Below, piece after piece: positions 1-56,143 of a stretch of 56,143 nt of DNA. The position numbers were made by a program, and so were the translations under genes. Within the stretch, counting starts at the first letter, position 1; every line of letters starts with the position of its first letter. The stretch is taken from the NCBI GenBank assembly GCA_049697595.1, contig JBAVWC010000438.1:1-56143 (forward strand), read 5' to 3'. The notes beneath the pieces were generated by a model. The model was not told the origin of the DNA. It saw nothing but the letters and a program-made list of their open reading frames with translations, and ran no database searches. The stretch comes from Alphaproteobacteria bacterium. GTDB taxonomy: Bacteria; Pseudomonadota; Alphaproteobacteria; UBA9219.

Positions 1-155
1 ATTCGGCTCGTTCTCAAGCTCTGAGAAGCCGATCTTACGAACAGAAAATGAAGCTGGCAGCATGAACGATACCGGACATGGTTTCCGGCATCATACCGCA
101 GTATTAATGGTTAATCAAGATTTAGTCCTAAAAACCGCTTTTGGAGCGATATAGG

Positions 156-476
156 CTACTGAATAATCGGCGAAGCATTAACCTTTTGCGCCTTATAGCC
201 GTTTTGAACCAGCTTGCTCTCAATCGTTTGACGGGCGGCGTTGACGCACATCTGCTGGTCGAACTGGCGTTCCTCAGACCTCTTAACGTCGATAAAGAGG
301 AAATAGGCCACATTGTCGCGCGGTATAAAAACGACATTGCCGTAATCATCCGTTTCTTCGATAGACAAATCGGCAGCTTTCATCCGATTAAACGCGAACA
401 GCGCGTCCTTGTGTTCCTTGTAGCAAAGCGACAGGTTCGAGGTCGTGTTGTTTGGGATGATGCAGACAGTGAACAT
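156..476 (-). CDS. hypothetical protein (106 aa)
   Basis: ORF track. The ATG at 474-476 lies 2 nt after the stop of the upstream small ORF, at the end of a tightly packed minus-strand gene string. No motif recognised. Confidence 0.55.
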   Translation of the reverse strand: MFTVCIIPNNTTSNLSLCYKEHKDALFAFNRMKAADLSIEETDDYGNVVFIPRDNVAYFLFIDVKRSEERQFDQQMCVNAARQTIESKLVQNGYKAQKVNASPIIQ

Positions 477-478
477 GG

Positions 479-649
479 TTATTTCTTTCTATAGAGGTTG
501 CTGGGTTTTTTGTTGAGTTTGGTTTTCGCCTTAGCTTCGTCAGCCGCTTCAAATTCCTTGCCGACATTCTCTGGCACACCGCCATAGCCGCCCTTTGTGT
601 GTGCAGCAATCCGCATAAGTTTCGCTTGAGCCGGAGTTTTGCTGGGCAT
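479..649 (-). CDS. small basic protein, DUF3008-like (56 aa)
   Basis: Hand translation (below the ORF-track size cutoff): MPSKTPAQAKLMRIAAHTKGGYGGVPENVGKEFEAADEAKAKTKLNKKPSNLYRKK. Start overlaps the upstream stop (TGATG). The N-terminal SKxxAQxKLMxxAAH pattern recalls DUF3008. Confidence 0.45.
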   Translation of the reverse strand: MPSKTPAQAKLMRIAAHTKGGYGGVPENVGKEFEAADEAKAKTKLNKKPSNLYRKK

Positions 650-828
650 CACGCCACCCCATCATTGCTGACAACTTTTAACTTCGCTCTCGTTCCAAGA
701 ATGTAATTCTCGAACAACTTGGCAGCTTCAATGGCCGTTTCTGGCGGTTTGTTTCCAGCAGACAAGCACATCGAGACAGCAAACGACAGACACATGCAGC
801 GAACATCAACTTGTTTTTCTGGGGTCAT
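649..828 (-). CDS. hypothetical protein (59 aa)
   Basis: Hand translation: MTPEKQVDVRCMCLSFAVSMCLSAGNKPPETAIEAAKLFENYILGTRAKLKVVSNDGVA. ATGA overlap with the upstream gene and TGATG overlap with the downstream gene. Confidence 0.4.
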   Translation of the reverse strand: MTPEKQVDVRCMCLSFAVSMCLSAGNKPPETAIEAAKLFENYILGTRAKLKVVSNDGVA

Positions 829-1043
829 AAATCCCTCTTTTTCAAAAGCAGTTTCTTTCCCGAAGTGTTCGGCACCAAAACCAAAAACGTCTCAACGCCG
901 CCCAATCCAGCCGCAGTATGGTCGTCCCCGCGTCCAAATTCAAACGCCACATCGCCATCGTAAGCCAGCATCACTTCTGTCTTTGGGTATTGCAGCGCGT
1001 AGGCTGTCAGTTTTGCAGCCAGGTCTTTTACGGTCACGCTCAT
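825..1043 (-). CDS. hypothetical protein (72 aa)
   Basis: ORF track. Start overlaps the stop of the upstream gene. No motif recognised. Confidence 0.55.
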   Translation of the reverse strand: MSVTVKDLAAKLTAYALQYPKTEVMLAYDGDVAFEFGRGDDHTAAGLGGVETFLVLVPNTSGKKLLLKKRDL

Positions 1044-1705
1044 GCCGCACTCCTGATTCTCTCGCGCACCCGATCACCAATCATCTGCAAATCCCCATGC
1101 TGCCATTCGGTAAATTTCTTGCGATCATCCTCAAAGCTATCCGATGCCGCCCCGTCAGTGTGTCTATCCACGCGCACGCTATCTACCAAGATATTTCCAG
1201 ACACACCAGCCCCACCAAACGCAGCCTGTGTGCATATCCATTCCCACGCACAATCAAAGCCAAAGTGATGCCAGCACTCCGGCACAGCCAAATAACCCAC
1301 AGCCCTAGCCAACTCGCCGCCGATCACGCAATAGCCCTGAAAACGCTTCCCATCGTGCCAGTTTTCATGACCATGTGCGATATTCCAGTCACCCGCAGCC
1401 GATACGATGTCATCGGGGTTGCCTTCTTCGAGAAATTCATCATCAAATATCGCACCATAAAAGGGTTCGTCAGATTTTCCCCATGAAAAAACTTTGTTGA
1501 GTGCCGCTATACATCCGATATTTTCTTTGGAATAATATACTAGAAAATTATCACCCGAAAAATCTCTCAGTGCGATTTCATATTCTTTTGCGTGCGATTC
1601 TCCATTCACAAATACAATTATTTTGCTTTTGCACCCATTCTCACGGATACGTTTAATTATTTCATGAGCATTATCGGGGCGGGACATGGTTGGAATTATC
1701 CACAT
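1040..1705 (-). CDS. putative GT-A-type glycosyltransferase-like protein (221 aa)
   Basis: ORF 1040..1777 trimmed to the ATG at 1703-1705, 3 nt after the upstream stop. MWIIPTMSRPDNAHEIIKRIRENG...IIVFVNG and a later AIFDDEF resemble the GT-A Rossmann start and a DxD-type motif. Motif recall only. Confidence 0.45.
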   Translation of the reverse strand: MWIIPTMSRPDNAHEIIKRIRENGCKSKIIVFVNGESHAKEYEIALRDFSGDNFLVYYSKENIGCIAALNKVFSWGKSDEPFYGAIFDDEFLEEGNPDDIVSAAGDWNIAHGHENWHDGKRFQGYCVIGGELARAVGYLAVPECWHHFGFDCAWEWICTQAAFGGAGVSGNILVDSVRVDRHTDGAASDSFEDDRKKFTEWQHGDLQMIGDRVRERIRSAA

Positions 1706-1707
1706 AA

Positions 1708-1992
1708 TTATCTCACACACGTCTGACAGTCCCCATACTGACTGATAAACTGCTGCGCTGGGCTTAACGAGTTCCATTGATTCTGCTGATTAATCGAATC
1801 ATTATAACGCTGCTCCTCTAACTCACGATTTTGACGCTCGTTATCCCTCTGCATTTGCTCCATCTGCATTTGCGATTGTTCGTTCGCATCCTGCTGTGCG
1901 CGTATCTGCTGCTGATAGTAGTCGTCATCGCCATAATCGGCATACGCAGGAACCGCAAACATCATCGCCAGCATGATTATAAGATATTTCAT
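1708..1992 (-). CDS. secreted Q/E/N-rich protein with signal peptide (94 aa)
   Basis: ORF track. MKYLIIMLAMMFAVPAYA looks like a signal peptide and is followed by low-complexity sequence. ATGA overlap with the upstream RHH gene. Confidence 0.6.
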   Translation of the reverse strand: MKYLIIMLAMMFAVPAYADYGDDDYYQQQIRAQQDANEQSQMQMEQMQRDNERQNRELEEQRYNDSINQQNQWNSLSPAQQFISQYGDCQTCVR

Positions 1993-2120
1993 TTTGTTTC
2001 CTTATCGCAAATCTTACGCATCCACTCGCTCACCGTGAGCATCATTTTCTTCGCAGCATTAGTGTATCTTTCCTTCTCACGCGGAGATACGCGGATTTGG
2101 ATTACTTCGTGGCGTTCCAT
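1989..2120 (-). CDS. ribbon-helix-helix (CopG/MobC-like) small protein (43 aa)
   Basis: Hand translation: MERHEVIQIRVSPREKERYTNAAKKMMLTVSEWMRKICDKETK. It has the beta-strand IQIRVS plus a two-helix RHH pattern and is a paralog of the 4912..5052 product. Overlapping start and stop codons on both sides. Confidence 0.55.
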   Translation of the reverse strand: MERHEVIQIRVSPREKERYTNAAKKMMLTVSEWMRKICDKETK

Positions 2121-2272
2121 TATGACCATCCCCGCAGTTTCCGATAAATACGCTCATACCAGCTATATACTCGCGTAGGCGGATTACGCAAAAACTCTTT
2201 CGTAATGCGCTGCAACTCGATAATGTCAGGCAGAACGTGATCGCATGGCGATTTTCCGTATTCGCGTTCCAT
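2120..2272 (-). CDS. hypothetical protein (50 aa)
   Basis: Hand translation: MEREYGKSPCDHVLPDIIELQRITKEFLRNPPTRVYSWYERIYRKLRGWS. TAATG overlaps at both ends. Confidence 0.4.
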   Translation of the reverse strand: MEREYGKSPCDHVLPDIIELQRITKEFLRNPPTRVYSWYERIYRKLRGWS

Positions 2273-2631
2273 TATTTCTTCGCCTTCTTTTTCTTCGGTG
2301 GTTTTTTCTTAACAACTTTTTTCTTCGCAGGATTGTTAGCCAACATCATTCGTTCGAGTGTTTGTATACCGCCATTCGCAACGCTGAGCTCGCCACGAAG
2401 ATTCCTGATAATCCCGTCTAGCGTAATAACAACATGACACATCTCATTATACTGCTGGTGCTGTGCCGCGAATTTCTGATCCAGATAAGTTACCAGAACG
2501 TCTCTTTCTTCGAGGTGGAGTTTTTTCAAACGATCTTCAAGACAATCGAACTTATCGGGAATACCCTTTTCGGGAACACCAGTGTTTACTTCGGGAGCAG
2601 TGTTCGCCTTTTTCCAAAACCAGTTTTTCAT
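2272..2631 (-). CDS. hypothetical protein with Lys-rich C-terminal tail (119 aa)
   Basis: ORF 2272..2643 trimmed to the ATG at 2629-2631 (MKNWFWKK...). C-terminus is KKKVVKKKPPKKKKAKK. Confidence 0.55.
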   Translation of the reverse strand: MKNWFWKKANTAPEVNTGVPEKGIPDKFDCLEDRLKKLHLEERDVLVTYLDQKFAAQHQQYNEMCHVVITLDGIIRNLRGELSVANGGIQTLERMMLANNPAKKKVVKKKPPKKKKAKK

Positions 2632-2661
2632 CTCAACCCCCAACCCGTTACGTCATTACTC

Positions 2662-2690
2662 ATATTCTCACACCCCTCATGTCATGTCAA
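2662..2690 (-). promoter_or_regulatory. candidate sigma70-type promoter just downstream of terL
   Basis: Minus strand reads TTGACA (2685-2690), a 17-nt spacer, then GAATAT (2662-2667). One ATTACTCAT iteron copy (2655-2663) overlaps the -10/+1 region. Confidence 0.35.
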
Positions 2691-2699
2691 CACAAGATT

Positions 2700-4049
2700 T
2701 TATCTTCTAGGGTCTTTAATCCCCACATCCTTCATCAACCTCCCACGATCAAACGGGTCGTAGCCAGCCTTGTAGCCAGTATCATGGGGTGACTGGACTT
2801 CCTGGGGTTTTCGGACGACGGGACTGGCGAAGGTGCAAGCGAGTGCGTCAGAGTAGTCAGATGATGGCAAGCCGCGTTTTTTAATATCATCTTTCGATTC
2901 CAAGATCATTTTGTCGCCATTGAACCAGTATGTGGGGGTCGCCAAATCCTGTTTTAGGCGAATGTGATTCGGTATTTTTCCTCCTTCACGTATCCAACTT
3001 CTCATTGCATCGTACATTTCTGTGCGTTTATTCACAAATTTTGGATTCGCGGCTTTCCCGCCGAATGGTACTTCGATAACGCTGTGACCAAGCTGGCGCA
3101 GTCTGTCGATTACGCCGCCACCGTTTCCTACATCGATGAACACAGCATCTGGTTTCCAGTCGTTGATGTGATAGGCGACTTGATCGGCGAGCGCCATATT
3201 ATCTATTCCGTGAAACGAAATGGGATCATACACCATGAAGCCTTGGCGCTTCATAATCACAGATGAGTCCGCGCCCATTCTGGCGGGATCGACGCCAATA
3301 ATTTTCGCCGAGTAGCTAAATTCCCCCATCTTGTATTCTCTATTCGCGGCGACCTCCACTTCTGCCATAGACAGTAATTGATCTTCCCCAGCCGCATCAA
3401 AATTGCACATGAACTCGCGGTCAAATGCCGAATCCGACATATCACGCTTTAGTCTGGCGACTTCCTCTGGGTCAATTGCATCCGTGTCGTAAACCGTAAA
3501 TAAATGCGCCGACCAGTTCGGAAGGGTTTTTGCCTTGTGATACTTCTCAGAAAACAAATCAATGCCGCCAGGCGTCCCGATGAAAATAGCCCATCCATTG
3601 CGATCTGATAGCGCGGGCTGAACGACGCTCTCCCACAATTCCGGTCTGATGTTTGCAACTTCGTCGATCACAACCCCATCAAGTCTAACGCCACGCAAGC
3701 TGTCGTAGTTATCACCACCATATAATTTTAACTTTGCCCCATTGTGCTGAAACGTAATAGTCAATTCAGCTTCATTCACATGCACCATGTCATGCTGTAT
3801 CATTTCCTTCAACCGAAACTTTATCATCCCCCACGCAATAGCTTTCGATTGCGATAGGAACGGCGATATGAACGCGAACAACCCAAGTTCCTGTTTGAAT
3901 TGCAGCGCGGCATCAATCAATTCCATCGTAGCGAATGTGCTTTTTCCTCCTCGCCTATGTAAAACGATAACTCGAAATCGCGCCTTATCCGCATGACAAA
4001 TAGCCTGCCACTTACGCGCTTTATAATTCAGATTTATTGTTGTTGCCAT
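2700..4049 (-). CDS. terL: terminase large subunit
   Basis: 449-aa ORF with Walker A-like HRRGGKST and Walker B-like GVVIDEV, followed by a C-terminal nuclease-like region (IIGVDPAR...). This is the typical large-terminase architecture. Confidence 0.92.
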   Translation of the reverse strand: MATTINLNYKARKWQAICHADKARFRVIVLHRRGGKSTFATMELIDAALQFKQELGLFAFISPFLSQSKAIAWGMIKFRLKEMIQHDMVHVNEAELTITFQHNGAKLKLYGGDNYDSLRGVRLDGVVIDEVANIRPELWESVVQPALSDRNGWAIFIGTPGGIDLFSEKYHKAKTLPNWSAHLFTVYDTDAIDPEEVARLKRDMSDSAFDREFMCNFDAAGEDQLLSMAEVEVAANREYKMGEFSYSAKIIGVDPARMGADSSVIMKRQGFMVYDPISFHGIDNMALADQVAYHINDWKPDAVFIDVGNGGGVIDRLRQLGHSVIEVPFGGKAANPKFVNKRTEMYDAMRSWIREGGKIPNHIRLKQDLATPTYWFNGDKMILESKDDIKKRGLPSSDYSDALACTFASPVVRKPQEVQSPHDTGYKAGYDPFDRGRLMKDVGIKDPRR

Positions 4050-4193
4050 TATTCCTCACCACCATACGACGATATATAAACCGTTTCAGCCAGCCGGGGC
4101 GACGCGCATCGTACATGCTCATAACAAACATCCAGTACGTTCTGCGCGAAGGAATTGGGTGATAGCGGCGGAACAGCCATTTTATTTTATTCA

Positions 4194-4397
4194 TCACGTC
4201 ACCACATCATGCGAGTAATTCGACGCCGCCAAATATCGAACGGCTTCATCTTCTTTAGGCAGAACTATACTGGTGGAAATACTGGACGAATAACCATCAA
4301 CCACTCGCTCAATATCAAATACAGCCTGTTCCACATCCCTGTCGTAATGCCGCGCAAGCCATCGGAAGATAATCTTGAAGTTTTCTTTGTTAGTCAC
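4194..4397 (-). CDS. hypothetical protein (67 aa)
   Basis: ORF track. Start overlaps the stop of the upstream 172-aa gene. Confidence 0.5.
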   Translation of the reverse strand: MTNKENFKIIFRWLARHYDRDVEQAVFDIERVVDGYSSSISTSIVLPKEDEAVRYLAASNYSHDVVT

Positions 4398-4912
4398 TTC
4401 TCCCCCCGCGCTTCGAGCATCGCGTCGGCTAGCTGATATGCTCGTAGTGTAACAACTCGCAGATCATAAATTTCATTATCAGGTTCAGCAGACAAAAGAC
4501 CAGTCAACGCCGCCATCGCAAAGCGATCCCTTAACTCCACGCCGCCATCAGGTCGTTTCCACAACCCCTGATGATAACCCTCCATGTACGAATCCATATC
4601 AGCAATACCTTCCGGCGGTTTCGGAGGACGCGAGAAATCACGTTCGTGGTGGATTTGTTTGTTGCGAAACTCTTCTTCCGTCACATAACCCTCCGCAGAT
4701 TTGATGGTATCAAAAAACGAACAAGCACTCAAATACCTTAGTTCAACAGGATTTGACTGCACTTCACCGGCATCAACTTCATGTACAAACTCAACACCAT
4801 CTGATCGAACAAACACGCCTCGGTATTTATTGGTTGCCAATATCAATCCCTCATCACGATGCGTAAAACCATGAGCTCTCATTAATTTCAGCAGATCGGT
4901 TTCTTCGTTCAT
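4394..4912 (-). CDS. hypothetical protein (172 aa)
   Basis: ORF track, with the start moved to the ATG at 4910-4912 because the track start is a GTG. Start shares one base with the RHH stop (TGATG). Confidence 0.6.
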   Translation of the reverse strand: MNEETDLLKLMRAHGFTHRDEGLILATNKYRGVFVRSDGVEFVHEVDAGEVQSNPVELRYLSACSFFDTIKSAEGYVTEEEFRNKQIHHERDFSRPPKPPEGIADMDSYMEGYHQGLWKRPDGGVELRDRFAMAALTGLLSAEPDNEIYDLRVVTLRAYQLADAMLEARGEK

Positions 4913-5052
4913 CACTTCTTCCCCTTCACAACATACTCCAATAAATCCCTCACAAGCTCAGCCAGAGAAATTCCACGACGCGCCGCTTCCGCAAATGCCG
5001 CATCTTTCAATCGCGTATCAATCCTAATCTGGAATACCTGCTGCTTGCTCAT
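4912..5052 (-). CDS. ribbon-helix-helix DNA-binding protein (46 aa)
   Basis: Hand translation: MSKQQVFQIRIDTRLKDAAFAEAARRGISLAELVRDLLEYVVKGKK. RHH pattern. The ATG lies 7 nt downstream of a -10 hexamer. Confidence 0.6.
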   Translation of the reverse strand: MSKQQVFQIRIDTRLKDAAFAEAARRGISLAELVRDLLEYVVKGKK

Positions 5053-5059
5053 GACCGCA

Positions 5060-5088
5060 ATTGTATGTTGTCATTACAATCCTGACAA
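5060..5088 (-). promoter_or_regulatory. sigma70-type promoter with palindromic operator
   Basis: Minus strand reads TTGTCA (5083-5088), a 17-nt spacer, then TACAAT (5060-5065). The palindrome ATTGTA-N9-TACAAT spans the spacer and -10. The RHH ATG begins 7 nt after the -10, so the mRNA is leaderless or nearly so. Confidence 0.55.
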
Positions 5089-5370
5089 GCGGGAAAAAAT
5101 GGGGGAAAAAGCAATATTCAGAGCGGTGATGTGATGTAATTACAAGTCGGTTTTCGGGAAAATACGCGGATGGGGTGTAATCGCGTCCCGACCGAAAAAT
5201 GGGGGTTTCGGGTTTTCGGACAAGCGCGATTTAGGAATTCTATTCGAGGATTGGAAGCGTTCGATCTCTGTAGTAGGTATCGAACTAAACGGATAATGCT
5301 TTGATATTGTTGGATAATCATGATGTACTAAAGTACAGTTACCCCCAAACATACCCCATATGTAATGACG

Positions 5371-5949
5371 CTAGGACGCTGGATTGTCTTTCGCCGCATC
5401 GCGCCGCTTGCGCTGATATTCCCGCACGTACGCTCGACGCGCATCCCGCTTGGCCTGTGCCTCAGCCGCTCGCGCTTCCCAACCAGGCGCGGGTTCGTGT
5501 TTTAATCGCTTGCGCGTTGGTTCTCGTGTTTCATCAACCGATGATTCATCAACCGCAGGCGCAACCACCTCCACAAACTCGGCATCGACCGCATTCACGC
5601 CAGTGATTACATTGATCTGGAGCGGCGCACCGTTCTTGCCCGTCAGCTCTGTACGCGAAACAGGCTTCCCCACAACCCGATCAAGCAAGCGTTCGCGCTC
5701 CAAGGCGTTGTCGTTGTTGTCACGAGCTGATAGCGCGTTGGCTATCTGAACAAGCACCATCGCTTTGAATGTTGGCAATTCATCCAACCTAGCGGGATCA
5801 ACGCTGATGGCTAAAATTTCGCTCGTGGTGAATTCTTCTAAAATTCTGGCTGATGTATCGGCATGTGTATGAAAAACGCTTGGCGGCCTGCCTGCGGGGT
5901 TCACAGACGGCATGCCAGCGATCATGTTGGGATTTCCTCGGTCGGCCAT
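5371..5949 (-). CDS. terS: putative terminase small subunit
   Basis: 192-aa ORF. The N-terminal GNPN...NPAGRPP motif is typical of DUF5681-type small terminases. It has an acidic centre and a basic C-tail and lies upstream of the terL string. Confidence 0.65.
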   Translation of the reverse strand: MADRGNPNMIAGMPSVNPAGRPPSVFHTHADTSARILEEFTTSEILAISVDPARLDELPTFKAMVLVQIANALSARDNNDNALERERLLDRVVGKPVSRTELTGKNGAPLQINVITGVNAVDAEFVEVVAPAVDESSVDETREPTRKRLKHEPAPGWEARAAEAQAKRDARRAYVREYQRKRRDAAKDNPAS

Positions 5950-6131
5950 TAAGATAAAATTATTAGTTTGTTGAATGTATTAATAATATGCCTAAAAAAC
6001 AGGCAATTGTAAATATTAATCTTTCTGCACAAAAAACAGGCAAATGGTTAACGTAAAACCCAAGATAGCCCCAGATAACCACAGAAAACAGACAAGCCAT
6101 TGATATTTATAATAAAGATTCTACCCACTAG

Positions 6132-6457
6132 GATTACTCATCAGATTACTCATCCGATTACTCATACCCCCGTAAGTAATTTTTCACCCATAAACCCATG
6201 ATATAGCTATATTTTTTTATAATTACTCAATTACTCATGAGAAAGTGGGGCAAAGTGTTTGGTGCCGTTTCTACTGGCTCCGGTTTTCATACTACTATCC
6301 ATTGTAGCTATCCATTTTATACTGTACTCCCTATTCTAATATATTTCTTGAATCAGAGTAAGTAGTAAGAAAAGAGCATGAAAAACCAGCTAAATTATTG
6401 ATATTGTTAACAAATACAGCTACTCATGGATTACTCATGGATTACTCATTACTCATG
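6132..6457 (+). repeat. iteron array: nine same-orientation copies of (GAT)TACTCAT
   Basis: GATTACTCAT at 6132, 6144 and 6156 (12-bp period). ATTACTCA/ATTACTCAT at 6222 and 6230. TACTCAT at 6422, 6433, 6444 and 6451. All lie in an AT-rich non-coding gap of about 630 bp between the divergent modules. Confidence 0.85.
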
Positions 6458-6555
6458 GAAATTAACGATTGGGGCAGTTTTATGTGAAATGGATATATAT
6501 CCACATGGATAGCTAGTATCCCAACTGCCTTTGTGGAGTAAATATATAAAATATA

Positions 6556-6584
6556 TGATGACAAATAATAAGAATTAGTATAAT
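6556..6584 (+). promoter_or_regulatory. candidate early promoter
   Basis: Perfect TATAAT at 6579-6584, with a weak -35 (GATGAC/ATGACA) 15-17 nt upstream in AT-rich DNA. SD-like AGAGAG precedes the ATG at 6616. Confidence 0.4.
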
Positions 6585-6615
6585 GTATAAGTTTAAACAA
6601 CTAGAGAGAAACAAA

Positions 6616-6831
6616 ATGACACAAATCGAAAAAAACATTCCGATCCCTATTCGTAAGGGAATATCTAGTTTTAAGGGAATAACCGAAGTCCTGAAAAGAA
6701 CCGAGGTAGGAGATAGTTTTTTATGGCCAACACCAACGGGGAATGGATTAAGTTCTATGGCTGGGGCAATTGGTATGGAAATAACCGTTCGTAAGGTTGA
6801 CGGCGGGATTCGCGTATGGAGGTTGTCATGA
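6616..6831 (+). CDS. hypothetical protein (71 aa)
   Basis: ORF 6583..6831 trimmed to the ATG at 6616 (MTQIEKNIPIP...), because the track ATG overlaps the TATAAT box. Confidence 0.55.
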   Translation: MTQIEKNIPIPIRKGISSFKGITEVLKRTEVGDSFLWPTPTGNGLSSMAGAIGMEITVRKVDGGIRVWRLS

Positions 6832-6989
6832 AGCAACGCGAATTTTGGTGCCAGGTTTTATTAAGGATGAAGCCTGAACTTGATGAAATGGTTAGGCTTG
6901 CCGGAGATAGAACCGGACTTAAAACGCAAGAACTGCTGCGCGAAGCCATCCGGCTAGGCTTGCCGCTGATTGAAAATAAGGTGATTTAA
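6828..6989 (+). CDS. RHH-like small DNA-binding protein (53 aa)
   Basis: Hand translation: MKQREFWCQVLLRMKPELDEMVRLAGDRTGLKTQELLREAIRLGLPLIENKVI. ATGA overlap with the upstream gene. Confidence 0.5.
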   Translation: MKQREFWCQVLLRMKPELDEMVRLAGDRTGLKTQELLREAIRLGLPLIENKVI

Positions 6990-7127
6990 GGATAGCGCGA
7001 CCAGAGCCGCACAGACGACCCGCGATATTGAAGGCTGGGCGGCCAGATGTAGCTACCGAAGCGGAATAACCCAGGCGACCGCCCGGGACGGTTTCCCGGC
7101 AATAAATAACCGCAAAGGATTAAGATT

Positions 7128-7361
7128 ATGAAAATAGCAAAAAGAGATTCCGACCTAATAACCAGAGATGAAATGTATGAGCGTTTACGCCTTATCAGGA
7201 TAAACCGCGATATTGCTAACGCTACTCCAGTTAAAACTACACACGTGGACGATATGCGAGCGAAGCATAAGAAAATCTGCAAGCTAACAGAGAGAGAGGG
7301 GAAACTATTGCAGCGAATGGGCGACTTGGCATCAGCAGAACGCAAGGACGAAACAAAATGA
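7128..7361 (+). CDS. hypothetical protein (77 aa)
   Basis: ORF track. SD-like AAGGA lies upstream and the stop overlaps the next start. Confidence 0.6.
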   Translation: MKIAKRDSDLITRDEMYERLRLIRINRDIANATPVKTTHVDDMRAKHKKICKLTEREGKLLQRMGDLASAERKDETK

Positions 7362-7696
7362 ACGACGCAGAGACGGTACGGCATTGCATAGAAGTTTTGG
7401 CGGTTCAAATTGATTCGCCAACTAAAGGACGCATAAAAGCCGAAGGGCTTTCTGCATTGGCAGACCTGGAAAACGCTGCACTTCCTAGATTGCCTGACGG
7501 TTGGCGCATAACAACTATGGATATGTCCATTAAGGGGCGTGTGGCGTGCATGATATGTCGTGATGGCAAGCCATACGATGACTGGTTCTTGCTAACAGAA
7601 GCGCAACAGGAAGAAACACAACTTTATGTTAATGGCCTTGGAAGAACTCCGCGCAGGGCTGTTCTAAATGCCATAACAAACATCGAAAAGGAATAA
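7358..7696 (+). CDS. hypothetical protein (112 aa)
   Basis: ORF track. ATGA coupling with the upstream gene. Confidence 0.6.
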   Translation: MNDAETVRHCIEVLAVQIDSPTKGRIKAEGLSALADLENAALPRLPDGWRITTMDMSIKGRVACMICRDGKPYDDWFLLTEAQQEETQLYVNGLGRTPRRAVLNAITNIEKE

Positions 7697-7699
7697 ATC

Positions 7700-7873
7700 A
7701 TGACTTGGCTAACCAACATTCCCAAAACGGCTTCCAAGCTAAACCAAGCCGATGAGGACTACGCAAGAGCAAAGCTTGCAGCCTCGTATCTGCCATTGGC
7801 TGATAAGATCGTCGCGCTAAGGGATGCTAAGGCCGCGAAGGTTAAGGCGTATGGGGCGGCTGTTAGATCATGA
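7700..7873 (+). CDS. hypothetical protein (57 aa)
   Basis: Hand translation: MTWLTNIPKTASKLNQADEDYARAKLAASYLPLADKIVALRDAKAAKVKAYGAAVRS. It fills the gap between neighbouring genes and its stop overlaps the next ATG. Confidence 0.45.
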   Translation: MTWLTNIPKTASKLNQADEDYARAKLAASYLPLADKIVALRDAKAAKVKAYGAAVRS

Positions 7874-8073
7874 AACCCCTAATCCTAATCCTCCTTTGCG
7901 CTGGCAGCTTTTACGTTGGATTGCAAGTTAGACAGCCGCCGACTGTAGAAACGCGCTGGCAGACTATTTACCAACCCGCATTCGTGCCAATTAAAACCAA
8001 CATCCGATATTACGGCGAACAGTTGGCAAAGATCGAGGCCGCTATCCCTGAAACAGCTTTGAGGAGGAAATAG
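7870..8073 (+). CDS. small membrane protein (67 aa)
   Basis: ORF track. N-terminal hydrophobic segment MKPLILILLCAGSFYVGL. Confidence 0.55.
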   Translation: MKPLILILLCAGSFYVGLQVRQPPTVETRWQTIYQPAFVPIKTNIRYYGEQLAKIEAAIPETALRRK

Positions 8074-8074
8074 G

Positions 8075-8449
8075 ATGACGACAGAAACACAAGCCACGAC
8101 AACGCCCCTGATACCTCATGCGTCAGAGGAATTTGGCAAACGGCTGCGTTCGGCGATCAAGCATAACGACTCTGACGATGGAGTTGGGAAAGAAATATAC
8201 ACTTGGGGCTTTGCTGATGCGGCTCGACTCATCGAGAGTAGAAAGACAACCACACTAGAGACCGGCTGGTTGATCGAAATGCGAGACAAGAACGGCAAAC
8301 CAAGTTGGCTGCGGATTGACGAGGCGGGATTTACTGATGACAGCATCAAAGCTACTAGGTTTTGCCGCAAACAGGACGCAGACGCGACCATCTATCACCT
8401 CGGCAGTCTCACCGGATTGACCGCCACAGAACACCAATGGGGGAACTAA
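8075..8449 (+). CDS. hypothetical protein (124 aa)
   Basis: ORF track. SD GAGGAGG lies upstream. Confidence 0.65.
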   Translation: MTTETQATTTPLIPHASEEFGKRLRSAIKHNDSDDGVGKEIYTWGFADAARLIESRKTTTLETGWLIEMRDKNGKPSWLRIDEAGFTDDSIKATRFCRKQDADATIYHLGSLTGLTATEHQWGN

Positions 8450-8640
8450 TGGGAAAAACAATAACCACACCCTCGCAGGAATATGTAGATCTCGTGGAAT
8501 CTGTTCGCACCTACCTTGAAGTGCGAGATGATCTACATTCGTTTGATGGCGACAAACGCGGCATAGCTTCGACTCTTCAAGATAAAGAAAATGTCATGCG
8601 CCGTTTGGTCGGCTTACAGGAGATTGACAGTGACTATTAA
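8449..8640 (+). CDS. hypothetical protein (63 aa)
   Basis: ORF 8362..8640 trimmed to the ATG at 8449 (TAATG overlap with the upstream stop). Confidence 0.5.
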   Translation: MGKTITTPSQEYVDLVESVRTYLEVRDDLHSFDGDKRGIASTLQDKENVMRRLVGLQEIDSDY

Positions 8641-8845
8641 ACCACAAACCACGCCCCCGAAGCATGTTTGCTGTCCTTGTGGCGCAAAGATTATGTGCAA
8701 GAACGGACTGCCAGATCACTCGCTGCTTTCAAGCGGCTGGGAGAAAGTCGGCAAGCAATGGTATTGCGAAAATTGTATGGGTGGGAGCGTGAATAAGAAA
8801 ATTATCAAACATCTGAAGGAAAGAGCGCATGTCACAGAATCCTGA
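8630..8845 (+). CDS. Cys-rich (zinc-ribbon-like) small protein
   Basis: ORF 8591..8845. The likely start is the GTG at 8630. It carries CCPCG...CENC cysteine pairs. Confidence 0.45.
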   Translation: MTIKPQTTPPKHVCCPCGAKIMCKNGLPDHSLLSSGWEKVGKQWYCENCMGGSVNKKIIKHLKERAHVTES

Positions 8846-8964
8846 ATCTAAAACGACGAAGAAAGCTGGCCGATGGATATAATAGACAGGCTTATAGCTT
8901 ATGAGAAAACCGCTAGTCGCAGGGAATTTCAGAGCGCAGTTGCCGCCATTATGGGGTTATACAG

Positions 8965-9237
8965 ATGAGTGATACATGGACTACCGAAGGCGTTGGAAAA
9001 GTCAAATTCAATGGCGACATTGAAGCGTGGTTGCGCGATCAGAATAACATGAACCTGTTTCAATCGTGCTTATCTGGAAATTATGGCGCATGGGCGCGAT
9101 TGCCTTCATGGGTTTATGACGGTCTGGCTAAATTAAAAGAGGCGATTAAGCCCGACGACCTTGGCGACAACAAACACGAATCAGACGCTCGCGGGATTAT
9201 GGCGGATTATTATTCGGCGCGAGAAGGGAAAGATTAA
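8965..9237 (+). CDS. hypothetical protein (90 aa)
   Basis: ORF track. Confidence 0.55.
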   Translation: MSDTWTTEGVGKVKFNGDIEAWLRDQNNMNLFQSCLSGNYGAWARLPSWVYDGLAKLKEAIKPDDLGDNKHESDARGIMADYYSAREGKD

Positions 9238-9238
9238 C

Positions 9239-9526
9239 ATGACAACCCCAGATTGGCGCGAAGTCCTCGCAAAGCGTAACGCAGAGCCACATAAACCGAC
9301 CGTGGACGCGATTAAACGCACTCATCCCACATGGAATCCCGACCGAATTCGCGCCCTACGCCTTCAGCTTGGCATGACACAGGCTCAACTTGCCAACGCG
9401 CTAGGCTTTACGGGCAAACATCGCAAGGAAACAATTAACCGATATGAGCATGGGGCGCGGGAGCCATCGGCTCAGACTGTGATATTGTTGGAGCAGTTGG
9501 AAAAGAAGTTGCCCATTTCAGATTAA
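9239..9526 (+). CDS. XRE-family helix-turn-helix regulator (95 aa)
   Basis: ORF 9161..9526 trimmed to the ATG at 9239. IRALRLQLGMTQAQLANALGF...TINRYEHGAREPS is a classic XRE/Cro-type HTH. Confidence 0.8.
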   Translation: MTTPDWREVLAKRNAEPHKPTVDAIKRTHPTWNPDRIRALRLQLGMTQAQLANALGFTGKHRKETINRYEHGAREPSAQTVILLEQLEKKLPISD

Positions 9527-9692
9527 CCAAATTATATTTCATTCGGCAGGTGACATATCCACATATGTCGATTTGATATTGCTCAAAACGCATACATGGA
9601 TAATATGCGTGTCGGCGTTGAGTTCGCTACTCCTAGTCTGTGGTGCTCCAGTTCCATAGAAACGCCACCCTATTTCTGGAGCTTACAATCCC

Positions 9693-12074
9693 ATGTCATC
9701 TGAACTAATTAAACAATTCATTGACGCTATGTCTGCGGCAGAATGCCAGCCAGCGAATACAGACGACATCAAGGCCGATGATAAAAGAAACTACTTCCAG
9801 ATCGCCGGAGACAAGCCGGGACGCAAGCGCGGAGCATATAAACTAAAAATAGATGAATCGTTTGGCTGTGGTTGGTTTGTTGATTACAGAAACGGCGAAG
9901 TCATAAAGTGGCACAGCAAAACTAATAGAAAATTCACGCCAGCAGAACGCGCAGACTGGAAAAAACGCATAGAAGCCGAGCGTGCGATAAAAGATAAAGA
10001 ACAGGCAGAAATTTATCGCCTTACAGCAACCAAGGCAAAACGCCTATGGGACGGAGCGACACGCACAGGAACGACTGAATATCTCACACGCAAGCAGATT
10101 AATCTTAACGGCGCAAGGATTATGCGCGGCTTGGTCGTAGTTGGGGCATTTAAGGACGGACAAGTTTCGACTTTGCAATTCATCGCGGCAGACGGCGAAA
10201 AACGGTTTCTAAAAGACGGCGAAAAATCTGGCTCATATTTTCCCCTAGCTAAAGGCGGCGAAGATTTATCTCGTCTGATCCTATGTGAGGGTTACGCCAC
10301 AGCATGCAGTATCAGGGAAGCAACTGGACTGCCTGTAGTCTGCGCGTTTGACGCTGGCAATCTTTCCCCGGTTTCTAAAATACTGCGCGATAAATACCCT
10401 GATAGTGAAATCATACTCGCAGCCGACAATGACGCATGGACGACATCACCAAAGTTCAAGCCGAAGGGCATAGATATAAAATCTTTACCGCACGATTCGC
10501 CTTTCTGGGATGAATGGGGCGAAGCAGGGCATCTGCACAACACTGGCGTAGTATCAGCACAACAGGCAGCATTAGCAATCGGGGGCGCAAGAGTTGTTAT
10601 TCCGCGTTTTCTTAATACGTCCAGCAAACCTACGGATTGGAACGACCTGTTCATTCTGGAGGGCAGCGATAAGGTTCGCGCTGCGTTTATCACGCCAGAT
10701 ACAGCCAATGCGCCGCCCGAAGATGCGGAAACGCCAACGCAAGAAGATTGGGAAAATTACTATGCAGAACTCCCTTCCGATCAGGAAACAGCCGCGCTCG
10801 TGCAACTCTATACAGCCGCGCCAGAGGTTAGGGCATCGGACGTGGATTGGAGATCAAAACTTGCATATAAAGAGAACGGCAATTTACAAGGAAACTCAAT
10901 TCAGAACTCTTTGTTGCTTATAGAAAATGATAAAGTGCTGAAAAATATCTATTGCTTCGATTCATTTTCACAAGAAATGACGGTCTATCAATGCCCACCC
11001 TGGGAAGATGCACAGAAATTTAGGCCGCATATTTTACAGGATTCGGACGTTACCTTTTTAACTGGATACATGGAAAAATTGGGGCTGAAATTAGGACAAG
11101 GACAGATACAAAAGAGCCTTCATGCTATCGTCCGAAAGAACTCTAAAAACCCCGCACAGGAGTATTTCAATAGTCTTAAATGGGATGGGGTTAGAAGACT
11201 GGACACATGGTTGCAGGATTATTGCGGCGCGATACTAGAGCCACAGGAATATGTCTCAGCAATAGGCCGCAAATGGCTTTGTGCGTCCGTACGGCGCGTT
11301 ATGGAGCCGGGAACGAAATTCGATCATATGCTTATCCTAGAGGGAGCGCAGGGCATTAGAAAATCAACCCTACTCAGGGAATTGGCGACGATCCACGGGA
11401 AAGCCTATTTTGATGATACACTAAGAATTGAACATCTAACTGACTCGAAATATGCGACCCGCTTTCAGGGAAAACTGATTATCGAAATCGCTGAATTAGC
11501 TGGAATACATCGTGCCGATGTTGAAAAATTAAAGGGCGCATTGTCTGTGCAGGATGACAGCATCACCCTGAAATACGAGAATAATACGACGAAATATCCA
11601 CGCCAGTTTATCATAGGTGGCACAGTAAACCCACAAGAAGGAAATGGTTATCTTTCAGACCCGACCGGAAACCGCCGATTTTGGCCTGTATCTACGAATA
11701 ATATAAAGATCGAGGGCATCAGGGAAATTAAAGAACAATTATGGGCAGAAGCTGCATCTGTAGCCAAGAACGAAGAATTATATTTAACCGGAAAACTTGC
11801 CGTGATGCAGTCCGAAGTCGTGGCGTTACGCTTGAATGAGCATCCGTGGTCGGGAGAAATTACCAGATTTTCTTATGGCAGGAGAATTGTCGAGAAAGAA
11901 GAAATATGGACTCTGCTGGGCGTGACTGATCGCACCAAGCGCACAACTACAGCATCTAATGAAATCGGGAAGATTATGACGAAACTTGGTTACAAAAATA
12001 AGCAGGTTATGGCTGGGGGAGATCGAGAATATAAGTGGGTGAAAGACGTGAAAGATGAGGAGATTGGGTTATGA
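9693..12074 (+). CDS. DNA primase (Toprim) fused to VirE/P4-type NTPase
   Basis: 793-aa ORF. The centre is Toprim-like (LILCEGYATA...ILAADND). The C-terminal part has Walker A GAQGIRKST, Walker B-like LIIEIAE and surrounding VirE-family sequence. Confidence 0.88.
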   Translation: MSSELIKQFIDAMSAAECQPANTDDIKADDKRNYFQIAGDKPGRKRGAYKLKIDESFGCGWFVDYRNGEVIKWHSKTNRKFTPAERADWKKRIEAERAIKDKEQAEIYRLTATKAKRLWDGATRTGTTEYLTRKQINLNGARIMRGLVVVGAFKDGQVSTLQFIAADGEKRFLKDGEKSGSYFPLAKGGEDLSRLILCEGYATACSIREATGLPVVCAFDAGNLSPVSKILRDKYPDSEIILAADNDAWTTSPKFKPKGIDIKSLPHDSPFWDEWGEAGHLHNTGVVSAQQAALAIGGARVVIPRFLNTSSKPTDWNDLFILEGSDKVRAAFITPDTANAPPEDAETPTQEDWENYYAELPSDQETAALVQLYTAAPEVRASDVDWRSKLAYKENGNLQGNSIQNSLLLIENDKVLKNIYCFDSFSQEMTVYQCPPWEDAQKFRPHILQDSDVTFLTGYMEKLGLKLGQGQIQKSLHAIVRKNSKNPAQEYFNSLKWDGVRRLDTWLQDYCGAILEPQEYVSAIGRKWLCASVRRVMEPGTKFDHMLILEGAQGIRKSTLLRELATIHGKAYFDDTLRIEHLTDSKYATRFQGKLIIEIAELAGIHRADVEKLKGALSVQDDSITLKYENNTTKYPRQFIIGGTVNPQEGNGYLSDPTGNRRFWPVSTNNIKIEGIREIKEQLWAEAASVAKNEELYLTGKLAVMQSEVVALRLNEHPWSGEITRFSYGRRIVEKEEIWTLLGVTDRTKRTTTASNEIGKIMTKLGYKNKQVMAGGDREYKWVKDVKDEEIGL

Positions 12075-13480
12075 TCCCCGTTGACTTATACCCACACCAA
12101 AAGAAAATGAACGATGAATGCCGCGAATTAATGCTGCGCGGTGTCAGACACGTCTTAATGCAGGGTGCAACAGGCATCGGCAAATCACGGATGGCTGCGG
12201 CTCAGATACAGGCAGCACAGATTAAAGGTAAGCGCGCTGCATTCGTAGTGCCGCGCCGTGAGTTAGTTCATCAAATGTCCGTTCAGTTTTCTAAATTTGA
12301 AATTGAACATAGTTTCATTTGCGCGGGATATGGGTTTAATCCCTATGGAACCGTTCATATTTGTACGGCTGGATCGTTGCTAAACAGAATGGATTTAATC
12401 AAGCCGGACGTTGTATTTTTTGATGAAGTTCACATAAGCGGCGAAGTGTTAAATAGGATAATCAGGTACTACCAAGCACAAGGAGCATATACCGTGGGAC
12501 TTTCTGCGACTCCGTGGAAAAGTTCAGGAAAGGGGCTGGGTTGTTGGTTTAATGAAATGGTAAGCGGCCCCCAAATTCGATGGTTAATTGAGAGTAAATT
12601 TCTTTCTGAATATCGCTTGTTCGCGCCGCACACCCCAGACTTATCCGGCATAAAAACTGTTGCGGGAGAATTTTCCAAGGGTGCGCTGAATGATAAGATG
12701 GAACATGATCGCGTTTTGATTGGCAATGCCGTTGAGCATTACCGGAAACACGCAATGGGGCGCATAAACCTAACATTCTGTGTGAGTCGGAAGCATGCCC
12801 AAATAACTAATCAAGCATTTTTAGACGCAGGTATTCCGTCTGCATATGTTGACGGAGAGACACCGGATGATGAACGCAGGAAGGCATTCAGAGCATTGGG
12901 CATGAGACAGATATTAAATATCTGTAGCGTAGAATTAATTTCCACCGGGTTTGATTTATCTGCCGCCGCCGATATGGATGTTACAGTAGAAAGCCTATCT
13001 GGACTAAGGCCGACACAGTCTCTTGCGCTCAACAGCCAGATAAACGGACGCGCTTTGCGGAAGAAAGATTTCCCGGCATTTTTGTTCGATCACTCTGGTA
13101 ATTGTATGCGCCACGGACTCCCAGATGCAGAGCGAGAATGGACTCTAGCAGATCAATCTAAATCCAGCCGTGATAAATCAGAAAAAATCGTCGCCGTTCG
13201 CCAATGCCCTAAATGCGACTACTGCCACGCACCATCACCAGTCTGCCCAAATTGCAATCATGTCTATGAAATCCAATCCCGTGAGATAGATGAGATCGAC
13301 GGCGAGTTGAAAGAAATAACCGAAGTCCAACTTAAGATGGATAAAAAGAAACGCCGCGCCGCATGTAAGACGATTGAAGAGTTGGTTAAGTTTGCAGAGG
13401 GTGAAGGGTACTTGCATCCCCGTCAGTGGGCCGCCCGTTGGTGGACTACCAGAGAGTATTACAAGCGAGGCAAACAATGA
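12071..13480 (+). CDS. SF2 (DEAD/DEAH-type) DNA helicase
   Basis: 469-aa ORF with motif I GATGIGKS, motif II DEVH and motif III SATP, plus a C-terminal CPKC...CPNC zinc ribbon. Start overlaps the primase stop. Confidence 0.88.
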   Translation: MIPVDLYPHQKKMNDECRELMLRGVRHVLMQGATGIGKSRMAAAQIQAAQIKGKRAAFVVPRRELVHQMSVQFSKFEIEHSFICAGYGFNPYGTVHICTAGSLLNRMDLIKPDVVFFDEVHISGEVLNRIIRYYQAQGAYTVGLSATPWKSSGKGLGCWFNEMVSGPQIRWLIESKFLSEYRLFAPHTPDLSGIKTVAGEFSKGALNDKMEHDRVLIGNAVEHYRKHAMGRINLTFCVSRKHAQITNQAFLDAGIPSAYVDGETPDDERRKAFRALGMRQILNICSVELISTGFDLSAAADMDVTVESLSGLRPTQSLALNSQINGRALRKKDFPAFLFDHSGNCMRHGLPDAEREWTLADQSKSSRDKSEKIVAVRQCPKCDYCHAPSPVCPNCNHVYEIQSREIDEIDGELKEITEVQLKMDKKKRRAACKTIEELVKFAEGEGYLHPRQWAARWWTTREYYKRGKQ

Positions 13481-13731
13481 TCCCAGACCACATCATAGAA
13501 CGTGCAGCCATTCGACAGTTCGACGCTGGCTATTCACGCGCAGAGGCCGAGAGGCTAGCTGGAATCCACCCAGCAGGAACCATCCTATTATCTATCCAGC
13601 AGACAGATGACGCAGCCATAGAATACGCAAGAGCATGGTGCAGGGAGCGTGAACTAACTGCCGAAGATGTGAGTGTCAGGAAGAATGAATTTGAGGTTTA
13701 TGTGATTGCGAAACAGGATGTGGGGTTTTAA
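13477..13731 (+). CDS. hypothetical protein (84 aa)
   Basis: ORF 13426..13731 trimmed to the ATG at 13477 (ATGA overlap with the helicase stop). Confidence 0.5.
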   Translation: MIPDHIIERAAIRQFDAGYSRAEAERLAGIHPAGTILLSIQQTDDAAIEYARAWCRERELTAEDVSVRKNEFEVYVIAKQDVGF

Positions 13732-14081
13732 TGGGTTGGCAGGAAACGGCGATTGCGAATGAGATTATGATAGCATCCTCTAAGGTCGGCGTTGTGCTGC
13801 ATAAAAATATCAGGGGGATGTTTTACACCCTTGATAAGAAGCACAAGGTTAAGGCTGGTTTATTGGCAGATGGAAGCGGAGATTTAATAGGCTATACACC
13901 GACAATCATCACGCAAGAAATGGTTGGTCAGACGATAGCTATTTATACATCTGTGGAAGTGAAAACGGAGACAGGAACGGCGAAGAAGCATCAAAAGGAT
14001 TGGCGCGATAGGGTGCTTTCACGCGGAGGAAAAGCTGGTATTGCTAGAAGTGTGGAGGATGCGTTGGAGATTTTGAAATAG
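13731..14081 (+). CDS. VRR-NUC domain nuclease
   Basis: 116-aa ORF. GSGDLIGY...IYTSVEVKTETGTAKKHQKDW matches the VRR-NUC D...EVK...Q core. The position next to an SF2 helicase is typical. Confidence 0.72.
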   Translation: MGWQETAIANEIMIASSKVGVVLHKNIRGMFYTLDKKHKVKAGLLADGSGDLIGYTPTIITQEMVGQTIAIYTSVEVKTETGTAKKHQKDWRDRVLSRGGKAGIARSVEDALEILK

Positions 14082-14210
14082 ACTCAGCCGCTAATATATA
14101 TGCACGGACAGCGGTTGTGACCATCTTAGCCGCAGAAGTATCTGGTGGGAATAACGCCTGTAGGCGACGAAACCACGGTTTTTTTAGTTCAGCGTATAGG
14201 CGACAGTTTG

Positions 14211-14363
14211 TCATTTAACGGTTACAGCCCACGCCTCGACAACATAAGCGGCCTGATTAGCCATTGTGCGTTTTTCTTTATCGCCAATTTCTTTTAACTT
14301 ATTGGCGGTATTTTCATCGACAAACACTGCGGCAAGTCTGATTTTCTTCGGGGTCTTTTTCAT
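14211..14363 (-). CDS. small antisense-oriented protein, possibly RHH-like (50 aa)
   Basis: ORF 14211..14426 trimmed to the ATG at 14361-14363 (MKKTPKKIRLAAVFVDENTANKLKEIGDKEKRTMANQAAYVVEAWAVTVK). It is the only minus-strand gene in this block. Confidence 0.45.
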   Translation of the reverse strand: MKKTPKKIRLAAVFVDENTANKLKEIGDKEKRTMANQAAYVVEAWAVTVK

Positions 14364-14386
14364 GTGAATTATTTTGAATTTTGTTG

Positions 14387-14415
14387 TTGACGAGAATAAT
14401 CTAAAAGAATATGAT
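14387..14415 (+). promoter_or_regulatory. sigma70-type promoter for the exonuclease/RecT operon
   Basis: TTGACG (14387-14392), a 17-nt spacer, then TATGAT (14410-14415), about 30 nt before the ATG at 14447. Confidence 0.6.
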
Positions 14416-14446
14416 CTAAAAATCAACTAAAAACTGGAACCGAATC

Positions 14447-15397
14447 ATGTCCTACACACACAAAATCGTCCCGATAACATCTGAAGATCAATGGCTGTCA
14501 CTCCGCAAGTCGGATTTGACTAGCACAGAAATTTCTGCACTTTTTAATCTCTGCCCGTATTTGACTAAATTTGAACTCTATCATGCGAAAAAGGACGGCC
14601 TGATTTTGCCGTTCAAAGAAAACGAGCGCATGAAGGACGGCAAGGACATGGAGGTGTTCGCCGCCAATAAGGTCGCCAAGAAGAACGGATGGACTGTTCG
14701 ACCATTGCAGGTCTATGCGCGGATTCCTGAATTACGGTTGGGGGCAAGTTTTGACTTTGAGGCTATCTGTCCGAAGCGCGGTAAAGGCATATTGGAAATC
14801 AAAGCCGTTGATTATTTCCGGCACAAACAGAAATGGTCGGAAGAAGAAATCCCGCCACATATTGAAATTCAAGCGAGACATCAAATGCTCTGCGCTAAAG
14901 AATATAATTGGTCTTGCGTGGCGGCGTTTACGTCAATTTATGACCACCACGAATATCTGTTTGACCGTGATGAGGCGTTTGAGAATGGGTTAATCGCGGC
15001 ATCTAAGAGTTTCTGGTCTGACGTTGACAATGGACACGCGCCTGAGCCTGATTTTGTTAAGGATGCTGCGGTTATATCTGCCTTGTATAAAAACGCTGGT
15101 GGTGAGGCTGTTGACCTTAGCGCGGATAATCAGTTATCGGATTTACTGGCTGAATATCTGCGCGTTAAAGAAGAGGCTAAATCTTGGGGTGATAAACAGG
15201 ACGCTTTGAAATCCGAAATACACTTCAAGATGGGCGAACGCGCTAAGGGGTTCACGCCAGAATATGCCGTTGATACGGGCTGGACTAAAGGAAGTGAGGG
15301 GACTGTTGTAACGACAGAAATGGTTGGAACGGTTATCGGAGCGAAGTCGGGATACAGGAAGTTGTTAGTTAAACCATATAAGGGAGATAAGAAATGA
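14447..15397 (+). CDS. YqaJ-type (lambda Exo-like) recombination exonuclease
   Basis: 316-aa ORF. The N-terminal SEDQWLSLRKSDLTSTEISALFNLCPYLTKFELYHAKK matches the YqaJ signature. It is paired with RecT downstream. Confidence 0.82.
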   Translation: MSYTHKIVPITSEDQWLSLRKSDLTSTEISALFNLCPYLTKFELYHAKKDGLILPFKENERMKDGKDMEVFAANKVAKKNGWTVRPLQVYARIPELRLGASFDFEAICPKRGKGILEIKAVDYFRHKQKWSEEEIPPHIEIQARHQMLCAKEYNWSCVAAFTSIYDHHEYLFDRDEAFENGLIAASKSFWSDVDNGHAPEPDFVKDAAVISALYKNAGGEAVDLSADNQLSDLLAEYLRVKEEAKSWGDKQDALKSEIHFKMGERAKGFTPEYAVDTGWTKGSEGTVVTTEMVGTVIGAKSGYRKLLVKPYKGDKK

Positions 15398-15591
15398 GTG
15401 AGCCAAGATGTTATGGCATCGTTGCCGAGTGTACGTTAGAGGCACCCCTTATCTGGGAGCAGAGACCACTTACCCGCGAGGAGGCGCACTGCAAGCTAAG
15501 GGAGTTTGCCGGGCGACCAAACATTATCCGCGCCGCGATATTCCGCATGGATTTTGTGGATGGAAATGAAACCCTAGTAGAAAAGGATTAA
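15394..15591 (+). CDS. hypothetical protein (65 aa)
   Basis: ORF track. ATGA coupling. Confidence 0.5.
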   Translation: MSEPRCYGIVAECTLEAPLIWEQRPLTREEAHCKLREFAGRPNIIRAAIFRMDFVDGNETLVEKD

Positions 15592-15595
15592 TGAA

Positions 15596-16465
15596 ATGAC
15601 CGAACCAGCACCACAATCCAAGCAATTAACCCCAGTAGGCGAACTCTGCACAGGGTTAAATAAGATCGAGGGGATGCTTGAAAAGGCACTCCCGAAAGGC
15701 GTAACCAAGGATAAATTCATGCGTACTGCCTTGCAGGGAATACAAACTCACAAAGACAAAGACAAGTTAGCAAGTGCAGATCGTGCTAGTTTCTATCTTG
15801 CGGTTCAACGTGCGGCTAGTGACGGTCTATTGCTAGACGGTCGTGAAGCTGCTCTGGTGGTTTTTGCTAATCAAGTGCAATTTATGCCAATGGTGCAGGG
15901 CTTGATTAAGTTAGCCCGTAACTCCGGCGACATTAAGAACATCGAGGCCGCAGTTGTCCACCGCCATGACCGTTTTACCTATATTATGGGTGAGGACGCA
16001 TCACCAAAGCATGAGGCTGATTGGTTTGCAGATGATCGTGGAGAGCCAATCGGAGTATGGGCGGTTGTTACCCTATCGTCTGGCGAGAAAATACCGGCGA
16101 TGCTTTCCAAGTCAAAGGTTATGCGCGTGGCTGCGAAGTCAAAGAATGGCTATCAGTATGACCCAACCAAGGGCGATGCTTGGGAGGAATGGTGGAAGAA
16201 AACAGCCGTCAAGAACGTGCTGAAATACGCGCCACGCAGCACAGAGTTGGACAGGGCATTGCAGCAGGACGAGGAAGAGCCGATTGATGTTACGCCGACA
16301 CCACCAGCAGAAGTCGTTGCAGCTATTGAACCTCCACGTAAGAGGAAGGCTGTTGAACCTCCACGTAAGAGGAAGGCTGTTGATGTTGTTACCGAAACGG
16401 CTAATCCTACCCCAGAACCACCACCGCAGACCATTGATGGGAGTTTTGAGGAAGTGCCAATATAA
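15596..16465 (+). CDS. recT: RecT-family single-strand annealing protein
   Basis: 289-aa ORF. FMRTALQGIQ...SFYLAVQRAASDGLLLDGREAALVVF...MPMVQGLIKLARNSG is typical of RecT. It follows the YqaJ exonuclease. Confidence 0.85.
   Translation: MTEPAPQSKQLTPVGELCTGLNKIEGMLEKALPKGVTKDKFMRTALQGIQTHKDKDKLASADRASFYLAVQRAASDGLLLDGREAALVVFANQVQFMPMVQGLIKLARNSGDIKNIEAAVVHRHDRFTYIMGEDASPKHEADWFADDRGEPIGVWAVVTLSSGEKIPAMLSKSKVMRVAAKSKNGYQYDPTKGDAWEEWWKKTAVKNVLKYAPRSTELDRALQQDEEEPIDVTPTPPAEVVAAIEPPRKRKAVEPPRKRKAVDVVTETANPTPEPPPQTIDGSFEEVPI
16328..16381 (+). repeat. perfect 27-bp tandem duplication inside the recT 3' end
   Basis: GAACCTCCACGTAAGAGGAAGGCTGTT occurs twice back to back, encoding EPPRKRKAV twice. 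Confidence 0.9.
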
Positions 16466-16555
16466 TGACCAAACAACAGATTGATCTAATCCTCTGGAAA
16501 TTAATAGGAACCAACCAACCCCTAACCCTCCAATACCACTATAAAAGGATGACCA

Positions 16556-16807
16556 ATGACAAACGCCGCCGAGAACTTAGACGACTTGACCATTCCGCAA
16601 TTCTTACAGAGGAAAGCAAACCCTATGCCTCATATCGAACATACACAGCCGAAAGACACGCCAGAGATCATCCAAGAGCCTCAACCGGAAATCACCATCG
16701 ACATGATTATGGAGCAGATCAAGAAGCTGTCTGCCAAGAGGGATGAAATTACCACGATGCTATCGGGCTTGAAGAAACAAGCTCAGCGCATGATCGGCCA
16801 ACTCTAA
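16556..16807 (+). CDS. small protein with FtsZ C-terminal-tail-like N-terminus (83 aa)
   Basis: ORF track. The N-terminus reads LDDLTIPQFLQRKAN. One junction-motif copy lies at 16518-16532. Confidence 0.6.
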   Translation: MTNAAENLDDLTIPQFLQRKANPMPHIEHTQPKDTPEIIQEPQPEITIDMIMEQIKKLSAKRDEITTMLSGLKKQAQRMIGQL

Positions 16808-16968
16808 TGGCAAGATACTCAGTAATGGTCAAATACACCATGCAACGCAAAATCAACGTCTATGCAGATGATGAAACAGAGGCCGAAGAAAAGGCTTGCG
16901 ATGTTGTTCTCGGCTGGAAAGACGTTGATGATGCAGAAGCCGTGAAAGGCGAAACAGAGGAAATATGA
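16807..16968 (+). CDS. hypothetical acidic protein (53 aa)
   Basis: Hand translation: MARYSVMVKYTMQRKINVYADDETEAEEKACDVVLGWKDVDDAEAVKGETEEI. TAATG and ATGA overlaps with its neighbours. Confidence 0.5.
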   Translation: MARYSVMVKYTMQRKINVYADDETEAEEKACDVVLGWKDVDDAEAVKGETEEI

Positions 16969-17459
16969 ACTACAACGAAATAGATACCGGCATATCTCAA
17001 ATCGCCATCGACATGGATAAGACGTGTCCTGAATGTGGTGAGAAGGGTGTTACCGGAAACGGCGTATGTCTTTCGTGCATGGTGAAGATTGTTAAAAATG
17101 AACGCATGAAAACAACCGAAGGCATGAAGGCACAGTTAAGAGTATTGGAAATTCAGGAAAACACGAGGAACAAAATGAGAGCAGCAATGGGACATAATAG
17201 CGATAAAGCCGATCCAGAAGAAACCGGCGGCATCTCCGGCGAACGTCTCATGTCGTTTGTCAAGCGCATCGAAAGTTTGAACGCCGACAAGGAAGCTATC
17301 TGTGATGACCTGAAAGAAGTATTTGCGGAATCCAAAGCCGTAGGATTTGAGAACAAAATCATTCGCCAAGTCGTGAAACTGCGGAAACTCGACGTTGAAA
17401 AACGCCGCGAGAACGAGGAACTCCTATCTCTGTATATGTCAGCTATTGGTATGGAATAA
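16965..17459 (+). CDS. gapR: zinc-ribbon / GapR (DUF2312) fusion protein
   Basis: 164-aa ORF. The N-terminus has CPECG...CLSC. The C-terminal GERLMSFVKRIESLNADKEAICDDLKEVFAESKAVGFENKIIRQVVKLRKLDVEKRRENEELLSLYMSAIG aligns along its length with Caulobacter GapR. Confidence 0.82.
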   Translation: MNYNEIDTGISQIAIDMDKTCPECGEKGVTGNGVCLSCMVKIVKNERMKTTEGMKAQLRVLEIQENTRNKMRAAMGHNSDKADPEETGGISGERLMSFVKRIESLNADKEAICDDLKEVFAESKAVGFENKIIRQVVKLRKLDVEKRRENEELLSLYMSAIGME

Positions 17460-17464
17460 TCAGA

Positions 17465-17527
17465 ATCCGCTCTGAGTAGAGCGCGGATACACAGGGCGGC
17501 AGATGCAATGTTTGTCGCCCTGTTTTA
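17465..17527 (+). terminator. candidate terminator (two hairpins, second followed by TTTTA)
   Basis: Hairpin 1 pairs ATCCGCTCT with AGAGCG(C)GGAT (17465-17488). Hairpin 2 pairs CAGGGCG (17492-17498) with CGCCCTG (17516-17522) and is followed by TTTTA. Confidence 0.4.
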
Positions 17528-17550
17528 CGCCCCACCAGGAACACCACCGA

Positions 17551-17991
17551 ATGCGCCACTCAAAATACTCCCCCTCCACCATCCTCCAAATCCGCAAAAA
17601 GGCTCTAACCATGACAGCCCAACAGCTTGCATTTGAATTTGGCGTATCGAAAAACGCGATCATCGGGTTATGCCATCGTGAGAAAATACCGTTGACGGCG
17701 TTTTCCAAACAGCATCCTTGGAGCATGGCGAAAGAGAAAAAGAAACCCGTGGCGTTGCGGAAGGCCATTGTGCTGCATGAGGGTAATATCAAGAATATGG
17801 ATTGCAAGCCGCTGCCGCCACAACACGGCGAGGCTGGCGGGGTGTGGGCTTCGGGAGGATGCCTAGAAGTCATAGGGAGTAGCCGTGGCAGCAATATTAT
17901 GGGCTGCTGTCGCCCTACTGTTGGCGATGGGACGTATTGCGCCGATCATGAGAGGGATAATCGGCCTAATTCGAGGGTGGTGAGGAAGTGA
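17551..17991 (+). CDS. gcrA: GcrA-like cell-cycle regulator
   Basis: ORF 17503..17991 trimmed to the ATG at 17551. ILQIRKKALTMTAQQLAFEFGVSKNAIIGLCHREKIP matches the GcrA N-terminal DNA-binding domain. The C-terminal CCRPTVGDGTYCADHE matches the GcrA C-terminal Cys motif. Confidence 0.78.
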   Translation: MRHSKYSPSTILQIRKKALTMTAQQLAFEFGVSKNAIIGLCHREKIPLTAFSKQHPWSMAKEKKKPVALRKAIVLHEGNIKNMDCKPLPPQHGEAGGVWASGGCLEVIGSSRGSNIMGCCRPTVGDGTYCADHERDNRPNSRVVRK

Positions 17992-18557
17992 TGATGCCTT
18001 GTAATGTGGTGCAATTTCCTGTGACACAACCAGAAGAAACGCGAGATGAGACTATCTGTCGCTTGTGGCGTGAGGGAATGTCATCAACAAAAATTGCCGC
18101 CAGTTTATCTATTTCTAGGGGCGTTGTGTCCGGCGTTATATGGCGCAACAAATTGACAAAGAACCCAGGAAGCCAGACACGAAAACAAGAAGTACAATCA
18201 GTGTCTTTGCAGGAAGCACCCGTTGAAGCATGGCAACAGGCTGTCTTGCCGAAACTTAGGAAAGAGGCAAAAGAATTGGGCTTCAAGAACGATGATGCTT
18301 ATATTTCTTTAATTCTTATCCTGCTTAAAGAACGCGCTGGTTGCGATTGGCTTCATCATGTCACTGGAATTGATATGGAGAAAATCAAAAAGTTTTCGGA
18401 TCGCGTTAGTAGGGCGGGAATAATATGGGAGAACGGCAAGCCGAATGTTGAGATAAATACTGATATCGACATGATTTTATGGAGTGGATTGCTTGATGGA
18501 ACGTTTTACCGTACGAGGGATGATAAGTGGGGAGCTGGGGATATTTTGGAACAGTAA
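17991..18557 (+). CDS. second GcrA-N-domain-like protein
   Basis: ORF track, start taken at the ATG at 17991 (TGATG overlap). ICRLWREGMSSTKIAASLSISRGVVSGVIWRNKL matches only the GcrA N-terminal domain. The C-terminal part is unrelated. Confidence 0.62.
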   Translation: MMPCNVVQFPVTQPEETRDETICRLWREGMSSTKIAASLSISRGVVSGVIWRNKLTKNPGSQTRKQEVQSVSLQEAPVEAWQQAVLPKLRKEAKELGFKNDDAYISLILILLKERAGCDWLHHVTGIDMEKIKKFSDRVSRAGIIWENGKPNVEINTDIDMILWSGLLDGTFYRTRDDKWGAGDILEQ

Positions 18558-18576
18558 AAATAGCAATAAAATTATG

Positions 18577-18605
18577 TTGACTATCTGGAAATAATTACCT
18601 AGGAT
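18577..18605 (+). promoter_or_regulatory. sigma70-type promoter
   Basis: TTGACT (18577-18582), a 17-nt spacer, then TAGGAT (18600-18605). SD GAGGT precedes the ATG at 18632. Confidence 0.55.
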
Positions 18606-18631
18606 ACTATTTCCGAACAACCGAGGTTAAA

Positions 18632-18814
18632 ATGTCCATCGCACAGCTAAAAAAAGAAGGCACCCGTATATGGGGCAAGAACTGGCAAACGCCAATGGCG
18701 CAGTTTCTTGATGTCACGGATAGAACGGTAAGGAACTGGGTTTCGGGCAAGTCGCCGGTTAAGGAATCCGTCATTCTCGCGCTTTCAACTCTTAAATATC
18801 CGAGGGGAAAATGA
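18632..18814 (+). CDS. Cro/HTH-like small regulator (60 aa)
   Basis: ORF track. MAQFLDVTDRTVRNWVSGKSP has an HTH pattern. It is the first gene after the promoter. Confidence 0.65.
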   Translation: MSIAQLKKEGTRIWGKNWQTPMAQFLDVTDRTVRNWVSGKSPVKESVILALSTLKYPRGK

Positions 18815-19074
18815 ACATCTTCCAACGCCTAGACGCCGAGCGTCAACCAACCCCAGAATGGCGCACCGACCCCGACGATATTCAAGGCCGCTGGCGGGAA
18901 CGCTCGACTGGACGCATCCTGCAAATCATCAGGAACTCGCCGTTCTTCGACAACATCAAGGTCTGCGATATTACCGACTCGCTGGCTGGCACCGGGCCGA
19001 CGAAGGACGCGCCGAGTGAGAATAAGATGGGGTTTCGGATTAGGTTTGAACCTTATGTGGGGGGAATGGTATGA
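18811..19074 (+). CDS. hypothetical protein (87 aa)
   Basis: ORF track. ATGA coupling. Confidence 0.55.
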   Translation: MNIFQRLDAERQPTPEWRTDPDDIQGRWRERSTGRILQIIRNSPFFDNIKVCDITDSLAGTGPTKDAPSENKMGFRIRFEPYVGGMV

Positions 19075-19205
19075 TAACACAAACGACGAAATTGTATGAG
19101 TTCCCTTTTAAAAACTTCCCGTTGATAAACGGGATGCTATTCGCGGCGTTCTGGCTATTTATCGGTACTTTAATCGGGAAGGCGCTTGTATGGCTAAATC
19201 AATAA
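19071..19205 (+). CDS. small membrane protein (44 aa)
   Basis: Hand translation: MITQTTKLYEFPFKNFPLINGMLFAAFWLFIGTLIGKALVWLNQ. ATGA overlap upstream. Confidence 0.4.
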   Translation: MITQTTKLYEFPFKNFPLINGMLFAAFWLFIGTLIGKALVWLNQ

Positions 19206-19396
19206 CCACGAAAACAAGAACAGTCCGGCACAAGAAGCGCGGCACGACTTATGAAGTCATCGGCTATGCCGAGTTGCAGATGGCGCATGATGTAGTCGAT
19301 GGAAGCTGCCTGATTATCTATCGCGGCGAAGATGGAAAACTATGGGCTAGAGAAGAAGGCGAGTTTGAAGATGGCCGTTTTGAGGATGTGACATGA
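19190..19396 (+). CDS. DUF1653-like protein (68 aa)
   Basis: ORF track. HKKRGTTYEVIGYAELQ...LIIYRGEDGKLWAREEGEFEDGRF resembles the DUF1653 pattern (from recall). Confidence 0.55.
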   Translation: MAKSITTKTRTVRHKKRGTTYEVIGYAELQMAHDVVDGSCLIIYRGEDGKLWAREEGEFEDGRFEDVT

Positions 19397-19650
19397 CTGA
19401 ATCACCAACCACGCCCGTAGCCGGAAATCCGGCCTCGGAACAAAAACAAACACTTACCACGAATGATGAAGATATTTGCGGACTGTGCGGGAAACCCGGC
19501 GCGGATAAGATGCCGCACCCATTACATTGGCCGGGTGAGCAGGAACCAGACACCGATCTTGTTCATGCAGAGTGTGAACAGGAAGAATGCGGACGCGCTC
19601 ACGCAGAACTATCAGATGAGCAACGTAGAAACTTTTTGAAGTGGTGCTGA
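19393..19650 (+). CDS. hypothetical Cys/His-containing protein (85 aa)
   Basis: ORF track. ATGA coupling. Confidence 0.55.
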   Translation: MTESPTTPVAGNPASEQKQTLTTNDEDICGLCGKPGADKMPHPLHWPGEQEPDTDLVHAECEQEECGRAHAELSDEQRRNFLKWC

Positions 19651-19677
19651 TATGACAACTGAAACCACGGTAAAAAC

Positions 19678-20427
19678 ATGACCGCATACTATAACGAATG
19701 GGAGCCATACCCAGCGCAATGGCTCCGCAACCTAATTAAAGCCGGATTGATCGCGCATGGCGATGTCGATGAACGCAGTATAAAGGATGTTAAAGCCGAT
19801 GACCTCAAAGGATATGCCCAATGCCACTTCTTCGCCGGGATCGGTGGATGGTCTTATGCTCTACGCCTTGCAGGATGGTCAGACGACAGCCCTGTTTGGA
19901 CAGGAAGCTGCCCATGTCAGCCCTACAGCATTGCCGGCAAAGAACTCGGACAAGAGGATGAACGCCATCTCTGGCCTTCCTATTGTGACCTCATCAAAGA
20001 GTGCAAGCCTTCAATCATCTTTGGAGAACAGGTTGTTGGAGCGATTAGTCATGGATGGCTCGACGATGTATGCGGCGACCTTGAAGGAGAAGGTTACGCC
20101 ACGGCGGCGGCGGTATTGCCAGCTTGTTGTGTCGGCGCAGAACATGAAAGAAAAAGGCTATGGTTCGTTGCCGACTCCGAACGCGAGGGACGGGAAAGAT
20201 TTGAGCACGACTACCGCGTATCTAGCAGCGCGAGGGAGGCATACGCCGAGTCTGGCCACCCATTTTTTATCGCTAGGCGTGCTGTGGCAAAAGATTTCTC
20301 ACATCTACGGCAGCGCGATGGGGTATCCGTCAGCGTGGAACGATCTTGCATCAAAGGATACGGCAACGCAATTGTCCCGCAAGTCGCGGCTCAATTCATA
20401 GAGGCTTTTATGGAGGTAAGACCATGA
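19678..20427 (+). CDS. DNA (cytosine-5) methyltransferase, frame-0 reading
   Basis: 249-aa ORF carrying motif I HFFAGIGG, IV SCPCQPYS, VI GEQV, VIII GAEHERKRLWFVA and X GYGNAIVPQVAAQFI. See the findings for the +1-frame anomaly between motifs VIII and X. Confidence 0.85.
   Translation: MTAYYNEWEPYPAQWLRNLIKAGLIAHGDVDERSIKDVKADDLKGYAQCHFFAGIGGWSYALRLAGWSDDSPVWTGSCPCQPYSIAGKELGQEDERHLWPSYCDLIKECKPSIIFGEQVVGAISHGWLDDVCGDLEGEGYATAAAVLPACCVGAEHERKRLWFVADSEREGRERFEHDYRVSSSAREAYAESGHPFFIARRAVAKDFSHLRQRDGVSVSVERSCIKGYGNAIVPQVAAQFIEAFMEVRP
19787..20401 (+). other. nested +1-frame ORF carrying the PTPxARDxK and MGYPxxW methyltransferase elements
   Basis: 204-codon open frame lying entirely inside the C5-MTase gene. 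LPTPNARDGKD is at 20168-20200 and MGYP at 20318-20329. Third-position-only differences from the paralog fall in this frame. Confidence 0.45.
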
Positions 20428-20744
20428 GCAAAGATTCACTAACGACGAAATGCGACATCGACAAAATCCGCGAGGGGCTGCTTTCTTTTCAGGAAGGTTC
20501 GGCTGCACCGGAGTATGAACAAGGCTTGCTTGATGCTTTAGATCGGCTTGTTGGCGATTTGGAGAGGCGGTCAAATGACGCTCTTGAGGAAGCAGCTAAC
20601 CATTTCGAGAACATAATGCATGGCGTCAATATCCCTGCTGAAATTCGTTCGCTGAAAAGGAGCAAGCTATGTCTGGTCAAACAAATAACCACGAAACCAG
20701 AAGTGCAAGAAGAACCGCTAATAACTAGGAGGAACGATGAATGA
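20424..20744 (+). CDS. hypothetical protein (106 aa)
   Basis: ORF 20346..20744 trimmed to the ATG at 20424 (ATGA overlap with the MTase stop). Confidence 0.55.
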   Translation: MSKDSLTTKCDIDKIREGLLSFQEGSAAPEYEQGLLDALDRLVGDLERRSNDALEEAANHFENIMHGVNIPAEIRSLKRSKLCLVKQITTKPEVQEEPLITRRNDE

Positions 20745-21288
20745 AGAAATAAAATACCCTGAGTTTGATAAGATTGCTCGCCTTTCCCGTGAATGCACAA
20801 TTACGGAAAAGATCGACGGCACGAATGGATTAATCCGTATCGAAGAAGATGGTGTGACCATGCGCTTCGGTTCCAGAACTCGATGGATAACCCCGGAGGA
20901 TGACAATTACGGCTTTGCCCAATGGTGTTGCAACAACCGCGATGACCTTCTGAAGCTAGGCCCCGGCGACCACTACGGCGAATGGTGGGGCAGCGGTATC
21001 CAAAAACGCTATGTCAATCAGCCAAAGCAGTTCTCGCTGTTCAACACGAAGCGTTGGAATGCGGATAACAAGCCCGCATGCTGTGAAATCGTTCCTATTC
21101 TCTATCAAGGCGTATTCAGCGGCGAAGCTATTGCTGAGACAATGGCGCATCTTGCAAAGGGTTCTGTCGCGTCACCTGGCTGCATGAGGCCGGAAGGCAT
21201 TATCGTGTGGCACACGGCGGCGCAGACCTATTTCAAAAAGACGTTCGACAAGGACGATGAATGGAAGGGAAAAGCTCATGCCGCTTAA
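20737..21288 (+). CDS. RNA ligase-family nucleotidyltransferase
   Basis: 183-aa ORF with motif I TEKIDGTN (KxDGxN), EGIIVW (motif IV-like) and FKKTFDKD (motif V-like K-x-K). This matches a small phage RNA-ligase domain. Confidence 0.75.
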   Translation: MNEEIKYPEFDKIARLSRECTITEKIDGTNGLIRIEEDGVTMRFGSRTRWITPEDDNYGFAQWCCNNRDDLLKLGPGDHYGEWWGSGIQKRYVNQPKQFSLFNTKRWNADNKPACCEIVPILYQGVFSGEAIAETMAHLAKGSVASPGCMRPEGIIVWHTAAQTYFKKTFDKDDEWKGKAHAA

Positions 21289-21460
21289 TACTAAAACGAC
21301 GAAATTGAAAAGCTGTCCTCTCTGCGGATGCCAAGAGGTTTGTGTAGAAACAAGTTTAGATAATGAAGACTATGTTGTCTGCCAAAACGAACATTGTGGT
21401 TGTTCATCAAACTTGGCTGCATGGCAAGGTTTTAAGAAGAACAGAAAGGATTCAGTATGA
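21278..21460 (+). CDS. Lar-family (restriction alleviation-like) zinc-ribbon protein
   Basis: ORF 21257..21460 trimmed to the ATG at 21278. LKSCPLCG...YVVCQNEHCGCSS...AAWQ matches the Lar-family pattern. Confidence 0.6.
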   Translation: MPLNTKTTKLKSCPLCGCQEVCVETSLDNEDYVVCQNEHCGCSSNLAAWQGFKKNRKDSV

Positions 21461-21639
21461 CAGTAACCACACCCTCGCCGGAAGCTGAAGCGCTTGTCCG
21501 CGACATTCTCTATGCGTCTGGGTCAAGTCTCGATTTCTTCAGCATGGAGAAAACGCGCAGCAAAATGTTTTCTGCTGCACAGGCTCATATTGATTTGTCA
21601 TACAAGCGCGGTCATGCTGCTTGCGACTGCGGGAGATAA
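21457..21639 (+). CDS. hypothetical protein (60 aa)
   Basis: ORF track. ATGA coupling. Confidence 0.5.
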   Translation: MTVTTPSPEAEALVRDILYASGSSLDFFSMEKTRSKMFSAAQAHIDLSYKRGHAACDCGR

Positions 21640-21640
21640 A

Positions 21641-21841
21641 ATGAAAAGCGTATATTTGTGTTCACCAACAAATAGCCAAATGTTCACTTCATGCTGTGAT
21701 GTGGCAATATGTGACTATCAATCTTTTTGTCCTCGATGCAAAGAGGAGGTTTACCCTGGAGAAAATATGACAAATCATGGTCGCCGTGTGTCTCGGTGGA
21801 CAGTGGCGTTCGGAAAACAAAGAAGGAGCAGTATGAAATGA
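21641..21841 (+). CDS. Cys-rich small protein (66 aa)
   Basis: ORF 21494..21841 trimmed to the ATG at 21641, 2 nt after the upstream stop. It carries CCDVAIC...CPRC. Confidence 0.5.
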   Translation: MKSVYLCSPTNSQMFTSCCDVAICDYQSFCPRCKEEVYPGENMTNHGRRVSRWTVAFGKQRRSSMK

Positions 21842-22197
21842 CCGCCTTTAACTTCCGTCCAATCTTTGTCCCCAAAATACTGTCCGGAGAGAAGCTATCC
21901 ACAATCCGCAGCACAAAGCGTTGCGAGGTCGGCGACACGATGCAGCTTTATACCGGACAGCGCACGAAGGCTTGCAGGAAGCTGATGGATGTTACTTGTA
22001 TTGGGGTTGCGCCGATCATCTTATCCGCAGCCGTTATGTGGCGGCTGGGCGAGATAACCGGCAATGTTCATCCGATGTCAGCCCTGTTGCTTCACGCGCA
22101 GGAAGGGTTTGCGAATATGAAAGAGATGCTCGACTTCTTCCGCGAAGAATACGGTTTGCCGTATCGCGGATTTATTCATGCTTGGAAACCGAGATGA
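21838..22197 (+). CDS. ASCH-domain protein
   Basis: ORF 21727..22197 trimmed to the ATG at 21838. FVPKILSGEKLSTIRSTKRCEVGDTMQLY fits the ASCH N-terminal signature. Confidence 0.65.
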   Translation: MTAFNFRPIFVPKILSGEKLSTIRSTKRCEVGDTMQLYTGQRTKACRKLMDVTCIGVAPIILSAAVMWRLGEITGNVHPMSALLLHAQEGFANMKEMLDFFREEYGLPYRGFIHAWKPR

Positions 22198-22391
22198 GCC
22201 GACTTGATAAAAAACCCAATCGCAAAGAGCGACAGCCAGAGCGTACGTGCGCGAAAAAGAAAGTTTATGCAACACCTTGGGATGCAGTCAAGGCTGCGGC
22301 TGTCTATTCGATGAACGGATTCAAGTGGCAATCGCCTTATGAATGCTCCGTCTGTCGCGGCATACATCTAACGAGCAGAGGAGAAAAATGA
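22194..22391 (+). CDS. hypothetical basic protein (65 aa)
   Basis: ORF 21921..22391 trimmed to the ATG at 22194 (ATGA overlap). Confidence 0.5.
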   Translation: MSRLDKKPNRKERQPERTCAKKKVYATPWDAVKAAAVYSMNGFKWQSPYECSVCRGIHLTSRGEK

Positions 22392-22522
22392 TGGAGAACC
22401 AGAAAACTGAAACCACCCACCACAAAGACGGACTTCCCCTCCGCGATTGCATCATCGGCTCTCTCGTGATCGTCGGTAGCTGGATCGCTTTATTCCTTGT
22501 CGCGGTGTTGACATGCCAATGA
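22388..22522 (+). CDS. small membrane protein (44 aa)
   Basis: Hand translation: MMENQKTETTHHKDGLPLRDCIIGSLVIVGSWIALFLVAVLTCQ. Overlaps both neighbours. Confidence 0.4.
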   Translation: MMENQKTETTHHKDGLPLRDCIIGSLVIVGSWIALFLVAVLTCQ

Positions 22523-22758
22523 AACTAAACTGCATTGTCTCCAATAGCATCCCATCTGGCACTAAATTCGTGGCATTAACCTATGATGGCAGCCATGCAG
22601 GGGTTTACATGATTGACAAAGCCGGACACCTGATAAATTATGAAGGCGAGGACATTGAGAGTTCGCCGGATTGCTACCTGACTGGCAGCGGGTTCGGGTA
22701 TTGGATTGAGTTGCCAAAGAGTTTCAAAATGTGGTTTGAACAGAGGAAACCGAGATGA
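22513..22758 (+). CDS. hypothetical protein (81 aa)
   Basis: ORF track. Confidence 0.55.
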   Translation: MPMKLNCIVSNSIPSGTKFVALTYDGSHAGVYMIDKAGHLINYEGEDIESSPDCYLTGSGFGYWIELPKSFKMWFEQRKPR

Positions 22759-23042
22759 CAGAATGGCAACCGATAGAGACTGCGCCGAAAGATGGAACTG
22801 CTATCCATGCTCGGCGAGAAGAAGAAGGTTTTTGCAAGAAGCCAAACTTAATAAAATGGTGTGACGGAAAATGGGTAAGCACTCTTCGGCCAGAGATCGA
22901 AGTTACCAACCAACCGACACATTGGGAGCATGTCGATTATCTGCGAGAGTCCGTCTTTGGCTGGTTTGAAGATTATGGCTACAAGCTCCCCGACGAAAGA
23001 GTTTTTGACAACTTAATCGAGAGGATAAGAAATGCCGCTTAA
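22755..23042 (+). CDS. DUF551-domain protein
   Basis: ORF track. MTEWQPIETAPKDGT is the characteristic DUF551 start. Confidence 0.68.
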   Translation: MTEWQPIETAPKDGTAIHARREEEGFCKKPNLIKWCDGKWVSTLRPEIEVTNQPTHWEHVDYLRESVFGWFEDYGYKLPDERVFDNLIERIRNAA

Positions 23043-23253
23043 TTCAATGCCCATAACCACCCTATCCCCACCCCTCCACGACCCCCTTCCCAAGCTCGTA
23101 CAGGCGATTCACGACATGAACCTACGCGCATTAGACCGATGCCTTGAAATCGCGTCCACGCCCCATCTAACGCGCAAATTGAGGGCATCGACGTGTTCGG
23201 GGCTGGCAGAGAGGATATTAACGGGATTAGGGGATGTGAGGGCGGTGTTATGA
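23032..23253 (+). CDS. hypothetical protein (73 aa)
   Basis: ORF track. Confidence 0.45.
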   Translation: MPLNSMPITTLSPPLHDPLPKLVQAIHDMNLRALDRCLEIASTPHLTRKLRASTCSGLAERILTGLGDVRAVL

Positions 23254-23359
23254 TCCAGCGAATCCTGAGCCTATTGTTCCCCTACCACCGACCATCGCTC
23301 ATTGGTTCTATTCTTGTCCACCAAGGAAGCGTTACGATTAACCCAACGAGGAGATAAGA

Positions 23360-23533
23360 ATGACGGCTCGGCATAAAGGAAAATTCTGCAAGATTCCAGA
23401 TGGATATATCAAGCGGTCGGAATGCCCATCTATGAAAACCCACTATCACCACTACGATCCATCGCCGTTCCATTATCATTGGGCGTGGATGTTGGTGACG
23501 TTTGCCCTTGGTGTTGTCGCTGGGTTGGTTTAG
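23360..23533 (+). CDS. small C-terminally membrane-anchored protein (57 aa)
   Basis: Hand translation: MTARHKGKFCKIPDGYIKRSECPSMKTHYHHYDPSPFHYHWAWMLVTFALGVVAGLV. SD GAGGAG lies upstream. Confidence 0.45.
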   Translation: MTARHKGKFCKIPDGYIKRSECPSMKTHYHHYDPSPFHYHWAWMLVTFALGVVAGLV

Positions 23534-23548
23534 GGAGTGGTTACTGAT

Positions 23549-23758
23549 TCAGACATGCGCCCTGCTCCTGAAATGTTCATCGTTGATGATGGCATTATCT
23601 GGGTCAAGAATTTTGACCAATTCAAACACCAAAGGCTCCGTATAATTGCCGCCTAATTGCATATTGATGGCATCACCAAGTTTGATGATAACGGACGCTC
23701 TTGTTTTCTTCGGAAGTTCACCCATGCGGAAAACTTCTATAAGTGAGTTCATGCTCAT
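23549..23758 (-). CDS. hypothetical protein (69 aa)
   Basis: ORF track. Last gene of the minus-strand methyltransferase operon. Confidence 0.5.
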   Translation of the reverse strand: MSMNSLIEVFRMGELPKKTRASVIIKLGDAINMQLGGNYTEPLVFELVKILDPDNAIINDEHFRSRAHV

Positions 23759-23779
23759 GATTGGCTCGTGGTTTGTGGA

Positions 23780-23968
23780 TTATCGGTCATGCTCTAGCTC
23801 CCATATTTTTCCTGATAACTGCTCGATGCAATCAGCCGCACTTTCCAGCAAACGAGCTTCGCCACTTCCGCTATCCAGTTTAAGCAAATGCGCCGCAAGG
23901 TTATTTAGCCCCTTGACAATATCTGCGTCAATTTTGGCTATTTTCGTCGTTACTGGTTTGTCGGTCAT
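23780..23968 (-). CDS. hypothetical protein (62 aa)
   Basis: ORF 23780..24058 trimmed to the ATG at 23966-23968 (ATGA overlap with the upstream MTase stop). Confidence 0.5.
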   Translation of the reverse strand: MTDKPVTTKIAKIDADIVKGLNNLAAHLLKLDSGSGEARLLESAADCIEQLSGKIWELEHDR

Positions 23969-24585
23969 ACTGCCCTCGGTTTCATAAAAACATACCAGTG
24001 AGTGAATCCTTGCCGTCCAGTTAGATGTCCGAAAAGCGGTTTGATGTCTGTCAGGCATAAAACCTCTTTGACTTTAATTTGAGTTTCGTTCCATTTGAAA
24101 ACCAAAGTGCCGTCTGCATCGAGAACTCGGAAGCATTCAGATAAACCTTTCTTGATGTCCTCTCGCCAATCGGCAGATAGTTTGCCATATTTCTTCGCAA
24201 GCCAACTCTTGTCGCCAGCCGTCTTTAGATGCGGCGGGTCGAACACGACTAGTTTGAAATGCCCATCAGGAAAGGGTATGTCTGTGAAGTCCATTAGAAT
24301 GTCTGGATGAATTTTCAGGCTGCGTCCGTCGCATAGGATGTGTTCTTCATCGCGGATGTCTCCAAAAACAACATCAGGATTCTTTCGGTCATTCCAGAAC
24401 ATTCTGCTTCCGCTGCAAGGGTCGAGGACTCGCCGTTTCGGCATCTTAGATTCCACCCTTGGCGTAGCTTCGCTGTTCCGTGCAGGCGCACAGCTTGAGT
24501 TCTCGCCTTGTAAGCCTCCTCCGGTAGCCGCCGCCGGAGTGCGAGATACGGTGGAATTATTCGTCGTTACTGATTTCTCACTCAT
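23965..24585 (-). CDS. amino-methyltransferase (N6-adenine or N4-cytosine type, DPPH motif)
   Basis: 206-aa ORF with motif I-like VLDPCSGS followed by motif IV VVFDPPH. The start ATG overlaps the stop of the C5-MTase (ATGA). Confidence 0.72.
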   Translation of the reverse strand: MSEKSVTTNNSTVSRTPAAATGGGLQGENSSCAPARNSEATPRVESKMPKRRVLDPCSGSRMFWNDRKNPDVVFGDIRDEEHILCDGRSLKIHPDILMDFTDIPFPDGHFKLVVFDPPHLKTAGDKSWLAKKYGKLSADWREDIKKGLSECFRVLDADGTLVFKWNETQIKVKEVLCLTDIKPLFGHLTGRQGFTHWYVFMKPRAV

Positions 24586-25223
24586 ATTAAATCTCCTTCT
24601 GCTTTGAGGATCGCTTCCCCGATGATCTGCGCGATTTGAGGAACGATGCTGTTTCCGAGAGACTTAAGGCGGTGTACTCGCAGGGGTATCCCATTAGCCA
24701 CTCGACCCACGTCGGGTTCAACGCCCCACCAGCGTGCGATGCGAGTGTCTTCGAGTTCCTTGCTAATTCTGCCGGAGAGTGTCCGTTGTCCTTCCAGTCC
24801 CTCGCGCATGGCGTTGGGTACATGTGAACTTGGTTTCTCAGTCTGCATCCGCTCGTCTGGCCGTTCTCTGTATATTTTAGCCAGCTCTCTTTGCTGCCTA
24901 TCCTTGCTGCATCCTCGACCGTTGGGGTTTGCCACGATCCAGACCCTATCTCTTTTGTGGGGAGCACCTGCCGCGGAAGCGGGGATACAATGCCATTCCG
25001 CATCATACCCGATCTCAGCGAGTGACCCGAGAACTTCTTCCAATCCGCGAGAGCGAAGGGCTGAGACGTTTTCGATGATGACGTAGTGCGGCTGCGCTTC
25101 TTTGATGATGCGGAGGTACTCGAACCAGAGGCCGCTTCGCTCCCCGGCAAGCCCTGCGCCTTTTCCCGCGAGGCTGATGTCTTGGCAGGGGAAGCCTCCG
25201 GCAATAACGCTGCTTTCCATCAA
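24582..25223 (-). CDS. DNA (cytosine-5) methyltransferase, motifs IV-X (lacks motif I in this frame)
   Basis: 213-codon ORF with motif [35 protein letters not shown] and [19 protein letters not shown] stop lies 4 codons upstream of its first TTG/ATG. Confidence 0.8.
24587..25204 (-). other. nested +1-frame ORF carrying [16 protein letters not shown] and [13 protein letters not shown] elements
   Basis: 205-codon open frame inside the C5-MTase gene, in the same relative (+1) frame as in the plus-strand paralog. PTP block is at 24788-24820 and MGYP at 24683-24694. Confidence 0.45.
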
Positions 25224-25383
25224 GTGTTGTTACGTCATCGTGGCAGGGAATATCCGGCCAGTGTTTCTTTAGAACGGCTTGGCAGAACGGTTCACGTTCG
25301 CAGAAAGCGACCGTTGTCATTCCCGCCGCTTCGAGGCCGAGCGAGAAGCCGCCTATGCCGGAGAATAGGTCAAGGACGCGCAT
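25015..25383 (-). CDS. C5-MTase N-terminal fragment (motif I), out of frame with the rest
   Basis: The ATG at 25381-25383 is preceded by SD-like [60 protein letters not shown] is MTase-like. After about 25225 the frame reads Arg/Pro-rich filler until the stop at 25015. Confidence 0.6.
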
Positions 25384-25957
25384 TTCTACGTTCCTTTCGC
25401 TTCTGTGCGGCTTGATAGTTGTACTGCGCGATAGGCCGCTTGCCGAGATGCGCCTTTGCGGTATTGAGAGAAATACCAGCCTCATTGAGCAAATCTTCTG
25501 TGCGCCACTCTTTCGACGGCAAAGGCCACCTGTCAGCAATCTTGTCTGCGGCTTCTTTCGTGAAGGCTTTTTTCTTATCGGCGGATATGCGGCCTCCAAT
25601 CTTTGCCGCGCCGGATGCCCTTGCCTCTTTCCAATGCTGCGTAATCAACTTGGCCGAGCATGTCGGAGGGTACACACCGCTTTCCAAAGACAGGATGCTT
25701 ATCTTTTTGCGGCGAATGTCAGGCAATAAGTCGCCCCACTCAGGATATGTTCTAGCAAGGACACCAAGACTGACGACCGCTAGCGTAATTTGTTCATTGC
25801 GACGTGTCGGGCGCAGGATTGCCGCCAAACCAGATTCGCCTTCGTACATCGGGATGGTGCTCCAATAGTCACCAAAATGTGTTGCGAAGGCATCGGCCTG
25901 ATACTGCGCCGTTCTCCAAGTTTTGTCTGAAATATAGGCTTTATGTGTCATTTTCAT
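25370..25957 (-). CDS. resolvase-like / HTH protein (possibly a degenerate serine recombinase)
   Basis: 195-aa [17 protein letters not shown]...[14 protein letters not shown] and the C-terminal GGR...[19 protein letters not shown] follow the order of resolvase catalytic-domain and HTH blocks, but several catalytic positions look substituted. First gene of the MTase operon. Confidence 0.45.
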
Positions 25958-25982
25958 ATTTTATGGTTGACGCACTCAGATT

Positions 25983-26029
25983 GTGCTTGACGAAGTGTAT
26001 ATCACGGGTTTATAAACAGTGTCAAGCAC
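25983..26029. promoter_or_regulatory. palindromic switch: interdigitated divergent promoters
   Basis: The inverted repeat GTGCTTGAC (25983-25991) / GTCAAGCAC (26021-26029) supplies a TTGAC -35 on each strand. Plus strand: TTGACG, 17 nt, TTATAA (26010-26015). Minus strand: TTGACA (26020-26025), 18 nt, TATACA (25996-26001). Confidence 0.5.
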
Positions 26030-26074
26030 GATGAGAAATAAAACTGAACCCTAACCCCAGAAACGGAGAATAAA

Positions 26075-26224
26075 ATGAATGACGAAAGAATGGCCGAACT
26101 GCGTGAGATGGCGAAACAGAGTCACCCATGTAGTCCTGATGAAACTTTGCGCCTAATCGCGGAGATTGAAATTCTTAAATTGAAGGTATGGCAACATGAA
26201 AATGGCCTACCTAAAGCTGTTTAA
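26075..26224 (+). CDS. hypothetical protein (49 aa)
   Basis: Hand translation: MNDERMAELREMAKQSHPCSPDETLRLIAEIEILKLKVWQHENGLPKAV. SD GGAG lies upstream. A junction-motif copy starts 28 nt before the ATG. Confidence 0.45.
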   Translation: MNDERMAELREMAKQSHPCSPDETLRLIAEIEILKLKVWQHENGLPKAV

Positions 26225-26348
26225 CCAACTAACCCCAACCTTGGACGGTACGAATATGTCGAATAAGTACAGCATTACGGAGAAACATGGGCGTGCCGCC
26301 ACGGGCGAACACCGGACATGCCGTAAAGCCTCCAGCGTCCAAGACTTT

Positions 26349-26425
26349 CTGAATGTAGCTCAGCTTGGTAGAGCATCGCGTTTGGGACGCGAGGGTCGTA
26401 GGTTCAAATCCTGCCATTCAGACCA
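26349..26425 (+). tRNA. tRNA-Pro (anticodon UGG), CCA encoded
   Basis: Hand-folded cloverleaf. Acceptor stem CTGAATG/CATTCAG, D arm GCTC-AGCTTGGTA-GAGC, anticodon arm TCGCG-TTTGGGA-CGCGA, variable loop GGGTC, T arm GTAGG-TTCAAAT-CCTGC, discriminator A, then CCA. G37 is as in Pro tRNAs. Confidence 0.9.
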
Positions 26426-26458
26426 ATTTAACCCCTAACCCCAGAATTGGACAAAAAA

Positions 26459-26827
26459 ATGAGTTTACCTTTCCTATATTTGATATTTTGTGTACTACCA
26501 TCGGCTGCTGGATGGGTTGGAACTTTTACAATTTTGGGGATCGTTACCCTCATCATTTTGGGAATCGCAATCGCCGTCATGAAATCGGTTGAATACGATG
26601 ATGACGATAAGAGGAAATCAGCCGCAGTTCTTTCCTACATGAAGAAACTTTCTGGTTTTGTCGTACTGTTAGCAATCCTTGATGTGTTTTTACCAGATCA
26701 AAGCCAGATTTACACGATTACTGGTGCCTACGCTGTGACCAACAACGCAGAGATAGCTAAACTGCCCGACAACATTCTCAAGGCTGCAAATGGTTATCTT
26801 GAGAAACTAAGCGCCAAGCAACCCTAA
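26459..26827 (+). CDS. membrane protein (122 aa)
   Basis: ORF 26447..26827 trimmed to the ATG at 26459. It has several hydrophobic segments and ends in KQP followed by a stop inside a junction motif. Confidence 0.6.
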   Translation: MSLPFLYLIFCVLPSAAGWVGTFTILGIVTLIILGIAIAVMKSVEYDDDDKRKSAAVLSYMKKLSGFVVLLAILDVFLPDQSQIYTITGAYAVTNNAEIAKLPDNILKAANGYLEKLSAKQP

Positions 26828-26848
26828 CCCCAAAATGTGAGAACGATC

Positions 26849-27091
26849 ATGTCTTTAGGAACTTGCTTCGCTTGCGATAAAAGACTTGGTGGCAACCCAT
26901 ATATGGTTGATACCCGTGACGGCCAGACGGTGTTTGTTGGCGCGGAGTGTTACAAGACAATCAAGAGTTCTGGCGAAGCTGGCTATCTGCCTCCGAAAGG
27001 TGGGCCAAGGCTCTGGACAATCCCGAAAGGTCTTAGCCAACAGGAATTAAACGATCTACACAAAGTTTCTGTGCGCAGTATGTGTGCGTAA
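26849..27091 (+). CDS. hypothetical Cys-containing protein (80 aa)
   Basis: ORF 26837..27091 trimmed to the ATG at 26849. Confidence 0.55.
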   Translation: MSLGTCFACDKRLGGNPYMVDTRDGQTVFVGAECYKTIKSSGEAGYLPPKGGPRLWTIPKGLSQQELNDLHKVSVRSMCA

Positions 27092-27114
27092 CTATGGTTA
27101 GGTGGAGAGATGAT

Positions 27115-27267
27115 ATGTCGGAACTGGAGCAAGCAGAATACAACAAACAAGTCTGGTGGACTCGTGCGGTAAATGCCACTGAGCAAAAAGATCGCATGGA
27201 TGCCATTCAGGCTGTTAATGAGCTGAATGACTATATAGTTTCTATTAAAAACCTAAAGCAACCTTAA
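27115..27267 (+). CDS. hypothetical protein (50 aa)
   Basis: ORF 27082..27267. The ATG at 27115 is preferred because of the GGAGAG SD 6 nt upstream. It ends in KQP followed by a stop inside a junction motif. Confidence 0.5.
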   Translation: MSELEQAEYNKQVWWTRAVNATEQKDRMDAIQAVNELNDYIVSIKNLKQP

Positions 27268-27287
27268 CCCAAAAAAACGGATCCAGC

Positions 27288-27506
27288 ATGTTTAAGATAC
27301 CGGAAAATTTCCTCGAAGGAATTAACGACGATGGAATCATCTCGGGCACAGGCTCTATGATAGAAACTCATTACGGGGAACTTGAAAGCCTTAAGCTTCG
27401 GAACGGCTATCTTGCCGTTATTATCGACTGGCAAGACATAGAGATTGAGACGCGCATCCCTCTAGAAATGCTTGACAAGATACTTGCAAAACACAAGCAA
27501 CCCTAA
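27288..27506 (+). CDS. hypothetical protein (72 aa)
   Basis: ORF track. It ends in KQP followed by a stop inside a junction motif. Confidence 0.55.
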   Translation: MFKIPENFLEGINDDGIISGTGSMIETHYGELESLKLRNGYLAVIIDWQDIEIETRIPLEMLDKILAKHKQP

Positions 27507-27515
27507 CCCCGAAAT

Positions 27516-27731
27516 ATGCGCAACCAACTCGACCTTTTACCGAAACCGACTAAGCCACGAAAGAAGCGGGAATGGTTGATGCACGTTTACGATGCTGGAG
27601 ATGGAAGCGATGGATTTGAAATGGCCTGTTGTTTTGAATGTACACACTGTGGGCATAAAGAAGAATGGGTGAATATGAGAACGGTCACGGAAGCCAAGCG
27701 CGGCATACCATGTCCGAAGTGCAACCATTAA
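27516..27731 (+). CDS. zinc-ribbon protein (71 aa)
   Basis: ORF track. It carries CCFECTHCG...CPKC cysteine pairs. Confidence 0.55.
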   Translation: MRNQLDLLPKPTKPRKKREWLMHVYDAGDGSDGFEMACCFECTHCGHKEEWVNMRTVTEAKRGIPCPKCNH

Positions 27732-27872
27732 CCCCAAAACAAGCATTGGCTTAACTGTTATAAGCTTCCTATTAAGTGTTATAAGGTTCCGGAAGTTTTA
27801 ACACTAGAATTGGATGCTGTGAATATGCCGAATAAGCAGTCTGCCGACAGGCATTTGTTACATCCAAGGCAG

Positions 27873-28103
27873 TTACCGGCGCATCCCCAACAACTTGCCA
27901 TATTCGAGTATCCTAGCTATCGCAGCCTTCGGGCAACCGTAGTGAGATCGACCCGGCTGCATCCACATACTTCGCGCCATTGATATGCTGCTTTCGTTCA
28001 GCCCCATGAGCTTGGCGATTTTCGTCTGCGTATAATCGCGCCGCAAATCCTCTATTATGCGCTTGGCTTTTTGGCGGTCGGAAAAAGTTATTTCCATCTG
28101 CAT
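27873..28103 (-). CDS. HTH-type small regulator (76 aa)
   Basis: ORF track. YTQTKIAKLMGLNESSISMARS has an HTH pattern. It is the last gene of the late minus-strand operon. Confidence 0.55.
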   Translation of the reverse strand: MQMEITFSDRQKAKRIIEDLRRDYTQTKIAKLMGLNESSISMARSMWMQPGRSHYGCPKAAIARILEYGKLLGMRR

Positions 28104-28152
28104 CCCATTCTATACCGCCGCATAGCCTCGCACAGGCATTTCTCGGCGTGGG

Positions 28153-28608
28153 TCATGCAAGAGTGCCACCCGCCGCCGTATAAGCCTCCGTGAGTGCGGC
28201 AATCGTGTTTGTGTGTTGTCCATATGTCGCCCCAGGCAATGAAGCCCATATATGCGCCACCTTGGACATGGCAGTTATGAAATTGCCGTTGATAACGTCG
28301 TCGGCTGCGCCGCTCTCGAATATCTGGCGTAAGGCAATCGTGTCTTGGCTGTCCGGCGAGAAGTCAGGCAGGTCTAGCATGAGTTTGTAGGCGTCGTAAT
28401 AACGCCCTAGAAGCTGGTAGCGACCCGCTGCCGTAGAATCCAACGCTGTGTTCAAGATGCGCGGATGATCGGCGTATGAGGTAAAGAGGAGGGGGTGAGT
28501 GGGGGTCGATCCGACGAGAACCATATATCCGTTGTCGCTATTGGGAATGAGGCTCGTGCCTTCGCTCCAAGCGATACTGTCAAGGAAGGCTTTCTGGTTC
28601 GGGTTCAC
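28153..28608 (-). CDS. endolysin, lambda R-type lytic transglycosylase (GH104)
   Basis: 151-aa ORF. KAFLDSIAWSEGT...HP...STAAGRYQLL...DFSPDSQD...IWASLPGATYGQ...AAGGT is collinear with lambda R. Confidence 0.9.
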   Translation of the reverse strand: MNPNQKAFLDSIAWSEGTSLIPNSDNGYMVLVGSTPTHPLLFTSYADHPRILNTALDSTAAGRYQLLGRYYDAYKLMLDLPDFSPDSQDTIALRQIFESGAADDVINGNFITAMSKVAHIWASLPGATYGQHTNTIAALTEAYTAAGGTLA

Positions 28609-28898
28609 TGAAACTTCCTCTTCATTCCGCTTTCGAGAATGTCGTCAATCCTGCGTATCAAGTCGCCTTGGTCGGTTAGCTTCTGGTTGACCGTGGCGAG
28701 GCTGGAATTAATGCGTTCGCGGTCATCATCCTGTTTTTCTTTCCACACCTTAAGAGACAAAACCTCAGTTTCGGTGGCCTGAACCTGGGAGTCTAACTTG
28801 CTGGCATACCAGATAGACGAACCGGCATTGATAAGAATGGCGACAATCACACCTATGGTGATTTTTTTATCGAGGTGCCAATCTGTCTTTTCTTGCAT
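28605..28898 (-). CDS. membrane-anchored coiled-coil lysis-cassette protein (holin/spanin-like)
   Basis: 97-aa ORF with one transmembrane segment (ITIGVIVAILINAGSSIWYA) followed by a coiled coil. It overlaps the endolysin start. Confidence 0.5.
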   Translation of the reverse strand: MQEKTDWHLDKKITIGVIVAILINAGSSIWYASKLDSQVQATETEVLSLKVWKEKQDDDRERINSSLATVNQKLTDQGDLIRRIDDILESGMKRKFQ

Positions 28899-28899
28899 C

Positions 28900-29139
28900 T
28901 CAGTCTCCCACTGGGTTTCCGTTGTTCGTCAGATTGGTCTGCACTGGAATTTGATTAACGGCATCCGGGAAATCATCGGGCTGGCTGTAGGTTTTGACGC
29001 TCTCGACGGCCTTTAGAACATGCGTTCCAGCTTTGATGCCGTCAGCCTCGACTCCGCTAATAATTCCTGTTTTTTGCAAAATAGAAATTACTAGCGGAAT
29101 CCCGTATTTAACCAGAAGTGGAACAAGCCACACTGGCAT
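28900..29139 (-). CDS. putative holin-like small membrane protein (79 aa)
   Basis: ORF track. It has an N-terminal hydrophobic segment (MPVWLVPLLVKYGIPLVISIL) and lies two genes upstream of the endolysin. Confidence 0.45.
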   Translation of the reverse strand: MPVWLVPLLVKYGIPLVISILQKTGIISGVEADGIKAGTHVLKAVESVKTYSQPDDFPDAVNQIPVQTNLTNNGNPVGD

Positions 29140-29142
29140 TTG

Positions 29143-29472
29143 TTACACCGCAGCCAAAGCAGCAGCGCCAGCAGCCGAGAGGTCAGGAGCAGCAGCGGGT
29201 TCAGCCGCGACCGCATTGGCAACCGTTCCAGCCGCCGCCGTAGCCAATCCAGCACTCACGCCGCTCGTCAGGGCGGTTGTAAGGCTCGTCAGGACGGTTT
29301 TGGCTTCAGCCGGTGCGAACGCCTTCAGAAACGCGCTAACGGCGTCTCCAAGGTCATCCTCTACCGTCTTAACAGCAGGCGATGCGCCAGAGGTCAGCGT
29401 AGATAATGCGGCTTGCAGATTGCCGGCGAAGGCTTCGTCAGCAGCTTTTACGAGAAAGAAAGTCATTTCCAT
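29143..29472 (-). CDS. Ala-rich hypothetical protein
   Basis: ORF 29143..29484. An internal ATG (29472 or 29466) after SD AAGGA is preferred. Confidence 0.5.
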   Translation of the reverse strand: MEMTFFLVKAADEAFAGNLQAALSTLTSGASPAVKTVEDDLGDAVSAFLKAFAPAEAKTVLTSLTTALTSGVSAGLATAAAGTVANAVAAEPAAAPDLSAAGAAALAAV

Positions 29473-29633
29473 TTTCCTTTGCAAAGGGTTGTAGTTATCT
29501 CAAGTGTATCATCGTATTCAGTATTTTGAAAGAGTGATTGTATTTCTTCCAAATGTCTTGAAATTCTTTCATCCGATTCACACTTATTCAATAACTCATG
29601 TTCGATGCAGCGTACTCGGCTTAGGATCGACAT
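29463..29633 (-). CDS. possible small protein (56 aa) in an AT-rich pocket
   Basis: Internal ATG of ORF 29463..29780 (MSILSRVRCIEHELLNKCESDERISRHLEEIQSLFQNTEYDDTLEITTTLCKGKWK). Local AT-rich composition differs from the flanks. Confidence 0.3.
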   Translation of the reverse strand: MSILSRVRCIEHELLNKCESDERISRHLEEIQSLFQNTEYDDTLEITTTLCKGKWK

Positions 29634-29685
29634 TTTTAGAAGGATGTGATCGTTATTCAATTTGAACCCCGCCCGTAAACGCCGG

Positions 29686-30837
29686 TTATGGAAACCCGTT
29701 AAATGTGAAAGCGTCCGGACGGCTCGGAAACACGGTCGCTGCGCCCCCGGTATTCTGAAAGTTAAGAACCTCATAAGCATCGGTAATAGACCCGGCTGTG
29801 TTGAGATTAGCCGTCACTGTCGTCGCATTTGTCAGAGTTTCGGACGGCATGATCGTGGCATGCGTGGTATTAGTCGCTGTTGAGGATCGGAATCCATTCC
29901 AATTGAGCATGCTGGACGTCGTGGCAGAACTCGTAATCGTTGCCGTATTGTTTGTGGCTGCCGACAATGCAATCGTGCCGCGCTGCGCCGACTGTTGAAG
30001 CACGCCTGAAACAAATTCGACCACGACGAAATTGTCTTGCTGCGTGTTACCGTCTGCGCTGTCGCCAATCGTGATTGTTACAGTTGTGGGCGCTGTAAGC
30101 TGTATCGTTGGCTGTTCTTCGACGGTCGTGTCGCCGTTTGGTGATCCGCCGCCTTCGAAGATGCACATAGCATTGGCTAGAGTAACAGATGTAATCGCTT
30201 GCGTCGATGTGCTACCAGAACTGTCTGTCCATGTATGAACAAATTGTTGTGTACTTGAATTAAGAGCTGCTGGATTCCAGTTGACGACCTGATAGCCACC
30301 GATTGTGGTGCCAGAACCGCCATTAATAAGAGTACCCGTAACGGTCGTGGTATTCGTAAGAGTGACGACATACGTGTTTAAATCGAAATGCTGTGAGGTA
30401 AGCGTCTGACTCATGCCCTCATAGAAAACGCTGGAATTTGCTGTCGTGACCGCTGAAATCATTGACGTGACGCCGGTACCGGTTGTCATTGAGATGGTGC
30501 CGGTTTGAACTGAACTAACGAGATTGCTCGTCGCGTCAACCACATCGAATGTGCAGTTTACCGTTGTCGTGCTGCTGACGCCGCGCGTGGCTGTAATAGT
30601 CGTTCCAGACAACGCTATGCGTGCATAAGCCTGTCCGTTTGACGCCGCCGCGCTCGTGGTGCAGCCTTGAAATACCAAAAATGGCGTGCCTACCGTTGCC
30701 GTAATAGAGGCCGTCCCCGTCAAAGAACCTGATGCAATTGTGACGCTGCCATGCTGAACGCTGTTAACGTACTGCGTAGCATGGGCAGGAAGTACCCGGC
30801 ACAATATGAGTAAAACTATAAGAGCAAAAGTTTTCAT
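29686..30837 (-). CDS. signal-peptide protein built of four tandem Thr/Ser-rich beta modules
   Basis: ORF 29686..30855 trimmed to the ATG at 30835-30837. MKTFALIVLLILCRVLPAHA resembles a signal peptide. Four modules of about 90 aa each start with (V/L)Q.G(S/T)I and end with V(V/L)(D/N)(F/W). Confidence 0.7.
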   Translation of the reverse strand: MKTFALIVLLILCRVLPAHATQYVNSVQHGSVTIASGSLTGTASITATVGTPFLVFQGCTTSAAASNGQAYARIALSGTTITATRGVSSTTTVNCTFDVVDATSNLVSSVQTGTISMTTGTGVTSMISAVTTANSSVFYEGMSQTLTSQHFDLNTYVVTLTNTTTVTGTLINGGSGTTIGGYQVVNWNPAALNSSTQQFVHTWTDSSGSTSTQAITSVTLANAMCIFEGGGSPNGDTTVEEQPTIQLTAPTTVTITIGDSADGNTQQDNFVVVEFVSGVLQQSAQRGTIALSAATNNTATITSSATTSSMLNWNGFRSSTATNTTHATIMPSETLTNATTVTANLNTAGSITDAYEVLNFQNTGGAATVFPSRPDAFTFNGFP

Positions 30838-30842
30838 GTTTC

Positions 30843-33800
30843 TCATTGCACACATATCCAGTAAATCGTTACCGCGCTAAGTGCGCTGGCCATGCTGACC
30901 GTCAGGGCAGAAGAAGTGAGCGCAGAAATATCCATGACCGCTGAGGTGTTGCTATCGCTTATCGTGCAAAATGGCGTATAGGAGAGAGTTCCAGACCAGT
31001 TGACTGTAGCCGAAGTCACGCTCGATGAACTGACCATCGAGCCACGCGCATTGGTTGACCCCGAAGTAATGGACGCGCAGCCTGTGCCGCATGTTGGTGT
31101 CCCCGAACTACCAGCTAGAGACGGATTAGCGGTTGCAGGTAAAAACGACATGCGGATATGCGTCGAGTCTTCTACATAATACGAGTAGTAATCGGTGGCA
31201 CTCGCTGTGGTGCTTAAAGTCGGCGCTCCGTTTGTGAAAACATAATCCGTTCCGTATGTCGTAATCGTATCGCTGCCCGTAGCGCTCTGGATGATTGCGA
31301 TTACCCCAGATTGCCCCGCCGTGATGCTGGACGGATTGGCAAGCGTACAAGGACAAGACGCATGCACAAGCCCAATGTCGAAGTTCGTGCTGGCTGCAAA
31401 GTTAGGCGTAAATGTTGCGGTACTGATCGCTGGCGTAGATTTTGTTACCGCCTGCCCGGCTGTCCATGATTGGGCGACATCGAGATAAGCAACATCGGCA
31501 GGAATCTTCGCTGCCAGCAAAGCCGTACCACTCCATACGCCTGTTGCAATCGTCCCGACGGCGGTGAGCGACGATGTGACAACGCTAGATGCAAGTGTCG
31601 TTCCCGTTAACCCAGATGCAGGAACGGCTGCCGCAGTGACGCTGGTGTTGCAAGAAAAGCCTGTGCCTGATGTCCATAGCAATGCGCTCGATGCTGTCGA
31701 GCATGAAGGAACGGTTTGTCCTGTCGGCGCAACTGCTGTCAGAGAGCCGAGAAGTTGATTAGCTGATAAAGCGCCGGATAGCGTAGCAGCAGTCCCCCCA
31801 ACGCTCAACGATGCCGCCGTCCCTGTTAATCCAGTTCCCGCACCCGCAAAACTTGTCGCCGTCACCGCGCCGGTTGCAAGACTACCGTAAATCGTCGTCG
31901 CAGTCGTCGTACCCGACAGCCCAATCTCCGTCGTATTACTCCCAAGCCCAACCCCGCCAATCGCAATCTCGTTCGTGTCGGCTGCGCCGTTTGTTGTGGT
32001 GGTCGCGCTCGTGCCTATTAGGATGTTATTCGAACCTGTTGTCAGAATTGTGCTACCAACCTGTGCGCCAATAATCGTATTCTGGCCGCCCGTAGTTATG
32101 GTGTATCCGGCCTTCTGCCCGAGACCCGTGTTGCTAGATGCTGCTCCTTGGACGGCATAAAGTGCCGAACTTCCCGCCGCTGTGTTGTTCGATCCTGTTA
32201 GCGCGGTAGAGAAAGCAGACACCAGCGCGTTTGCTCCAACCGCCGTATTTGTCCCACCTGACGAAACATCATAGCCAGCATTGAAGCCGAGAAAGACATT
32301 GTTTGCGCCCGATGTGTCGCTCATCCCGGCACTAGAACCCATCGCAATGTTTTGATTTCCGCTGGTCACCCCGTATAGTGCCTCAAAACCGAAAGCATCA
32401 TTATCAACAGATGCGGTCGTCTTGGTTCCATTGCCTATAGCCTGATAACCAAAAGCATTGCTCCGATAATTAGCCGCTGTTGCCGAAAGGCCGACTAAAG
32501 CACCATTGCCAACGGCAATAGTTCCCCCAGTGGTGTTGTCTTGGGACGGGTAAGACAAAGCGTTCGCCGCTCCTAGTTTGTACCCAGAACTTGCGGTTAC
32601 GCTCAGACCAGAGCTAACAGTAACAAGTGAGTTGCCGAAAGTGGTGCCGCGCCCAGCAGAACTTGTGGTGAATAAGGAAGCCCCATCATCATTATATCCG
32701 ACAACATCTAAATTTGTAGGAAGTGTGCTCCACAGGGAATTAAACTTAAAGCCTGCGTTGGACTCGTTTGTAACATAAACATCTCCCAGAGTACCAAAGG
32801 CTCCCGTACTTAAACCAGAGTCTATATAAAAAGCCGTCAAGAGATTATTGGTTCCTCCTAAAGTCGAGACAGGGTTATTAAACACAAGGAGATGATTGAA
32901 ATGAAATGCATAACTATAAAACTTCATACCATACAGGGCGGTAATAGTGCCGTCTTGGGCGTAGGTTGATGTCGAAGTTGCATACCAATTTGAAGGCGTA
33001 TCTGCAAATATATCGTCACCAATGGCACTCGTCATGAAAACAAACCCTGCTACCATTGGCCCATTAGCAGGTCGTGTCCAAGCGTGATTGTGCCCACAAT
33101 AATTTGTGTCTCCGGGGCCAGCGTTTTCAAATCCAACACGGTATCCTATGACTTCGCTATTACAGATGCGTCCATCTGTGGCGTTGTTGGAATATATGCC
33201 AATACTCGATGAACTATTTTCTAAATGTCCTGCCACGGGGGTGTAGCTTGGGTTCATATCCACAAAAATCTTGAATAGGTCATTATCAGTAATTGTGAGG
33301 CTAGCGTCAGAACCTATCTCAACGCCGTATGTTGTGCAGCGCCAGATATTGAGATCGTGTGTAGAGGTATCGTAACTGTCATAACTTTCAACACCAATAG
33401 TGGCGTTCCAATTACAATCTAAGTTTCCTTCTTTTATTTCACTAAAAGAATTAACGCCGCCGCTTATATACTTAAACATAGATGTGCCGGAAAAACCAGA
33501 CGAGGCTTTAATGGTTGCGTTATTAAAGTTCACAGTCTGTGAAGCGCCAACAGGTATGGTGGCACTGATATTATACGTAAAGCCCGGGTAGAGTGTCACA
33601 TTATTGTAAGTGGATAGTGCTGTGTTTATGTTTGCCGTGTCGTCTCCGCCAGAAGGGTAGACCCACCCCGTCCCACCATTCGCCACCGTCAGAGGTGTGC
33701 TAAGGTTAACCGCCCCCACAACATTCAATGCGCCGTTTTGTGCTGTGGTGCCAATTGCAAGCGATGTGCCAATTGCAACCGCGCCAGAGCCATACGTAAA

Positions 33801-34109
33801 CCCGCTATCACCCCCGAAGCCTGAGCCGTTGTTGAACTGTACATCGGTGGAGGAACCGCCGGGGGAGCCGCCGGAACCACCACATGCCTGAAACGTAGCT
33901 GGAGAGCCAGAACCATTGGAAGTAAAGCAATAACCCGAATGGTTTCCTGAATCCGTTACGCTAATTGGCAACTGATTGGTGGAAGAAATAGGTGCCCACT
34001 TTGCAAACCCACTCACAATCGACAGCGTACCGGGAACCGTTTGGGAAGCCGTACTTTGCGCCCAGACTGGTGGCGAAATCAGCAACAAGAGCGCAAGCAG
34101 ACGTTTCAT
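30843..34109 (-). CDS. large tail fibre / depolymerase-like protein with N-terminal signal-like segment
   Basis: ORF 30843..34160 trimmed to the ATG at 34107-34109 (MKRLLALLLLISPPVWAQSTASQ). It contains VQFNNGSGFGGDSGFTY and PLTVANGGTG fibre motifs, a beta-helix-like middle region, and a long run of GxNAxxxG head-type repeats. Confidence 0.8.
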   Translation of the reverse strand: MKRLLALLLLISPPVWAQSTASQTVPGTLSIVSGFAKWAPISSTNQLPISVTDSGNHSGYCFTSNGSGSPATFQACGGSGGSPGGSSTDVQFNNGSGFGGDSGFTYGSGAVAIGTSLAIGTTAQNGALNVVGAVNLSTPLTVANGGTGWVYPSGGDDTANINTALSTYNNVTLYPGFTYNISATIPVGASQTVNFNNATIKASSGFSGTSMFKYISGGVNSFSEIKEGNLDCNWNATIGVESYDSYDTSTHDLNIWRCTTYGVEIGSDASLTITDNDLFKIFVDMNPSYTPVAGHLENSSSSIGIYSNNATDGRICNSEVIGYRVGFENAGPGDTNYCGHNHAWTRPANGPMVAGFVFMTSAIGDDIFADTPSNWYATSTSTYAQDGTITALYGMKFYSYAFHFNHLLVFNNPVSTLGGTNNLLTAFYIDSGLSTGAFGTLGDVYVTNESNAGFKFNSLWSTLPTNLDVVGYNDDGASLFTTSSAGRGTTFGNSLVTVSSGLSVTASSGYKLGAANALSYPSQDNTTGGTIAVGNGALVGLSATAANYRSNAFGYQAIGNGTKTTASVDNDAFGFEALYGVTSGNQNIAMGSSAGMSDTSGANNVFLGFNAGYDVSSGGTNTAVGANALVSAFSTALTGSNNTAAGSSALYAVQGAASSNTGLGQKAGYTITTGGQNTIIGAQVGSTILTTGSNNILIGTSATTTTNGAADTNEIAIGGVGLGSNTTEIGLSGTTTATTIYGSLATGAVTATSFAGAGTGLTGTAASLSVGGTAATLSGALSANQLLGSLTAVAPTGQTVPSCSTASSALLWTSGTGFSCNTSVTAAAVPASGLTGTTLASSVVTSSLTAVGTIATGVWSGTALLAAKIPADVAYLDVAQSWTAGQAVTKSTPAISTATFTPNFAASTNFDIGLVHASCPCTLANPSSITAGQSGVIAIIQSATGSDTITTYGTDYVFTNGAPTLSTTASATDYYSYYVEDSTHIRMSFLPATANPSLAGSSGTPTCGTGCASITSGSTNARGSMVSSSSVTSATVNWSGTLSYTPFCTISDSNTSAVMDISALTSSALTVSMASALSAVTIYWICVQ

Positions 34110-34110
34110 C

Positions 34111-34629
34111 TTACCCAACCTGTGACGCAAAATCACGAATACTTTCAACTTTAGCCTCATAAGCAGCTTTTAGTTGAGCAGCAGTTTCATGCAACTTTGC
34201 ACTCTCCGCATCACGCTTGCTGATAAAAGCCTCGCGTTCGTCTAGTGATGCGGCTCTCTTGGCATTGGCCGTTTCTTTTTGTTCAGCGTCACGCACACGC
34301 GCAGCATGTTGAAGCTTAATTTCATTGAAAGCTTTTTCGGCTTCTTTTTGCTGCGTGTCTTTGTCAAGCCAGTGCTGTTCTTTTTTTTTCAATTCGTTTT
34401 CGCGGGCGTCTAGGTTTGCGTGACGATCAGCCGCGCCCTGTTCAACCTGTAACGCCAAAGCATGACGTTTCTCGGCTTCTTCTTTCGTGCCTTGAACGGT
34501 TGTCAGCATCTTGTCTGCCTTCACCATATCGTCGCGCAATTTGACAATGTTCTTTGCCACCATGTCGGGATTAGTGACAATGGCAAGGATGGATGATAGG
34601 TCGATTAATTGTTGGTCTATGGTGGACAT
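34111..34629 (-). CDS. coiled-coil protein (172 aa)
   Basis: ORF track. Heptad-rich and charged. Confidence 0.6.
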   Translation of the reverse strand: MSTIDQQLIDLSSILAIVTNPDMVAKNIVKLRDDMVKADKMLTTVQGTKEEAEKRHALALQVEQGAADRHANLDARENELKKKEQHWLDKDTQQKEAEKAFNEIKLQHAARVRDAEQKETANAKRAASLDEREAFISKRDAESAKLHETAAQLKAAYEAKVESIRDFASQVG

Positions 34630-34641
34630 GGGTTTCTCCTA

Positions 34642-34941
34642 TTAGGTTATGGCAGCAAGTAAGGTCGCACCGCTCGCTACATAATATCTAACCGTCTTTG
34701 CTGGCAGATAGTGATAACTCGCGGTCGCCGTTGGATTTGTGCCAAATGCGAGATAGCAGTCTGTGTCAGAACATAATTCAATCAACGTAGTGCCTGCATT
34801 AAGCGCAGAACACTGAGCCGATGAGGATGACAGAGATACGGCCTGTTCAGCCAGAATATTGCCAGCAGCAGGATAGTTCGATGGATGCGTCTTTACTGCA
34901 TACCCCGTAGAGCCATATTCGGTCAAAAATAATGTTGCCAT
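34642..34941 (-). CDS. hypothetical virion-module protein (99 aa)
   Basis: ORF track. Confidence 0.6.
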   Translation of the reverse strand: MATLFLTEYGSTGYAVKTHPSNYPAAGNILAEQAVSLSSSSAQCSALNAGTTLIELCSDTDCYLAFGTNPTATASYHYLPAKTVRYYVASGATLLAAIT

Positions 34942-35123
34942 TAGTTACCTCCAAGTAGTGCAATCGTTCCAGTCGGAACTGGTCGCTTCAAAACTATCCG
35001 CATCAAGCTAACGGATATATCGGTTATCGAACCAACATCCCAACCTTGTGCGCCCAAATCATTAAGGGCTTTTTCAGCGTCCTTGGCTGATATGTCGAGT
35101 AGGCGATATTCGTATTTTGTCAT
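34941..35123 (-). CDS. DUF4177-like small protein (60 aa)
   Basis: ORF 34941..35177 trimmed to the ATG at 35121-35123. MTKYEYRLLDISAKDAEKALNDLGAQGWDV fits DUF4177 (from recall). Confidence 0.5.
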   Translation of the reverse strand: MTKYEYRLLDISAKDAEKALNDLGAQGWDVGSITDISVSLMRIVLKRPVPTGTIALLGGN

Positions 35124-35124
35124 T

Positions 35125-35289
35125 TCAGTTACTCGATGTTGGCATTGGATTCGCAACCGTATAAGGACTCCAAACAATCTGCCCGTTCACGACAGTCTGA
35201 TAGCCAAGCAGGACTTGGCTTGCAGTAGATTGCGCATAGGCGACACCTGCGATGGTGATTAGTGCAATGATGATTAGGGTGAGTTTCAT
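35125..35289 (-). CDS. small secreted protein (54 aa) sharing the AQSTASQ site with the large fibre protein
   Basis: Hand translation: MKLTLIIIALITIAGVAYAQSTASQVLLGYQTVVNGQIVWSPYTVANPMPTSSN. ATGA overlap upstream. The next ATG lies 1 nt after its stop. Confidence 0.5.
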   Translation of the reverse strand: MKLTLIIIALITIAGVAYAQSTASQVLLGYQTVVNGQIVWSPYTVANPMPTSSN

Positions 35290-35642
35290 GTGTTTGCCGG
35301 ATACGCTGGTTGCGCTGGTAGCGATGTGCTGGTTGTGTCTGTGCCGTCAACTATTGCTCTTAACGCTTTACGGTAATGCACGAACGCCACAACGTCTGCG
35401 GTTGTCGCGGTTGTCAGTCCGAGCGTGATTGCTTCTTGGACACGAAGCATGGTTGTGTCGGTTTTGGTGAGGGCGGATTGGGCTTGTTGGGGTAAAAGAT
35501 TGGGTGGCGTGTAGGGTGTGGGCGTGTTTGGCACAGCCAACCATGCGAGATATGCTTGATAGTCAGCATTACACGAGTCAGCAGGGATTGTTGCTCCATC
35601 TGCTGTTCTGATGATCGAAGTGCCTGATGTGAGTTGGTACAT
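35286..35642 (-). CDS. tail-fibre-associated protein (118 aa)
   Basis: ORF track. IPADSCNADYQAYLAWLAVPNTPTPYTPP resembles motifs seen in fibre assembly/accessory proteins (from recall). Confidence 0.55.
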   Translation of the reverse strand: MYQLTSGTSIIRTADGATIPADSCNADYQAYLAWLAVPNTPTPYTPPNLLPQQAQSALTKTDTTMLRVQEAITLGLTTATTADVVAFVHYRKALRAIVDGTDTTSTSLPAQPAYPANT

Positions 35643-35644
35643 GA

Positions 35645-37357
35645 TTATAGCTCCGCTGATGCTGTGTAGTGGGAGAATGAATTTGCATCCGTCACGATAC
35701 CGATATACATCATAAACCCAGTCGTGGAGGTATAGGGCATTGACCCAACTATATCCACACTGTCAGTCCAGGTTCCCGCTGTTATCGAAGAGGCTTTCCC
35801 GATATTACCCGCTCCATCCCAGTCTGTAACGGTAGCCGCTGCTCTCATGGCTACAGGGAACTGGAATGTTTGGTAAGCATCTGCGGTTGCGACCCCAACT
35901 ACCCCGCCGACCAGCCCAACCCTTGTGGCTGTTCCGGGAGTTACGCCAAGGCCGTAGGTGGTTGCATAATACCTCTGACACAACGCCAACTCCAACCCAA
36001 TCGGCCTACGCTCAAACGGCGTTGCAACCGAACCGTTCTCAAGTTGAACCTTACCGATTGTCCACGTTCCTGATGTCTGCGCTCCGACCGAGAAAACAAT
36101 CTGGACGCCTTTTTCCGCACCCGCTGGCAATGCAATCTGCGTCGAATAGACCGTAGGCGTCGAATTGACCGTGAACGTGCCTGTGGCAATTTGCGTAACC
36201 GTAGGCGATGCCAAACTCCCAAATGTATCAGCGGTCGTCGTGGCGTAATAAGCCGTCCATGTTACACTCGTGAGCAAACTATTCGACAGTTCCGCCGACA
36301 GCGTAGCCGTTGAACCTTCGAGGTCGTAGATATTCGCAGCCTCGATACGCTGACCAAAGCCAATCGCCGTGACACTCGCCGCGCCCGTGAACTGATAAAC
36401 TTTCTGCGTCGGTGCGGTTCCTGCGACTTGCTGCCCTGTGACATTCGCGCCTGTGCAGTAGGCATAGAAGCGGTCAACCGTATATGCCAAAGCCGCTGCT
36501 GCCGTGATGGTCTGTGAATTTCCCGCATTGCGTTGATCGACACTCATACTGCCGTTGATGATGCGATTGCGGAGGCCAGCGAATTGGCCGCCGTTGATGG
36601 AGGATGTGGTGACTAATCCGTTGGTATTCCCCGTCACGTTGCCAGTCACGTTGCCAGTCACGTTGCCAGTCACGTTACCCGTAATAGTGCCAGAAGCATT
36701 AATAGCGGCTGTAGTCGTCGTCCCACTAACCGTCAAATTCCCCGAAACCGTCCCACCCGTCAGCGGCAAGAACGACCCCGGAGGTTGCAACGTAGCCACC
36801 GAAATAGCCAAAACCCAATCACCAGCCGCTAAATCAGCAGCCCAAACGCCAGAAGTGTTGCCTTGAGCCGCGACATAGATATTATTCGTATAAGCCCCGT
36901 TCACGCCGTCCTGAACGATGTCGCCGAAGTTATAGACGGCTCCCGTTACCCAAATGCCGCGATAGGCTCCTGTGCGAGCGGATACTTGTTGTATCTGCAT
37001 CTCCAAAGTATCGAGCGCAGCCTCAACCGCAGCAGGATAGAAATTACCCTGATTCGACAGCGACGTTAATTGCTGCAATGGCAAAATACGTTGAACCGTT
37101 AGCGATGTGCCATTGGCAATCGGCGAACCCGTGAGAGGATATTCGATTGTAAACGAATTGCTCCACAACTGCCCCGTCGCAGGAGGATTGATTGTGATCG
37201 TGTATTGCGTGGGAGAGAGCGGGGTTGCTGTGCCGGAAGCGTTTGTGTATGTCACATAAACGTAAGACGCGGCATCGGGGACGAATGAAAAGTCCCATGT
37301 AGAGACACTCCCAGACCCGAGAAGTGTAGCGATACTTTGCGACGACGAGATAGTCAA
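35645..37357 (-). CDS. tail fibre protein
   Basis: 570-aa ORF. It has an N-terminal virion-attachment-like region, a PLTGGTVSGNLTVSG fibre motif and a (GNVT)n repeat, and follows the internal virion proteins. Confidence 0.8.
   Translation of the reverse strand: MTISSSQSIATLLGSGSVSTWDFSFVPDAASYVYVTYTNASGTATPLSPTQYTITINPPATGQLWSNSFTIEYPLTGSPIANGTSLTVQRILPLQQLTSLSNQGNFYPAAVEAALDTLEMQIQQVSARTGAYRGIWVTGAVYNFGDIVQDGVNGAYTNNIYVAAQGNTSGVWAADLAAGDWVLAISVATLQPPGSFLPLTGGTVSGNLTVSGTTTTAAINASGTITGNVTGNVTGNVTGNVTGNTNGLVTTSSINGGQFAGLRNRIINGSMSVDQRNAGNSQTITAAAALAYTVDRFYAYCTGANVTGQQVAGTAPTQKVYQFTGAASVTAIGFGQRIEAANIYDLEGSTATLSAELSNSLLTSVTWTAYYATTTADTFGSLASPTVTQIATGTFTVNSTPTVYSTQIALPAGAEKGVQIVFSVGAQTSGTWTIGKVQLENGSVATPFERRPIGLELALCQRYYATTYGLGVTPGTATRVGLVGGVVGVATADAYQTFQFPVAMRAAATVTDWDGAGNIGKASSITAGTWTDSVDIVGSMPYTSTTGFMMYIGIVTDANSFSHYTASAEL
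36631..36680 (-). repeat. 12-bp tandem repeat (about 4 units) encoding GNVT repeats
   Basis: The plus strand reads GTCACGTTGCCA three times, then GTCACGTTACCC (36633-36680). Confidence 0.85.
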
Positions 37358-37458
37358 AGCTCACTCCACAAGGATTGTTTTCCCCCGCATACTACCATGC
37401 TATAGTATTGATTTCCATATCATTGTAGGTTTGTGCGTATGTGTGCGCGGGGGTGTTA

Positions 37459-40400
37459 TTATTCGGTATGAAGTTTTCTCTTTGCCGCATCAGCATCCTT
37501 CATTATTTGCGGGTATTTATGCCCAAGTTTAGATGCTGCGATGTCTCTGGATGAAGTAACAGCAGCGGCAACCTCTCTTGCTTGGTCGTAGTGTGAAAGT
37601 TTATTAAAACCAGCCGTCTGTATAAGCCCCTTACCGTTATCCTTCCACAGCAGGTTCTTTAATATAAGCCCAGAGGAAACAGCATATTCATGGTATTGAT
37701 CTGGCGTCAATTGAACACCCTTGATATTCGACGGAACAGATTTAATCCCAATATCAATCTGATTGAGTTTTTGAATGATTGGGTTATCCCTGTTTAATGA
37801 AACGCCCATATTGGTTCCGCTTGGCAATGGCGTTCCTAGCACATCGACTTTCTGATTTAGCATCAGGGATGCCAACGGAATCCTGTTGGCTATCTTGGGT
37901 GCGAGACCCCATAGATTTTCAATGCCGTTGCTCGTAGTGGATCGCGCACTCAAATCAGTTTGCTGCCGAACCATGTTCGCTGCGGCTGAATATGGGACAA
38001 ACCCAGTTGCGATATTTCCTGCGTATGTCCACGCTCTATGAGGGTCTCTGAAAGCACTAATTAAATTGGACAGCCCATTCATCCATGTATCGTTGATGAT
38101 GTTTTCGCTGAAACTCGCCGCCAATCCAGCGGCTACATGCGTTCTTTCATGTTCCGCTAGACTGTGTATTCCATCGGCAAAATCAACCGTAAGTCCAACA
38201 AGAGGTGCCATTTCACCAAGCCATTTTCTATACGGCACATAAACACCGCCGAAGTCGGCACTGTATGGACGCCATCCAGTCGCCATAAGATTTTCGCGCT
38301 CTTTATAATCACTTGGGCCACCACCAGTGAGAAACCCACTTAGACCCAACCCAAAAGCGACGGTTCCAGCACTCGCGCCCAACATCATCTTGGAGACAGC
38401 ATATTGCTTGGCTATTGCCCCGTTGCGTCCAGACAGGTCATCTCTGACGGATTGTTTGATAAACCCAAGCGGCGTTGTCTCGATTAACCCGCTATCAATC
38501 ATATTGACACCGATTTTCGCAAACGGCATCGCAAGTCCAGTGACGAGCCGAAGTCCGGGTAAACTATGGCTTGTTAGAATAGAGAGAAAACGATCAACCT
38601 CCGGCACAGATGATTTGATATAAATGTCACGCAAAGCCATTTCATGCGCGTACTGCATAACATCCAGTGGCGGCTTCTGTGTATATTGAGTGAGATAATC
38701 GTTTAATTCGTCGCCATCAAGACCTTTCTTCATTGCGCTCTGAAACGCCTTCTCTCCCACCCTCATCTCGTAATTGGTTGAGTAAGAAAGTGTGTGTATG
38801 CCCTGAATACTACGCTCGGATAGAGTGAGTGCGCGGCCAAGTTTGCCGGGCAAAGATTGTTTATATGCCTTCGTTCCAGATTCTACTGCTTCCGCTAAAT
38901 AATTATGGATAGCGGGATATTCGGCAGCTTGTTTGGCGGCAGCTTCTTTATCTGCATTTTCGAGAACAAGATTTTCATTTATGTCTGATACTTTTACATT
39001 CTTGTCTTTTACTTCTTGTTTTGCTGCATCTAAAGATGCTTGTACGGCGTCTTTTTGTGCCTTCTTTTTATCTTTAATTTCTTCATCGGTAAGCCCCTTG
39101 TAATCGTTTTTATTTTTAACTGAACGCAAGAAAGCCTTTTCATCTTTTGTCAAGTCAGATGCCTTGTTCTCGAAAATCTCATCAAACGCAACACGCACAA
39201 GCCCTTGCACAGAACCGCGCATAAATGGAACGCCAGATTTTATTGCGGCAACAGCTACCGGATAGGCGTTCATTGTAGCGTTATGGACGACACTAAGCAT
39301 ATATGGGATTTGCTTCATGGATACGCGATCTTTGTCACGCATAATCTTTCCAGCCAATGCCGCGAATGGTGTGTTCACCAGAATACGCCCATATATCTTT
39401 ACGTAGTTTGACGACAGATACGCCAAATGTGTAAGCGGATTTGACAGGATGTTGTTTCTGAAAAAGGCGAGTGTTGCGTCCTCAAATGCCGCGTATCGGC
39501 CCGTCCTCATATCGGCAGCAAATTCTGCCTTAGCGAGAGGTTTATCAATCGTGTTCATCAATTTCATTTCTTCATCAAGCTGAAGAAGTGACTTTCCGGT
39601 TATCCTTTTGGCCAAAGCAACTGGGTCTGGCACATTTAATGTGCTGACAACTTTCTGTAACTCATGTCCAGCATGTCCCCAATCAGATTGAAATTCAGCT
39701 CGGAGTCGCATAGCAATTTCGAGTTGCTGTGTGGCTCTGGTGTATTCCAGATAATCTTCGGGTGATCTCTCTTTGTTTATTAGCAACGCAACCTGTTCTG
39801 ATAATTGAGCCACCATTTGTTTGTTTGCAGCAATTAATTTCTTTTGTGTATATGCTGCCGTCCCATATCTGGCATCCAAGAAATCAGAATTTCTTGCTGC
39901 CATTTCTTTCATGGCTGCCATAGCGTCATCGCTGGTATTAAACTTATCGAACCTAAATCTACCGTCCTTGTCTAAATAGGCGGTTTGACCTGCTGCTGAT
40001 TTTGATGATTCTACGGGTTCATCAGCGGGTCGTTCTGCGGAATCCCCGCTTGGCTCTCCTGCTCCCGTTCCTCCGGCTGCATTTCTGTCTGCATCAGCGG
40101 GTTCTGTTGCTCGTAATCCGCCGCCTTGTTCCCCAAGTCCACCATTGCCTGCGCCGACCTCACTAGATTCTGGCGTAGCGGTGTGGGTGCCTTCGCCTGA
40201 AGGTTGCTCAGTGCCGACAGTATTCCCTGCGCCTGTTTCAGCTTCGCCTGACTTGATTGCATCGTAAGCCTCCTTGTCGTTGTTCTCAGCCAGTTTGCTT
40301 ATCTCGGCCTTGACATTATCCATTGCTGCCGCAGCATCTTTGGGGGCTGTCTCCTTAGCATCCTGAACATGCAAATCAGCAAATTCTTTTCCTGTTTCCT

Positions 40401-42798
40401 CTTTCGATGAGATAATTGTTTCGCTCTTCTTGCCGAGCATCCGATCAAATACTTGCCTTACATCATCGTTAATCTGTACTTTCTGATCTGGTATATTAGC
40501 AACAGATTTATAAATATCCGTGAACATTTTCTTGATTTTGGCGAATACGTCAGCCATTCCTTCGGTTGGCGCATGACCTTCTAGGAAATACCTCTCAAAA
40601 GCTCTTGCAAAAGACTCATGTTGCAACCGAGTGAACCCACTGAAATTGCCCTTGGACTTACCGAGCCATTCCCTGATTTTAGCAACATCATCAACCAGTT
40701 GCTTTGGCGCACCTTCTTCAGAAGCATATTTAACCATTATGTCAAGAAAGTGGTGTGCGCTTTCATGGATAAAGGTTGAGGCATCGGCTCTTTTCATCAA
40801 TCGTATTATCGCGCTGCCCGTATTGGATATATACGAAGGTATGTATGATCCTTTTGCCTTTTGCTCCAATGCGCCCTTTTGCGCGAGTTGCTTGGTTCTT
40901 TCGCCCTGTTTGACAACATTGGCACCTTCATTCCGATACCAATCCTCAATCGTGCCTTTCGCCCCACCGTATAAATCCGACATGGTTTGAAAGAAGCTGC
41001 TAACCACGTGTGCCTGTGCAGTCGCTTCTTCCGTGCTTCTGCCAGCCGCAGTAAGTTTCTGGACAATATCCCCGATGACATTGTTTCGCATCGTATCTTG
41101 TTGTGAAGGCTGTTCTGGCTCTTTCTCTCCTATTACTTCGCCCAAATATGGCTCTGGGTTTTCCTTGGCAACATTGAATGTAGGCTCTGGAACCGTCTTG
41201 GTTTCAGGCATCTGTTGTTGAGCATCCTGATACGCCTTATTAACATCATCGGCCAATCCGCTTTTCTCTCTTGCCAAATCGCCAATCTGGTTTCTTACCA
41301 TTGTCATATCCGGCGTATCTTCAGTCTTTTTCCCCTCAACCAGATCATTCAATGCGTCATTCGCATCAGATATTTGTGAACGCAAATCCGCAACCGTGGC
41401 GGCTTTATTCTTCGTAAGCCTATCCTCAACGCCATTAACTTTATCAAGTATCGTCTTTATCTTTTGATTATTAGTGTCTGTCAGATCATCGACTTTACCT
41501 TTTGCTTCGACAACATCAGGGTCACTCATAATGTTATCGTCGCGTTTCTGTGCCAGATCGCTAATCCATCCGTGCAATCTTTCAAGTTTCGATGAAATTG
41601 CATCCCATTTAGAAAATACTTCTGGATTATTCTGCCTGACAATATCGTGAATTGTCTGAGGCTGATTTACGCGAACCGGTGATACTTCTTGATCCGGCGC
41701 GATTGGCGTCTTATTGGCATCATAAACAATTGGTTCATTAAAGAACTGATCTTCAGTGCCGTTGGCACTCGTTTCCTTTAGTTTTGTAACCAAGTCTGGT
41801 TCAGGAATATCTTTTGATGCAGTTTCCCACATCGGCTGTCTCGTAATGGTGACATGCGGAACCTGTTCAGTCGGAACCCCTTCAGCCGCAGCCAGTATTT
41901 GCCAAGTCCCCTGACCAATATCTATCGCATCCTGTTTGCTAAACCCCATGCCTTCAGCAATCGTCTGCGTAGCGGCACCACCCCCAGATATTGCCATAAA
42001 TCCGGCTGGAATCATCGTCATGCCGCGCATGATGGCTTCAATTGGATTTTCTGTACTCACGCCACGCTCATCAACCTCTGGCTCGAAAGATTTCATGGTA
42101 GTTCCCAACTGATCTATGTAGGAACTCTGTATAAATGCCTTGGCGTATGGCGATACTATATCAGACGCGAGTGTTTCTAGGTTCTGTAGCCCATCCTTAT
42201 AATCCTGTGAATTTTTGAAGGATTTATAATCGTCGCTAATTACTTCATCATGCAATTCATCAGCAGCAGTCGGGGGCGCAATAATCGCCTTAACGGTATC
42301 AGCAACATGACCATCTAATGCGTTTCCAAGATTGCCAATGGCATCAAAAACAGTTCTGGCGAGACTTCCAGCCTGACTAACTGCCTTGTCAACATTCATC
42401 ATCGCCTTGGCATTATCAGGAGAGGATTTTAGTATTGACTGAAAAGCATCCCTATCAATGGGATTCATTGTGGAAACGTAATCATCAACCTCTTTTTGTT
42501 GCTGAATGGGAGCTTGTTCTGCCGCGTTTTTGGTTATCGCTTCAGGTGTCTGCATATATTCAGATACATCGTTCTTGAACGAAGATTCGTCGATAGTATC
42601 TTGCTCGGAAGCCTTTTGAGCCTCCGCAGCAAACGCGGCTACATCGGCATCAGATTCGTGCGATAGAACTGGTGGTGAAGGCTGTTGTTGGGGAGCAACG
42701 TCAGAGCCAACAGGCTGTTGCGCGTCCTGTACTGGTGCGGGTGCATTATCTGAGCCGCCAGTAGGCTGATCTGGTACGGGGTCAAACGGATCGGTCAT
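37459..42798 (-). CDS. giant internal virion / ejection protein with HExxH zincin motif
   Basis: 1779-aa ORF. FIHESAHHFLD is a zinc-metallopeptidase-type motif. It has acidic low-complexity linkers and C-terminal hydrophobic segments, and its position matches T7 gp16-type proteins. Confidence 0.85.
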   Translation of the reverse strand: MTDPFDPVPDQPTGGSDNAPAPVQDAQQPVGSDVAPQQQPSPPVLSHESDADVAAFAAEAQKASEQDTIDESSFKNDVSEYMQTPEAITKNAAEQAPIQQQKEVDDYVSTMNPIDRDAFQSILKSSPDNAKAMMNVDKAVSQAGSLARTVFDAIGNLGNALDGHVADTVKAIIAPPTAADELHDEVISDDYKSFKNSQDYKDGLQNLETLASDIVSPYAKAFIQSSYIDQLGTTMKSFEPEVDERGVSTENPIEAIMRGMTMIPAGFMAISGGGAATQTIAEGMGFSKQDAIDIGQGTWQILAAAEGVPTEQVPHVTITRQPMWETASKDIPEPDLVTKLKETSANGTEDQFFNEPIVYDANKTPIAPDQEVSPVRVNQPQTIHDIVRQNNPEVFSKWDAISSKLERLHGWISDLAQKRDDNIMSDPDVVEAKGKVDDLTDTNNQKIKTILDKVNGVEDRLTKNKAATVADLRSQISDANDALNDLVEGKKTEDTPDMTMVRNQIGDLAREKSGLADDVNKAYQDAQQQMPETKTVPEPTFNVAKENPEPYLGEVIGEKEPEQPSQQDTMRNNVIGDIVQKLTAAGRSTEEATAQAHVVSSFFQTMSDLYGGAKGTIEDWYRNEGANVVKQGERTKQLAQKGALEQKAKGSYIPSYISNTGSAIIRLMKRADASTFIHESAHHFLDIMVKYASEEGAPKQLVDDVAKIREWLGKSKGNFSGFTRLQHESFARAFERYFLEGHAPTEGMADVFAKIKKMFTDIYKSVANIPDQKVQINDDVRQVFDRMLGKKSETIISSKEETGKEFADLHVQDAKETAPKDAAAAMDNVKAEISKLAENNDKEAYDAIKSGEAETGAGNTVGTEQPSGEGTHTATPESSEVGAGNGGLGEQGGGLRATEPADADRNAAGGTGAGEPSGDSAERPADEPVESSKSAAGQTAYLDKDGRFRFDKFNTSDDAMAAMKEMAARNSDFLDARYGTAAYTQKKLIAANKQMVAQLSEQVALLINKERSPEDYLEYTRATQQLEIAMRLRAEFQSDWGHAGHELQKVVSTLNVPDPVALAKRITGKSLLQLDEEMKLMNTIDKPLAKAEFAADMRTGRYAAFEDATLAFFRNNILSNPLTHLAYLSSNYVKIYGRILVNTPFAALAGKIMRDKDRVSMKQIPYMLSVVHNATMNAYPVAVAAIKSGVPFMRGSVQGLVRVAFDEIFENKASDLTKDEKAFLRSVKNKNDYKGLTDEEIKDKKKAQKDAVQASLDAAKQEVKDKNVKVSDINENLVLENADKEAAAKQAAEYPAIHNYLAEAVESGTKAYKQSLPGKLGRALTLSERSIQGIHTLSYSTNYEMRVGEKAFQSAMKKGLDGDELNDYLTQYTQKPPLDVMQYAHEMALRDIYIKSSVPEVDRFLSILTSHSLPGLRLVTGLAMPFAKIGVNMIDSGLIETTPLGFIKQSVRDDLSGRNGAIAKQYAVSKMMLGASAGTVAFGLGLSGFLTGGGPSDYKERENLMATGWRPYSADFGGVYVPYRKWLGEMAPLVGLTVDFADGIHSLAEHERTHVAAGLAASFSENIINDTWMNGLSNLISAFRDPHRAWTYAGNIATGFVPYSAAANMVRQQTDLSARSTTSNGIENLWGLAPKIANRIPLASLMLNQKVDVLGTPLPSGTNMGVSLNRDNPIIQKLNQIDIGIKSVPSNIKGVQLTPDQYHEYAVSSGLILKNLLWKDNGKGLIQTAGFNKLSHYDQAREVAAAVTSSRDIAASKLGHKYPQIMKDADAAKRKLHTE

Positions 42799-45017
42799 TA
42801 TTGATTACCTGCCAACGGAACGCTTGGGCTTGGCTTCCATCCCATTGATCTTGCTTCAACCATATATGCCCGTAATTTCGCAGGGTCATTCTGTACTTTC
42901 GACGCATCATAGAGAACGTCTTGAAGATTTCTCGGCCTTGTTTCTGGCGCAGACTTAATGACTACAGATTGCGCTGTTGATGGCATTGTTTGAAGAACAT
43001 CATTGCCAATATATTCTTTATCCGTGGGTTCGAAGTATCGTGATGGCGGAATCTGTGCCGCCTCTCTCTTTTGAATAGCGGTCGTCAACACTGGAATCGC
43101 AGCATCCCAAGCCTTCTTGCCTTCAGTATCATACGAACCAGAAACCATTTGATCTTTAATTATATCGAAAGCAGCTTTCTTTCTTGTGCCGAAATCATTC
43201 TTGTCGTTCAAATCTTCTTTGATTTGCTTTAGACCAGATCGCGTCAATTGAGAGCCGTTTGCCAATGGCATAACCTGCGACAAATTCGTAATATCCCCAG
43301 ACTGTATCTTGGCAAACGTGTTCCAGTATTCACTGCCATAATCTTTGGTGTCTTTGCTTCCAAGAAGTCCTGTCGATAATTCTTTGATCGCCTTCGGATT
43401 ACTTACCTGCAATCTAGTCCACGCCGCTTGAACATCCTGACTTCCGGCGAAAAGCTGGTCTTTTGTGGTTGGCGCAACGCCCTTGGTGAAATCCCCATTT
43501 ACGCCGCGTGTCACCAAATCAAGATCGGAATCGTTTGCCTTTTGATATGACTCAATAATGGCGTCCATGTGCTGTTTTACATGGGAAACGGTTGTATCGA
43601 CAAAATCAGGGTCGTTCGGGTTTTGCTTAATGGCCTCATTCTTTGCGTTATCAAGAAGCGTGGCATAATTTGCTTTATAGTAATCAGCAATGCTTGGAAT
43701 TGCCTTTCCATCAGACGCTATTGATTGGGGCTGTGCGCCTTGTGGTTGAGAAATTGTTTTCTGCAAATCATCAAGACGACTATTCCATGTTGGAAGATAT
43801 TGCGCGTATCTTGCGGGGTCATTCGTTGCCAGACGCTGATATTCCTGACGACGCAAATCAATCAGTTTCTGTGGGTCGCCGTTAGCTTGTGCGAGAAGTG
43901 TCTGCGTTTTCGTAACGCCCATATTAACGGCGCTATCCACAGCAACAGCCGCCAACGCAGGGGACATCTTATCTGCACCAATAGCATTGGCATACTTGGT
44001 TTGAATAATACCACGCGCCTGATCTTGCGTTAAATTCTGTACATCAACACCTGGATTGGCCTCTGAATTTATACCAAAGTTTGTTGCACCCTTACCGCCA
44101 TCATTTGTGACGAAGCCACCCTCATGGTTCATCACAAAATCTATTGGCGACGATGAACCAGTTCCAGTCCCATAGACTAAATCATTATAGGCTTGTGTCG
44201 CATTGCCCAAAACATGATCTGATATATTTCTTGAATTATAGTCATTGATTTTTGGGGTAAGTTTAACCTCTAAATCACGCGCATCTTTTGGCGTTAATGA
44301 ATCTTTGTATGTGTCATAAGTTTTAATCGCAGATGGCATATCATTGTTGGCAATTGCAGATTCCACAACATTATTGACTATCTGCCCTCTGGCCTGTGCT
44401 TGAATATACGGAATTGTTGTTTGCTGATCCTGTCCTTGATCTATGCCGCGCTTTAGTGTCAGCGCATCCGATGACTGTATGCTTTGTGCGACTGCGTTGG
44501 GATTGCTGTAATTATGAGCAGCGGTATCTGAAAACGTGTCAAGCATGGCTTCATGAGATTGTTTCTCAAAATCCTCCTGTTGCTGCATCGCATACATAGA
44601 GGAATTATCAGTTTCCATCATAGCGTGACGCGCCATGAACTGACTCATAATCTGAGCCTGATATGGGCCGCCAGCATTAGAAATAAACTGATCTCTTAAA
44701 TTTTGAATGGACGCTAAATATGCCGGTTGTGCCTTAACCGCATCCATTCCTTTATTCTGCATAAAGTTGGCTTTTAATTGAGCCGCAGCCGGAACGAATT
44801 GATTGGCAAGAGTATTCTCTGCTTGGGCTTCAGACGCCTGCATCAAGAATTGTCTGCTTATATCTAAGCTGGTATCCCCAAGTTTCTGTGTAGCCTCACC
44901 AACCTGCCCACCGAAATCAGCGGCATTGGCGTGATTTTCATTGGTATCGTTAGCCACGCCTTCTGACGGCGTAACTCCTGCTGTTGGCGCGTAAGGAACA
45001 TTTGCTCCGACTGGCAT
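42798..45017 (-). CDS. internal virion protein with GH108-like muramidase domain
   Basis: 739-aa ORF. FVMNHEGGFVTNDGGKGATNFGIN...LAAVAVDSAVNMGV matches the GH108 EGG...GG.T..GI...D..vN.G pattern. Confidence 0.8.
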   Translation of the reverse strand: MPVGANVPYAPTAGVTPSEGVANDTNENHANAADFGGQVGEATQKLGDTSLDISRQFLMQASEAQAENTLANQFVPAAAQLKANFMQNKGMDAVKAQPAYLASIQNLRDQFISNAGGPYQAQIMSQFMARHAMMETDNSSMYAMQQQEDFEKQSHEAMLDTFSDTAAHNYSNPNAVAQSIQSSDALTLKRGIDQGQDQQTTIPYIQAQARGQIVNNVVESAIANNDMPSAIKTYDTYKDSLTPKDARDLEVKLTPKINDYNSRNISDHVLGNATQAYNDLVYGTGTGSSSPIDFVMNHEGGFVTNDGGKGATNFGINSEANPGVDVQNLTQDQARGIIQTKYANAIGADKMSPALAAVAVDSAVNMGVTKTQTLLAQANGDPQKLIDLRRQEYQRLATNDPARYAQYLPTWNSRLDDLQKTISQPQGAQPQSIASDGKAIPSIADYYKANYATLLDNAKNEAIKQNPNDPDFVDTTVSHVKQHMDAIIESYQKANDSDLDLVTRGVNGDFTKGVAPTTKDQLFAGSQDVQAAWTRLQVSNPKAIKELSTGLLGSKDTKDYGSEYWNTFAKIQSGDITNLSQVMPLANGSQLTRSGLKQIKEDLNDKNDFGTRKKAAFDIIKDQMVSGSYDTEGKKAWDAAIPVLTTAIQKREAAQIPPSRYFEPTDKEYIGNDVLQTMPSTAQSVVIKSAPETRPRNLQDVLYDASKVQNDPAKLRAYMVEARSMGWKPSPSVPLAGNQ

Positions 45018-45697
45018 TATCCGGTCACTCCAGAATTAAATTGTCCTTTAGTCAAACCGCTAATGAGACTATTAAAGGAAGTTGAATTTTGCGAATTTAG
45101 ATAACCAGTTGAAGCATCTTCGGCGGAAACATCTTGCGTCACCTGATCCTGCGGCGAACTTCCAGTATAATCCCCACCAACAGGCCCGCTTCCCCCCGTA
45201 AACTGCTCATACTGCGCGACGCCCTTCAACAAACCACTTGCGGCATTCGTGAACCCAGCCGCCTGATCTTGCGTGGCCTCCGATTTGTAGAGTGCCGCTT
45301 GCCCCATGTCCTGCGAGGCTTTTGTTTCAAACCCGTATGCCTGACGCGCTGCATTCGAGCGGATATTCGCCAGATTCAACATGCTCATTTCGTTCTGGCT
45401 CTTTTGCACAGCTAGCGCGGAACCCGAATTGACATCGACGCCATTGGCGGCTTGGGCAACCTTGATGTTTCCGGCTTTTTGCTGCGCTTCGAGGCCAGCC
45501 ATTCCATACTGTTGCTCGCCTTCCGCGCCCGTCCATTGTGCGTTCTGAGTGGCAAGTTGGGCGTTCTGTTGAGCAATTGCGGCGTTGTATTTCGCAGCAG
45601 CCGAGGATGCGTTGCCGGACTGAATGGAGCCGAACGCGCTCAGAATGCCACTTCCTAAACTGGCATAACCGCCTATTTCTGAACCTGAGAGAGACAT
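45017..45697 (-). CDS. internal virion protein (226 aa)
   Basis: ORF track. Gly/Ala/Gln-rich, and coupled to the downstream ejection proteins. Confidence 0.7.
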   Translation of the reverse strand: MSLSGSEIGGYASLGSGILSAFGSIQSGNASSAAAKYNAAIAQQNAQLATQNAQWTGAEGEQQYGMAGLEAQQKAGNIKVAQAANGVDVNSGSALAVQKSQNEMSMLNLANIRSNAARQAYGFETKASQDMGQAALYKSEATQDQAAGFTNAASGLLKGVAQYEQFTGGSGPVGGDYTGSSPQDQVTQDVSAEDASTGYLNSQNSTSFNSLISGLTKGQFNSGVTG

Positions 45698-45734
45698 ATT
45701 TATACCTTAACCATTTTCAGCAATTGTTTCAAGG

Positions 45735-48700
45735 CTACTTCTCATCTGGCGTATCTCCGAGGTCGCAATAGCTAACCACGGCATCGACGTTGAGCGGTAG
45801 GGGAAAACTCTGCTGAATTGCAATCTGCCCTTTTACGTTCCAGTCCCCACCGATATTCTCGAAATAATCGCCAGTAAACAACGGTATCGGTTGCCCCATA
45901 GGTACGCTCTGATTTAATTCCTTAACCGGGATCATATTAACCCACGGCACGTTCACGTTCCCCGGCGTTGTGGATGCATCTACCTGATTGCTGCCAACGC
46001 TTATGCCGCGTGTCTCATGCACCCTGATACCAGCCGATGGAATGGTTTTGCGCTTAGTCTGGATTGTGTTCCCCGGCATCGCCAGTTCAAGATATACGGC
46101 CTGTAGCTGCGGCAGAAACGCAAGCCCTACGCAAACTATGGATGCGGGAGATTGAAGCGTTATGGAGCCATTGGTGACGATCTGAGGCACAATCACGCCG
46201 CCATCAGCCAATCCGGTAACAGTCAAACCCTCCAAATGATTAAGGCCGGTAACAGCCGATATGGGGGTTGTCAAAGACCAGTTATTGGCAACGGCTGGAA
46301 TTGGCGTCAAATTAGGGTCGTTAGGAACAGTCGCCGTGATCGGCCTCGTAATGTTTGCCGTTACAGATGTGCCTGACGTATAGGTAACGATTGTCGCCGC
46401 CCCATTCCCCATGCGGATAACATCACCAACCATGCCGGAAGTAAACACGGATGTCGAAGCCGTGAACACCACGTTATTTGTGATAATGGGACTCGCAACC
46501 GCACCAGTTCCCGTGGGATCGTTAATAACTATCTGCGTTTCGCCCACAGTATATTTTGTGCCAGTAGCCACGGGTGTAATCGCGGTTATAACGCCAGCCG
46601 ATTGCGTCACCGTAAGCGTCGCACCAGTTCCCAAGCCACTCGCGTCAATGGCTTCGGCAGTTGGGGATGTATATCCAGTTCCGCCATAAATAACATCGAC
46701 ACCCGTGATGTTCTGACTACCCGTTGCAGATGCCGCAAAGAGCGTTGCTGCTGGATACGAAATAGGCGTCGATAACCCGGCATCGACAGCAAAGACGTTC
46801 TCAGACGATACCCACAAACGATTATCAAACCGTTCGTGATAATAGACCCAATTCCCGCGCACAAATCGCTGCGTTATCACATAAACCGCATCAATAGGCG
46901 GTTCTTCAATCGAGCAGACATTAACGAATAAACCATTCGTATCGTGCCGCGCCCATCCCTGTTCTTCCTGTTCGGCAATATATGTCAGCGACAACATCGT
47001 GCCGTCATTGCGAACCGTCCAAACCAGCTTGCTCGGCTTTTCGGCATACGCCCAGTTCACAACCGTATAGTTGTCAAACAAATGATTGGAATAAATCGTA
47101 ATATCTGTGCCGGTATAGATGTTGGCAAAAAAGTTATAAACCAGATCATAGATAATGCCGTTATTCTCACGCACAAAAAGAATATGATAATTGATTGGAA
47201 TAGGAGCGCATGTTGAAGAGCACCCATATCTCGTTTGCGGCTGGGCATCTTGCGTTGATGGAGAGATGCCTCCGTTCGAGCCACCACTTAACTGCCACGC
47301 ACCACCGCCCGTAAATATGACCAAACCGCCCGGCATTGGCGTCATAAACTGAACACCATTGACTTGCTGCGACCACGGCGTTCCAGTAATCGCATCAGAC
47401 GCGACGGTAGGAATCGACGAACTCATATTCGTATAGTCGCCCGGTTGACTCATATAGTAAGTGTCGGGATTATTCTGCGTTGAGGCGTAAACACGTCGTT
47501 GTTGGAAATAAGCAGTTGCCCCTGGATTATTGCCAGTCAGGGGGCTGAATGTTAATGTCGCAGTTGCACCGCTTCCACCCGATTGCGAGAACGCTATCGT
47601 ATCTCCCGTTGCATAACCTGTTCCGGCATCCTCGATATAAAAGCCGTTAAGCCCACCACTGAGAACAATCGGAACGCCAACAAAACCACTCCCGTTTGCC
47701 GTCGTTACCGTGTAAGTAATGCCAGCCTGCGTATAGCCGGTTCCAGCAGCCGTTGGCACAACATCAATAATCTGTCCCGGCGCAAACGGGGCGTCAGCTA
47801 TAGGCGGCGTCGTTGTAAAATCAGCAACGATATTGGTATCGACAAACGATGTGCCTAATGCCGTTCCGACATAACCATATGGTACACCAACCTGAACGAC
47901 GTTCGACCCTGTGGCGTAGTATGGCGTCGCCACATAAACATTATAACTGGATGCGCCCGCGACGGGCGACCATGTAATCGTGTTGCCTCCGGCGTTGACG
48001 GAAATATCATTATTTTGAACGTAGGCTATATTCGATGCGATACTTTCCGTTCCGGTCACCCCATCAATCGCCGTAACGACATAACTATACCAAGTATCAA
48101 GAGTCGTTGACGCTTGTGCTGTAACAGCGCAATTTGTGGGCGCAGTTATCGCTGCCACAAAAGATGTTTCTGTAAGCGTCCAATCAGATGCCGTAACGCG
48201 CAATAAATCATAAGGCGGATATTCCGTGAGCGTCGATTGATTCCAGCATGTCAGGCTCATTTCGTTAGCAGACTGGACATATTTCAGATAATTCAGATCA
48301 GCCGCCGCATAAGGCGTTGTCAGCGTGTAAATCCGCGCCACCGTGCCGCCAGTCGATGCCGTAGCCGATGAAATAACATCTCCGAATAGACTTTCTACCG
48401 TGAACTCAGCCGTAGTAGGAACCGTTTTAACAACCCACGTTAATCCGCTGAATCCTGTATTGTCTGGAATATAAATCCAGTCCCCAATGCTGTAACCATG
48501 AGCCGTCGCAGTCGTAAATAATCCCGCAGAACTAACAGAAGTGACCGTGACAGAAGCCTCGGTCACATAGCCACCCTGATAGATGACGCGCATGTAATAA
48601 TCGCCAAACTCAAGATCGTAAGCCTGTAGAACGCTAAACTGGAACGGGATTGGGCGCGGCGCACCTGAATTTACGGGCGTACCGTTCGATACGTTATTGA

Positions 48701-48911
48701 CGGTTGCACCACCGATATTTGGCGCAGCCTGTTTGCACATTCCGACATACGCCAAACCAGCGCGAGATGAATAGCCGCCCTGAAAGTTTACAAACCCGTT
48801 ACGCATCGTTGACGCACCGAATTTATACTTCGGATGCGTGACGCGCCCCCACATGCCGGGAGATAACTCCCCGCCAACAAAAGCCTCCTGCATGACGGTA
48901 AATTTAGTCAT
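45735..48911 (-). CDS. large tail structural protein (nozzle / tubular-B-like position)
   Basis: 1058-aa ORF between the adaptor-like gene and the internal virion proteins. No catalytic motif recognised. Confidence 0.8.
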   Translation of the reverse strand: MTKFTVMQEAFVGGELSPGMWGRVTHPKYKFGASTMRNGFVNFQGGYSSRAGLAYVGMCKQAAPNIGGATVNNVSNGTPVNSGAPRPIPFQFSVLQAYDLEFGDYYMRVIYQGGYVTEASVTVTSVSSAGLFTTATAHGYSIGDWIYIPDNTGFSGLTWVVKTVPTTAEFTVESLFGDVISSATASTGGTVARIYTLTTPYAAADLNYLKYVQSANEMSLTCWNQSTLTEYPPYDLLRVTASDWTLTETSFVAAITAPTNCAVTAQASTTLDTWYSYVVTAIDGVTGTESIASNIAYVQNNDISVNAGGNTITWSPVAGASSYNVYVATPYYATGSNVVQVGVPYGYVGTALGTSFVDTNIVADFTTTPPIADAPFAPGQIIDVVPTAAGTGYTQAGITYTVTTANGSGFVGVPIVLSGGLNGFYIEDAGTGYATGDTIAFSQSGGSGATATLTFSPLTGNNPGATAYFQQRRVYASTQNNPDTYYMSQPGDYTNMSSSIPTVASDAITGTPWSQQVNGVQFMTPMPGGLVIFTGGGAWQLSGGSNGGISPSTQDAQPQTRYGCSSTCAPIPINYHILFVRENNGIIYDLVYNFFANIYTGTDITIYSNHLFDNYTVVNWAYAEKPSKLVWTVRNDGTMLSLTYIAEQEEQGWARHDTNGLFVNVCSIEEPPIDAVYVITQRFVRGNWVYYHERFDNRLWVSSENVFAVDAGLSTPISYPAATLFAASATGSQNITGVDVIYGGTGYTSPTAEAIDASGLGTGATLTVTQSAGVITAITPVATGTKYTVGETQIVINDPTGTGAVASPIITNNVVFTASTSVFTSGMVGDVIRMGNGAATIVTYTSGTSVTANITRPITATVPNDPNLTPIPAVANNWSLTTPISAVTGLNHLEGLTVTGLADGGVIVPQIVTNGSITLQSPASIVCVGLAFLPQLQAVYLELAMPGNTIQTKRKTIPSAGIRVHETRGISVGSNQVDASTTPGNVNVPWVNMIPVKELNQSVPMGQPIPLFTGDYFENIGGDWNVKGQIAIQQSFPLPLNVDAVVSYCDLGDTPDEK

Positions 48912-48912
48912 A

Positions 48913-49677
48913 TTACATCGGCCATATCATTGAGTATTCGCTGAATGCGTTATGACCGAACGGCGTTGGGTAACCGCCTCGCGCCGCAATCCAAGACGCC
49001 TCGCGTTCCTGTGTGATAACACCCTCATTGGCATCCATCGCCCGCGCCTGAGCGATCAGCCGTTCGGCAATCGCTATCTGCATCTGCATAAGGCTCTTAT
49101 CGAGCGAAAGCGCAGGAACCAGATAAGCCGCCAACGATGCAACAAACGCCTGCTGAAACAGGCTATCCCAGAACTGTGGATTGGGCTGATTAACGGTGTA
49201 AATGCCTTGCGCTTGGCTAAGGTTTGTCAGAATAATTTCGGCTGGATTTCCAAAAGAATCCGTTCCGTAAGCAACTTCGTATTGTGCGTTAATGCCGTAT
49301 CCAGTCGGGTTATTGACGACTGGAAAAATAGGAACGCCCCCAGATTGCAGAATAGATGCTGGCGGCAATAATTGCCTAACGAATAAACTATCGCTCGGAA
49401 CCAGATACGAATAACGCCAAGGCGTCGGCGGATAAGGCGTTGTCGTTCCTTGTGGGTTTTCGGGAGTACCGGGAGCCGCAGCGATTAATGACAATGCCGC
49501 CTGTTTCTTGAGGCAGTTCCATTTTGCAGAACGACTTAGGGATTCGAGAACTGGGGTTAGAAAGATGTTGGCCGCATTACTCTCGACCGACCCCTCATTT
49601 AACGACTGAACTTGAGAGCGCGAGCCGATGGAAGCTAACGACCGATTCGTGATGTCTATGATTGACCCTGACGCCAT
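48913..49677 (-). CDS. virion protein (adaptor / tubular-A-like position)
   Basis: 254-aa ORF immediately upstream of the 1058-aa tail protein. Confidence 0.7.
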   Translation of the reverse strand: MASGSIIDITNRSLASIGSRSQVQSLNEGSVESNAANIFLTPVLESLSRSAKWNCLKKQAALSLIAAAPGTPENPQGTTTPYPPTPWRYSYLVPSDSLFVRQLLPPASILQSGGVPIFPVVNNPTGYGINAQYEVAYGTDSFGNPAEIILTNLSQAQGIYTVNQPNPQFWDSLFQQAFVASLAAYLVPALSLDKSLMQMQIAIAERLIAQARAMDANEGVITQEREASWIAARGGYPTPFGHNAFSEYSMIWPM

Positions 49678-49693
49678 CCTAGCCCCCTAAGGG

Positions 49694-49984
49694 CTATTCA
49701 GCCCCGTCCTCATCATCATCTACGGAATCTTCATCAAGGCCATGCGTGACCTGCAAATTCACCAGAACACTATCGCCCGTTTTGTGAATCCCTACGACCT
49801 CAGCCAATAGATGCAGATGAACATAATTTCCAACCTTGCAGTCGGCATCATCGCAATCCAAACCAAGAGCCTTGAGATCATCATTCTGCAACGTCAGGCT
49901 TAATCCAAAAGGATAATTGACGGGCGCATCTTTATCTGCCCCGTCCATCGGCTTTTGAGCCAGACTTTTATACCCTTTGAACAT
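49694..49984 (-). CDS. hypothetical acidic virion-module protein (96 aa)
   Basis: ORF track. Confidence 0.6.
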   Translation of the reverse strand: MFKGYKSLAQKPMDGADKDAPVNYPFGLSLTLQNDDLKALGLDCDDADCKVGNYVHLHLLAEVVGIHKTGDSVLVNLQVTHGLDEDSVDDDEDGAE

Positions 49985-49993
49985 TGATTATCC

Positions 49994-50536
49994 TTACGTT
50001 GCCGAAGTGCTAAACGGTGTCGCAGCCGTGCCGGTTGACTTCGTGATGCCGTTTACCTGCCACAAATTAGCGGCAATGTCCTGAAACTCAAGTTCATCGC
50101 CAATGAAGCCGCCAGTGGTCGTGCCGTTCATGGCAATCGAAAGATACGTTCCGGCTGGTGTGGCGTTGTAGCCGGTCACAGTCGCGGAATCTTCCGTGAA
50201 CACGTTGCCCTGAAAATAATCAGCAGCGCCGCCAGAAAGGATTTTGTGCGCGTTGCTCGTTACAGTCGTGGTGACAACAAACTTGAATTTAACGCCAGAA
50301 CCAGTTGCGCCAGGAAGCGTGACTTTGTTACCAGTAGCCGTACCAAGAAGGATTGTCTGACCGCCGTTGGCAGCTTGCGTAAGGGTAAGCGTTGCTCCAG
50401 AGGTCTTGACGCCGGGAGGGTTCGCACCAGCCAAAGCAGCAATCGCGCCAGTAGTAGTCGCTTCTTTTTCACCAGCAGCTTGGCCGCTAGCGGATATACC
50501 AAGAACCTGTAGTATTTCTGTGCCTAAAAGAGCCAT
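49994..50536 (-). CDS. hypothetical virion-module protein (180 aa)
   Basis: ORF track. Gly/Thr/Ala-rich, beta-type sequence. Confidence 0.65.
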   Translation of the reverse strand: MALLGTEILQVLGISASGQAAGEKEATTTGAIAALAGANPPGVKTSGATLTLTQAANGGQTILLGTATGNKVTLPGATGSGVKFKFVVTTTVTSNAHKILSGGAADYFQGNVFTEDSATVTGYNATPAGTYLSIAMNGTTTGGFIGDELEFQDIAANLWQVNGITKSTGTAATPFSTSAT

Positions 50537-50542
50537 GATTTA

Positions 50543-50890
50543 TTACTCCTTCACTAAACCGTTAGTGCCAGCTTCGCCGCCAGCAGCCATTTCTTTTTCG
50601 TGTGCGGTGTGCATCGACTTGCGTTCTTTTTCATGGCGAGAATGCATTTCCTTCTTGTCACCGCCCTTATGCAAGGCATGTTCGTGTTCGTGCTTGGCGT
50701 GCATAACGTGACGATCATTGCTATGACGAGCCATCATTTCATCATGAACCGGCATCGTAGCAGTTTCGCCATTTTCAGCATTCGCAGTCTTTTCAGCCTC
50801 GGTCGGGCCAGCGTTCTCAACCTTGCCGCCCTGCGCTAACTTGGGCGACTTGGCGTACATATCCTTGGAGCCTTTGCCTTTGAATGCCAT
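50543..50890 (-). CDS. His-rich protein with three MHxxHEKE-type repeats (115 aa)
   Basis: ORF track. The repeats are HVMHAKHEHEH, EMHSRHEKERK and SMHTAHEKEM. Confidence 0.6.
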   Translation of the reverse strand: MAFKGKGSKDMYAKSPKLAQGGKVENAGPTEAEKTANAENGETATMPVHDEMMARHSNDRHVMHAKHEHEHALHKGGDKKEMHSRHEKERKSMHTAHEKEMAAGGEAGTNGLVKE

Positions 50891-50893
50891 AAC

Positions 50894-51124
50894 TTATCCT
50901 TTCGAGTACATGGTGTGCAGCATGTTGCTGCCAACCCGATGTGATTTCTTGTGATGTAAACCTTCAAGTGTCTCTGCCAGATTAGCTTCTTCTCTGATTT
51001 TAGGATTCTTGGATTTGGTAGCGGCGCGTAGTTTTTCGGCAGGAATTTTTTGACCTTCAGGCACGCCAAGATGGGCATGAAGTGCGCCGGGATGTTTTAT
51101 CGCGTTGCTGATCCACTTACCCAT
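50894..51124 (-). CDS. hypothetical basic protein (76 aa)
   Basis: ORF track. Confidence 0.55.
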   Translation of the reverse strand: MGKWISNAIKHPGALHAHLGVPEGQKIPAEKLRAATKSKNPKIREEANLAETLEGLHHKKSHRVGSNMLHTMYSKG

Positions 51125-51136
51125 CTCACCCTCTAA

Positions 51137-51601
51137 TTAGACAGACGCGCCAACTTCAATCGGCATCTGCGTGGCAATCGTCGTGTCAACCAAACTGAAC
51201 ATAGGCTCTTTCGGCGTAGCAACCATGATCGGGGCGGGCATCGCGGCTGCGCGTTCAAGGGAAATACCCTTTTCAGCAGCAATCGCATTTACGCGCTTCC
51301 ATTGGTTCAAGAACTGCGGAAGTTTAGGGATATAAGCCATCCCCGTTTTATCCTGCCACTTTTTGCCGCCATCATCTTGGATTTCCAAGAAAATGACAAA
51401 ATCATCGTATGCCAGCTTATTCAGCGGAAACATTTCGATGTTAGGCTGCGCCGAAGAACGCAAAGAAATCACCGTACCGGGTTCAAGAAACCTGTCCTGA
51501 AAGTAACAAGCACTATTCAGGCGGTACACGGGCATATCCTGACGGATGTGCGTGGCGGTCTTTGCGAACTGCGGAGGAGCAGCATAAAGTTTTGTAGCCA
51601 T
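51137..51601 (-). CDS. hypothetical head-module protein (154 aa)
   Basis: ORF track. Confidence 0.65.
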   Translation of the reverse strand: MATKLYAAPPQFAKTATHIRQDMPVYRLNSACYFQDRFLEPGTVISLRSSAQPNIEMFPLNKLAYDDFVIFLEIQDDGGKKWQDKTGMAYIPKLPQFLNQWKRVNAIAAEKGISLERAAAMPAPIMVATPKEPMFSLVDTTIATQMPIEVGASV

Positions 51602-51619
51602 TGTTTCAGTCCCCTAAGA

Positions 51620-52147
51620 TTACAGGCCAGCCGGGAAGTTATTACCATACTGCGTAACCGTCCGTTGTGTCGGCACATTGACAGAAAGATTCGCGCTAAC
51701 GAGAACCGAGATCGAGCTGCCAACCGTGTATTCCAGCTTATAGAAACGCGGGAAAGCAAAGCCCGGAGGAACAGGAGGAACCGGCAGAACAATCTGCGCT
51801 CCGGCGAACAGTTCCGTTGCACCCGTAAGAGCCGCCGTCGAGGACAGCGTGTAGTACGTTCCGGGGCTATACGAGCCATTATCGGGAGCCGCTTGCAGAG
51901 CAATCGTCAGAGTACCGGTTACCGTCGTGCAAGTTCCAATGGTAATCAGAACTTCAGGACGTTCCAGACCCGCACCCGCACCAATGTCGATACCGATGGC
52001 GGTATTAACGCCACCCGCACCAATCATTGCGGGAGCATTGCCAGAACCAGCACCAGTCACATCGTAGATATTCGTCGATGCTGCGGTGGCGGTAACTGCT
52101 TGGGCTGTGCTAAAGTTGCAGCCACTTCCACTTTCAAGAAAAGCCAA
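51620..52147 (-). CDS. hypothetical head-module protein, possible decoration protein (175 aa)
   Basis: ORF track. It lies directly downstream of the capsid gene. Confidence 0.65.
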   Translation of the reverse strand: MAFLESGSGCNFSTAQAVTATAASTNIYDVTGAGSGNAPAMIGAGGVNTAIGIDIGAGAGLERPEVLITIGTCTTVTGTLTIALQAAPDNGSYSPGTYYTLSSTAALTGATELFAGAQIVLPVPPVPPGFAFPRFYKLEYTVGSSISVLVSANLSVNVPTQRTVTQYGNNFPAGL

Positions 52148-52189
52148 GGTACACCTCTTATGTTAAAGTTACGAATTTGGTTAAGTGGT

Positions 52190-53245
52190 TCAAGATACTG
52201 GACTTTCCGTATTTAGAATCGAATCGCATGCACGAACTGGAGCGCCACGCCACATCTCAGTAGGTTCTCCGGCATACTCAGTCAAGCTTATCAGCACATT
52301 CGGGTTACGAATAGCCTGAATGTCCAAACCAGCGCGACCAGTACGGTTGCAATACCAAGTTGGTGACGTGCCGGGCATTGGATCGCCGGGAGCGTCAACA
52401 TCGGTGATACCAAACATACGACGAGGAGAAGTCGTAATCTTGGATGCAAGCTGGATCATCAGCGAGTTCAGGTCGGGAGGAGTCGTGCCAGCCAAACCAG
52501 CCGTAGTCGTGTCAATGTTGCAGATACGACCAACGTAGCTCCAATTCATGAGTGCCAAGCCGAGCATCCATTCAAAGTAGCTGGTGTAGCCTTCAAAGCC
52601 ATTGCCGTATTGGTCATAAAGCTGACGGAACTCGCCCTTATCTTCATAAATCAGACCAGCCTGAGAACCCTTCGGATAGATGCCGAAGCAGGTGTGATCG
52701 CCCCAATCAACGCGCCAGATCGACGTGTTGGAATTGCCAGAACCACCCGCATTGATGACGTTCTTCGCAGTCTGCAAAGTCGCCGTTTCGAGCGAGCTAT
52801 AGAATGGCGAGAAGCCGGTGATTTGCGCGGGGGTCGTGGCTTCGTTCGAGTAGAAGATCGCCGAAGCAATCTGCTGACCGATGCCTTCGATGTGCGACTG
52901 ATCCATCGTCCAACGATATTTTTCGATGTTGCCCATCAAACGAGCCTGAGTGCGGTCAACTTGGCTGTAGTCAGTAATCTGACCGATGCCAAACTTGGCT
53001 TTACCATAGGTTCCCTTGGAAGCCGGAACACCTTGGTTGTCCTGACGCCATGTGCCTTGTGGCAACGACGTGTTGAGCGTTACTTCATGCGAAGTGGACG
53101 CATTGGCTTCCTGCCAGATCATATCCTTGAGGATAGGATTCGCCTGAGCCAACATCCATGCCACGGTTGGCACTTTGCCCTGGGGATCGAGCAGAGAAGC
53201 ATGGTCCACCAAATTTGGTAACACATTACCTGGTGCGTAGGTCAT
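52190..53245 (-). CDS. major capsid protein
   Basis: 351-aa ORF in the position after the scaffold-like gene. Size and sequence character fit HK97-fold capsid proteins. No search was run. Confidence 0.8.
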   Translation of the reverse strand: MTYAPGNVLPNLVDHASLLDPQGKVPTVAWMLAQANPILKDMIWQEANASTSHEVTLNTSLPQGTWRQDNQGVPASKGTYGKAKFGIGQITDYSQVDRTQARLMGNIEKYRWTMDQSHIEGIGQQIASAIFYSNEATTPAQITGFSPFYSSLETATLQTAKNVINAGGSGNSNTSIWRVDWGDHTCFGIYPKGSQAGLIYEDKGEFRQLYDQYGNGFEGYTSYFEWMLGLALMNWSYVGRICNIDTTTAGLAGTTPPDLNSLMIQLASKITTSPRRMFGITDVDAPGDPMPGTSPTWYCNRTGRAGLDIQAIRNPNVLISLTEYAGEPTEMWRGAPVRACDSILNTESPVS

Positions 53246-53248
53246 TTT

Positions 53249-53923
53249 TTATTCTCCTGTTCTGTGTTTGAAAGCGTAATCCATAAGCCCATCAATGATG
53301 TGCTGATGATTCTCAATTCTTCCGAGAAGCAAGTTGCAGGAATTGCATAAAAGAGCGCGAAACTTCCCAGTCTTATGACAGTGATCTGCATTGGCGCGAT
53401 CACGTCCATTCGGAACATCTAAAGAAATCTCTTTATCGCACGCCTTATTTGCACAACGACCATGCTGGGCCTGCAACGTACGAACCAAATATTCCCACGT
53501 TACACCGTACTTTCTCATGGCGAGATTCGGCCTGTCCTTTAGCCCGTGTCCACGCAAATCTGGTTTCCGTGTTGCCCTTACACATTCCCTGCATTTAGCA
53601 AATTTTCCATTATAGCCATGGGCATCATTGGAAAATTCATTCCAAGACTTGCCAACATTACAAACCAAACAAACGCGACCATTTTCGGTCAGAACAACTT
53701 TGCTGCGACCGTCATTCTCTATAAGGAATGGAACGCCTGAATCACGCTTGGCTTTCCATGTCGCCTTTTTCTTTTCTTGACGGCAAGATTGGCAGTTTTT
53801 GGAAATACCAAATTTTCCATGACGACCAATATTGTGCTGGAACTCAGACAAAGATTTTTCTTCTTTGCAAGCCCCGCACTTCTTACCATCAAACAATTGC
53901 ATTACATTCGATTGACTATTCAT
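53249..53923 (-). CDS. Endonuclease VII / HNH-type homing-endonuclease-like protein
   Basis: 224-aa ORF. YGVTWEYLVRTLQAQHGRCANKAC...ADHCHKTGKFRALLCNSCNLLLG matches the Endo VII family core. The N-terminus has two CxxC...CxxC modules. Confidence 0.82.
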   Translation of the reverse strand: MNSQSNVMQLFDGKKCGACKEEKSLSEFQHNIGRHGKFGISKNCQSCRQEKKKATWKAKRDSGVPFLIENDGRSKVVLTENGRVCLVCNVGKSWNEFSNDAHGYNGKFAKCRECVRATRKPDLRGHGLKDRPNLAMRKYGVTWEYLVRTLQAQHGRCANKACDKEISLDVPNGRDRANADHCHKTGKFRALLCNSCNLLLGRIENHQHIIDGLMDYAFKHRTGE

Positions 53924-54852
53924 CTTGCACCACCATAAAGCCTGTTAATCATGCCTTTCCCCGGAGCAGCAGGGGCGGCAATGGCAGGCTTCGTGCCGGG
54001 TAGCATTCTCGAAGATTCATTTTCGTATTTGTCGAGCCGTGATTTCAGGTTATTCAGAACGCGAACGATAGCTGGGGCGTTTTCAACACCAGCTTCGGAA
54101 ACGACTTTACGGAAAGCCGAGACTTCCTCTTTCGTTCCACCCTTCGCAGCAAGGAAATTCGCCATGCTTTGTGCGGATTGTTTTAGGAACGCTTCATCAT
54201 TCCTGCCAAGAACGGGGTCTTTCAAAAGTTCTTCGCGCCATTCTCTCTGGCGACCTTCGTAAGCGTTCTTATAATAATCATTGACCTGTTGGGCTGCGTT
54301 CTTGACGGCCTCTGCGCCCATATCAACAATTTGCTGCGCGATTGCCTGACGTTCTTGTGGCGTTGTCGCAGTCTGAAATTTCTGAAGGATCGGAGTAAAT
54401 TTCTCCATAAACTCAGGCGTAGCTTCCTGACCGTCGATGCCCTTGAATGTTTCGTATGGAACGAGTGCGCCATCATCAGCAGTTTCGGTTTTCGTTTCTG
54501 CCGTCGCATCTTCGGGTTTCGCTTCGACCTTCGCATCAACCTTGGTTTCTTCAACCACGGGAGCATCAGTTGCGGGAGCATCAACAACTGGTTCTGCGCC
54601 CTCTTCCTGAACGCCAAGGAATGATTCTGGTTTAGCCGCGACTTCAACAACGGGCTTTTCTGTGGCGGCGACTTCAGCAACGGGGGCAACGGGCGTTTCA
54701 ACAATTGGGGCAGAAGCTTCGACAACGGGAGCAACGGCAGCGGGAGCAGACGCTTCCACTACTGGCGCAGGTGCGCTTGGTTGCGATGGGATGTTTTCTG
54801 TGTCAGCCACGTTGAAAAAGCCGTAGGTTAAACCTGTCGTATAATCACACAT
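53920..54852 (-). CDS. scaffolding-like protein
   Basis: ORF 53920..54951. The start is uncertain: ATG at 54850-54852 or GTG at 54808-54810. An acidic Ala/Pro/Val/Glu-rich N-half, a helical C-half and the position upstream of the capsid gene all fit a scaffold. Confidence 0.6.
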   Translation of the reverse strand: MCDYTTGLTYGFFNVADTENIPSQPSAPAPVVEASAPAAVAPVVEASAPIVETPVAPVAEVAATEKPVVEVAAKPESFLGVQEEGAEPVVDAPATDAPVVEETKVDAKVEAKPEDATAETKTETADDGALVPYETFKGIDGQEATPEFMEKFTPILQKFQTATTPQERQAIAQQIVDMGAEAVKNAAQQVNDYYKNAYEGRQREWREELLKDPVLGRNDEAFLKQSAQSMANFLAAKGGTKEEVSAFRKVVSEAGVENAPAIVRVLNNLKSRLDKYENESSRMLPGTKPAIAAPAAPGKGMINRLYGGAR

Positions 54853-54941
54853 AACCCATCGAAAAGCAATGATAAAATGGCATATTTGACTTGTATGCGT
54901 TTGTATATTAAGACATGTATACGCATGTGTAGAGGTGCAAA

Positions 54942-55127
54942 TTGGAAACACAACAACTCAAAGAACTAATCTCAGTCCCAGAGTTTTTGGACTATTTTGG
55001 AATTAGCCGATCTACTTTCTACTCCCTCGTCAGAAATAAAAAAATCAAAACCAGAAGAGTAAATTCACGCACATTCATTCTTCGCACAGAAGCGCAGATA
55101 TGGATGAATTCGTTGGAGAACGGTTGA
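54942..55127 (+). CDS. excisionase/AlpA-type HTH protein (61 aa)
   Basis: ORF track. A TTG start is preceded by SD GAGGTG. ISVPEFLDYFGISRSTFYSLVRNKKI has the MerR/excisionase-type HTH pattern. Confidence 0.62.
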   Translation: METQQLKELISVPEFLDYFGISRSTFYSLVRNKKIKTRRVNSRTFILRTEAQIWMNSLENG

Positions 55128-55540
55128 TGTCGGATAAACCAATCATAGACGATCCTCTTGCAAGATTCCTCGGCGAAGAAGATGCGCGTTCAGCCGGAAT
55201 TAAAAACCCGCAAACCGGAATCCGCGAGAGCGTCGAAAAAGTTCAGCAACGCGCCAATCAGGAAGAATACGCAAAGCGCAAACTGGAAGTATGGAAACGC
55301 TTTATTATCTCCAACATGCACGACGACAATAACCGCGAGGCGTTATACGACCTGCTCAATACCTGTCATGTTTTCGATATTCCATTCGCGGAAATTCCTC
55401 AATTCAATAACGGGGAAATTAAAATCGGCAAACTAATCGAGGCCGACATGAAGCGTTATTCCATCAAACAGTATTGCAAGATGATTGAAGAAGGTACGGA
55501 ATTGCAGGGTATGTTTAATGCGGATGCGGCAAGTCAATGA
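55127..55540 (+). CDS. hypothetical protein (137 aa)
   Basis: ORF 55100..55540 trimmed to the ATG at 55127 (TGATG overlap). Confidence 0.55.
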   Translation: MSDKPIIDDPLARFLGEEDARSAGIKNPQTGIRESVEKVQQRANQEEYAKRKLEVWKRFIISNMHDDNNREALYDLLNTCHVFDIPFAEIPQFNNGEIKIGKLIEADMKRYSIKQYCKMIEEGTELQGMFNADAASQ

Positions 55541-55755
55541 AAAAAGTTATCCCAATTACCGGAAAGCACACAACATTTTCATCAATGGTTGCCGATGCCA
55601 TGACGCGGGAAAACGCAACAAGGGGATGCGTGATTTTCTTTGAAGAAGATGGAACCATGCACTTCGGCGAACTCGGACTTGAGCGCACAGATGTCGGCAT
55701 GATGCTGATGTATATTCAGATGATAGGCGTTCAAATGATGGAACGGCCGGATTAG
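55537..55755 (+). CDS. hypothetical protein (72 aa)
   Basis: ORF track. ATGA coupling. Confidence 0.5.
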   Translation: MKKVIPITGKHTTFSSMVADAMTRENATRGCVIFFEEDGTMHFGELGLERTDVGMMLMYIQMIGVQMMERPD

Positions 55756-56021
55756 TAACCCGTATCAGGACTAATCTTCGACAACTCGGACACTCGCGCA
55801 ATACCTTCTGCAAGTTCGCTGCGTGTCTGCGCCTTCATATCAAGCAATTTATTCGTAAGCTGAATGATGTTTCCAAATCCCTGCGTTACCGTATCCCATC
55901 CACGCTTGGGCTGTCTCGCTTCCATCTCGCGTGAGCATGAAAGCGCAAGTTTCAATCCATCACGAAAACGCTGGATAGATTCTTTTTCGTACATTTCCCT
56001 TGGAGAGGAATCTAAAATCAT
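55752..56021 (-). CDS. hypothetical protein (89 aa)
   Basis: ORF track. ATGA overlap with the partial upstream ORF. Confidence 0.55.
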   Translation of the reverse strand: MILDSSPREMYEKESIQRFRDGLKLALSCSREMEARQPKRGWDTVTQGFGNIIQLTNKLLDMKAQTRSELAEGIARVSELSKISPDTGY

Positions 56022-56143
56022 TTTGTACTCGCCAATAAAGGTTCAACCGCATCCATGCTAATCATGACTTTCGTTGCTTCGAGAATATCGCGGATATGAA
56101 ACCAGCGAGCATCACGGCGATTATGGATTAGATGCCCCGCCGC
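56018..56143 (-). CDS. 3' end of a gene running off the window (41 codons visible)
   Basis: An open frame runs from the window edge: ...HLIHNRRDARWFHIRDILEATKVMISMDAVEPLLASTK, then a stop. The stop overlaps the next ATG. Confidence 0.4.
   Translation of the reverse strand, partial: AAGHLIHNRRDARWFHIRDILEATKVMISMDAVEPLLASTK

Follow-up and report, generated by a model that had tools for sequence, protein, structure and literature searches.

The window, i.e., the whole stretch of DNA that was analyzed, is 56,143 bp long and corresponds to an entire contig (C438) binned into an alphaproteobacterial MAG of 3.2 Mb and 510 contigs. The ORF of interest (16556..16807, plus strand), taken from the ORF list and read directly from the sequence, encodes the 83-aa protein MTNAAENLDDLTIPQFLQRKANPMPHIEHTQPKDTPEIIQEPQPEITIDMIMEQIKKLSAKRDEITTMLSGLKKQAQRMIGQL. 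It lies in a plus-strand block that consists, in this order, of a promoter-like site at 14387, genes for a YqaJ exonuclease and RecT, the 83-aa gene, a 53-aa ORF, the gene of a GapR with a zinc ribbon, and two GcrA-like genes (Table 1). No plus-strand terminator-like site was seen between 14000 and 18700, and thus co-transcription of the exonuclease-RecT-ORF83-GapR-GcrA block, as predicted from this observation and from the promoter match, is plausible. The 53-aa ORF yielded a weak DpnD/PcfM-like match that remained below threshold. In one related locus (L008) a 59-aa ORF occupies the same position, while most other loci have no equivalent and the gene related to the 83-aa gene directly abuts GapR.

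A preliminary description of this DNA had reported an 83-aa ORF at 16556-16807, located in an early block and neighbored by GapR and GcrA-like genes. The ORF list contains this frame, the early block with both types of genes was found again, and profile searches assigned one GapR and two GcrA-like genes to it. The same description had placed a peptide resembling the C-terminal peptide of FtsZ at residues 8-23; the peptide LDDLTIPQFLQRKAN is indeed present, but its true span is residues 8-22, so that the earlier boundary was off by one.

No terminal repeat was found on the contig, and its GC content is 48% versus 53.5% for the bin. The contig and the rest of the bin have only three brief stretches of DNA in common (114 nt of gapR at 78%; 123 nt at 76%; 43 nt at 86%). 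The assignment of the bin as the phage host, for which the basis is the binning itself together with the 78% nucleotide identity over 114 nt of gapR, is therefore presented as tentative. The bin has a gene for FtsA, and no MinC was detected in it. The FtsZ of the bin is split over two contigs, and its C-terminus reads QEDLLEIPAFLRRQNNH (C212). No partner gene of the 83-aa type lies beside the chromosomal gapR of the bin.

Table 1. Positions of the 83-aa gene, its parts and its neighboring features in the window.
Feature	Position	Strand	Basis or remark
Promoter-like TTGACG-17-TATGAT	14387..14415	+	Consensus match only; heads the exonuclease-RecT-ORF83-GapR-GcrA block
Shine-Dalgarno-like AAAGGA, 6 nt ahead of ATG 16556	16544..16549	+	Sequence reading
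CDS, long isoform, 83 aa	16556..16807	+	Listed ORF; stop codon included
FtsZ C-terminal-peptide-like motif LDDLTIPQFLQRKAN, residues 8-22	16577..16621	+	Logo, codons, hhalign, PSSM
Internal SD-like AGAGGAAA followed by ATG (Met24); candidate start of a 60-aa isoform without the motif	16607..16627	+	
Disordered Pro/Glu/Thr-rich variable linker, residues 25-47	16628..16696	+	Alignment and AF2
Conserved C-terminal helix, residues 48-83, about five heptads: IDMIMEQIKKLSAKRDEITTMLSGLKKQAQRMIGQL	16697..16804	+	AF2
53-aa ORF between the 83-aa gene and GapR	16807..16968	+	ATG overlaps the stop of the 83-aa gene
Phage GapR homologue with N-terminal zinc ribbon, presumed partner	16965..17459	+	PF10073 GapR_DNA-bd, E 3.9e-25

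The protein family, its motif and a candidate internal start

Word-based and exhaustive profile searches retrieved 59 distinct small proteins, all of them metagenomic and none with a match in Pfam or to a named PHROG, as the family of the 83-aa protein. No Pfam family was hit by the 83-aa protein at E 0.1, PHROGs returned no named family and only unnamed PHROGs over the helix (E 0.016-0.09), and a PDB profile search found no relative beyond chance coiled-coil matches. Judged by these searches, the protein belongs to no described family. Additionally, no cultured relative was found among 50,697 phage records by blastn of the region and tblastn of the protein, and no motif was present in the genes that precede GapR in phages of Caulobacter, Agrobacterium, Rhizobium, Ruegeria and Azospirillum. 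Searches of genome-contig and metagenome-contig collections with the family alignment gave no match, and no prophage copy was found in 400 other alphaproteobacterial genomes.

Three parts make up the protein: the motif, a linker that is variable and disordered, and a heptad helix of 35 residues. Using the family alignment, AF2 predicted a disordered N-terminal half and a single helix at residues 48-82 with a pLDDT of ~90; the pLDDT was 56-57 at residues 21-40 and climbed towards the helix, and the monomer model contained a 3-residue helical turn at residues 15-17 (QFL) with a pLDDT of ~70. The earlier characterization as a small helical protein thus applies to the one helix at 48-82 and not to the N-terminal half. 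The linker is hypervariable in length and sequence (alignment A3), and a mosaic break-point falls within it in one locus (L004). The C-terminal helix is the most conserved part of the family. Its sequence has a 3-4 hydrophobic spacing (I48, I51, I55, L58, R62, I65, L69, L72, A76, M79, L83), and because this spacing is regular over about five heptads, the helix is likely a coiled coil or a partner helix. Homology of this helix to helix 1 of GapR was considered and rejected, as hhalign against 10 neighboring GapRs gave a probability of 0.9% and an E of 0.062 for a non-significant alignment of residues 48-72 against 95-119.

The motif is carried by 46 of the 59 family members. The 13 others are mostly 44-59-aa calls that start just ahead of the helix, and several of these short gene calls are internal-start calls. 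For example, the frames of L010 and L012 extend upstream to an ATG, and the extensions encode HLEIPDFLRRNKE and EEIPDFLKRKG, respectively. In L011 a stop excludes the motif, this being the only such member among those checked at the DNA level. The logo built from the 46 motifs (L 31, E/D 25, I 42, P 46, F 41, L 44, R/K/Q 38, R 43) corresponds to the family consensus L-[ED]-I-P-x-F-L-[RKQ]-R-x-K. Conservation of P14, F16, L17, R19 and K20 is at least 90% in the corrected alignment, on par with the C-terminal helix, and the motif is retained in members down to ~38% identity. Absence of the motif from orthologues had been named beforehand as an observation that would count against its significance, and its retention in 46 of 59 members speaks to the contrary.

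At the conserved I, P, F, L and R, synonymous codons are used across nine loci (ATT/ATA/ATC; CCG/CCA/CCT/CCC; TTC/TTT; TTA/CTG/CTC; AGG/CGC/CGT/AGA/CGA/CGG). Since the residues are conserved while their codons vary synonymously, the comparison indicates that the motif is translated and under purifying selection in its frame. The upstream start is preceded by a Shine-Dalgarno sequence that reads AAAGGA in the window, AAGGAG in L002 and L008, and AAGGAG or AAGGAA across L002, L008, L013 and L009; where the upstream ATG has no such sequence of its own, it overlaps the stop of the preceding gene.

A further candidate start is located inside the gene. In eight of the nine loci with DNA, AAGGAG, AAAGGA or a similar sequence is followed, at a distance of 6-9 nt, by an in-frame ATG or GTG directly after the motif. 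Correspondingly, 28 of the 46 members have a Met at +8 to +12 from the motif Phe, with a peak at +9/+10 (21 members). This internal start was picked repeatedly by gene callers (P0001, P0003, P0015, P0018), and the gene caller of the source assembly reported only the 60-aa form from Met24 (P0001), leaving out the motif. Its conservation suggests a second, helix-only isoform without the motif, which would be made if the start is used, as we infer.

Similarity of the motif to the C-terminus of FtsZ

The C-terminal tail of alphaproteobacterial FtsZ has the form DDLL[DE]IPAFLRRQAN. The core is found in all 68 complete tails of the relatives of the bin's FtsZ, which mostly read ..DLL[DE]IPAFLRRQ[AST]N(H) with a few variants (TPAFLRR, DVPAFLRRK, IPTFLRR), and the FtsZ tails of 30 further alphaproteobacterial genomes agree with this consensus. 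The window peptide DDLTIPQFLQRK conforms to the core consensus [DE]-[IV]-P-x-F-[LM]-[RK]-[RK] with an acidic/Leu lead-in, and when aligned at IP with the consensus DDLLDIPAFLRRQAN it is identical at 9 of 15 positions, including the terminal AN.

The likeness was then assessed against chance with profiles in both directions. When a PSSM built from 14 phage motifs was run against the six-frame translation of the bin (3.16 million residues), the FtsZ tail came out as the best non-self match (22.5 bits; next, 19.5). With the reverse PSSM, built from FtsZ tails, the window peptide scored 18.4 bits, a value that only two positions elsewhere in the bin, out of 2.82 million, also reach, one of which is FtsZ; the peptides of L010 and P0007 are outscored only by FtsZ itself. 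Alignment of the family profile with 25 FtsZ tails by hhalign gave a probability of 93.15% and an E of 3.1e-7 over 14 columns. In addition, a search of 401 alphaproteobacterial genomes in six frames with the whole-family HMM retrieved the window and one FtsZ C-terminus (EEDDLEIPAFLRRQKN), and nothing else. The preliminary description had given an alphaproteobacterial FtsZ consensus and had proposed an FtsZ-tail register that included the terminal AN; the former is correct for the 68 tails and 30 genomes, and the latter is borne out by the 9/15 identities, the PSSM and hhalign. On the strength of these comparisons, the peptide copies the C-terminal peptide of FtsZ and is maintained by selection. 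Each phage contig of the 83-aa family contains the motif a single time, and the possibility of a tag common to several proteins of the window's phage was rejected on this count.

The family peptide shares with the FtsZ CTC/CCTP the core L-[DE]-I-P-x-F-L-R-R, an acidic lead-in and a basic trail, the window copy ending in AN, and it is likewise set in a disordered region. Unlike the FtsZ peptide, which is at or near the free C-terminus, it is N-terminal with more protein after it; the disordered linker follows the motif instead of preceding it, and the peptide is joined to a 35-residue helix and not to a tubulin-like GTPase. In the 83-aa protein the motif lies at residues 8-22 and no tubulin domain is present, in contrast to the position at the extreme C-terminus of a tubulin-like GTPase that defines the FtsZ class. 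The residue after P is free in the family while being A or T in FtsZ, and the first basic position is often Q, K or N.

Linkage to phage GapR and other carriers of the peptide

In all 13 called neighborhoods a GapR (PF10073) gene lies downstream of the family member in the same orientation, with zero or one gene in between, and several of these pairs have a stop/start overlap. In L201 the gene order is reversed and the two genes are still adjacent, which brings the linkage to 14 of the 14 neighborhoods read. Natural fusions were also found (L163/P0063 and P0071) with the order GapR-HTH-acidic linker-LEIPPFLRRVRAA, where the end reads ...DTLEIPPFLRRVRAA. By Rosetta-stone logic, the existence of such a fusion suggests that the small protein supplies in trans what the fused GapRs hold in cis. 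The tails of the fusion relatives are degenerate (IPAHLRR, FPAHLRR, IPPALRR), with Phe changed to His or Ala, and some caution is warranted here, as an FtsA/ZipA-type pocket, as known from E. coli, seems ill suited to His/Ala tails. As to GapR itself (DUF2312/UPF0335, PF10073), it is co-encoded with the family, its helix 1 has a heptad-type pattern like that of the family helix, and some GapR proteins bear the peptide in cis; the 83-aa protein, however, is no detectable homologue, having no PF10073 hit at E 0.1.

The occurrence of the peptide outside the family was determined with the strict DNA pattern L-[DE]-I-P-x-F-L-R-R in 151 alphaproteobacterial genomes, for which reversed-pattern controls gave no match. 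The pattern matched in 102 of the 151 genomes and was single-copy or absent in 148. The single copy was the FtsZ C-terminus in all 30 loci checked and in others examined. One further genome had a second hit in a 43-codon noise frame, and two genomes had five extra copies each, at the C-terminal end (...LLEIPAFLRRG) of ~1,000-aa ParB_N/HTH_ParB proteins whose ICE-like surroundings also contain DUF2958, UmuC and a helicase. Because the strict motif is confined to FtsZ in the host chromosomes checked, we infer that whatever reads the peptide in an uninfected cell reads FtsZ and is most simply an FtsZ-tail binder; the same confinement argues against a many-client hub such as the beta clamp.

In IMG/VR, among the matches listed, the motif was found in frame in tails or linkers of MT-A70 and N6/N4 DNA methyltransferases, in DUF5131, DUF1376 and DUF3310 proteins, and at the N-termini of other small proteins, some with an AT-hook after it. 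The caution in the preliminary description that similar peptides occur on other alphaproteobacterial proteins was thus justified, the proteins in question being those of mobile elements. GapR is also encoded, always on the same strand, in 14 of 80 IMG/VR loci among the matches listed. Likewise among the matches listed, MT-A70 genes with DDGLDIPAFLRR tails directly follow GapR and overlap its stop in L159, L161 and L187, and in at least nine further loci MT-A70 lies within ~1.1 kb of GapR on the same strand. Many of the GapR-encoding carrier loci are related to each other, and these were counted as at least six independent architectures rather than fourteen.

Candidate roles and relation to known systems

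Altogether, the GapR linkage and fusion, the other DNA-protein carriers and the internal start suggest that the protein serves a DNA-bound complex as a docking factor or adaptor. The reading that we favor, which we consider quite possible though short of probable, is that the 83-aa protein would be a two-module, GapR-associated adaptor with an FtsZ-tail-like docking peptide, belonging to an uncultured alphaproteobacterial phage group; its partner and its effect are proposals. The C-terminal helix would most likely pair with the phage GapR (a nucleoid protein that encircles DNA and is presumably encoded on the same transcript), self-associate, or do both, and the N-terminal peptide would occupy the host sites that read the FtsZ tail, such as FtsA and FzlC-type anchors. 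The CTC peptide binds membrane anchors in Caulobacter, and FzlC-type anchors exist in Alphaproteobacteria (10.1101/632075). Many copies of the FtsZ tail could thereby be placed on GapR-coated DNA, with the outcome that the membrane anchors of the Z ring would be titrated and division delayed, or that the phage DNA would be tethered to these anchors, or both. The helix-only isoform from the internal start could dilute the docking peptides per complex. Competition with FtsZ is thus seen as a possible consequence of this arrangement and not as a demonstrated purpose.

Several observations sit uneasily with the adaptor. The pairing of helix and GapR is deduced from synteny and one fusion family, and the methyltransferases that carry the same peptide have no obvious reason to visit the membrane anchors of FtsZ. 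Additionally, the N-terminal position of the peptide and the free residue after P differ from FtsZ, some fusion relatives have His or Ala in place of Phe, and L011 is without the motif.

The preliminary description had suggested a decoy that could block divisome assembly. As a free decoy, the protein would be a lone soluble competitor of the FtsZ tail that blocks Z-ring anchoring and division, and the adjacency to GapR would reflect shared timing. As stated, this leaves the GapR linkage and fusion, the methyltransferase, ParB-like and AT-hook carriers, and the internal start unexplained, and we regard it as rather unlikely. The motif evidence from the PSSM, hhalign and the logo supports it equally with the adaptor, free C-terminal fragments of FtsZ are inhibitory in E. 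coli (PMC10769210), small division inhibitors are encoded by many phages (PMC3961180), and a coiled-coil helix could supply the multivalency needed to compete with polymeric FtsZ. However, neither the adjacency to GapR in 14 of 14 neighborhoods, with translational coupling, nor the GapR-tail fusion is expected of it, methyltransferases and ParB-like proteins bearing the same peptide are unlikely division decoys, and single FtsZ-tail peptides bind weakly (~20-35 uM for ZipA, a value quoted in a passage of PMC10769210). The main alternative, which we consider unlikely but deserving of some weight, is that GapR is itself the reader, so that L[DE]IPxFLRR would recruit the 83-aa protein, the methyltransferases, the ParB-like and the AT-hook proteins to GapR-bound DNA; the FtsZ likeness would then be convergence, or the sign of an undescribed contact between the FtsZ tail and GapR, comparable to an SlmA-like nucleoid link. 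Genes with the peptide do cluster with GapR, in 14 of 14 cases for the 83-aa family, and among the matches listed MT-A70 overlaps the GapR stop in L159, L161 and L187 and lies within ~1.1 kb in nine further loci; all carriers among the matches listed are DNA-binding or DNA-modifying, and a peptide gene beside the gene of its reader is a common arrangement. The position of methyltransferase genes next to GapR would also be accounted for. The fusions, on the other hand, hold the motif and its supposed reader in one chain, for which cargo plus address label is the better fit (autoinhibition being possible), and GapR and methyltransferase genes adjoin in many early modules anyway. Moreover, the loci often come from related phages, so that their count overstates independence, the ParB-like carriers of ICEs are not beside GapR, and FtsZ tails are conserved far beyond GapR-bearing bacteria. 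We know of no contact between FtsZ and GapR, which likewise counts against this alternative.

The FtsZ likeness could also reflect shared use of some other host hub, e.g., the ClpX/ClpA recognition machinery or the beta clamp. The ClpX/ClpA machinery degrades FtsZ in Caulobacter, and the carriers among the matches listed are mostly replication or DNA-modification proteins. Host clamp clients, however, do not carry the strict motif (it is single-copy or missing in 148 of 151 genomes, and every single copy that was checked belongs to FtsZ), the clamp consensus Q-L-[SD]-L-F is absent from the sequence as read, and the GapR linkage is left without an explanation; such a hub is accordingly given a low likelihood. 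The beta clamp in particular was set aside as an unlikely reader, as the logo has no Gln-Leu start (Q-L-[SD]-L-F / Q-L-x-L-x-L) and the strict copy in host genomes, wherever it was checked, is FtsZ. Lastly, the likeness could be due to chance, or the region could be untranslated with Met24 as the true start; a gene caller did report a 60-aa product (P0001), the internal start has a good Shine-Dalgarno sequence, and L011 has no room for the motif. This is hardly credible and already contradicted by the comparative data, since the residues are conserved with synonymous codons across nine loci, the motif is kept to ~38% identity in 46 of 59 members, the upstream start has a conserved Shine-Dalgarno sequence and ATG, and hhalign gave an E of 3.1e-7.

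The proposed adaptor has parallels among known systems, and in its presumed way of working it comes closest to the FtsZ tail itself and to C-terminal FtsZ fragments made in the laboratory. As passages of the sources describe, Kil of lambda, Gp0.4 of T7, Icd of P1 and DicB of Rac/Qin are early phage proteins of small size that target the FtsZ system (PMC3961180; PMC11897509; PMC13423816). They differ from the 83-aa protein in having no sequence similarity to it (Pfam, PHROGs), in binding FtsZ or MinC/ZipA without imitating the tail, and in that none is tied to a nucleoid protein. A passage of PMC3961180 reports that lambda Kil inhibits FtsZ while p1 of the Bacillus phage phi29 uses the Z ring as a replication scaffold. 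Being small, associated with the Z ring and an organizer of viral DNA replication, p1, as portrayed in that passage, resembles the tether version of the adaptor; unlike the 83-aa protein, with which it has no homology, p1 is membrane-associated and binds assembled FtsZ, whereas the 83-aa protein would imitate the FtsZ tail and ride on a DNA-binding partner. The E. coli FtsZ 354-383 fragments from fragment-tiling screens likewise are peptides with the tail motif, and in free form they suffice to suppress growth in vivo, presumably because they fill sites on FtsA, ZipA or FtsZ (PMC10769210), which offers a precedent for titration of the anchors; these are laboratory constructs as opposed to a natural phage gene with its own oligomerization or partner helix. 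A search of the literature for a phage FtsZ-tail mimic, for 'IPAFLRR' and for phage GapR found no description of such a mimic or of a GapR partner.

Eukaryotic viruses make major use of imitating the short linear motifs of their hosts, a strategy that has hardly been documented in phages. Here, a phage family copies, and retains by selection, the peptide with which FtsZ touches its anchors and regulators, and the copy is genetically linked to a nucleoid protein. Binding of the peptide to FtsA or FzlC would constitute a new means of braking or exploiting division by imitation of the tail and not by attack on the polymer, and the family would then provide a natural, mutable probe of alphaproteobacterial tail-binding sites; binding to GapR would reveal a hitherto unknown connection of chromosome structure with the Z ring. 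The presence of the peptide on methyltransferases and on the ParB-like proteins of ICEs suggests a shared docking code. In its broadest form, which we view as doubtful though worth stating, L[DE]IPxFLRR would be a general address label of alphaproteobacterial mobile elements that plugs DNA-bound proteins into one host site, and its users may include phage GapR partners, GapR fusions, MT-A70 and N6/N4 methyltransferases, AT-hook proteins and ICE ParB-like proteins. If that site consists of divisome or membrane readers of the FtsZ tail, mobile DNA would be physically coupled to the division apparatus; if it is GapR, then GapR would be an unrecognized FtsZ-tail reader and would connect nucleoid and Z ring in the manner of SlmA, in a class that has neither SlmA nor Noc. 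Among the IMG/VR matches listed, an acidic DDG or DDL lead-in ahead of the motif is typical of the carriers.

The peptide in methyltransferases and DNA-binding proteins

The FtsZ-tail-like peptide was found in several classes of protein other than the 83-aa family (see table). In phage MT-A70 and N6/N4 DNA methyltransferases, peptides of the (D)DGLDIPAFLRR type were located in C-terminal tails or in interdomain linkers. Among the matches listed, 12 of the 80 loci read carried a GapR gene followed just downstream by a motif-bearing methyltransferase-type gene, and in three of those 12, again among the matches listed, the GapR stop overlapped the start of the methyltransferase-type gene.

ParB_N/HTH_ParB proteins of the ICE type, roughly 1,000 aa in length and present in five copies in each of the two genomes carrying them, end in a long acidic/Pro-Ala linker followed by ...LLEIPAFLRRG. 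This is the same C-terminal layout as that of FtsZ, in which a disordered linker leads to the tail peptide. Proteins of the GapR-HTH family carry an acidic, disordered linker and end in a tail that reads LEIPPFLRRVRAA in two members and is either degenerate (IPAHLRR, FPAHLRR or IPPALRR) or unrelated (AAKKARAA) in others. Additionally, three IMG/VR contigs (L152, L185 and L219) encode small proteins in which an N-terminal LEIP[AE]FLRR is directly followed by an AT-hook-like KRGRPRK; these are a further case of an FtsZ-tail-like peptide joined to a DNA-binding element.

Features and their locations in the window and in other loci
Feature	Location	Strand	Remarks
Motif-bearing phage methyltransferases	L159 4212-5591; L161, L187, L165, L157, L153, L177, L202, L158, L150, L186, L194		
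ICE-type ParB_N/HTH_ParB proteins	L126-L137; L140 5968-9033		genomes G006 and G155
GapR-HTH protein family	L163 2417-2941; P0063-P0074		
Mosaic relative of the 83-aa gene	L004 6001-6213; L005 864-1076		
gapR DNA match	window 17311-17422; G000 C226 977-1088		phage and chromosomal copies
Small ORF	window 16465-16746	+	begins on RecT stop codon; overlaps 83-aa gene start in a different frame
Copies of the ~30-aa peptide ORF	L002 3901-4089; L004 5898-6140 and 6499-6690; L013 about 100-200		related contigs

Variation within the 83-aa family

A related phage (L004/L005) retains codons 1-38 of the 83-aa gene, over which the protein is 100% identical (P0005); beyond them the gene switches to an unrelated 32-aa tail. 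The position of this junction corresponds to the linker of the 83-aa protein, and no GapR gene lies downstream of the mosaic gene. Two distant family members (P0036 and P0050) carry an additional N-terminal MC[FL]CNP.NR..NCGSPEC ahead of the motif, a four-Cys mini zinc-binding pattern. In the window, a zinc ribbon is instead found on GapR.

The binned genome and the phage

The ftsZ gene of the bin holding the window is divided over two contigs: C316 (L001) encodes the GTPase domain and a long linker that runs off the contig end, and C212 starts with the last 64 codons, including the tail peptide. The phage and chromosomal gapR genes share 78% DNA identity over 114 nt, a weak hint that the lineage of the bin is the phage host or the gene donor. 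No terminal repeat was found at the window contig ends.

A small ORF overlapping the 83-aa gene

The upstream ORF encodes a conserved peptide of ~30 aa, ..QQxDLxLWxLxGxxQ...L.Y.YKxM, for which a PHROG search returned no match. One of its recurrences in related contigs precedes a gene other than the 83-aa family. The region 3' of the conserved portion differs in length among contigs and looks unconstrained. The "junction motif" at window 16518, seen in the first reading of the sequence, lies inside this ORF.

Follow-up and report, generated by a model that had tools for sequence, protein, structure and literature searches.

A nested +1 reading frame in a C5-cytosine methyltransferase gene may supply the recognition domain in trans

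Known C5-methyltransferases need their small domain, as the structures of M.HhaI illustrate. Split C5-methyltransferases reportedly reassemble, both the natural M.AquI and engineered fragments such as those of M.SssI. In these enzymes one activity is provided by two polypeptides, with the split located in or near the recognition domain. M.AquI has a single split between consecutive genes that barely overlap, and motifs IX and X are both found on the second chain. In the lambda Rz/Rz1 pair, a +1 gene is nested inside another and the two products serve one function. A conserved protein can also change frame by programmed frameshifting, as in prfB, dnaX, and the tail-chaperone genes, where there is one shift at a defined slippery site, usually together with a zero-frame stop or a stimulator; to our knowledge, there is no precedent for two efficient shifts in one gene. 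Here, we analyzed a phage C5-cytosine methyltransferase gene in a window of 56,143 nucleotides (the whole stretch of DNA under study) and find that the best explanation of the locus is a nested +1 gene whose product would provide the recognition domain in trans, such that the overlapping gene pair would constitute one enzyme, a reading to which we assign a probability of roughly 0.57. The sequence-only reading of this DNA was not aware of any C5-methyltransferase organized in this way, and our literature search likewise found no description of a recognition domain of this enzyme class in an alternative frame; nor did we find the origin of the label "Mte8-like."

The frame-0 ORF, here called gene A (19678..20427, + strand), encodes a product of 249 aa with the catalytic core of a C5-cytosine methyltransferase. 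Motifs I (19828-19848), IV (19906-19929), VI (20020-20034), VIII (GAEHERKRLWFVA, 20134-20172), and X (GYGNAIVPQ, 20356-20382) are all present in frame 0 where they had been proposed, which places all five catalytic motifs of the PF00145 class on a single polypeptide, and the last codons of motif VIII overlap the start of the PTP block in the +1 frame. The Pfam scan matched PF00145 to residues 74-169 (E value of 1.6e-19), phrog_363 was matched over the full length of the product (E value of 6e-74), and the homologs, of ~253 aa, number in the thousands. The gene A profile matches motifs I, IV-VIII, and X of M.HhaI, and the frame-0 model matches the M.HhaI catalytic domain in Foldseek with an rmsd of 2.0-2.2 Å over 168 columns. 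The interval between motifs VIII and X is in frame 0 a poorly conserved linker of ~60 aa, and neither a recognition (small) domain nor motif IX was found at this position in the frame-0 polypeptide. AlphaFold2 (AF2) modeled most of residues 1-170 with a pLDDT of >90 and residues 230-249 with a pLDDT of ~90, while the block means for residues 171-230 were 42-58. According to these models, the fold of the frame-0 product is limited to the catalytic domain, with no ordered small domain.

The 204-codon +1 ORF noted earlier does exist inside gene A (ORF B, 19787..20401, + strand). Its N-terminal part mostly echoes the frame-0 motifs, with PNATSSPGSVDG corresponding to QCHFFAGIGGW, and a leader of 70 to 130 aa on the +1 protein, which would be difficult to explain if the C-terminal module were all that counts, is a point against a split enzyme. 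The family motif TWKxKxTPxGR (TLKEKVTPRRRRYCQLV, 20078..20128, + strand, +1 frame) is a predicted β-hairpin, and the AF2 strands at residues 96-103 and 109-116 overlap it; in frame 0 the hairpin corresponds to the region between motifs VI and VIII, and both frames are moderately constrained there. The C-terminal part is the conserved recognition module, PTPxARDGKD...MGYPxxWN. It occupies the +1-selected stretch at 20168..20344 (LPTPNARDGKDLSTTTAYLAARGRHTPSLATHFLSLGVLWQKISHIYGSAMGYPSAWND, + strand), with LPTPNARDGKD at 20168-20200 and SAMGYPSAWNDL at 20312-20347 (both + strand), and ends in an equivalent of motif IX; in frame 0 the same stretch reads as the variable linker with low model confidence. 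ORF B matches phrog_1008 (E value of 1e-14), is 42-54% identical to the homologs P0121-P0129 (39-52% when aligned with MAFFT), and gave an HMM profile that matches 12,918 representative proteins (E value of ≤1e-3). Modeled alone by AF2 from a 20-sequence alignment, the +1 product had a mean pLDDT of 55 and reached 70-85 only at residues 155-185, and a fold search with this low-confidence model gave no match. The low confidence of the lone product and the weak ribosome-binding site of ORF B in this window are further observations that speak against a split enzyme.

The +1 segment is the recognition module, as assigned earlier; its end aligns with canonical motif IX (compare M.HhaI RECARVMGYPDSY), and the best PDB matches of the profile are residues 268-315 of M.HhaI. 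It also resembles motif IX of E. coli Dcm, where RECARLMGF and then FGNSVV are read in one single frame. When the gene is read as a 0/+1/0 chimera, it aligns with M.HhaI across motifs IX and X, and the distance from IX to X is fixed at 12-13 residues in 52 homologs; the Pfam scan gave the chimeric and the frame-0 proteins almost equal scores. The order VIII-TRD-IX-X and the fixed spacing of IX to X also fit a recoded product made as a single chain. The +1 block is identical at 29 of 31 positions in P0139, which has a different methylase scaffold, and P0002 combines the same N-terminus with another recognition module. Judged from these sequences, the recognition module appears to have been swapped between scaffolds, a behavior that would fit a specificity determinant. 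P0139 and P0144 were considered as natural in-frame fusions, but their loci keep motifs VIII-X in the -1 frame, and the two look like frameshifted copies.

The position and content of the +1 block also bear on the possibility that ORF B codes for a separate protein outside the methylase, such as a DNA-binding, regulatory, or anti-restriction factor, with the frame-0 protein acting alone or with a host factor. Such a protein would fit with two conserved ORFs that are apparently translated separately, with the lack of any match to the +1 family profile in Pfam and PDB sequence searches, with the number of WxTP repeats in this family varying from 1 to 5, and with a gene A neighborhood of anti-restriction functions that includes a Lar-like protein and other methylases. 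However, it would leave unexplained why the end of the block aligns with motif IX of this enzyme class, why the block is located exactly where the small domain belongs, why the frame-0 protein has no ordered small domain of its own, and why the +1 ORF lies within a methylase gene at every locus examined. We regard an independent protein as unlikely.

The sequence-only reading had proposed that purifying selection runs in frame 0, then +1, and then frame 0 along the gene, and this was confirmed when codon-position variability and amino acid identity were computed for 16 homologs of the same subtype (~60% identity). In codons 1-160, position 3 of frame 0 is the most variable (0.31-0.62, and ≥0.41 in all but two windows). 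In codons 161-195 the most variable position is instead position 1 of frame 0, which is position 3 of the +1 frame (0.43-0.59), and amino acid identity is 0.76-0.82 in the +1 frame versus 0.32-0.48 in frame 0. All three positions are constrained in codons 191-225, and selection is back in frame 0 in codons 221-245. The selection acts at the protein level in each frame.

Both frames are also kept open far beyond what their codon usage would give. There are no stops in the +1 frame over 19787..20398, while synonymous-codon shuffles have on average 6.45, and none of 5,000 shuffles left the ORF B frame open; the +1 frame of E. coli dcm, a canonical control, contains 14 stops. In a set of 78 homologs, 94 stops lay in the interior of the +1 frame compared to 345 ± 14 expected, while the +2 frame of the same homologs, used as a control, had 830 compared to 829 ± 21 expected. 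Upstream of the PTP block only 2 +1 stops were found in the homologs where 78 ± 5 were expected, and the +1 frame is thus maintained as an open frame over >100 codons before the proposed shift site is reached. Conversely, frame 0 has no stops inside the +1-selected stretch in the homologs (119 ± 9 expected), while the third frame has 197 (176 expected). The locus therefore has two long ORFs on the same strand that are both stop-free beyond expectation, as in nested overlapping genes of the Rz/Rz1 type. GC content as the cause of the open +1 frame can be rejected from the shuffles and the +2 control, and also from genes that have a GC content of 40-50%.

The same layout is common to two methylase families in phages of Proteobacteria, Firmicutes, Actinobacteria, and Bacteroidetes, and selection keeps the two frames free of stops over their whole length. 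These dual-frame methylases have a GC content of 40-68% and come from phages of E. coli, Paenibacillus, Mycobacterium, and Porphyromonas. Ahead of the point at which the ORF opens, +1 stops occur in the second family at 8.7 per 100 codons, followed by ~212 codons with none. The claim that phage C5-methyltransferases normally carry the PTPxARD and MGYPxxW elements in frame was not supported, as these were in the +1 frame in every phage relative examined. The expectation that actinophage methylases have PTP, MGxP, and motif X in one frame was similarly contradicted, since PTP and MGxP are in the +1 frame in Mycobacterium phage SG4 gp64, Paenibacillus phage Bloom, and a Porphyromonas phage. A search for an in-frame protein with a chimeric VIII+TRD+IX+X query found none among the 11 candidates retrieved.

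This breadth also disposes of an artefact, in the form of compensating assembly indels, or of chance, in the form of a base composition that leaves the frame open. Megablast found no near relatives of the locus in phage and E. coli collections. A 94%-identical gene with the same frames is present on 7 contigs from separate ENA metagenome samples, and the same frame structure is found in hundreds of loci, including those of cultured phages. Three substitutions separate the 94% relative from our gene in the +1-selected stretch; all three leave the +1 peptide unchanged, and two of the three alter frame 0. Chance would explain neither the result of the shuffles and the expected behavior of the +2 frame nor a +1 frame that has conservation at the amino acid level with its own wobble positions. 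The only observation on the side of an artefact is an unexplained frame break in a paralog within the same window, and for the gene at 19678..20427 this explanation has virtually no probability left and is already refuted.

The paralog, a second C5-methyltransferase gene at 24582..25383 on the - strand, has the same dual coding. Its motifs IV-X are in the ORF at 24582..25223 and its +1 ORF (WQTPTVED...) is at 24587..25204 (both - strand), and openness of its +1 frame was seen in a fraction of only 0.0002 of synonymous shuffles. All the codon differences listed earlier between the two genes (CCG/CCA, ACT/ACG, AAA/AAG, GGG/GGA, and the rest) are present. The paralog nevertheless departs from the usual layout, since its motif I, which is read from the ATG at 25383 in the ORF at 25015..25599 (- strand), is in a third frame and does not share that of motifs IV-X. 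The break falls between 25206 and 25229, whereas 74 of 78 relatives have motifs I and IV-X in one frame.

The start of ORF B is more clearly marked in the homologs than in this window. The candidate start region (19782..19801, + strand) has AAAGGA at 19782-19787 with +1 ATGs at 19787 and 19799, with spacings of 0 and ~12 nt, respectively, which makes for a weak ribosome-binding site. In the 94% relative (L163), a stop directly follows the first +1 ATG, and hence only the second ATG is common to the two. In 29 of 64 homologs, a GGAG is built from the Arg-Ser codons of a conserved DERSI (14% expected; P = 2e-9), and all 29 have a +1 ATG 8 nt downstream. AGG makes up 30% of the Arg codons at the DERSI site compared to 10% elsewhere. 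Similar arrangements are seen in K1H ORF28 (GGAG-6nt-ATG) and Bloom gp57 (GGGAGG-12nt-ATG). These signals would give the +1 ORF an independent start, for which the case is strong in homologs and weak in this window.

The junctions between the frames are where a double programmed frameshift would have to occur, with a +1 shift after motif VIII and a -1 shift after MGYPxxWN resulting in one canonical chain, the linear frame-0 and +1 products being by-products or minor forms. Selection switches from frame 0 to +1 at the end of motif VIII and the start of the PTP block (junction 1, within 20134..20172, + strand) and back to frame 0 within ~4 codons after TGG AAC (junction 2, 20345..20382, + strand). 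Recoding of this kind would account for the 0/+1/0 conservation, which matches the canonical domain order exactly, for the alignment of the chimera with M.HhaI and its fixed IX-to-X spacing, and for the lone +1 product not being modeled as a stable fold. However, in a nucleotide alignment of 17 homologs, neither junction had a conserved slippery heptamer or a zero-frame stop, no rare-codon pause or conserved extra nucleotide signal was found, and the junction nucleotides were conserved only where coding needs them. Recoding also gives no reason for the +1 frame to be open for >100 codons upstream of the first site or for frame 0 to be open between the sites, and it does not account for the GGAG-8nt-ATG found where the +1 ORF starts. 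As an account of the locus, the double shift seems to us improbable, and we give slightly less credence still to ribosomes making the canonical chain, additionally or instead, by a +1 and then a -1 shift at sites with no known slippery signal. If they did, this would be a new recoding mechanism, spanning thousands of phage genes in four bacterial phyla, and no natural gene before would have required shifts in both directions. Of the two mechanisms offered in the sequence-only reading, the nested +1 gene is thus favored over the double shift because the two frames stay open from end to end, because of the GGAG-ATG starts, and because neither junction is slippery.

With a nested gene, the locus would consist of two fully overlapping genes that jointly encode one C5-cytosine methyltransferase. 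Frame 0 would provide the catalytic (large) domain, with motifs I-VIII, a linker that is indifferent to sequence, and the motif X helix. The nested +1 ORF would be translated from its own start near codon 37-41, and the C-terminal part of its product would be the small domain, made up of the β-hairpin, the PTPxARDGKD recognition block, and motif IX (MGYPxxW). The two chains would associate noncovalently, with recognition and motif IX supplied in trans. We infer that both products are made and, from the complementary domain content of the two ORFs, that they bind each other to form the active enzyme.

Should the two products indeed be made and assemble, one enzyme would be interleaved across two frames of the same DNA, with the middle domain in the +1 frame and frame 0 threading through it as a spacer to the last catalytic helix, which is an uncommon way for a protein to be encoded. 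It would be a large, ancient, and so far unnoticed case of dual coding among phages. In that case, database entries in the thousands would describe half an enzyme, including "DNA cytosine methyltransferase" entries of ~250-430 aa in which out-of-frame filler passes for the recognition domain and at least 12,918 representative "hypothetical proteins," and attempts to predict specificity or to express the protein using only the annotated ORF would be unsuccessful or misleading. Since the module is apparently swapped between scaffolds, it would be the part to read for predicting which restriction systems a phage evades.

Compared to known systems, the locus has the same motifs I, IV, VI, VIII, and X as the canonical C5-methyltransferases (M.HhaI and E. 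coli Dcm; PF00145) and the same order in the DNA of motif VIII, recognition domain, motif IX, and motif X, but the +1 frame encodes the recognition domain and motif IX while frame 0 has a variable linker, and the chimeric reading has a gap between IX and X that falls ~7 residues short of the one in M.HhaI. As in programmed frameshift genes (+1 in prfB and -1 in dnaX and the tail-chaperone genes), a conserved protein continues in another frame, but here without a slippery site or a zero-frame stop and with both frames open far past the junctions. The insertion of a homing endonuclease in a phage methylase gene likewise combines a stop-free, low-confidence, loop-like in-frame segment with a real protein in the alternative frame. 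Those insertions are sporadic and mobile and have no role in methylation, whereas the out-of-frame segment here is integral, universal in the enzyme family, and positioned at the recognition domain and motif IX. In contrast to M.AquI, the small domain here would be taken out of the interior of the chain and placed in a fully nested alternative frame, with motif X staying on the catalytic chain. Finally, Rz1 covers only part of Rz and is an unrelated lipoprotein, while the nested ORF here covers ~80-95% of its host gene and would encode a domain of the same ancestral enzyme.

Gene A of the window (19678-20427, forward strand; 249 amino acids) carries the C5-methyltransferase motifs I (FFAGIGG, 19828-19848), IV (SCPCQPYS, 19906-19929), VI (FGEQV, 20020-20034), VIII (GAEHERKRLWFVA, 20134-20172), and X (GYGNAIVPQ, 20356-20382) in frame 0 and encloses, on the same strand, a +1 ORF of 204 codons (19787..20401) that reads LPTPNARDGKD at 20168-20200 and SAMGYPSAWNDL at 20312-20347. 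Our results confirm the sequence-only reading that the recognition segment of this methyltransferase is conserved in +1 while both frames stay open; the frame-0 motifs that it named and the +1 ORF with LPTPNARDGKD from 20168 are all present. The gene A product matches PHROG 363 ("DNA methyltransferase") over its full length and Pfam PF00145 over residues 74-169 only, while the +1 product matches PHROG 1008, likewise labeled "DNA methyltransferase," and had no match in the Pfam search. The open +1 frame is not due to chance, since synonymous-codon shuffles of gene A put 6.45 +1 stops on average into the span of the +1 ORF and 0 of 5,000 were stop free. The GC content is 48% in the window and 53% in gene A. 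At the end of gene A (20424-20427), ATGA combines its stop codon with the start of the following ORF (20424..20744, without a family match), and translational coupling is therefore suggested.

That selection runs from frame 0 to +1 and back to frame 0 along the gene was also claimed, and this holds family-wide, as shown by codon-position variability and amino acid identity. The DNA of ~330 homologous loci was gathered, and 16 nonredundant homologs of the gene A subtype (~253 amino acids, ~60% identity) were codon aligned. Through codons 1 to 160, frame-0 position 3 was the most variable (0.31 to 0.62, and at least 0.41 in all alignment windows but two), with an amino acid identity of 0.43 to 0.83 in frame 0 (at least 0.52 in all but one) and of 0.30 to 0.60 in +1 (at most 0.51 in all but one). 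At codons 161 to 195, the most variable position was frame-0 position 1, which is +1 position 3 (0.43 to 0.59, with the other two at ~0.18), and identity was 0.32 to 0.48 in frame 0 versus 0.76 to 0.82 in +1. Position 1 was still the most variable at codons 191 to 225 (0.33 to 0.42, with positions 2 and 3 at 0.22 to 0.30), where constraint was seen in both frames (identity of 0.53 to 0.63 in frame 0 versus 0.66 to 0.69 in +1); the segment appears to be under true dual constraint, with neither frame merely following the other. At codons 221 to 245, position 3 was again the most variable, with identities of 0.65 to 0.83 in frame 0 versus 0.35 to 0.53 in +1. The +1 translation of codons 161 to 225 is nearly invariant: GWPTPAARDGKDISRSNAFLSQRKRHSPSMATRLLEQGAPWTVITAIYCLAMGYPLQWND. 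At codons 191 to 225 of gene A (20249-20352), nucleotides vary comparatively little whatever the codon position, and conservation extends to both frames.

A sequencing or assembly artifact could be ruled out for gene A, as independent data reproduce its frames: P0001, a 94%-identical protein found in separate ENA metagenome samples on a total of seven contigs, has the same frame structure. Between the window and the P0001 locus there are 49 substitutions in nucleotides 1 to 436, mainly at frame-0 third positions, and only four in nucleotides 437 to 750. Three of these four are inside the +1-selected stretch; none of the three alters the +1 peptide, and two alter the frame-0 residue.

A profile of 20 chimeras, with the +1 block joined to frame-0 motif X (64 positions), had its best PDB matches at M.HhaI residues 268-315 (LHPRECARVMGYPDSY...KQFGNSVV) with a weak E value of 0.37; among the matches listed, 13 of 16 were C5-methyltransferases, the other three being PotB permease chains. 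In the control, Escherichia coli Dcm, LTPRECARLMGF is followed by YRQFGNSVVVP in a single frame, and dcm has 14 stops in the +1 frame. Judged by the M.HhaI alignment and the Dcm comparison, the +1 motif LNPxFxxWLMGYPxxW (shortened to SAMGYPSAWND in gene A) corresponds to motif IX, and the PTPxARD block upstream of this equivalent sits where the target-recognition domain (TRD) belongs. Motifs IX and X share one frame in M.HhaI and Dcm, whereas in gene A the motif IX equivalent is in +1 and motif X is in frame 0. AlphaFold2 (81-sequence alignment) modeled the frame-0 protein with a pLDDT of >90 for most of residues 1 to 170 and of ~90 for residues 230 to 249, with block means of 42 to 58 for residues 171 to 230, essentially the +1-selected stretch. 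Foldseek matched this model to the catalytic domain of M.HhaI only (168 columns; rmsd, 2.0 to 2.2).

The 78 homologs of gene A (GC content, 45 to 68%) had 94 interior +1 stops versus 345 ± 14 expected, while the +2 control had 830 versus 829 ± 21 expected. More than 80% of them have WxTP or PTPxxxD (one to five copies) together with [LM]MG[YFW]P in +1, and almost none has these in frame 0. The family of the second C5-methyltransferase gene of the window behaved likewise (78 viral contigs; GC content, 40 to 67%), with a median open +1 run of 230 of 286 codons versus 55 for +2. Cultured phages have the arrangement as well: it was seen in E. coli phage K1H, whose nested ORF28 is a "putative Mte8-like protein" in GenBank; in Paenibacillus phage Bloom, where two overlapping coding sequences are each annotated "DNA cytosine methyltransferase"; and in Mycobacterium phage SG4 gp64 and a Porphyromonas phage. 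The profile of the +1 product retrieved 12,918 representative proteins at an E value of ≤1e-3 among 1.84 billion; the +1 ORF has therefore been picked up by gene callers thousands of times. A search for a single-frame VIII-TRD-IX-X protein retrieved few candidates and found none.

The mechanism had been offered as either a double ribosomal frameshift (+1 and then -1), giving one recoded chain, or a nested +1 gene. Both frames are kept open much further than a 0/+1/0 shift would require. Between frame-0 codon 45 and the first PTP (6,711 codons), the +1 frame had 2 stops versus 78 ± 5 expected, and inside the +1-selected stretch (5,027 codons; shuffles keeping the +1 protein), frame 0 had 0 versus 119 ± 9 expected and the third frame 197 versus 176 expected; motif X is within the same frame-0 ORF in 64 of 72 genes. 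At the two frame junctions, neither a slippery heptamer nor a zero-frame stop was found in 17 aligned homologs, and the conserved nucleotides are only those that coding requires. At its 5′ end, the +1 ORF has the look of a translation start. Its first ATG always comes from a conserved Asp codon (GAT and then G) 10 to 22 codons upstream of motif I. The Arg-Ser of the conserved DERSI is (A/C)GG AG(C/T), creating GGAG, in 29 of 64 homologs versus 14% expected (binomial P = 2e-9), with AGG making up 30% of Arg codons at this site versus 10% elsewhere; the +1 ATG is 8 nt downstream in 29 of 29 GGAG-bearing homologs, and the ORF is then open for >150 codons in 28 of 29. K1H ORF28 has GGAG-6 nt-ATG and Bloom gp57 has GGGAGG-12 nt-ATG, and the density of +1 stops in the second-gene family is 8.7 per 100 codons before the ORF opens and zero over the next ~212 codons. 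The open frames, the start-like 5′ end, and the lack of a slippery site or stop at the junctions favor two separately translated products. The earlier interpretation is partly supported, and we prefer the nested gene over the double frameshift. Against the nested gene, the window's own +1 ribosome binding site is weak (AAAGGA, with a spacing of 0 to ATG 19787 or ~12 nt to ATG 19799), the +1 product modeled alone is of low confidence (mean pLDDT, 55), and it has a long N-terminal leader for which this reading does not account. The distance from motif IX to motif X in the chimera, fixed at 12 to 13 residues, would fit a recoded single chain as well. With a nested gene, the frame-0 product would be the catalytic chain, with a spacer in place of the small domain, and the +1 product would bear the small domain; the two may assemble in trans, as split C5-methyltransferases (M.AquI and engineered fragments) do.

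The second gene (24582..25383, reverse strand), which had been used as a paralog for comparison, shows all of the listed codon differences from gene A and has WQTPTVED in +1, but it is atypical, with motif I out of frame. Motifs IV to X are in ORF 24582..25223, and the +1 ORF, which reads WQTPTVED... and is without the usual ATG, spans 24587..25204 (both reverse strand). The third frame holds motif I (ATG 25383), and the break must be between 25206 and 25229, where LDGKQ/VIAGGFPCQ suggests that 2 nt were deleted or 1 nt was inserted. Since motif I is in frame with motifs IV to X in 74 of 78 relatives, a pseudogene or an assembly error is the likely explanation for this copy. In one relative of the second family, found on six contigs (L170:3001-3669; GCA_022076585.1, JAKCWK010001577.1), motif I shares its frame with the +1 recognition ORF instead of with motifs IV to X, and the break differs from that in the window. 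At 24700-24750 (reverse strand), the same 48 nt encode two different 16-residue strings in the methylase frame and in +1. Both strings are well known as "conserved motifs" from methylase entries in databases, suggesting that public annotations mix the two frames.

These genes sit among small ORFs in a phage early or DNA metabolism region. An RNA-ligase-like gene (phrog_548, 20737..21288) and a small Lar-like restriction alleviation gene (phrog_599, 21257..21460) are just downstream of gene A and fit an anti-restriction, early-gene region of a phage. The ATG of a third DNA methyltransferase (phrog_954, E value of 1e-75; VFDPPH motif; 23965..24585, reverse strand) overlaps the stop of the second C5-methylase (ATGA), and the two therefore form a methylase cluster.

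Scaffolds appear to exchange their recognition modules. The +1 block of the window is identical at 29 of 31 residues to a block on the other methylase scaffold (P0139), and P0002 has 80% identity to the N-terminal two-thirds of gene A but a different, longer module; such movement is expected of a specificity determinant. The peptide PTPNARDGKDLSTTTAYLAARxRH(T/S)PSLAT (20168-20260) is nearly identical (29/31) in P0139 (locus L169) and P0297, on two methylase scaffolds.

A full-text literature search found no description of a C5-methyltransferase with its recognition domain and motif IX in an alternative frame. The nested ORF has already been called by annotators in GenBank, and two "DNA-cytosine methyltransferase" genes are listed, with no remark on them, in the Paenibacillus phage genome paper. 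Among published cases, the nearest is the "ShiLan domain," which, in contrast to the +1 segment of gene A, is a sporadic mobile insertion and no part of the enzyme. The known kinds to which the arrangement is akin are nested phage genes and split methyltransferases.

Follow-up and report, generated by a model that had tools for sequence, protein, structure and literature searches.

The question raised by this locus is why the conserved parts of one C5 cytosine DNA methyltransferase (C5-MTase) should lie in two overlapping reading frames of the same strand. The window, that is, the whole 56,143-nt stretch of contig JBAVWC010000438.1 (GCA_049697595.1) to which all coordinates refer, carries two paralogs of such a gene, one on the plus strand (paralog 1) and one on the minus strand (paralog 2). 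A preliminary description made from the window alone had reported, for both paralogs, a 0/+1/0 succession of frames, and had taken it as a conserved recoding or overlapping-gene arrangement rather than a random sequencing error. Here we ask which of these it is, beginning with the layout of paralog 2.

Direct reading of the paralog 2 locus recovered the C5-MTase catalytic motifs I (FxGxGG), IV (PCQ), VI (ENV), VIII (RxR) and X (GN..VP). Motifs IV, VI, VIII and X lie in frame A, with a spacer devoid of conservation between VIII and X, and in a Pfam search this frame matched the C5-MTase family PF00145 with E=6e-32. Membership in this family is borne out by the Pfam matches, the motifs, a phmmer match to M.HhaI and the superposition of an orthologous alpha model (below). 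Frame B, which is +1 relative to A, is wholly contained in the frame A ORF and matches phrog_1008; it ends before or within motif X, and motif X itself belongs to frame A, continuous with motifs IV-VIII. The N-terminal ~90 codons of frame B are a stop-free shadow of alpha motifs IV-VIII. The extents of both frames in the preliminary description agree with the ORF list and with direct reading, its positions for MGYP and GNSIVP are likewise correct, and the stop of frame A does overlap the ATG of the next ORF (23965..24585), as ATGA. The plus-strand paralog was also rightly described: its nested ORF lies entirely inside the alpha ORF, and paralog 1 is an intact copy of the same alpha/beta architecture. 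The surrounding region is a phage replication and recombination module, and a scan of neighbouring ORFs revealed no restriction-enzyme domain. Neither the locus nor 24 kb of the window gave a megablast match in the phage and E. coli genome sets, which therefore do not contain the source phage. The features are collected in Table 1.

Table 1. Positions of the features of the two nested methyltransferase loci in the window.
Feature	Position	Strand	Details
Paralog 1, alpha ORF	19678..20427	+	249 aa; motifs I-X in one frame; PF00145 E=1.6e-19; phrog_363
Paralog 1, nested +1 ORF	19787..20401	+	204 codons; phrog_1008 E=1e-14
Paralog 1, conserved part of nested ORF	20165..20347	+	SLPTPNARDGKD...TPSLATH...MGYPSAWNDL
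Paralog 2, frame A ORF (alpha chain body)	24582..25223	-	213 aa; from ORF list and direct reading
Motif IV, frame A	25199..25173	-	
Motif VIII, frame A	24968..24930	-	
Motif X, frame A	24659..24609	-	
GNSIVP, frame A	24656..24639	-	
Paralog 2, frame B nested ORF (candidate beta chain)	24587..25204	-	+1 relative to frame A; 205 codons
Frame B, part under purifying selection	24671..24934	-	recognition-domain-like region and putative motif IX; starts WQTPT
WQTPT, frame B	24934..24920	-	
MGYP, frame B	24694..24683	-	
Likely beta start, ATG	25218..25220	-	opens the B ORF in orthologues L106 and L107; in frame A in the window
Candidate internal or alternative beta start, ATG ATG in frame B	25001..25006	-	from TAT GAT (Tyr-Asp) of alpha motif VII 'GYD'
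Deletion site, 17 nt	25209/25210	-	TACAATGGAACAATTGA in L106; from pairwise alignment to L106 and L107
Alpha N-terminal fragment, motifs I-III, third frame (C)	25210..25383	-	ATG at 25383; includes DVTTLDGKQ

The +1 open runs in the window exceed chance. Measured from stop to stop in the window alone, they span 210 codons in paralog 2 and 205 codons in paralog 1, and both are longer than in any of 2000 synonymous-codon shuffles, the maxima of which were 204 and 172 codons, respectively. The open run in the +2 frame of both paralogs was as expected from the shuffles. In tblastn searches, the frame A and frame B peptides hit the same sites in different frames in several phages, namely Paenibacillus phages, an Acinetobacter phage, Lacticaseibacillus phages and uncultured phages. 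Altogether, ~95 related loci were examined, including Paenibacillus, Lacticaseibacillus, Acinetobacter, E. coli prophages and metagenomic viruses, and all of them displayed the A/B pattern, with B nested inside alpha in a different frame. The database homologues, which the preliminary description had proposed to inspect for an open +1 frame, do possess one: in ~95 IMG/VR loci it is open for 113-353 codons inside the alpha ORF, compared with only ~25-157 codons for the +2 frame. B-type ORFs of metagenomic origin were also located inside full-length alpha ORFs.

We compared stop codons at ~76 related viral loci with synonymous-codon shuffles that preserve the protein of the selected frame. Frame A contained 0 stops between motifs VIII and X, where 234±12 were expected, and frame B contained 8 over motifs IV-VIII, where 104±7 were expected, the totals including some loci in which motif VIII was mis-anchored by the regular expression, with the direction unchanged after correction; in control frames, the stops were as expected. 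Stops in frame B become rarer than expected from ~10 codons before motif IV onwards; bin by bin in the downstream direction, the observed/expected counts were 34/38.7, 7/35.6, 6/20, 1/41, 1/68 and 0/27. Each frame is thus kept free of stops where it is not selected. Two overlapping genes would account for both depletions: frame A would be open from VIII to X because alpha must traverse the spacer to reach motif X, and frame B would be open over IV-VIII because beta would be translated from a start near motif IV.

The frame under selection was examined by counting substitutions at A codon positions 1/2/3, summed over the three pairs formed by the window and two orthologues of paralog 2, L106 (VFSW01001477.1, 85% nucleotide identity) and L107 (82%), both of which are intact. 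The counts were 10/8/51 in motifs IV-VIII, 52/16/16 in the last B module (147 nt, YPTPCARD...MGYPxxY) and 12/6/16 from motif X to the stop. Position 1 of A is position 3 of B, so the middle segment is selected in frame B; in the last B module, amino-acid differences amounted to 6-8/49 in frame B versus 14-19/48 in frame A. Between motifs VIII and X of 77 loci, variability likewise peaked at B position 3, and amino-acid identity was 0.42 for B, 0.34 for A and 0.33 for the control frame, again with some mis-anchored loci among the 77 and no change of direction on correction. These patterns show purifying selection that changes frame from A to B and back to A along the gene. They also bear on the place of the recognition domain: from VIII to X, the identity of frame A is at the level of the control, and the conserved region is that of frame B. 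For the paralog 1 group (n=10), the variable region of which aligns poorly, codon-phase entropy gave no clear signal. Amino-acid composition did not discriminate between the spacer and beta.

On reading the sequences, we observed that 'canonical'-looking stretches in the non-selected frame are largely a shadow of the other frame. Thus, SGMMRNG mirrors GYDAEW, SPAKTSAS mirrors GFPCQDIS, SSRKS mirrors IVPQV, LAD(T/A) mirrors WPTP and VGRVA[HDN]G mirrors WVEWLMG.

In the AlphaFold model of the orthologous alpha P0267, pLDDT was 92-97 over residues 1-160 and ~95 in the motif X helix, and residues 168-231 had pLDDT 35-44 and no secondary structure; the spacer of this orthologue is therefore predicted to be disordered. 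When the P0267 model was compared with M.HhaI using Foldseek, only 163 columns superposed (rmsd 1.8 Å). Beta modelled alone gave a poor, low-confidence fold (pLDDT 66, pTM 0.27).

The counterpart of motif IX was sought in frame B. A frame B motif aligns to motif IX of M.HhaI, LHPRECARVMGYPDSY, in a short and weak match (2.3 bits; E=0.017 for a single comparison), and this motif IX-like block is the most conserved block of the B family. When an A-B-A chimera was aligned with M.HhaI, motifs I-VIII were followed colinearly by motif IX, contributed by B, and by motif X, contributed by A, with weak scores. Beta would, on these alignments, carry motif IX. The B segment TLASHAGG also resembles the M.HhaI recognition-domain segment T250-L251-SAYGGG, which we take as a lead only. 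In addition, the 952-aa protein P0259 holds in a single frame motifs I-VIII, many WPTP repeats, LNPEWVAWLMGWPVGWT and then RLKALGNG, with LNPxWVxWLMGWPxGWT in frame between VIII and X. It follows from this single-frame order that the B-type region is the true variable region, together with motif IX, of a lineage of C5-MTases that also has unsplit versions. Pfam searches with A-only and A-B-A chimeras showed no gain from the B segment, and motifs IX and X were not detected in them. Matches to the chimera query were considered as further single-frame relatives and rejected; they are alpha-type proteins, and their ~100% coverage is a gapped alignment across the spacer.

Paralog 2 departs from its relatives in its 5' part. 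Motifs I-VIII and X lie in one alpha ORF in paralog 1 and in all relatives; in paralog 2, IV-VIII and X are in frame A and motifs I-III are displaced into a third frame, C. The frame C fragment covers positions 1-56 of the PF00145 profile (E=2e-10), and its sequence is the same as that of the P0267 N-terminus; translation from its ATG would continue to a stop at 25015. The distance from 'TTL' to 'GGFPCQ' is at least 12 codons in all relatives and 22 nt in the window, and the alignment with L106 and L107 places the 17-nt deletion there, which accounts for motifs I-III being out of frame with IV-X. The actual frame order in paralog 2 of the window is therefore C/A/B/A. The A/B/A part of the 0/+1/0 pattern proposed earlier holds, and the additional shift from C to A had been missed. 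As judged from the relatives, this shift stands outside the family architecture and appears to be a lesion. The deletion may have arisen in assembly or may be real and inactivating; provided that the sequence can be trusted, alpha is split in paralog 2 and the copy is probably broken and non-functional, having been inactivated recently.

The orthologues also suggest where beta may begin. In L106, the B ORF opens with an ATG straight after a stop (TAG ATG GAA AGC), and in L107 the ATG stands 3 codons past the stop; the equivalent ATG of the window is in frame A because of the 17-nt deletion. Among the related loci, a B-frame start codon was present upstream of motif IV in 74 of 76, and it was ATG in 65 of the 76. 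An internal or alternative start is offered by motif VII, at whose GYD site most loci have a B-frame ATG. The Tyr of GYD is encoded by TAT in 63 of 75 loci, compared with ~34% TAT for the other Tyr codons, and most of the loci with TAC at this site read TAC GAT G instead. Shine-Dalgarno matches for the candidate beta starts were weak or variable. At the other end, a beta stop is frequent, although not universal, 0-5 codons after GWTD, directly before RLKxLGN of alpha.

Taken together, we regard it as likely that the locus is a nested same-strand overlapping gene pair encoding a two-subunit C5-MTase of the M.EcoHK31I type. Alpha would be read in frame A, through a spacer without amino-acid conservation, to motif X. 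Translation of beta would start separately in the +1 frame, close to motif IV, at the GYD ATG of motif VII or at both, and beta would contribute the WPTP-type recognition region together with motif IX; the two chains would combine to form the active enzyme. Production of both polypeptides, the position of the beta start and the association of the chains are points that we infer. One unusual feature of a two-gene reading is that it implies a beta leader of ~90 residues without selection at the amino-acid level.

Of the two possibilities that the preliminary description had left side by side, the sequence comparisons support overlapping genes and do not support recoding. Recoding would take the form of two programmed frameshifts, +1 after motif VIII and -1/+2 before motif X, yielding a single A-B-A polypeptide like a monomeric C5-MTase; the colinearity of the A-B-A chimera with M.HhaI and with the unsplit P0259 agrees with such a product, as does the A to B to A course of selection. 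Yet both frames are strongly depleted of stops where frameshifting would leave them untranslated. Under frameshifting, nothing would keep frame A open in the B-selected region (0 stops versus 234 expected), nor frame B over the ~90 codons that precede the switch (8 versus 104). The junction sequences vary, no slippery sequence or heptamer shared at either junction was seen by eye, and the frequent beta stop after GWTD is not universal. We know of no precedent for two efficient frameshifts in one gene, and we judge this explanation improbable. Slightly less improbable, though still unlikely, is that frame B encodes a real protein which is no methyltransferase subunit, for example a DNA-binding or anti-defence protein, and that alpha works alone. 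Beta is recognised by neither Pfam nor NCBIfam, and the hugely variable number of WPTP repeats, with B ORFs of up to ~900 aa, would be odd for a recognition domain. Against a role apart from the enzyme, alpha has no motif IX and no conserved region of any kind between VIII and X, beta ends in a motif IX-like sequence, P0259 contains the B-type region in frame at the same place, and M.EcoHK31I requires both of its chains.

The same data leave little room for frame B as a decaying relic of a single-frame gene or a by-product of nucleotide conservation, with only A functional. Upstream of motif VIII, frame B is indeed largely a shadow of conserved alpha motifs (SGMMRNG, SSRKS), as this reading would have it. 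Between VIII and X, however, substitutions concentrate on the third position of B (52/16/16) and B is about twice as conserved as A; frame B is, moreover, stop-free across ~95 loci and recovered in 26,946 clusters at E<=1e-10, so that we consider a relic very improbable. Least credible of all is an origin of the frame changes in sequencing or assembly error or in the mere decay of a pseudogene. An event of that kind may explain the upstream C to A shift, since the 17-nt deletion is specific to the window, but the A/B pattern recurs in every relative with both frames open, and the rest of the window is soundly assembled, its intact long ORFs reaching 1779 aa. The earlier argument against random sequencing error, which was based on two paralogs, is thus sustained by all ~95 related loci.

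The arrangement is real but not new, as this layout has been published for M.EcoHK31I, a methyltransferase of E. coli HK31 (recognition sequence YGGCCR) that consists of two polypeptides, alpha and beta (PMC2836561, PMC3404938). According to the description in these two papers, it was shown in 1995 by Lee, Kam and Shaw. [quoted passage not shown] The first ~42 residues of its beta chain can in part be dispensed with, and translation of beta can begin at internal Met codons (PMC2836561, PMC3404938). Likened through this published description, the window matches M.EcoHK31I at the sequence level in the nested other-frame beta with motif IX, save for the recognition region: in M.EcoHK31I the recognition domain is assigned to alpha, whereas here the conserved recognition-like region is in beta. 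M.EcoHK31I also belongs to a restriction-modification system, unlike the present locus, the scanned neighbours of which lack a restriction-enzyme domain. The M.AquI enzyme of Agmenellum quadruplicatum, as cited in PMC3404938, is likewise a natural C5-MTase of two polypeptides, split in the variable region. Its small subunit contains motifs IX and X and is located downstream of the large one, whereas here motif X is in alpha, in frame A and continuous with IV-VIII, and beta is nested; the locus is therefore not of the M.AquI type. M.HhaI, M.HaeIII and P0259 share the same catalytic motifs in the order I-VIII, recognition domain, IX, X, but in one polypeptide and one frame, whereas here the recognition domain and IX would be in the +1 frame. 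Among phage genes, the spanin gene Rz1 of phage lambda lies within Rz in the +1 frame, and the two proteins form a complex. The likeness consists of a phage gene wholly nested in the +1 frame of another, with products that are partners in the case of Rz/Rz1. The proteins and their function are unrelated, however; the nested ORF of the loci examined here is much longer, at 200-350 codons, and where the inner gene is selected the outer frame would serve only as an open spacer.

The family to which the locus belongs is dispersed over several annotations. PHROGs splits the two frames into separate families, phrog_363 for A and phrog_1008 for B. One search returned 152 homologues of the B product, and a B-product profile matched 42,039 clusters (50% identity) at E<=1e-3, of which 26,946 were matched at E<=1e-10; 18 of its 20 long top matches had no Pfam domain. 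The number of WPTP repeats varies enormously among B-type ORFs. Frame B of the window has no match in Pfam or NCBIfam, and a PDB profile search with the beta alignment returned nothing at E<=10. An E. coli P2-like prophage gene has the same layout, of which RefSeq annotates only the alpha (outer) ORF in the one record checked. Paenibacillus phage records contain two nested CDSs, both named 'DNA cytosine methyltransferase' without comment, and metagenome gene callers sometimes report the inner ORF only. Our literature search on a phage-wide nested C5-MTase layout, or on the motif strings, retrieved no description, and the layout seems far more widespread and less well annotated than the searched literature suggests.

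For the phage in the window, these results mean one intact and one apparently broken copy of a nested-type enzyme. For the family, we propose tentatively, as a possibility short of probable, that the nested alpha/beta layout may be standard for a very large clade of phage and prophage C5-MTases, with at least 27,000 hidden-frame clusters (50% identity), in which the whole specificity region would lie in the unannotated +1 frame and the annotated frame would be only an open, disordered spacer there. Were this true, the clade would rank with the largest families of prokaryotic-virus genes that have long dual coding on the same strand (200-350 codons at the loci examined), and would be one missed by Pfam, NCBIfam and, in the one record checked, RefSeq annotation (PGAP). 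The nested C5-MTases also offer a clean natural case on which to benchmark detectors of overlapping genes, with each frame selected in a different segment and elsewhere merely open. Finally, should the recognition domain reside in beta, attempts to predict from the annotated protein which sequence these phage enzymes methylate will not succeed.

The minus-strand paralog of the C5-methyltransferase (paralog 2) lacks 17 nt at 25209-25210 relative to its close intact orthologues L106 and L107. Owing to this deletion, its motifs I-III lie in a different frame from motifs IV-X, and the ancestral ATG of the nested +1 ORF (25220..25218, minus strand; frame B, encoding beta) now lies in frame A, that of the outer ORF (alpha).

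The same nested +1 ORF is contained in a RefSeq 'DNA cytosine methyltransferase' of a P2-like prophage in E. coli strain E21 (locus L109, 1500-2402), where it reads ...WYTPTTN...WPTVTTQD...LNPAHSRWLMGFPPEWDD and where only the outer CDS is annotated. The alpha N-terminal domain was matched by PDB 3g7u, the solved structure of a putative C5-methyltransferase of E. coli prophage CP-933R.

At some related loci, the B frame of the methyltransferase gene also holds HNH endonuclease ORFs, which form a third nesting layer over which the alpha frame remains uninterrupted. In L006/L007 (1949-2500), the additional ORF is an HNH_3 ORF immediately 5' of the beta ORF, and alpha measures 520 aa from stop to stop; in L089, the HNH ORF lies in the alpha spacer region (~300 aa), immediately 3' of the beta stop.

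Two related proteins, P0032 (181 aa, found on 10 contigs) and P0124 (418 aa), run from alpha-frame motifs I-IV straight into B-type sequence, without motifs VI-VIII; either a natural frameshift or fusion or a faulty assembly could account for them. Among the matches of the profile search with the B product, including P0122, P0226 and the unsplit single-frame relative P0259 (all three 885-952 aa), B-type products carried anything from 1 or 2 to >20 WPTPxAxDxK repeats, an unusual spread for a target-recognition domain.

Features neighbouring paralog 2 and in the replication module of the window
Feature	Position	Strand	Relation
ORF adjoining paralog 2 downstream	23965-24585	minus	start overlaps paralog 2 stop (ATGA)
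tRNA-Pro (anticodon TGG) gene	26349-26425	plus	~1 kb away from paralog 2
GapR-like and GcrA-like genes	16965-18557	plus	within the replication module

The ORF adjoining paralog 2 gave no Pfam match and carries a 'VVFDPPHL' motif that resembles motif IV of amino-methyltransferases. The GapR-like and GcrA-like genes of the replication module suggest that the host of this phage DNA is alphaproteobacterial, given the known occurrence of these regulators.

Follow-up and report, generated by a model that had tools for sequence, protein, structure and literature searches.

A recent 17-nt deletion separates motif I from motif IV in a phage-borne C5 methyltransferase gene that contains a nested +1 reading frame

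Comparison with its relatives indicates that a C5 methyltransferase gene of the window (the whole 56,143-nt stretch of DNA analysed here) has most likely become a pseudogene recently, and that it is neither recoded nor an evolved split gene. The gene, referred to as alpha in the rest of the paper, extends from 25383 to 24582 on the minus strand, on which all positions below are read unless a plus strand is given. A previous sequence-only reading had labelled it a split or +1 recoded gene and had left three options for it, namely a +1 frameshift, a two-polypeptide enzyme or a decaying gene. That label found no support, as motifs I to IV are continuous in 80 of 80 viral relatives (the best 80 of 595); with a 17-nt deletion in the window and continuous relatives, the decaying gene is the option that stood, while the other two did not.

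The alpha start codon (ATG 25383-25381) is preceded, with a 7-nt spacer, by the SD-like sequence AAGGAA (25391..25396), which was read directly in the sequence; AAGGA(A/G) precedes both the alpha start and the downstream gene. This ATG opens frame C, in which 58 genuine codons (25210..25383) containing motif I (FSGIGG), motif II (FCE) and motif III (DDVTTL) are followed by an out-of-frame tail of 64 Arg/Pro-rich codons and a stop at 25015 (25015..25209), read across alpha-coding DNA. Pfam profile PF00145 aligned over its positions 1-56 with frame-C residues 1-57 (E = 2e-10), and past residue 57 the Pfam profile search returned no family match for the frame-C product. Motif I conforms to the FxGxG pattern for AdoMet binding in C5 methyltransferases, and frame C aligns to M.HhaI from residue 12 on. 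Judging from these matches, motif I in frame C is genuine and no chance resemblance.

The remainder of alpha (24582..25208) lies in frame A, which is +1 relative to frame C, and contains motifs IV (GGFPCQ, within VIAGGFPCQ), VI (ENV), VIII (RDRVWIVA) and X (LGNSIVPQ), with a poorly conserved linker between motifs VIII and X. The frame-A ORF matched positions 63-177 of PF00145 (E = 6e-32), and motifs IV (PCQ with the catalytic Cys), VI (ENV) and VIII (RxR) are present and collinear with M.HhaI residues 12-170. Motifs I to X of the window gene are therefore not encoded in one uninterrupted frame with a complete large domain. Frame A has a TAA at 25232-25230, followed by CAA CAC TTG(25223) ATG(25220), and is then open to 24582; its letters read TAA(25232) CAA CAC TTG ATG GAA AGC AGC GTT ATT GCC GGA GGC TTC CCC TGC CAA. 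Neither the ATG at 25220 nor the TTG at 25223 is preceded by an SD-like sequence, and a promoter scan of 23800-26200 found no sigma-70-like site able to drive a separate C-terminal fragment. GenBank lists the 212-aa frame-A product that starts at ATG 25220 (MESSVIAGG…) as MGB9154397.1, 'MAG: DNA cytosine methyltransferase [Alphaproteobacteria bacterium]'. Most of what the sequence-only reading had described here was recovered: motif I lies in another frame than motif IV, with AAGGAA ahead of its ATG (by sequence and by PF00145), frame C runs into Arg/Pro-rich codons down to 25015, and the frame-A TAA stands four codons before the ATG. Motif IV had been placed about 10 codons on and out of frame; it is out of frame, but GGFPCQ begins 8 codons after DVTTL and 3 after the break. 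The switch had been assigned to an interval of about 20 nt; the break can be placed exactly at 25210|25209.

This position was obtained from DNA alignments A1 and A3, in which the window was compared with its four closest relatives, L089, L093, L095 and L096 (genes P0002, P0009, P0015 and P0003, respectively), which come from four different samples. All four read …GGAAAGCAG-TAC(A/C)ATGGAACAATTGA-CGTTAT… (DGKQ-YNGTID-VIAGG), while the window has …GGAAAGCAG|CGTTAT…, joined at 25209..25210. Between GGAAAGCA(G/A) and CGTTAT, the window thus lacks exactly the 17 nt TAC(A/C)ATGGAACAATTGA. The absent sequence, TACAATGGAACAATTGA, encodes YNGTI and the first two bases of an Asp codon. Position 25210 is the last base of CAG (Gln58), and 25209 is an orphan C left over from the third position of the deleted GAC (Asp) codon, so that six codons (YNGTID, minus one base) were removed between motif III and motif IV. 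The ends of the deletion show no microhomology (GCAG|TACA … TTGA|CGTT) and no homopolymer or repeat. The lost residues align with the M.HhaI segment just before ILCAGFPCQ, and they include the Asp kept ahead of (V/I)I-x-GGFPCQ in nearly all relatives. On the strength of these alignments, the frame change is a 17-nt deletion specific to the lineage of the window.

A scan of IMG/VR yielded 595 confirmed relatives, the best 80 of which were examined. Motifs I and IV share a single frame in all of these 80, and motif X is in that same frame wherever the search pattern found it. The distance from the motif I Phe to GGFPCQ ranges from 57 to 66 residues in the best 80 of the 595 and is most often 61; the window leaves space for only 55⅓ residues, and restoring the 17 nt brings the spacing to 61, the family mode. 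Closer relatives were found in a large protein database (P0002, P0003, P0004, P0009 and P0015). Their proteins carry HWPDIPCH(D/E/N) upstream and DGKQ-Y(N/H) at the deletion site, and residues 1-58 of P0002 are 100% identical to those of the window. Thus the comparison with orthologs that had been suggested along with the original reading revealed a continuous frame in the orthologs, one part of what that reading had named as evidence against itself. No near-identical DNA was found among GenBank phages, and GTDB representative genomes contained distant relatives only (36-44% identity). Neither JGI metagenome contigs nor IMG/VR contained a match to an exact-flank pattern allowing a gap of 0-30 nt, and therefore no undeleted sister allele was found there. 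In the GenBank phage record of the relative L001 (MW202733.1, 2441-2498), the annotated cytosine methyltransferase starts at an internal ATG and hence lacks motif I; the ORF is open upstream of that ATG and has motif I there in the same frame. The gene is located between two ORFs for DNA polymerase.

The same set of relatives bears on whether a programmed +1 ribosomal frameshift near 25210 could give a full-length alpha. Neither frame has a stop in their overlap of about 20 nt, and a shift of +1 there would connect motif I with motif IV, much as in prfB-type frameshifting, where the downstream frame is also +1 and the overlap is short. Yet the site is kept in 0 of the 80 viral relatives (best 80 of 595) and in 0 of the 4 closest ones, and ACA CTT GAT GGA AAG CAG CGT offers no in-frame stop, hungry codon or known slippery pattern, nor was a slippery or hungry codon or an in-frame stop present anywhere in 25229-25200. 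Local RNA folding was not significant (z = −0.75), and the product would still be six residues short, shorter than any of the best 80 of the 595 relatives. In contrast to prfB-type frameshifting, neither a stop or slippery codon nor a stimulator is present, and the shift site is not conserved in homologues. We thus rejected +1 recoding, which we consider extremely improbable, for its lack of conservation, of shift signals and of a significant RNA fold.

A functional split enzyme, in which a motif I-III fragment, a separately initiated fragment with motifs IV-VIII and X, and the nested ORF product beta described below would form an active non-covalent assembly, has precedents. M.AquI and M.EcoHK31I are natural two-polypeptide C5 methyltransferases, and complementation between inactive fragments has been described for M.SssI, M.HhaI and M.BspRI (PMC3404938, PMC2836561); moreover, an ATG and a TTG directly follow the frame-A stop and the downstream frames are intact. 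None of the relatives examined is split at this point, however, and the break removes six residues including the conserved Asp that starts the strand into motif IV, and leaves the N-terminal fragment with a 64-residue junk tail; the ATG at 25220 has no SD sequence, and no promoter-like site was found. Known productive splits fall between motif VIII and the target-recognition domain, and short N-terminal fragments of M.SssI gave no complementation (PMC3404938). M.AquI likewise forms a C5 methyltransferase from two polypeptides, but its two parts meet within the variable region, past motif VIII and ahead of motif IX (PMC3404938), whereas the break in the window falls after motif III and before motif IV, takes residues away and occurs in a single lineage; the M.AquI arrangement, a variable-region split with an own start for each part, is not the one seen here. 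We therefore regard a functional split enzyme as quite unlikely. Stated more fully, a tripartite C5 methyltransferase would consist of the motif I-III fragment binding AdoMet, a re-initiated IV-VIII/X fragment and the nested beta supplying target recognition and motif IX, assembled non-covalently. As a natural enzyme divided between motifs III and IV it would be without precedent; we hold it to be very improbable.

The possibility that the break is an assembly artefact or a minority variant, with the dominant phage genome carrying the 17 nt and an intact alpha, was addressed by means of two other assemblies. The window itself is one contig from a metagenome-assembled genome. Over 8621 nt, Logan contig SRR28002677_21391 matches it at 100% identity and has the same junction, as does ENA ERZ25039493 contig_137866, which differs from the window by one 1-nt indel at 22891; both contigs give the same 212-aa gene call. 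Since the identical junction occurs in three assemblies (which may share the same reads) from different pipelines (NCBI MAG, Logan and ENA), an assembler-specific error is unlikely, in agreement with the earlier judgement that poor sequence quality was an improbable cause. Furthermore, a clean 17-nt loss without homopolymer or repeat ends is atypical of a sequencing or de Bruijn graph error. On the other side, the indel in the ENA assembly shows that indel-level differences between assemblies do occur, and three assemblies derived from the same reads could share a minority or chimeric allele. Overall, we consider an artefact or minority variant unlikely. The indel itself falls inside the plus-strand ORF 22755-23042: a single T in the window and in the Logan contig corresponds to TT in the ENA assembly (L085). 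The extra T breaks this 95-aa ORF in that assembly, and the difference reflects either a variant or an indel error in one of the assemblies.

Pseudogenisation by the 17-nt deletion would proceed as follows. Loss of the YNGTID codons between motifs III and IV spared a single base of the Asp codon, its last, and shifted all downstream sequence by +1 with respect to the start codon. Translation that begins at ATG 25383 therefore yields a 122-aa product made of 58 genuine and 64 junk residues, and the rest of alpha has no ribosome-binding site of its own. Because of this junk-tailed product and of the remainder lacking a ribosome-binding site, the alpha subunit is most likely non-functional, that is, a recent pseudogene.

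The lesion is young. Over the 58 N-terminal codons, the window and L089 differ by 23 nt in 21 codons, of which 21 are synonymous and 0 non-synonymous, while the stretch from VIAGG to RVWIVA shows 14 synonymous and 6 non-synonymous codon differences. Downstream of the break, no stops occur either in frame A (213 codons) or in the nested frame B (205 codons). The deletion is dated as recent because all N-terminal differences are synonymous and because no further stops have accumulated downstream. By these codon comparisons, alpha was under purifying selection until recently and shows no further decay, which places it at a very early stage of pseudogenisation. An intact remainder and a perfectly intact nested beta ORF would also be expected if the locus were still in use, and C5 methyltransferases tolerate fragment complementation (PMC3404938), which makes residual fragment activity conceivable; both points weigh against the pseudogene. 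In pseudogenised phage and prophage methyltransferases, one small out-of-frame deletion likewise parts the AdoMet-binding N-terminus from the catalytic core, with continuous orthologues and an otherwise undecayed gene. Nothing essential distinguishes the window gene from these, except that it adds a genuine nested ORF and thereby has three motif-bearing frames.

This nested ORF, beta (24587..25006), lies wholly inside alpha (24582-25383) in its +1 frame, referred to as frame B. It codes for 139 aa from an ATGATG, is intact, and carries SWQTPT and motif IX. Beta matches PHROG families phrog_1008 and phrog_31772, both annotated 'DNA methyltransferase', and has 348 database homologues; gene callers sometimes pick beta instead of alpha. 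Nested beta ORFs with WPTP repeats and motif IX were observed across relatives L001, L003-L083, L089 and L097, and both the alpha and beta ORFs are annotated in Paenibacillus phage Leyra. Wherever the search pattern found motif IX (about 80% of loci), it lies in the +1 frame of alpha, exactly 65 nt before motif X.

Several features point to selection on beta. Among 58 non-redundant relatives, the +1 frame is free of stops between motifs VIII and X in 54, compared to 0 of 58 for the +2 frame, which averages 6.8 stops over the same interval. Mean pairwise identity in these 58 relatives is 0.40 for the +1 translation versus 0.32 for the alpha translation. The beta-start ATG, often ATGATG, falls within the GYDAE of alpha and is kept in 52 of the 58. 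Biased synonymous codons in alpha account for its retention, with TAT used in 70% of cases at GYDAE versus 28% elsewhere and GAT in 79% versus 41%. An alignment of 37 beta sequences was convincing, and motif IX is nearly invariant across it (consensus LNPxWVEWLMGFPxGWT). When the window pieces are concatenated, motif IX of beta and LGNSIVPQ of alpha are collinear with M.HhaI 273-315, the local score being weak alone. The beta profile had no meaningful match among PDB sequences, and an AlphaFold model of beta alone built with 52 homologues (pLDDT 64, pTM 0.27) was too poor for a fold search.

[quoted passage not shown] The WPTP-repeat region of beta is probably its target-recognition part, and the retention of the beta-start ATG through biased codons provides indirect evidence that both alpha and beta may be made and needed for activity. 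By the same comparisons, frames A and B, of the three motif-bearing frames, constitute a conserved and selected nested pair, and only the change from C to A is a mutation. The arrangement resembles that of M.EcoHK31I, whose beta is encoded in another frame inside alpha; in the window gene and its relatives, a +1 ORF wholly inside alpha has motif IX and alpha has motifs I-VIII and X (PMC2836561, PMC3404938). This likeness concerns the A/B frame pair, not the break between C and A, and rests on ORF arrangement and motif distribution. The two systems differ in that the target-recognition domain of M.EcoHK31I was placed in alpha (PMC2836561, PMC3404938), whereas here the WPTP-repeat region is in beta, and in that alpha is broken in the window.

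The phage-like contig carries two such nested alpha/beta methyltransferase genes. The second C5 methyltransferase (19678-20427, plus strand, 249 aa) is intact, with FAGIGG, SCPCQ, RKRLWFVA and GNAIVPQVA, and its nested +1 ORF (19787-20401, plus strand, 204 aa) contains LPTPNARDGKD and MGYPSAW and matches phrog_1008. Immediately downstream of alpha, a class-I SAM methyltransferase with a DPPH motif (23965..24585, minus strand; phrog_954, E = 1e-75) has a start that overlaps the alpha stop; GenBank annotates a shorter, 159-aa version of it. Loss of alpha may be tolerable owing to the intact second C5 methyltransferase and this third methyltransferase.

Upstream of alpha, a gene coding for 195 aa shares 93% nucleotide identity (window 25380-26058) with L086-L088, contigs of a related element from the GROS21 metagenomes. 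The homology ends at 25380, the last aligned base, at ATG 25383-25381, and in L086-L088 different genes follow there, including N6_N4 methyltransferase and Dam-family genes. The end of homology at this point identifies the methyltransferase as an exchangeable cassette and bears out ATG 25383-25381 as its true start. The upstream gene of L095 and L096 encodes a Resolvase domain. Further along, a tRNA-Pro (TGG) gene (26349-26425, plus strand) has a 30-nt direct repeat (CCCTAACCCCAGAA…AAAATGA) on either side. The two copies, 87% identical, lie about 270 nt upstream (26049-26078) and just downstream (26433-26462), and both terminate at a small ORF's ATG.

Taken by itself, the interruption of alpha would be an ordinary deletion that recently abolished the function of one among three methyltransferase genes, an enzyme of a known kind. 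Its 212-aa remnant, a 'DNA cytosine methyltransferase' according to GenBank, is best regarded as a pseudogene. The analysis separates this lineage-specific frameshift mutation (C to A) from a family-wide, selected nested +1 ORF (A/B). Two-polypeptide C5 methyltransferases, including M.EcoHK31I alpha/beta, are treated in the literature consulted as rare exceptions; a paper on Paenibacillus larvae phages lists two cytosine methyltransferase genes without comment, and beyond M.EcoHK31I our literature searches found no description of a nested methyltransferase arrangement. The nested arrangement is seen in essentially all of the approximately 80 viral relatives (the best 80 of 595) and again in the second C5 methyltransferase of the window, and it would be this nested ORF, more than the deletion, that is the more interesting biology of the locus.
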